From IMG/VR virus record IMGVR_UViG_3300029915_000364: DNA of 13,578 bases; one strand, 5' to 3'. Positions 1 to 13,578 of this stretch are shown here, piece after piece; positions within the stretch are counted from its first letter, which is position 1, and each line of letters starts with the position of its first letter. Under the pieces are notes generated by a model. That model had not been told where the DNA came from and did not search any database. It saw only the letters and a program-made list of their open reading frames with translations. The translations under genes were made by a program, and so were the position numbers. Origin of the DNA: a virus.

Positions 1-7039: not shown

Positions 7040-7856
7040 GGTACACTCCGGCCCAAATGTTGGCAAACGCCTCCGGGGTCCAGTTACCAACCAAGTCTGA
7101 TACTTGACCGTCTCCAATTTCTACCACCCGAGGCTGGCCGTCGTCGCGAATCGCGATGTCCACGGAGTAGAAGGGAGACGCCACGCGGGTACGAACAGTC
7201 TCAAGCAGGTCGTAAATACCGTTGGTGTCCACCTTTGCCCACTCCCCCGAAACCCCGATAGTCCGTCCTTGGATAACGAAGAAGCGGCGTTCGTCGGTCA
7301 GTTTCTCCACCCGGCGAACACAGATGCCGCCCTCCAACTTGCCACGGAATTTTGTCATGGCATCAAGCAGTGTGAGGACATCTTGCGGTGTCGTCACCGA
7401 TGGATGGTTCTCCAGCTTCAGGGACTTCACATAGTCCTTGATAAAGTAGTGCTCCCACCCCAATGCCTGTAGAGCCAGCACGAGGTTGAACTGCGGGGTG
7501 AAACAGAACTCAGGAAAAACTACAGTATCAGGAGTCAGCCCCGCTATCAGCGGGTACCAGCACGGCAGGTGGTGACAGCGAATGTAGTCCTCCGGGCGAG
7601 TAAACAGCCGCCCACCCATCGTCTTCACCTTGTCTGTCATAGCGCGGTATTCAGCCGAGTTTAGCATCCAGCCACGATACACTACCACAGCACCATCGAA
7701 CCCTCTCGGGTTGTTACTGCAATCTCCCCAGATTCCACCTGCCTCAGTGGAGTACACAGAGTTGGGGTAGCGTTTCAGAGCGGACGCCTGCGGGGCGAAA
7801 TACTCATCCAGCTTTTTCGGGTTCAGCGGGTCAGCCGGGAATATGAAGTGTAGCAT
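7032..7856 (-). CDS. ATP-grasp domain protein (RimK-related / R2K-clade amidoligase, DUF4343-like)
   Basis: ATG at 7856 with GGAGG and AAGGG upstream is preferred over the GTG at 7940, which would overlap the upstream ORF by 31 nt and add a low-complexity N-terminus. The product has AVVVYRGWMLNSAEY near the N-terminus. Its C-terminal RFFVIQGRTIGVSGEW...SPFYSVDIAIRDDGQPRVVEIGDGQVSDL is typical of the ATP-grasp C-terminal subdomain found in phage-associated RimK-like ligases. Confidence 0.75.
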   Translation of the reverse strand: MLHFIFPADPLNPKKLDEYFAPQASALKRYPNSVYSTEAGGIWGDCSNNPRGFDGAVVVYRGWMLNSAEYRAMTDKVKTMGGRLFTRPEDYIRCHHLPCWYPLIAGLTPDTVVFPEFCFTPQFNLVLALQALGWEHYFIKDYVKSLKLENHPSVTTPQDVLTLLDAMTKFRGKLEGGICVRRVEKLTDERRFFVIQGRTIGVSGEWAKVDTNGIYDLLETVRTRVASPFYSVDIAIRDDGQPRVVEIGDGQVSDLVGNWTPEAFANIWAGVYHD

Positions 7857-7909
7857 ACCACCCTTTCTACCTCCGTGGTTTAGTATCCCCGGACAACCGA
7901 GGTTTGGCT

Positions 7910-8155
7910 TTAGTGGCCGTAGTTGCACCCGACCATCCACTCCCGGCCTTGCAGGTCAGTCACTGTGGTTTCAAAGCTACCACAGCACCCCCGGCTTCTG
8001 GCTTCCTCGAACAACGCCATGGAGGTCAAGTCGGAGGTCAAGCCATACCGCTGGTTGTCGGCGTACTCCAGCCCGTCGTCCTCAACGAACGCATCCAGAG
8101 CAGCTTTCACTTCAGACGGTACTTCAATGGGGGCACTCGTGCTAAATTTTTCCAT
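7910..8155 (-). CDS. Hypothetical small Cys-containing protein (81 aa)
   Basis: ATG at 8155 with GGAG 6 nt upstream. The acidic N-terminal half (DAFVEDDGLEYADNQ) is followed by RGCCGSFETTVTDLQGREWMVGCNYGH. It sits 53 nt upstream of the ATP-grasp gene. Confidence 0.5.
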   Translation of the reverse strand: MEKFSTSAPIEVPSEVKAALDAFVEDDGLEYADNQRYGLTSDLTSMALFEEARSRGCCGSFETTVTDLQGREWMVGCNYGH

Positions 8156-8244
8156 GTCATCTCCGAAAAATATTCAGCGGCGAGGATACGATGAATTCAG
8201 CACATCGGCCAGACCGCACGTGTTTTGTCAGCTCAATCTTGAAA

Positions 8245-8273
8245 GTGGGGGCGGGGTGCTAGCCTACCCCCAC
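8245..8273 (-). terminator. Putative terminator hairpin after the Ku gene
   Basis: Minus-strand RNA would read GUGGGGGUAGGCUAGCACCCCGCCCCCAC, a GC-rich 7-bp outer stem, followed by UUUCAAGAUU. The U-tract is weak, so this could instead be an attenuator or regulatory hairpin. Confidence 0.4.
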
Positions 8274-8280
8274 GATGTCG

Positions 8281-9267
8281 TTACTTACCAGCCTTTGCAG
8301 CCTTCTTGTTGGCCAGTGAAGCCTTCAAAGCGGCCATCAGGTCAACCGTGACCACTGCGGTGGCGTCCTGCTTCTTGACTTCAGGAGCGGCCACGCCAGC
8401 CTTCTTGGCGGTCAGCAGGTTGCGGAAGCGAATCGAGAACTTGTCGTTGTAGTCCGAGGAGACGAACTTGTCAGACATCGCCTCGCCAAGCTGCTTCGCC
8501 AGAGTCTTCTCGTCCTCGCTCAGGACAACCGGGGCAACCTTGTCGAAGATGCGGATTTCGTGTTCGAAGTACACGAAGTGAACCGCCAGACCAACCTTCA
8601 AAGGGCGGATGATGACAGTCTGTTCACGCCCCCTCTGAGCGGTCTGAGCAACAGCCACCTGACCCGTGCTCACCAGCATCTCGCGGAAGACGGCGAGGGC
8701 GCGTTCGACAATCGAACCACCATCGGCTCCGAGGTACTCGGCAGCTTCGAAGTACAGGGGGTCAACTTCCGTCGCCGGAACCAGCTTCTCAACGGTCATG
8801 ACCTTGTCGGCCAGAACCATGCAGCCCTTCTTCTCGTCGTCAGTGATGACGAAAAACTTGCCGTCGTCATCCTTCATGCCCTTCAGGGACTGGGCACGCT
8901 CGACAATCGCCTCGCACGCCTCACACTTCATCGCACCCTGCTTAAGCTGTCCGTACACGGGAGCCTCTTCAGAGGCTTCGTGGTTGCACTGGTGAATCAT
9001 GTTGGTCTTGAACTTCTCGGAGTCCTCAATGACCTTGTAGGTCTTGACGGGGACGGTCAGGCCATTCGCGCCCTCGATGACGACCAGCTTACCCGACCAA
9101 GTCGAACGGCCACAGCCAACCTTCTCGGGGGCGGCGGCGTTCACATCGGCGAACTCAACCTTCGGGTGGAGAAGGTTGTTCAACTTGCTGGAGAGGTCGG
9201 CGACACTAGGCTTCGCGGGAGCCGCGACGGGGGTTTCGGTCTTCGATGTGTTCTTTGCCTTTGCCAT
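8281..9267 (-). CDS. ku: Ku-family DNA end-binding protein (NHEJ Ku homologue) with an N-terminal extension and a Lys-rich C-terminal tail
   Basis: ATG at 9267 with AAGGAGAAACACC upstream. The bacterial Ku core is recognisable: STWSGKLVVIEGANGLTVPVKTY, then KGMKDDDGKFFVITDDE, then EVDPLYFEAAEYLGADGGSIVERALAVFREMLVSTGQVAVAQTAQRGREQTVIIRPLKVGLAVHFVYFEHEIR, then the Lys/Ala tail LMAALKASLANKKAAKAGK as in mycobacterial-type Ku. An extra roughly 50-aa Ala/Pro/Lys-rich N-terminus precedes the core. Confidence 0.85.
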   Translation of the reverse strand: MAKAKNTSKTETPVAAPAKPSVADLSSKLNNLLHPKVEFADVNAAAPEKVGCGRSTWSGKLVVIEGANGLTVPVKTYKVIEDSEKFKTNMIHQCNHEASEEAPVYGQLKQGAMKCEACEAIVERAQSLKGMKDDDGKFFVITDDEKKGCMVLADKVMTVEKLVPATEVDPLYFEAAEYLGADGGSIVERALAVFREMLVSTGQVAVAQTAQRGREQTVIIRPLKVGLAVHFVYFEHEIRIFDKVAPVVLSEDEKTLAKQLGEAMSDKFVSSDYNDKFSIRFRNLLTAKKAGVAAPEVKKQDATAVVTVDLMAALKASLANKKAAKAGK

Positions 9268-9289
9268 TTTGGTGTTTCTCCTTATGTTT

Positions 9290-9322
9290 ACAGTATACCG
9301 GGGAAGTACCAGATTTGTCTAC
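9290..9322 (-). promoter_or_regulatory. Putative phage promoter, copy B of the conserved element
   Basis: Minus strand reads TGTAGACAAATCTGGTACTTCCCCGGTATACTGTAAACATAAGGAGAAACACCAAAATG. It has -35 TAGACA, an 18-nt spacer, -10 TATACT, and the same GGAG..AAACAC leader as copies A and C. Confidence 0.45.
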
Positions 9323-9639
9323 AATTTTAGCTCTTCATCGTGCGTAAACGTAAATTTCCAGCCGCATCGGTCGCAGCGAGAGGAATATCGCACGTAAAAC
9401 GCTATCTGGCCATTGAATTCTTTGTAGATAAGCGTGCCCAGCGTGTAGTCTTCCCGGAGCGTACACTGGTCTTCGGAGCGCAAGTCAGCCCTGTACTTTG
9501 CGGCCTCCGTAAGCTGAGCAAGGTACCGCTCTGGGGTGACTTTTCCGTAGGAAAGGAGAGCCTCCCTGTCCTTTTTATCAGCTTCCTTCTCGTTGTTTAT
9601 TGTGCATCGTGGGCACTGTGCCCACTTACTCGCGCTCAT
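9319..9639 (-). CDS. Zinc-ribbon protein (CPRC...CDRC), 106 aa
   Basis: ATG at 9639 with GGGGGAT upstream. CxxC pairs sit near both termini (C9-P-R-C and C-D-R-C-G-W) with about 80 aa between them. It lies between the rIIB terminator and the Ku promoter. It could be a small DNA-binding or regulatory protein, but I recognise no family. Confidence 0.6.
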   Translation of the reverse strand: MSASKWAQCPRCTINNEKEADKKDREALLSYGKVTPERYLAQLTEAAKYRADLRSEDQCTLREDYTLGTLIYKEFNGQIAFYVRYSSRCDRCGWKFTFTHDEELKL

Positions 9640-9672
9640 AGAATCCCCCTGATTCGATCCTTTGAAGAATTT

Positions 9673-9708
9673 TCAAAATAAACCGGGAGCCCTGTACGGC
9701 TCCCGGTT
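9673..9708 (-). terminator. Rho-independent terminator after the rIIA/rIIB-like gene pair
   Basis: Minus-strand RNA would read AACCGGGAGCCGUACAGGGCUCCCGGUU (11-bp stem, 6-nt loop) followed by UAUUUUG. It lies about 40 nt downstream of the stop at 9746..9748. The flanks are asymmetric, so it is unidirectional for the minus strand. Confidence 0.65.
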
Positions 9709-9745
9709 CGGGCAGGGTAGAAGGAGAATGGACTACCCCGAATTG

Positions 9746-10978
9746 TTAGTAACCCCCGTCGTCTTCCTCGTCACAGTCCTCATCTTCCTCGTACTCATCT
9801 TCCTCGTCGGAGGGCTCGCCCAGATCGACGCGCTCATCTTCCTCCGGGACTGCTGACGCAGGTGTTGGGTAAGCAACCCCGGCAGCCTTAGTCAGAGCGA
9901 TGATTCCTTCGAGATACGAGTCAATCTCGTCCTGTGTGGGGTTTTTCTTGCGTTCGAGGTTGTATGCCTCAGCCGTGGACACGTCCATGGCCTTTGCCAC
10001 CTGCGAAGTGGTCAGCTTAGCCGCCACACGTGCGGGGCGAAGCGGGTTCTCGAACAGCTTGGACTGTTCCACCGGAACCGTCTCGCCGAACTTCGTGAGC
10101 CAACTCTGCAAACGAACCAGTGATGCCTTACGGAATGACTTGGGGTTCAGCTTCTTGTTACGCACCAGACGCTTTACAGCCGGGAGCGAGGTCAAAGCCT
10201 TAATCAGGTCGCGACGTTCCTTGTTAATAGCCAGCACGCCCTTACCCTCCAACTCAGCGTAGCCCTCAGCCGTGAACTCGATTTCGTCCTTGTTACCAAG
10301 TTCTCTCATGACTTCGTAGCGGGTGACACGCATCTTGCCACCGTTGGCCGAGAGGACATCACGCGGGTGAATTTTCACCTCCATGCACTTCGAACCATAC
10401 GTGCCATACTTCTTCGAGCACACGTGGTAGCCTGAGGCGCATTGCGTCCGCCAGTTGGCGTCCACCAGGTTGCGGGAAGTGATGATGATTTCGCCGGGTG
10501 TGTTCAGTACGGTACCCGTGTGGGTATCCGTGTAGTCGTCACGGACGTACTTATACGCCGCGAAGGTACCGTCGTCATAGATCGGCAACTCGTTATCCAT
10601 CAGCCACTCGTAGAACTCAGAGATAGCTTCCGGCTGCGGGTTCTTGTACAGGTTGTCCATGAACTTCAGCAGCGAAGCCACAGGCTGACCGTGGTCGATG
10701 AGTTCAAGCATCCGCTTGGTCAGAGTCGAGTTGACTTCGCGGCCTTTGTATGTCACCAGACCCCTTTCAATCTTGACGTGGCCGTGGCTTTGGTTGGCAA
10801 TCTGCTCCGCCAGCGAGACCAGTTTCGGAATCTTCGCCCACGCCTTTGCCTTCAGGGCAGCGACCACCTGCTTGAATGTCGGGTGGCTGGGAACCAACTG
10901 GAACGAGCGTCCTCTGACGATTACCGATACGAAATCGGGCGTCATGATGTAGGGTACTGCTGCCTGTAGGTTAGACAT
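9746..10978 (-). CDS. rIIB: rIIB-like protein with a C-terminal HTH-like segment and a long acidic tail ending in Tyr
   Basis: The ATG lies in ATGTCTAA and overlaps the TAA stop of the upstream rIIA-like gene by 8 nt, with AAGGAG 10 nt upstream. The core DDGTFAAYKYVRDDYTDTHTGTVLNTPGEIIITSRNLVDANWRTQCASGYHVCSKKYG...VKIHPRDVLS...KMRVTRYEVMREL fits my recollection of the conserved rIIB block. Its position immediately after rIIA supports the call. The C-terminus reads EEDERVDLGEPSDEEDEYEEDEDCDEEDDGGY. Confidence 0.6.
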   Translation of the reverse strand: MSNLQAAVPYIMTPDFVSVIVRGRSFQLVPSHPTFKQVVAALKAKAWAKIPKLVSLAEQIANQSHGHVKIERGLVTYKGREVNSTLTKRMLELIDHGQPVASLLKFMDNLYKNPQPEAISEFYEWLMDNELPIYDDGTFAAYKYVRDDYTDTHTGTVLNTPGEIIITSRNLVDANWRTQCASGYHVCSKKYGTYGSKCMEVKIHPRDVLSANGGKMRVTRYEVMRELGNKDEIEFTAEGYAELEGKGVLAINKERRDLIKALTSLPAVKRLVRNKKLNPKSFRKASLVRLQSWLTKFGETVPVEQSKLFENPLRPARVAAKLTTSQVAKAMDVSTAEAYNLERKKNPTQDEIDSYLEGIIALTKAAGVAYPTPASAVPEEDERVDLGEPSDEEDEYEEDEDCDEEDDGGY

Positions 10979-13379
10979 ATGCGGTCATCTCCTTGATGTT
11001 ATCGTTAATGCTGGACTGTGCTTCACGATTCGCATCTTCCAGCTTGAAGTAGTTGGTTACTACCACCGCTTCCTCTATTGTACCAGCCATCCAGCTAGAA
11101 CGGCCAGTATATTTCATCATCGGGTAGAATTCTTTTACTTCATCCCACTTCTTCCCGAAGTCGATAACCACTCGCTGCGGCATCGTGTACTTATTACGGG
11201 CGGCGGCTACCTGAAGTACGCTCTGCAACGCAGTGCCTTCCGCCTTAGTGCGGCTCTCCTTGGCCTTATTCAATTTGACTACGAACTGCTGTACCGGGCT
11301 CTCTGCGTCCATGGGGTGCTCGGTCATGTAATCGAACACGAAATCCCAACTGGTAGAGAAGTTGCCAATGCAATCCACCATGGTCATGCGCTGTTCACGA
11401 GCCGGGGTCATGTGCTTCTTGACAGCCGCCCAGACCGCTGGCATGTAGGGCTTCCAATCAGCACCTTCAATCAGCTTCGAGTTAGCCTTCAGACCGTAGA
11501 CCGGAACATCCAGAAGGTTCGACTCGCGAACCGAATTGACAAACCTCACGAACTCCCGGGCTTTGTAGAACCCCGTGGACTCGTGGCCGGAGCCACTGCC
11601 ATCCGTAATGACGTAATACTTCATGCCGGGGAGGTCGATGACATCGTTGTCAGCCTTGTCCCAAGCCTTCGCCCAGCCCGCGCTGCCACGGCGGGGGTGG
11701 GGCACTTCGTTCACCAGTACCGAGACGTTGCGGCGTTGGCGGGGGATGGCTACTCCCTTCTCTCGCGGAGTGTCCACAAATTCGCCATAGCGTGCCTTCA
11801 GCTCGGAAGCGAGGGTGACAGGCGGATTGCCAAGCTTCTCCATCATGGTGAGCCCCTGCGACATCACCGTGCTCATGTCCACTGACTTGTTCTGACGATT
11901 GACGCAGTACACCAACGTCTTGCCGCCACGGTCAACCGCGCACTGGAGGAAGTAGCCAATGTACTTATCCGCAGAGACCTTCAGGTCATTGATGACGAAG
12001 GCCACCTTGGGCTCGACTTCCACCCGTACATCGTAGTTCTTGCGGCATGTCGGGTCTTCTGCGATGCGGTCACGCATGTTTTTGACAGACGCGGCGTTGA
12101 AGGAGAACAGTGATTCCTTCTTGGCTCTCTTCTCAGCCCGAAAATTGTAGCTGTACTGAGTGAGCTGAATGCCCTCATAGTCGGATTTGTTGACCACGGC
12201 CATCTCATCGCTCATGGTGAAGTGGCTGTAGTTGCCCAAGAGTAGACCGTTGTTGTAGGCATCGTTGACAATCTTGCCGAGGCTTCCGCCTCGCGAAGTC
12301 AGGTCGTAAATCTGGAGCCGTGCTTCCCAGACAGCAGCGCACTGGTCAATCTTCTTCTTGATTTCCTCCAACATCCCCTCATGAACCCCGTCTAGAGCCT
12401 TCAGGATGTTGCCGACAGTACGTTCGTCCAACTGAATGAACTCGCGGGAAGCGGTAACTTCCAAGTCGCCAATCGGGAGGAAGATATCCAACTCCATCTC
12501 GCTGATACGCCGCTGGTGGGTATTCATGCGGCTGATGTCGATGTCGCCCACATCGTAGGGCACGATGCCCTGAATCGCCCGGAGACCGCTGATGGTGCTG
12601 ACGGTGTTGTCACGCAGACCCCACTTCTCGGTTCTGATGGTGTAAATCTGTTTGTTTATCGAAATTTCTTTGTTGAAAATCGGCAACGGGGAGAAGAACT
12701 CGAACACACTACGTGCCTTGTTCTCAAACTCCCAGATGTCCCCAATCTTTACCGGGAGGGAAATTTCCACCCCATTGGGGGAGTCCGGGGTATCCTCCTT
12801 GCTCTGAAGGACGACCGTGGGGAAGCCATTGTGTACCGCTGCCTGATAGATGCGGGTGACACCCTCGTAGCGGTTGGTGATAGAGAATCCGCCGCCCTTT
12901 TCGTCATAGCAGAAGGGGCTCTTGGAGCCGATGCCCATGGCACCGATGAACTCATTGGAGTCGTTCTTGTCGCTGGCGAAGTAGATGCAGTACAGGCTAA
13001 TGACGGCATCATAGTCGCCAGTGCCGTCGCAGTCGGGGCAGGGGGTATCACCGTGCTGGGTCTCTACAAGACCAACACCATGGCACTGTTTGCAGCCCCC
13101 CTCGATGTACTTCAGGCCAGTGCCGAAGTCATTAAGGCGGAAGGTCGGGTCGAAAGCGGTAGGCAGGTGAATCTCGAAAGGTGTGTCGGCTTTGCCAGCA
13201 GCGACATGAGCGTCCCTGGCGTTGCAAGCCAATTCGCGGAGGATAGCTTCAATCTTGCTATTGTAGATGCCCGACGAAAAGAGCTTGAAAGCCAAAGCAC
13301 TGTTGTTGAACGAGAATGCTCTGGGGCGGGTTAATGCCCCACCAACTTCCATTGCACTACCTGCGGTTCCTAGTTTCAT
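10971..13379 (-). CDS. rIIA: rIIA-like GHKL/Bergerat-fold ATPase (Hsp90/HtpG-like N-terminal ATP-binding motifs) with an inserted CxxCxGxG zinc finger
   Basis: ATG at 13379 with GGAGAG 10 nt upstream is preferred over the TTG at 13397 used by the track, which lacks an SD. The N-terminus closely matches my recollection of T4 rIIA at three points. LAFKLFSSGIYNSKIEAILRELACNARDAH resembles [30 protein letters not shown] (GHKL N-box, E-x3-N-x2-D). AFDPTFRLNDFGTGL resembles LDPRFVCRDFGPGM (G1 box, DxGxG). SNEFIGAMGIGSKSPFCY resembles SNDFIGGFGLGSKSPFSY (G2 box). The region between the G1 and G2 boxes contains GGCKQCHGVGLVETQHGDTPCPDCDGTG. Confidence 0.8.
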   Translation of the reverse strand: MKLGTAGSAMEVGGALTRPRAFSFNNSALAFKLFSSGIYNSKIEAILRELACNARDAHVAAGKADTPFEIHLPTAFDPTFRLNDFGTGLKYIEGGCKQCHGVGLVETQHGDTPCPDCDGTGDYDAVISLYCIYFASDKNDSNEFIGAMGIGSKSPFCYDEKGGGFSITNRYEGVTRIYQAAVHNGFPTVVLQSKEDTPDSPNGVEISLPVKIGDIWEFENKARSVFEFFSPLPIFNKEISINKQIYTIRTEKWGLRDNTVSTISGLRAIQGIVPYDVGDIDISRMNTHQRRISEMELDIFLPIGDLEVTASREFIQLDERTVGNILKALDGVHEGMLEEIKKKIDQCAAVWEARLQIYDLTSRGGSLGKIVNDAYNNGLLLGNYSHFTMSDEMAVVNKSDYEGIQLTQYSYNFRAEKRAKKESLFSFNAASVKNMRDRIAEDPTCRKNYDVRVEVEPKVAFVINDLKVSADKYIGYFLQCAVDRGGKTLVYCVNRQNKSVDMSTVMSQGLTMMEKLGNPPVTLASELKARYGEFVDTPREKGVAIPRQRRNVSVLVNEVPHPRRGSAGWAKAWDKADNDVIDLPGMKYYVITDGSGSGHESTGFYKAREFVRFVNSVRESNLLDVPVYGLKANSKLIEGADWKPYMPAVWAAVKKHMTPAREQRMTMVDCIGNFSTSWDFVFDYMTEHPMDAESPVQQFVVKLNKAKESRTKAEGTALQSVLQVAAARNKYTMPQRVVIDFGKKWDEVKEFYPMMKYTGRSSWMAGTIEEAVVVTNYFKLEDANREAQSSINDNIKEMTAYV

Positions 13380-13399
13380 GTGGTTTCTTCTCTCCAATC

Positions 13400-13412
13400 A
13401 CAGTATACCGGG
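13400..13412 (-). promoter_or_regulatory. Putative phage promoter, copy C of the conserved element, upstream of rIIA
   Basis: Minus strand reads CCCCGGTATACTGTGATTGGAGAGAAGAAACCACATG, with the same TATACTGT-(3..6)-GGAG-(8..10)-ATG layout as copies A and B. The -35 is unclear here. Confidence 0.4.
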
Positions 13413-13421
13413 GTTGACACC

Positions 13422-13459
13422 TTTTTGGCTATTGTTTTAGAGATTTTTTTTGGCTATTG
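13422..13459. repeat. Tandem direct repeat TTTTTGGCTATTG x2 (25-bp periodicity), lying between the end of the edge ORF and the rIIA promoter
   Basis: Exact 13-nt copies sit at 13422..13434 and 13447..13459, separated by TTTTAGAGATTT. The second copy contains the TAG stop of the edge ORF. Confidence 0.6.
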
Positions 13460-13578
13460 GTCAGCGCAGCTTCGGCTAGTCCTCTTGCCTCTTCGATCTC
13501 TCTCCAATCGCAGTTCGCGGATGAGATCGCGCAAGGTGGCCGCGCGCTCGAATTCGAATTTCTTGGCGGCCTCGCGCA
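13454..13578 (-). CDS. C-terminal fragment of a protein with a UvrB/UvrC-type UVR motif (partial; N-terminus beyond the right edge)
   Basis: The minus-strand frame reads ...REAAKKFEFERAATLRDLIRELRLERDRRGKRTSRSCADQ* with stop TAG at 13456..13454. EFERAA.LRD.I.EL matches the UVR helical-hairpin consensus as in UvrB (NLEFEEAAQIRDQLHQLRE). A second frame is also open here, so the call is tentative. Confidence 0.35.
   Translation of the reverse strand, partial: REAAKKFEFERAATLRDLIRELRLERDRRGKRTSRSCADQ

Follow-up and report, generated by a model that had tools for sequence, protein, structure and literature searches.

The open reading frame at 8281-9267 (minus strand) of a 13,578-nucleotide stretch of viral DNA (IMG/VR record IMGVR_UViG_3300029915_000364, analysed whole and called the window here) encodes a bacterial-type Ku of a phage-specific subtype, marked by an extra N-terminal helix and a shortened basic tail. 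The same phage encodes a minimal ATP-dependent DNA ligase, orthologues of which accompany this Ku subtype in other phages. A model is proposed, with roughly an even chance of being right, in which an early-expressed pair of phage Ku and phage ligase would cap and join the ends of phage DNA.

Identity, core and fold of the phage Ku

The frame runs from an ATG to a TAA (8281-8283) and specifies 328 residues. A Shine-Dalgarno element, AAGGAG, was read from the sequence at 9278-9283 (minus strand), 10 nt 5' of the ATG, and is predicted to form a strong ribosome-binding site. An earlier note, made from the letters of the window, had called the protein a Ku with a clear core, and matches to Pfam, PHROG, NCBIfam, PDB sequences and known folds all agree. 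Residues 69-245 matched PF02735 of Pfam at 74.2 bits (cut-off 25, 1.7e-20), and PHROG 4873, 'Ku-like DNA end binding', was matched at 2.4e-29. TIGR02772 of NCBIfam was matched over model positions 12-259 of 259 (E 4.3e-39) at 134.5 bits, short of the equivalog cut-off of 150, and by NCBI's criterion the protein is thus a divergent relative and not an equivalog. The PDB sequence matches were the Ku proteins of B. subtilis and M. tuberculosis. An AF2 monomer model (pLDDT 80) gave as its best Foldseek matches two structures of Ku with DNA, 9vnq from B. subtilis and 9i91 from M. tuberculosis, with E-values of about 1e-16 to 1e-17 and TM-scores of 0.79-0.80 normalised to the target. The profile searches also dealt with the suspicion that the protein might be another beta-barrel DNA binder, since what they returned was Ku.

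The beta-barrel core comprises residues 55-245 (8533-9105, minus strand), as delimited by the Pfam match, by alignments and by the strands of the model, which begin at residue 55. A Cys/His cluster in the core (H92, C94, H96 ... C115, C118) carries a clade-specific insertion in the alignments. By homology, the protein is probably a genuine DNA-end-binding Ku that would act as a homodimeric ring.

The N-terminal extension

Alignments and the model place an N-terminal extension at residues 1-54 (9106-9267, minus strand), consisting of a basic start (MAKAK), a helix and a Pro/Ala linker that ends in AP-EK. Counted up to a Trp that is conserved in the core's first strand, 56 residues lie ahead of the core (an extension of 54-56), whereas the same segment in the 100 next-best homologues has a median of 6 residues (range 5-18), and the extension is missing in every one of the 100. 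Ala, Pro and Lys make up 19, 9 and 13 % of residues 1-54 against 11, 3 and 9 % of the remainder of Ku. The Ala/Pro/Lys-rich segment of about 50 residues described in the earlier note is therefore real. The comparison with other phage Ku proteins that the same note had suggested found the extension missing from Omega gp206 and present in a clade from metagenomes; the other IMG/VR Ku genes compared had no N-terminal extension either. In alignments it is common to P0002-P0007 and L007-L012. An earlier word-indexed search had found only 7 clusters of the Ku clade, and an exhaustive profile search found the extension in about 41-46 of the top 150 metagenome cluster representatives.

The dN/dS of the extension, computed within the sister group L007/L008/L010, is 0.2-0.4, and the extension is under purifying selection there; the window phage itself has an 87 % relative in P0002. 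Conservation together with this selection indicates a functional extension. Its one predicted secondary structure is an amphipathic helix at residues 22-33 (VADLSSKLNNLL; 9169-9204, minus strand), modelled by AF2 at a pLDDT of about 74 with low-confidence linkers on either side. A helix motif, [VI]A[DE][LI]S..L, occurs in 22 of 45 clade representatives, and none was found in other proteins of the phage loci scanned. A Pro/Ala-x-E-K(K) motif stands near-invariant 5-8 residues ahead of the core (P47, K49). A SAP/HeH domain in the extension was considered and set aside, the model predicting a single helix only.

The C-terminal region and the basic tail

After the core comes the minimal C-terminal region, residues 246-318 (8314-8532, minus strand), ending in DLMAALKASL (residues 309-318). 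D309 and L314 are invariant across 107 Ku sequences, and L310, M311, A312, A313, K315, S317 and L318 are conserved in at least 90 %. In B. subtilis and M. tuberculosis, this region was found to be necessary for Ku to interact with LigD and for stimulation of ligation (PMC4889933, PMC9638933).

The protein closes with a short basic tail, ANKKAAKAGK (residues 319-328; 8284-8313, minus strand), with 4 Lys in 10 residues. None of the 100 homologues of bacterial type in the comparison has so short a tail (median 34, minimum 15), while the clade has a median tail of 12 residues and a GK terminus in 12 of 45 members. The Lys-rich tail had been described as an addition to the Ku core; it turned out to be the ordinary basic tail of bacterial Ku, cut down to 10 residues. 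In the window Ku, presence of the extension goes together with loss of most of this tail.

Promoter and downstream hairpin

A conserved promoter had been claimed upstream of Ku, and this was borne out. The sigma-70-like promoter occupies 9290-9321 (minus strand), with TAGACA-N18-TATACT at 9321-9292, scores 10 of 12 in the promoter scan and contains the conserved block CCCGGTATACTGT; the TAG of its -35 element also serves as stop codon for orf106, which lies upstream. The window contains exactly three copies of this 13-mer, at 3555, 9290 and 13400, each time on the minus strand and just 5' of a gene start (orf241, Ku and rIIA, respectively), and three or more matches were obtained in 0 of 200 shuffles. 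By promoter scan and 13-mer match, the copy ahead of rIIA spans 13400-13431 and that ahead of orf241 spans 3555-3585, both on the minus strand. A fourth copy of the motif was found at 18894-18923 of contig L031, upstream of the ligase gene described below; as the copy nearest the ligase, it lies 143 nt 5' of the gene's start. Sister phages carry related promoter elements ahead of their Ku genes.

Starting 7 nt past the Ku stop codon, a GC-rich hairpin, GUGGGGG(U)...(G)CCCCCAC, occupies 8245-8273 (minus strand; inverted repeat I13). Of the terminator-like hairpin proposed earlier, the GC-rich hairpin itself stands, but it is followed only by UUUCAAG, a weak T-run. The 76-nt region that contains it folds with a centroid energy of -17.2 kcal/mol, the hairpin being the main element, and is no more stable than its shuffles (z = -0.06). 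A canonical terminator after Ku was rejected, as the terminator scan made no call and the stability did not exceed that of shuffles. GC-rich hairpins also lie 3' of Ku in L037 and L040. These elements mark Ku out as a predicted transcription unit of its own, from the sigma-70-like promoter to the GC-rich hairpin.

Genome context

Upstream of Ku lie rIIB (9746-10978) and rIIA (10971-13379), both on the minus strand, which match PHROG 609 (2.3e-56) and PHROG 612 (1.1e-98), respectively. The order rIIA-rIIB-Ku is kept in five lineages, namely the window phage, L012, L035/L037, L040 and L041. The same block holds genes for an R2K ATP-grasp protein and for PTH2, which are likely counter-defence genes. 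The R2K ATP-grasp protein was considered as a disguised ligase and rejected, since its match was to R2K_3 (6e-18) and none of the ligase models picked it up. With rIIA and rIIB upstream, a tail-fibre-like gene at the left end of the window, and all relatives located on viral or metagenome contigs, the Ku gene is phage-encoded, as had been proposed.

Relatives with rIIA and rIIB were found on contigs of 100-310 kb, and the window phage itself is seen on partial metagenome contigs of 36 kb at most. Its source is a peat bog. A megablast search of positions 7000-10000 against 50,697 phage records returned no match, and the phage has no close cultured relative among them. In the phage collection, 87 records gave a match to Ku, of which 86 are Mycobacterium phages. 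In a metagenome scan for further loci of the clade, the matches listed were mostly bacterial Ku genes. No RNA genes turned up when the window was scanned with Rfam and for tRNAs.

A minimal phage ligase and its link with Ku

On the same contig and strand as Ku, about 15 kb downstream and outside the window, lies a gene for a minimal ATP-dependent DNA ligase of 261 residues (L031:19066-19851) with motifs I, IV, V and VI. The predicted enzyme is made up of nucleotidyltransferase and OB domains only, without polymerase or phosphoesterase domains, and its orthologues measure 256-271 residues. Its motif I is unusual in reading KxNGxR, not KxDGxR, as is that of 37 of 45 members of the family. The model of one orthologue (P0135; pLDDT 94.8) matches structures of DNA ligases, among them the ligase domain of LigD; a LigD-specific fold was rejected, since Foldseek gives generic ATP-dependent ligases with LigD as one among many. 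At the profile level, the NHEJ ligase domain TIGR02779 was the top NCBIfam match in two of the three ligases tested (L010 and L037), and the window ligase matched best to PRK08224, a generic ATP-dependent DNA ligase, with TIGR02779 third. The scores of these ligases against TIGR02776 and TIGR02779, 32-73 bits, lie far under the respective cut-offs of 373 and 228.

Orthologues of the ligase, 42-53 % identical, were found with N-extended Ku in all four lineages with enough sequence, which are the window phage, the P0005 phage (L037), the P0003 phage (a 40,474-bp contig) and the L007-L011 group. The tightest arrangement occurs in L007-L011, where the ligase starts 10 nt past the Ku stop codon and no other window gene lies within 10 kb except a homologue of A1S_2505; the two genes are adjacent also in L020 and L045. 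In the other three lineages they share a contig at a distance of 9-15 kb. No ligase was detected within 10 kb of Ku, even at E = 10, in L012, which has a window-like gene order, or in L038; in the P0003/L038 phage the ligase lies 15 kb from Ku. Conversely, all 7 IMG/VR contigs found by the ligase profile proved to be phages with N-extended Ku. The ligase family gave 46 matches against the 7 Ku clade clusters of the word-indexed search, compared with the 41-46 or so Ku representatives of the exhaustive one. Three of the four co-occurrences fall in related phages with a common gene order, so that shared ancestry may explain part of the signal.

The earlier note had suggested that the phage may depend on the LigD of its host. 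The finding of an own ligase, conserved with the Ku subtype, speaks against this, and the phage probably does not need a host end-joining ligase. Because its own ligase travels with Ku, the Omega/Corndog model, in which a phage Ku works with a host ligase, is not needed.

Comparison with known end-binding systems

Bacterial Ku, as represented by M. tuberculosis Rv0937c and B. subtilis YkoV (PF02735/TIGR02772), resembles the window Ku in its single-domain beta-barrel core (TM about 0.8), the Cys/His cluster in the same loop, the C-terminal DLMxALxxSL, the basic tail and the presence of an ATP-dependent partner ligase in the genome. The window Ku differs in the 54-56 residues added at its N-terminus, which carry a tethered helix, in a tail of 10 residues where the median is 34, in an identity of only about 30 %, in being phage-encoded and in a partner ligase without polymerase and phosphoesterase domains. 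The two-component NHEJ system of Ku and LigD likewise couples Ku with an ATP-dependent ligase, and in one sister lineage the phage pair is operon-adjacent. In contrast to LigD, the phage ligase is a minimal enzyme of 256-271 residues with a motif I that is mostly KxNGxR and with scores far under the family cut-offs, and the window Ku and ligase genes are 15 kb apart.

Omega gp206 and Corndog gp87 are also phage-encoded Ku proteins of the bacterial type (PHROG 4873), but they are 26-28 % identical to the window Ku, and Omega gp206 (282 residues) has no extension. Omega and Corndog reportedly depend on the LigD of their host and carry cohesive ends of 4 nt (PMC4351075, PMC12848934). The window phage differs from both in its own ligase, its rIIA/rIIB setting and its peat origin. 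Mu Gam, which works with the host NAD-dependent ligase, belongs to a different sequence family and is without the minimal C-terminal region of bacterial Ku. Gam is a phage DNA-end binder that shields the ends and, together with a ligase, can favour their joining (as cited in 10.1101/2020.04.14.041137). Mu Gam-like proteins had been offered as a precedent for phage Ku; a Pfam scan of the window Ku for a Gam family match returned PF02735 alone, and Gam is better regarded as a functional analogue.

Proposed mechanism and alternatives

In the proposed Ku-ligase mechanism, about which the evidence leaves belief and doubt evenly balanced, the sigma-70-like promoter of the rIIA type would drive Ku, presumably early in infection. 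By homology, a homodimeric Ku ring would thread onto double-stranded ends of the phage genome, either injected ends or ends cut by host nucleases, and would hold and protect them. The partner is most likely the 261-residue ligase of the phage itself, which Ku would recruit or stimulate through its minimal C-terminal region and its core, and the ends would then be sealed. The extension, a flexibly tethered short helix, would probably serve as a partner-docking element. In a wider and rather doubtful version, N-extended Ku and the minimal KxNGxR ligase, possibly with a protein of the A1S_2505 family, would make up a self-contained end-joining module of viral origin beside rIIA/rIIB in a family of large soil and peat phages. 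Such a module would reseal double-strand breaks made in phage DNA by restriction enzymes, CRISPR or other host nucleases as a repair-based counter-defence, and the tethered helix would dock a phage partner in place of the basic tail and the contact with the LigD polymerase domain.

Pure end protection is a serious rival to the Ku-ligase pair, somewhat unlikely but with an appreciable chance. Ku would then shield phage DNA ends from exonucleases of the RecBCD/AddAB type without dedicated ligation, as Mu Gam and T4 gp2 shield DNA ends, and the ligase would be a replication or repair enzyme that co-occurs with Ku because the phages are related and large. The placement of Ku in a block with rIIA/rIIB, the R2K ATP-grasp protein and PTH2, behind an early-looking promoter, is consistent with such a role, as are the ligase of one relative (L136), which lies near primase and DNA polymerase genes, the excess of ligase clusters over Ku clade clusters in the word-indexed search, and the fact that most Ku-ligase co-occurrences fall within one conserved gene order. 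However, the tight two-gene unit of L007-L011 persists where the A1S_2505 homologue is all else that is shared within 10 kb, the minimal C-terminal region that interacts with the ligase is kept in full while the basic tail that threads DNA is cut short, and NHEJ ligase models are the best, though weak, NCBIfam matches of the L010 and L037 ligases; these observations speak against protection alone.

Two further explanations concern the entry of the phage genome. A phage with short cohesive ends might use Ku to recruit host LigD and circularise its genome after injection, in the manner of Omega and Corndog. The mycobacteriophage precedent (Pitcher et al. 2006, as cited in PMC4351075 and PMC12848934) points this way, and contact between host LigD and the conserved minimal C-terminal region is conceivable (PMC4889933). 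Such circularisation is nevertheless improbable, as the ligase of the phage is conserved alongside Ku and as Omega Ku, about 26 % identical, is without the extension. Moreover, in phages of such size headful packaging is commoner than short cohesive ends, and the relatives with rIIA and rIIB lie on contigs of 100-310 kb. Alternatively, Ku could be delivered by the virion, the extension being a capsid-targeting or propeptide segment cut at E-K(K) before the core, so that Ku is injected with the DNA and caps the ends on entry. Prohead proteases cleave after Glu in T4-like and phiKZ-like phages, and both the near-invariant Pro/Ala-x-E-K(K) motif, 5-8 residues before the core, and the flexibility of the extension apart from its one helix in the AF2 model would suit such a segment. 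Yet the gene sits among early-type genes with a promoter type in common with rIIA and not with structural genes, and the residues ahead of the Glu do not consistently fit known protease sites, so that virion delivery is very improbable.

Significance

Until now, descriptions of phage Ku have come almost entirely from actinophages, where it is believed to borrow host LigD for circularisation through short cohesive ends. The window Ku belongs to a distinct and fairly diverse subtype, of about 41-46 clusters at 50 % identity, in uncultured large phages, with an architecture that differs and a phage ligase alongside it. If the pair works together, the phages would possess end joining in complete minimal form, made up of Ku and a two-domain ligase, and thus the simplest natural NHEJ machine known, as well as a compact candidate end-joining tool for heterologous hosts. 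For the phages themselves, it would offer a possible route of survival against host defences that cut DNA, and the conserved order rIIA-rIIB-Ku adds a new hint from the genome about what the rII proteins do, which has long been unclear.

Identity of the Ku protein

Besides a conserved minimal ligase, the phage encodes a bacterial-type Ku that is divergent yet complete and has a promoter of its own. The Ku gene occupies 8281-9267 on the minus strand, with 328 codons from an ATG to a TAA stop and AAGGAG 10 nt upstream of the ATG. The Ku core claimed in the earlier note was borne out by Pfam PF02735 (74.2 bits, cut-off 25), by PHROG 4873, 'Ku-like DNA end binding' (2.4e-29), and by the bacterial Ku model TIGR02772 (4.3e-39), whose equivalog cut-off of 150 bits is missed at 134.5 bits, so that the protein is divergent. 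A PDB sequence search retrieved bacterial Ku chains only, and an AlphaFold2 model built on an alignment of 107 homologues (mean pLDDT 80) found its best superpositions in the Ku-DNA structures of B. subtilis and M. tuberculosis (TM ~0.8, normalised to the target). Another beta-barrel DNA binder was ruled out by these profile, PDB and fold matches.

The protein family is ordinary. Ku is known in phages Omega and Corndog (PMC4351075, PMC12848934); a recent survey reported 11 viral Ku proteins, all from actinophages (PMC11936186), and another 11 Ku-encoding phages (10.1101/2020.04.14.041137). In the searchable literature nothing was found on this N-extended subtype, on a minimal ligase paired with it, or on the rIIA-rIIB-Ku arrangement.

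Gene neighborhood

Every substantial gene of the window is coded on the minus strand. Upstream of Ku lie rIIA (10971-13379), rIIB (9746-10978) and a Cys-rich ORF of 106 aa (9319-9639) with CPRC...CDRC, likely a zinc ribbon, which is missing between rIIB and Ku in sister phages. Downstream are an R2K-type ATP-grasp protein (7032-7856; PF14243, 6e-18), an adjoining PTH2-like peptidyl-tRNA hydrolase (6505-6933), an 819-aa major-vault-protein-like protein (3915-6374; PF11978 shoulder domain, 3.5e-26, plus a Vault_3 repeat), an A1S_2505-family protein (2213-2800; NF049995, 9.7e-36; PHROG 2072) and the 5' part of a tail-fibre-like gene (1-1907) that runs off the left end; an 81-aa ORF and other small ORFs complete the window. 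The ATP-grasp peptide ligase and hydrolase may act by modifying the translation machinery or by countering a host defence, and a second R2K paralogue was observed ~11 kb upstream of rIIA (L028 2781-3626). The vault-like protein shares ~40 % identity with proteins encoded in three uncultured phage records of 462-735 kb (LR756500, LR756501, LR756503). In at least three lineages, those of the window, L037 and L038, its gene is conserved at 2-3 kb downstream from Ku; MVP homologues in viruses were reported previously (bioRxiv 10.1101/2023.11.10.566534). The product of the tail-fibre-like gene has 860 or 570 aa depending on the contig (L003/L030 versus L004/L031), the remainder being 99.9 % identical, and three more assemblies stop within it; it therefore looks like a hypervariable host-range locus.

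At 99.9 % identity the window matches several JGI contigs, up to 36 kb long, that were assembled from different metagenome samples, presumably from peat bogs; no near relative was found among 50,697 deposited phage genomes.

Promoter and probable transcription unit

A scan placed the Ku promoter, TAGACA-N18-TATACT, at 9321-9292 (minus), in agreement with the earlier proposal of a conserved promoter. Three exact copies of its core, CCCGGTATACTGT, are present across the window; every one closely precedes a minus-strand gene (rIIA, Ku, orf241), and none of 200 shuffles contained three or more. Over ~40 kb of this phage the coding strand has four such sites, the additional one being 143 nt ahead of the ligase start. 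The TAG stop of the 106-aa ORF doubles as the opening TAG of the -35 hexamer TAGACA (9316-9321, minus). The mechanically called TTG start of rIIA at 13397 falls within the promoter's -10 element; translation probably begins at the ATG at 13379 instead (802 aa; GGAGAGAAG upstream; as called by JGI).

In sister phages Ku is preceded by a GTATACT element of similar kind, which has an xCAAA box upstream of it. The Ku ATG lies 6 nt past the TATACT -10 element in L037 (1650-1766) and L040 (6150-6260), a spacing that suggests leaderless Ku mRNAs, unlike in the window phage, where the Ku leader is 25 nt long and includes a Shine-Dalgarno sequence. Of the terminator-like hairpin proposed after the Ku stop codon, the GC-rich stem stands (8245-8273), but its T-run is weak and a terminator scan of the window made no call there; terminators of cleaner form are present after rIIB and after the vault-like gene. 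With a promoter in front and the hairpin behind, Ku looks like a single-gene transcription unit.

N-terminal extension and basic tail

The extra N-terminal segment is real and specific, with 56 residues before the conserved Trp of the first core strand against a median of 6 (range 5-18) in the 100 next-best homologues, and Ala, Pro and Lys are over-represented in it. It is common to the closest relatives, P0002-P0007 (33-87 % BLASTP identity) and IMG/VR loci L007-L012, and absent from mycobacteriophage Omega gp206 and other Ku genes on IMG/VR contigs. When 1.84 billion cluster representatives were searched exhaustively with a profile, 14,199 Ku hits came up at E up to 0.001. Among the best 150, ~41-46 match into the extension, followed by a sharp step to ordinary Ku proteins starting at profile position ~52-55. 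Within the extension the AlphaFold2 model contains one helix, at residues 22-33 (VADLSSKLNNLL; pLDDT ~74) flanked by low-confidence linkers. The motif [VI]A[DE][LI]S..L occurs in 22 of 45 clade members, and P35, P47 and K49 vary little or not at all in the closest 11 sequences. Substitution rates indicate that the extension is translated and constrained, since its dN/dS in the L007/L008/L010 group is 0.2-0.4, similar to the remainder of the gene.

The Lys-rich tail is present, but not as the addition it was first taken for: it is the basic extension usual in bacterial Ku, here 10 residues long (clade median 12) and shorter than in all 100 bacterial-type homologues compared (median 34, minimum 15), while the minimal C-terminal region is intact, ending DLMAALKASL. 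From alignment and model, the subtype is thus defined by a gained, tethered N-terminal helix and a reduced basic tail. An E-K(K) motif lies 5-8 residues before the core in clade proteins, and 12 of 45 end in ...(A/S)GK-COOH (window tail 8284-8313, minus); docking or protease sites are possibilities for both motifs.

The phage ligase and its pairing with Ku

An ATP-dependent DNA ligase of 261 aa is encoded on the same strand ~15 kb downstream of Ku, past the tail-fibre cassette and outside the window (L031:19066-19851, on a longer contig of this phage). It carries motifs I (KFNGER), IV (EGVVIK), V (FKLKF) and VI (LRKRNDK), and the model of an orthologue (pLDDT 94.8) is that of a two-domain DNA ligase. 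The best NCBIfam match was the NHEJ ligase domain TIGR02779 for two of three tested ligases (L010, L037), and PRK08224, a generic ATP-dependent DNA ligase model, for that of the window phage, all far below cut-off. Motif I reads KxNGxR, with Asn for the canonical Asp, in 37 of 45 family members (alignment A5); its Lys, Gly and Arg and the RxDK of motif VI are invariant or nearly so, and several members lie on 250-430-kb contigs.

Wherever a lineage offers enough sequence, N-extended Ku comes with an orthologue of this ligase (42-53 % identity), located 9.7 kb downstream of Ku in the P0005 phage, ~15 kb away on one 40,474-bp contig in the P0003 phage, and starting 10 nt past the Ku stop in the L007-L011/L020/L045 group. 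All seven IMG/VR contigs recovered by a ligase profile belong to N-extended-Ku phages. The rIIA-rIIB-Ku order is kept in five lineages and Ku...PTH2...vault-like...orf241...A1S_2505...ligase across several. Since the L007-L011/L020/L045 group otherwise shares only the A1S_2505 homologue with the window within 10 kb, the pairing points to a functional link beyond mere inheritance of gene order. The A1S_2505-family gene, for a phage non-structural protein, lies 0.4-2.5 kb from the ligase in all relatives (L010 12164-12547; L037, L124, L131, L134, L137); in the L010 group it falls within 2.5 kb together with Ku and ligase, and its product may thus be a third module member.

Proposed mechanism and significance

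A Ku dimer would load onto phage DNA ends, protect them, and recruit or stimulate the phage ligase through its retained minimal C-terminal region and core, as these parts of M. tuberculosis Ku act on the LigD ligase domain (PMC9638933); the modelled N-terminal helix would serve as an element for docking a partner. A cleavable virion-targeting segment is a speculative reading of the extension. The main rival limits Ku to end protection and takes the ligase for the replicative enzyme: in one relative the ligase adjoins primase and polymerase genes. A word-indexed search gave 46 ligase hits versus only 7 Ku clade clusters, but the later exhaustive search brought the Ku clade to ~41-46 representatives. 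Circularisation by host LigD, suggested earlier from Omega and Corndog, may still occur but is no longer needed, because this phage carries its own ligase, unlike in the Omega/Corndog system.

If the module is real, Ku and a two-domain ligase in large phages would constitute a natural, minimal and testable end-joining system, and a plausible counter-defence.

Follow-up and report, generated by a model that had tools for sequence, protein, structure and literature searches.

Recurrent acidic C-terminal tails on rIIB proteins of uncultured large phages

The phage genes rIIA and rIIB have been subjects of genetics since the 1950s, yet we know of no biochemical mechanism established for rIIB to date. 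In T4 and T6, rIIB (PF26926; phrog_609) lies directly downstream of rIIA and overlaps it, and the T6 protein of 312 aa carries its core domain at the C-terminus and ends ...EDVTEQFK, without any further tail. Acidic C-terminal tails are well described in other proteins: SSB (DDDIPF) as well as T7 gp2.5 and gp4 (terminal Phe) carry disordered tails of this kind, which vie with DNA for basic clefts and use their terminal aromatic residue to dock partners. The products of rIIA and rIIB act against RexAB, and bacterial gasdermin systems are triggered by rIIB (PMC10312443). Among the ATP-grasp enzymes, those of the R2K clade were predicted to act as RimK-related peptide ligases that modify proteins, and have been likened to the tubulin-modifying TTLs; within this clade, the R2K.3 family is defined by an ExGD motif in the last strand (PMC4431377).

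We analysed a stretch of viral DNA of 13,578 nucleotides (hereafter the window), from a phage known solely from metagenomic contigs. The window contains adjoining rIIA and rIIB genes, with the following features:

10971..13397, minus strand: rIIA gene (phrog_612, 1e-98), overlapping the start of rIIB by 8 nt
9746..10978, minus strand: rIIB gene, 410 aa plus stop codon (TAA, 9746-9748)
10259..10969, minus strand: rIIB core domain, residues 4-240 (phrog_609, 2.3e-56 over residues 7-230)
10085..10225, minus strand: basic helical segment, residues 252-298 (model helices and charge count)
9890..10042, minus strand: putative four-helix XRE/lambda-repressor-like HTH, residues 313-363 (AlphaFold helices, Foldseek and profile match)
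9860..9877, minus strand: V-x-Y-P-x-P strap, residues 368-373 (VAYPTP), the final ordered element before the tail (alignment A2 and pLDDT)
9749..9841, minus strand: acidic disordered tail, residues 380-410, EDERVDLGEPSDEEDEYEEDEDCDEEDDGGY (translation, D/E count and pLDDT of ~50)
9779..9807, no strand assigned: 15-nt unit CTCATCTTCCTCGTA, perfectly duplicated in tandem (x1.9) within the DNA that codes for the tail (100% matches in Tandem Repeats Finder)

The assignment as rIIB, made in an earlier note on this DNA, is borne out by the phrog_609 match, by 36-37% identity to the annotated rIIB proteins of PA5oct and Xoo-sp13 and by the overlap with the end of rIIA. Furthermore, the core matches annotated rIIB genes in tblastn searches (2829 phage records), and a PF26926 match is precomputed on 49 of 49 rIIB homologues. 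The two genes form one operon, and the same order is seen in related loci where both are present. At E<=1e-3, 6903 representative clusters match rIIB. A scan of viral contigs with the rIIB protein gave 41 pattern matches, none of which was confirmed as a relative; for the metagenome scan for rIIB relatives, a 12-sequence alignment (A2) served as query, while a larger alignment (A1) comprises 48 sequences. The window's rIIB thus shares with T4/T6 the core domain and the overlapping position downstream of rIIA. Unlike in T6, the core is N-terminal and is followed by the basic helical segment, the HTH, the YPxP strap and a 31-residue acidic tail. The rIIA protein contains a CxxCxGxG...CxxC zinc-ribbon insert, identified by regular expression, with a weak DnaJ_CXXCXGXG match at residues 102-129. 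This insert was considered as a correlate of the tail and rejected, as it marks one sub-lineage and also occurs in a tail-less locus (L010).

At its C-terminus, the 410-aa minus-strand translation (9746..10978) reads AGVAYPTPASAVPEEDERVDLGEPSDEEDEYEEDEDCDEEDDGGY, followed by the stop. Asp and Glu make up 20 of the 31 tail residues, compared with 11.1% of the other 379 (binomial P ~2e-12). The tail has a net charge of -19 and a single basic residue, whereas the remainder of rIIB is at +11, and the last residues are -DDGGY with a terminal Tyr. The acidic, Tyr-tipped tail described in the earlier note therefore exists at the position given there, 9749..9841 corresponding to codons 380-410; the 32-residue string quoted for it was one residue too long, taking in E379 (9842-9844). 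An independent ENA contig encodes a 304-aa fragment (P0002) that is 100% identical over its whole length and has the same tail at its end, hence the tail is not an assembly artefact. In an 80% identical relative (P0001), the tail is different in sequence and equally acidic.

An AlphaFold model of rIIB shows residues 1-380 to be ordered, and consists in order of the rIIB core, the basic helical segment, a probable XRE-type HTH, the VxYPxP strap and the tail, which is disordered with a pLDDT of ~50 for residues 381-410. In this single-chain model the tail is neither docked on the rIIB body nor in contact with the HTH. Residues 241-304 carry ~+10 net charge, and the basic residues are kept in the A1 consensus. 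The HTH is formed by helices 313-319, 324-331, 335-343 and 349-363. Foldseek relates it to HipB, HigA, C.Esp1396I and SinR with a probability of 0.97-1.0 but E values of 0.3-0.9, and a lambda repressor-like protein is matched at the profile level (E=0.017). Among the homologues, P0013, P0015 and P0036 have a precomputed HTH_3, and the HTH_3/HTH_31 matches in homologues are sub-threshold. The HTH region is not basic (net charge -1). Sequence and fold searches of the rIIB core against solved structures gave no match; the only matches were to the HTH. Alignment A2 shows little or no variation at V368, Y370, P371 and P373 of the strap, and residues 371-380 have a mean pLDDT of 86. Tail-less homologues stop a few residues past this strap.

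Downstream of rIIB, the window contains the following elements:

9672..9709, minus strand: terminator-like 12-bp G+C hairpin, then UUUAUUUU (RNA fold -39 kcal/mol, z = -5.0)
8281..9267, minus strand: gene for a Ku-like DNA-end-binding protein whose basic C-terminal tail is rich in Lys/Ala (PF02735, 2e-20)
7032..7856, minus strand: R2K.3 ATP-grasp gene, 274 aa from ATG (PF14243, 6e-18; ExGD motif)

The hairpin lies 38 nt past the rIIB stop, between rIIB and the downstream genes; it is not listed by a promoter/terminator consensus scan but is clearly shown by RNA folding. Ku is present in 11 of the compared tailed loci and in L180-L182, as well as in one tail-less locus (L071). All Ku-like proteins beside tailed rIIBs have basic C-terminal tails (+1 to +6).

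The earlier note had left open whether canonical rIIB proteins possess such a tail. We find that it is lineage-specific rather than universal: it was not found in any of the eight cultured-phage rIIBs checked (T6, PA5oct, Xoo-sp13 and five others), and is present in 15 and absent from 34 of the 49 full-length relatives. In a neighbour-joining tree, the tailed relatives are spread over four or more clades. Among 142 further diverse rIIB representatives (clustered at 50% identity), ~12 have at least 12 D/E in the last 30 residues, and these differ in length and architecture. All through a lineage defined by Ku and MVP-like genes, the tail is kept at 35-45% rIIA/rIIB identity. While every tail in the full-length subfamily sits after the HTH module, tails also occur on rIIBs with no detectable HTH, namely LR756511, L091/P0226 and several representatives of 270-330 aa. 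LR756511, a 595-kb uncultured huge-phage record, encodes an rIIB with a tail ending ...DEDEDEDY, whereas its nearest cultured relative, PA5oct rIIB (43% identity), has none. No rIIB was found within 18 kb either side of the MVP-like gene in the huge-phage records LR756500 and LR756501. The core of the window's rIIB groups with tail-less proteins, and its C-terminal module with a tailed clade. We considered whether the tail arose independently more than once in the window's subfamily, and this idea is weakened by the grouping of the C-terminal module and rIIA with the other tailed clade. Taken together, the tail is a recurrent, fast-evolving accessory of rIIB in uncultured large phages, with a patchy distribution.

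What is conserved in the tail is its composition and not its sequence. Across 25 non-redundant tails, Asp accounts for 31% and Glu for 28% of residues (~59% combined), Tyr/Phe/Trp for 13% and Lys plus Arg for <1%, with net charges ranging from -7 to -26. The sequence is not conserved even at 80% overall identity, and tail length shifts quickly between close relatives. The last residue is aromatic in 12 of the 25 tails compared with 10 of 100 tail-less rIIBs (Fisher P = 6e-5), and an aromatic residue occurs within the last three positions in 15 of 25. About half of the tails end in a non-aromatic residue, several of them in D or E. Even the closest relatives differ in their last residue (D, Y, F, W, E), and S also occurs there among the relatives.

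By analogy with the SSB, gp2.5 and gp4 tails, we propose with moderate confidence that the rIIB tail acts as a charge-driven docking or nucleic-acid-mimicking peptide, independent of R2K.3. A polyanionic disordered extension, added after the final folded elements (the putative XRE-type HTH and VxYPxP strap), would bind a basic surface of the DNA-binding type, with the terminal aromatic residue as a possible anchor. Such a surface might be provided by the basic helical segment or HTH of rIIB itself, which would result in self-inhibition, by rIIA, by the neighbouring Ku-like protein with its basic tail, or by a host DNA-binding defence protein. Possible basic surfaces lie in the rIIB body, where the charge is concentrated in residues 241-304, and in the Ku-like tails. 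Like the SSB and T7 tails, those of rIIB are disordered and strongly acidic, with few basic residues; about half have an aromatic free C-terminus, and the carrier protein in the window's subfamily also has a domain of the DNA-binding type. They differ in lacking sequence homology, in being longer, with more interspersed aromatics, and in that the terminal aromatic is not universal and the carrier is rIIB as opposed to an ssDNA-binding or replisome protein. The polyanionic DNA mimic offered as an alternative in the earlier note is close to, and compatible with, this docking proposal. Against docking stand the undocked tail of the AlphaFold model and the half of tails that end in a non-aromatic residue; in addition, low-complexity acidic runs can arise from slippage and persist with little specific function.

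The latter possibility forms the strongest rival, in which the tail has no specific partner and is either a generic 'entropic bristle' that keeps a toxic, membrane-associated protein soluble or free of aggregation, or a near-neutral slippage expansion. The 15-nt duplication suggests that the tail grows by slippage or duplication, and the rapid change in length and sequence between close relatives, the patchy distribution (most rIIBs, including all of the cultured-phage ones checked, do without a tail), the toxicity of rIIB expression in E. coli (PMC10312443) and the undocked model all fit a partner-free tail. However, the composition is tightly constrained over independent clades, the tail is kept throughout the Ku/MVP lineage, and an aromatic last residue is five times as frequent as in tail-less rIIBs. 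Neither neutral drift nor a pure charge bristle predicts this terminal aromatic enrichment, and both are disfavoured for this reason; we regard a partner-free tail as possible but rather unlikely.

A more specific form of DNA mimicry, in which the tail would inhibit the adjacent HTH of its own chain and so control whether rIIB binds DNA, appears distinctly unlikely. The tail does start only 17 residues after the HTH in the window's rIIB, the body offers the +10 basic helical segment, and the full-length subfamily tails all follow an HTH, the window's C-terminal module grouping with the tailed clade. However, the HTH region itself is net -1, and the model shows no contact between it and the tail. 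Moreover, since tails occur on rIIBs both with and without an HTH (LR756511, L091/P0226 and the shorter representatives), HTH self-inhibition cannot be a general mechanism.

The earlier note had drawn an analogy with tubulin, pointing to an R2K-type ATP-grasp gene nearby and proposing the tail as a possible ligase substrate. The gene is indeed there, 1.9 kb from rIIB: the product of 7032..7856 scores 66 bits against PF14243 (cut-off 26.3), and E246-I-G248-D249 of the ExGD motif is invariant in alignment A3, as are the R/K residues, leaving the catalytic motifs intact. Nevertheless, a Pfam search of nine window ORFs gave no match to the TTL (PF03133) or RimK families, R2K_3 and R2K_2 being the sole ATP-grasp matches. 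The rIIB tail resembles that of alpha-tubulin in being acidic and disordered, with a Tyr end in this one rIIB and an ATP-grasp enzyme encoded nearby. The tubulin analogy fails in detail, however, as the terminus is GGY and not EEY, the last residue varies among rIIBs, Asp is as common as Glu and the enzyme is R2K.3. The RimK/S6 pair fares similarly: R2K enzymes are distant relatives of the RimK-like ATP-grasp ligases (PMC4431377) and the S6 C-terminus is acidic, whereas rIIB tails have no conserved Glu-Glu end and bacterial R2K.3 genes no conserved acidic-tailed neighbour.

Ligation of amino acids by R2K.3 to the tail C-terminus or to Glu side chains, in the manner of TTL/TTLL or RimK, is nonetheless what a first look at gene neighbourhoods would favour. 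All six R2K.3 phage loci (the window, L002, L005, L006, L008 and L180) have a tailed rIIB 2-8 kb upstream, R2K is missing from all 29 tail-less loci that extend 7 kb or more downstream (naive Fisher P = 5e-4), and in almost all of these loci no ORF other than rIIB has a strongly acidic tail, milder exceptions being the C-terminus of rIIA in L002 and L006 and a single 130-aa ORF of L022. The intact catalytic motifs and the predicted activity of the clade as RimK-related peptide ligases (PMC4431377) point the same way. However, all R2K-positive loci belong to one Ku/PTH2/MVP-syntenic lineage, whose shared ancestry accounts for the association, and within which the tail is constant while R2K is variable. 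Tailed L001 lacks R2K between Ku and MVP, in L013 no R2K was detected, the near-identical contigs L015 and L016 are tailed with only a 37-aa R2K remnant, and L021 and L022 are tailed without R2K. Tails also occur outside this lineage (L020, L023, L091, P0048 and LR756511), and a tblastn search with R2K.3 matched no record of the phage collection that includes LR756511. In total, at least eight tailed loci have no R2K within reach, the remnant-bearing one (L015/L016) among them.

The bacterial distribution of the enzyme offers no better support. Many of the 2092 R2K.3 homologues are bacterial, chromosomal ones of 37-46% identity being found in Deinococcus, Nostoc, Planctomycetes, Verrucomicrobia and others, and in 80 such bacterial genome loci R2K.3 is tied neither to rIIB nor to any conserved or acidic-tailed neighbour. 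As the phage R2K.3 is close to these chromosomal proteins, a conserved component of the cell is a likelier target for it than a phage tail. Within the phage, rIIB and R2K.3 appear separately transcribed, with the terminator-like hairpin after rIIB and three genes in between; the tail terminus is also not conserved, with D about as common as E. The literature searched contained no experimental report of ligase activity for any R2K.3/DUF4343 member. The gene neighbourhoods thus show the tail to be independent of R2K.3, with no coupling beyond shared ancestry, and we consider modification by a TTL- or RimK-style ligase highly improbable. The still narrower idea that R2K.3 modifies the tail in this particular lineage by side-chain or C-terminal ligation, placing a tubulin-like tail code on an anti-defence protein, is very improbable indeed, and would require R2K-losing lineages to use genetically encoded longer tails or a ligase elsewhere in the genome.

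The ligase-substrate reading would have been the more exciting one, but is not supported. As a docking peptide, the recurrent, compositionally constrained and often aromatic-tipped tail could plausibly serve as a short linear interaction module. Its practical value is modest, since the carriers are uncultured and model phages lack the tail. Where the tail comes after an HTH, binding of DNA or a DNA mimic may be regulated, and the tail peptide provides a concrete handle for fishing rIIB partners in large uncultured phages.

Translation of the rIIB open reading frame (9746..10978, minus strand) gives 410 residues ending ...GVAYPTPASAVPEEDERVDLGEPSDEEDEYEEDEDCDEEDDGGY, with codons 380-410 at coordinates 9749..9841. 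This confirms the acidic tail described in the earlier note, although the string quoted there carries one extra Glu. Asp and Glu make up 20 of the 31 tail residues, as against 11% in the remaining protein (binomial P ~2e-12), and the net charge is -19 for the tail and +11 for the body of rIIB. An identical C-terminal 304 aa is encoded on an independent ENA contig (P0002), and the tail is therefore not an assembly artefact. That the protein is rIIB was borne out by a match to phrog_609 (2e-56, residues 7-230) and by adjacency to rIIA (phrog_612, 1e-98), the end of which overlaps the rIIB start. PA5oct-like and Xoo-sp13 jumbo phages carry annotated rIIB proteins that share 36-37% identity with the one in the window. 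The canonical rIIB core comprises residues 4-240 only. An AlphaFold model was built on 48 homologues (mean pLDDT 86.8).

Elements of the window rIIB, in AlphaFold model order
Residues 4-240: rIIB core domain
Residues 241-304: basic helical segment (~+10), helices 252-298
Residues 313-363: putative four-helix HTH; sole structural neighbours XRE/lambda-repressor-type (HipB, HigA, C.Esp1396I, SinR)
Residues 368-373 (9860..9877, minus strand): conserved VxYPxP strap, still ordered
Residues 380-410 (9749..9841, minus strand): acidic tail, pLDDT ~50

Because of this low pLDDT, the tail is predicted to be disordered. An aromatic-Pro-x-Pro motif ends many unrelated-looking rIIB C-termini, as ...AWPFPNK or ...WPQAP in short rIIB proteins (related loci L025-L090) and as V(S/A)YP(K/R/T)P in the window's subfamily (9860..9877), where it is modelled as ordered and packed against the body. 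The window rIIB (9746..10978) also looks mosaic when compared with loci L004/L010 and L001/L002/L005: core residues 1-240 are nearest to tail-less relatives (51-54%), and the C-terminal module (241-380) and adjacent rIIA are nearest to the tailed Ku/MVP lineage (46-50%).

Over 25 non-redundant tails, the composition is 31% Asp, 28% Glu, 13% Tyr, Phe and Trp combined, and <1% Lys and Arg, with net charges between -7 and -26. An aromatic residue occupies the final position in 12/25 tails compared with 10/100 tail-less rIIBs (Fisher P = 6e-5), and 15 of the 25 have an aromatic among the last three residues. Tail sequence is not conserved: the homologue P0001, 80% identical to the window rIIB, ends ...EEEEEDEDWD. 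Within the window's tail-coding DNA, a stretch of 15 nt is perfectly duplicated in tandem. Composition kept while sequence varies, together with this duplication, is the signature expected of selection on composition and growth by slippage, and suggests that the tail is a disordered region evolving in this way.

The view that the tail is lineage-specific, as opposed to general in rIIB, was upheld. It is absent from the rIIBs of T6, PA5oct, Xoo-sp13, RsoM2USA, GomatiRiver_11, Lacusarx, RXM and RcXuper, and present in 15 of 49 full-length metagenomic relatives; the other 34 stop a few residues past the YPxP strap. Among the shorter rIIB loci recovered by a metagenome scan (n=68), there is one clear acidic tail (L091) and one borderline case (L086), and ~12 of 142 further rIIB-core representatives (50%-identity clusters) have at least 12 Asp/Glu in the last 30 residues (lengths 271-459 aa). 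In a neighbour-joining tree, tailed rIIBs are spread over at least four clades. The tail is recurrent across rIIBs, though not general. The 595-kb uncultured phage record LR756511 encodes an rIIB without HTH that ends ...DDDEDEDEEEDIDEDDEDFDEDEDEDEDY; the PA5oct group, closest to it among cultured phages (43% identity), lacks a tail. In this protein a Pro/Ser/Thr-rich linker directly joins core domain and tail, and at the locus (L185, LR756511.1, 11848-14397) rIIB precedes rIIA, the reverse of the order in the window and T4-like phages.

Downstream of rIIB lie, in order and all on the minus strand, a 106-aa Cys-rich ORF, Ku-like, an 81-aa ORF, R2K.3, PTH2-like and MVP-like genes.

Features neighbouring rIIB in the window
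10971..13397, minus strand: rIIA gene; DnaJ-like CxxCxGxG...CxxC zinc-ribbon insert (CKQCHGVGLVETQHGDTPCPDC), residues about 102-123
38 nt past the rIIB stop: 12-bp G+C hairpin, then UUUAUUUU (-39 kcal/mol, z = -5)
9319..9639, minus strand: 106-aa Cys-rich ORF between rIIB and Ku, two Cys pairs (CPRC ... CDRC)
8281..9267, minus strand: Ku-like DNA-end-binding gene (PF02735)
7032..7856, minus strand: R2K.3 ATP-grasp gene (PF14243, 6e-18), ExGD motif present
6505..6933, minus strand: PTH2-like peptidyl-tRNA hydrolase gene (PF01981, 1e-5), just downstream of R2K
3915..6374, minus strand: major vault protein (MVP)-like gene, 819 aa (MVP_shoulder PF11978, 3.5e-26; Vault_3, 1e-9)

The hairpin resembles a terminator for the rIIA-rIIB operon. 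The Cys-rich ORF matched nothing in Pfam or PHROG, nor, by tblastn, in the related loci. Whether rIIB is tailed or tail-less, related loci (L001, L003, L009, L011, L014, L017, L020-L023) have a PTH2-like homologue a few kb away from it, and PTH2 is thus a conserved neighbour independent of tail or R2K. A Ku-like gene lies just downstream of tailed rIIB genes: it is present in 11 of the surveyed tailed loci and in L180-L182, and in a single tail-less locus, L071. The C-termini of the Ku-like proteins (window, L001, L002, L005, L006, L008, L013, L015, L018, L021, L022, L180) are all short, Lys/Ala-rich and basic (+1 to +6), the reverse of the charge on the rIIB tail. The rIIA zinc-ribbon insert is found in the window, L001, L002, L005, L006, L013, L015/L016 and tail-less L010, and was not found in the rIIA sequences, some partial, recovered at other related loci. 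Some related rIIA C-termini are mildly acidic (L002, 7468-10011, ...EALEEETVDAA; L006, 7491-9983, ...ETDEVETDEEEEIYA), which the window's is not.

The SSB C-terminal tip and the T7 gp2.5/gp4 tails mimic nucleic acid; they bend back to occupy basic clefts and use a terminal aromatic residue to dock partners. A like pattern is seen in the window rIIB, which combines a predicted disordered tail, polyanionic and without basic residues, with an aromatic C-terminus and basic and DNA-binding-type modules. By analogy, we infer that the rIIB tail most likely acts like these acidic tails: it would mimic nucleic acid, fold onto a basic surface and dock a partner via the terminal aromatic. Candidate surfaces would be the +10 helical segment of rIIB itself, rIIA, the adjacent Ku-like protein with its basic C-terminus, or a DNA-binding defence component of the host. 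Besides countering RexAB, rIIB is itself detected by gasdermin systems (PMC10312443). A serious rival to the mimicry reading is that the tail is a solubility bristle without specificity, or an expansion that is nearly neutral. Pure self-inhibition of the rIIB HTH is unlikely as a general mechanism, since the HTH is undetected in some tailed rIIBs.

The earlier note had likened the tail to a tubulin ligase (TTL) substrate that might be modified by a nearby R2K-type ATP-grasp. The gene is indeed present, with the ExGD motif that defines the R2K.3 family (PMC4431377), 1.9 kb from rIIB with three genes and the terminator-like site between. All six R2K.3-carrying phage loci (window, L002, L005, L006, L008, L180) have a tailed rIIB, and R2K occurs in 0/29 tail-less loci whose downstream sequence extends 7 kb or more (naive Fisher P = 5e-4). 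However, every R2K-positive locus belongs to a single lineage with conserved Ku/PTH2/MVP synteny, to which rIIA, the rIIB C-terminal module and MVP assign the window, and the co-occurrence is therefore attributed to shared ancestry. Inside this lineage the tail does not vary but R2K does: R2K is absent between Ku and MVP in L001, not detected in L013, and not found within ~10 kb in L021 and L022 (neighbourhoods covered at most 10 kb each side for most contigs, with the ATP-grasp search centred on R2K). L015 (6076-6186) and L016 (5636-5746) retain only a 37-residue R2K.3 N-terminus (51% identity) between Ku and PTH2, apparently from a decayed ligase gene, yet their rIIB still ends ...DDDWDDEEDDF. 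Tails also occur outside the lineage (L020, L023, L091, P0048, LR756511), and tblastn of the R2K protein against 50,697 phage records gave no match. Nor is R2K.3 tied to rIIB: its 2092 homologues include versions encoded in bacterial genomes, with identities to the window enzyme of 37-46% in Deinococcus, Nostoc, Planctomycetes, Verrucomicrobia and Pseudomonas, similar to the 39-46% in related phage loci. Across 80 bacterial R2K.3 loci, strongly acidic C-termini are absent from all ORFs, and any given neighbour recurs in five loci at most. The tail terminus, GGY in the window and D, E, F, W, Y or S elsewhere, is unlike what a C-terminal ligase would need, and Asp is as frequent as Glu. A literature search turned up no experiments showing that any R2K.3 protein has ligase activity. 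With a variable terminus, a tail kept where R2K is absent or decayed, and an enzyme widespread in bacteria, neither the tubulin/TTL reading nor a substrate role for the tail is supported.

In the literature searched, no account of acidic rIIB tails was found, and the cultured-phage rIIBs compared lack them; the tail is a known kind of appendage on a known protein family. The MVP-like protein matches only three uncultured huge-phage records (462-735 kb) in the phage collection, LR756500 (462 kb) and LR756501/LR756503 (735 kb), with ~41% identity across 99% of the protein. Identity in related metagenomic loci is 55-59%, a conservation exceeding that of rIIA or rIIB, and no publication on jumbo-phage MVP homologues was found. 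The unusual set of neighbouring genes, the MVP-like protein included, is the most interesting by-product of the analysis.
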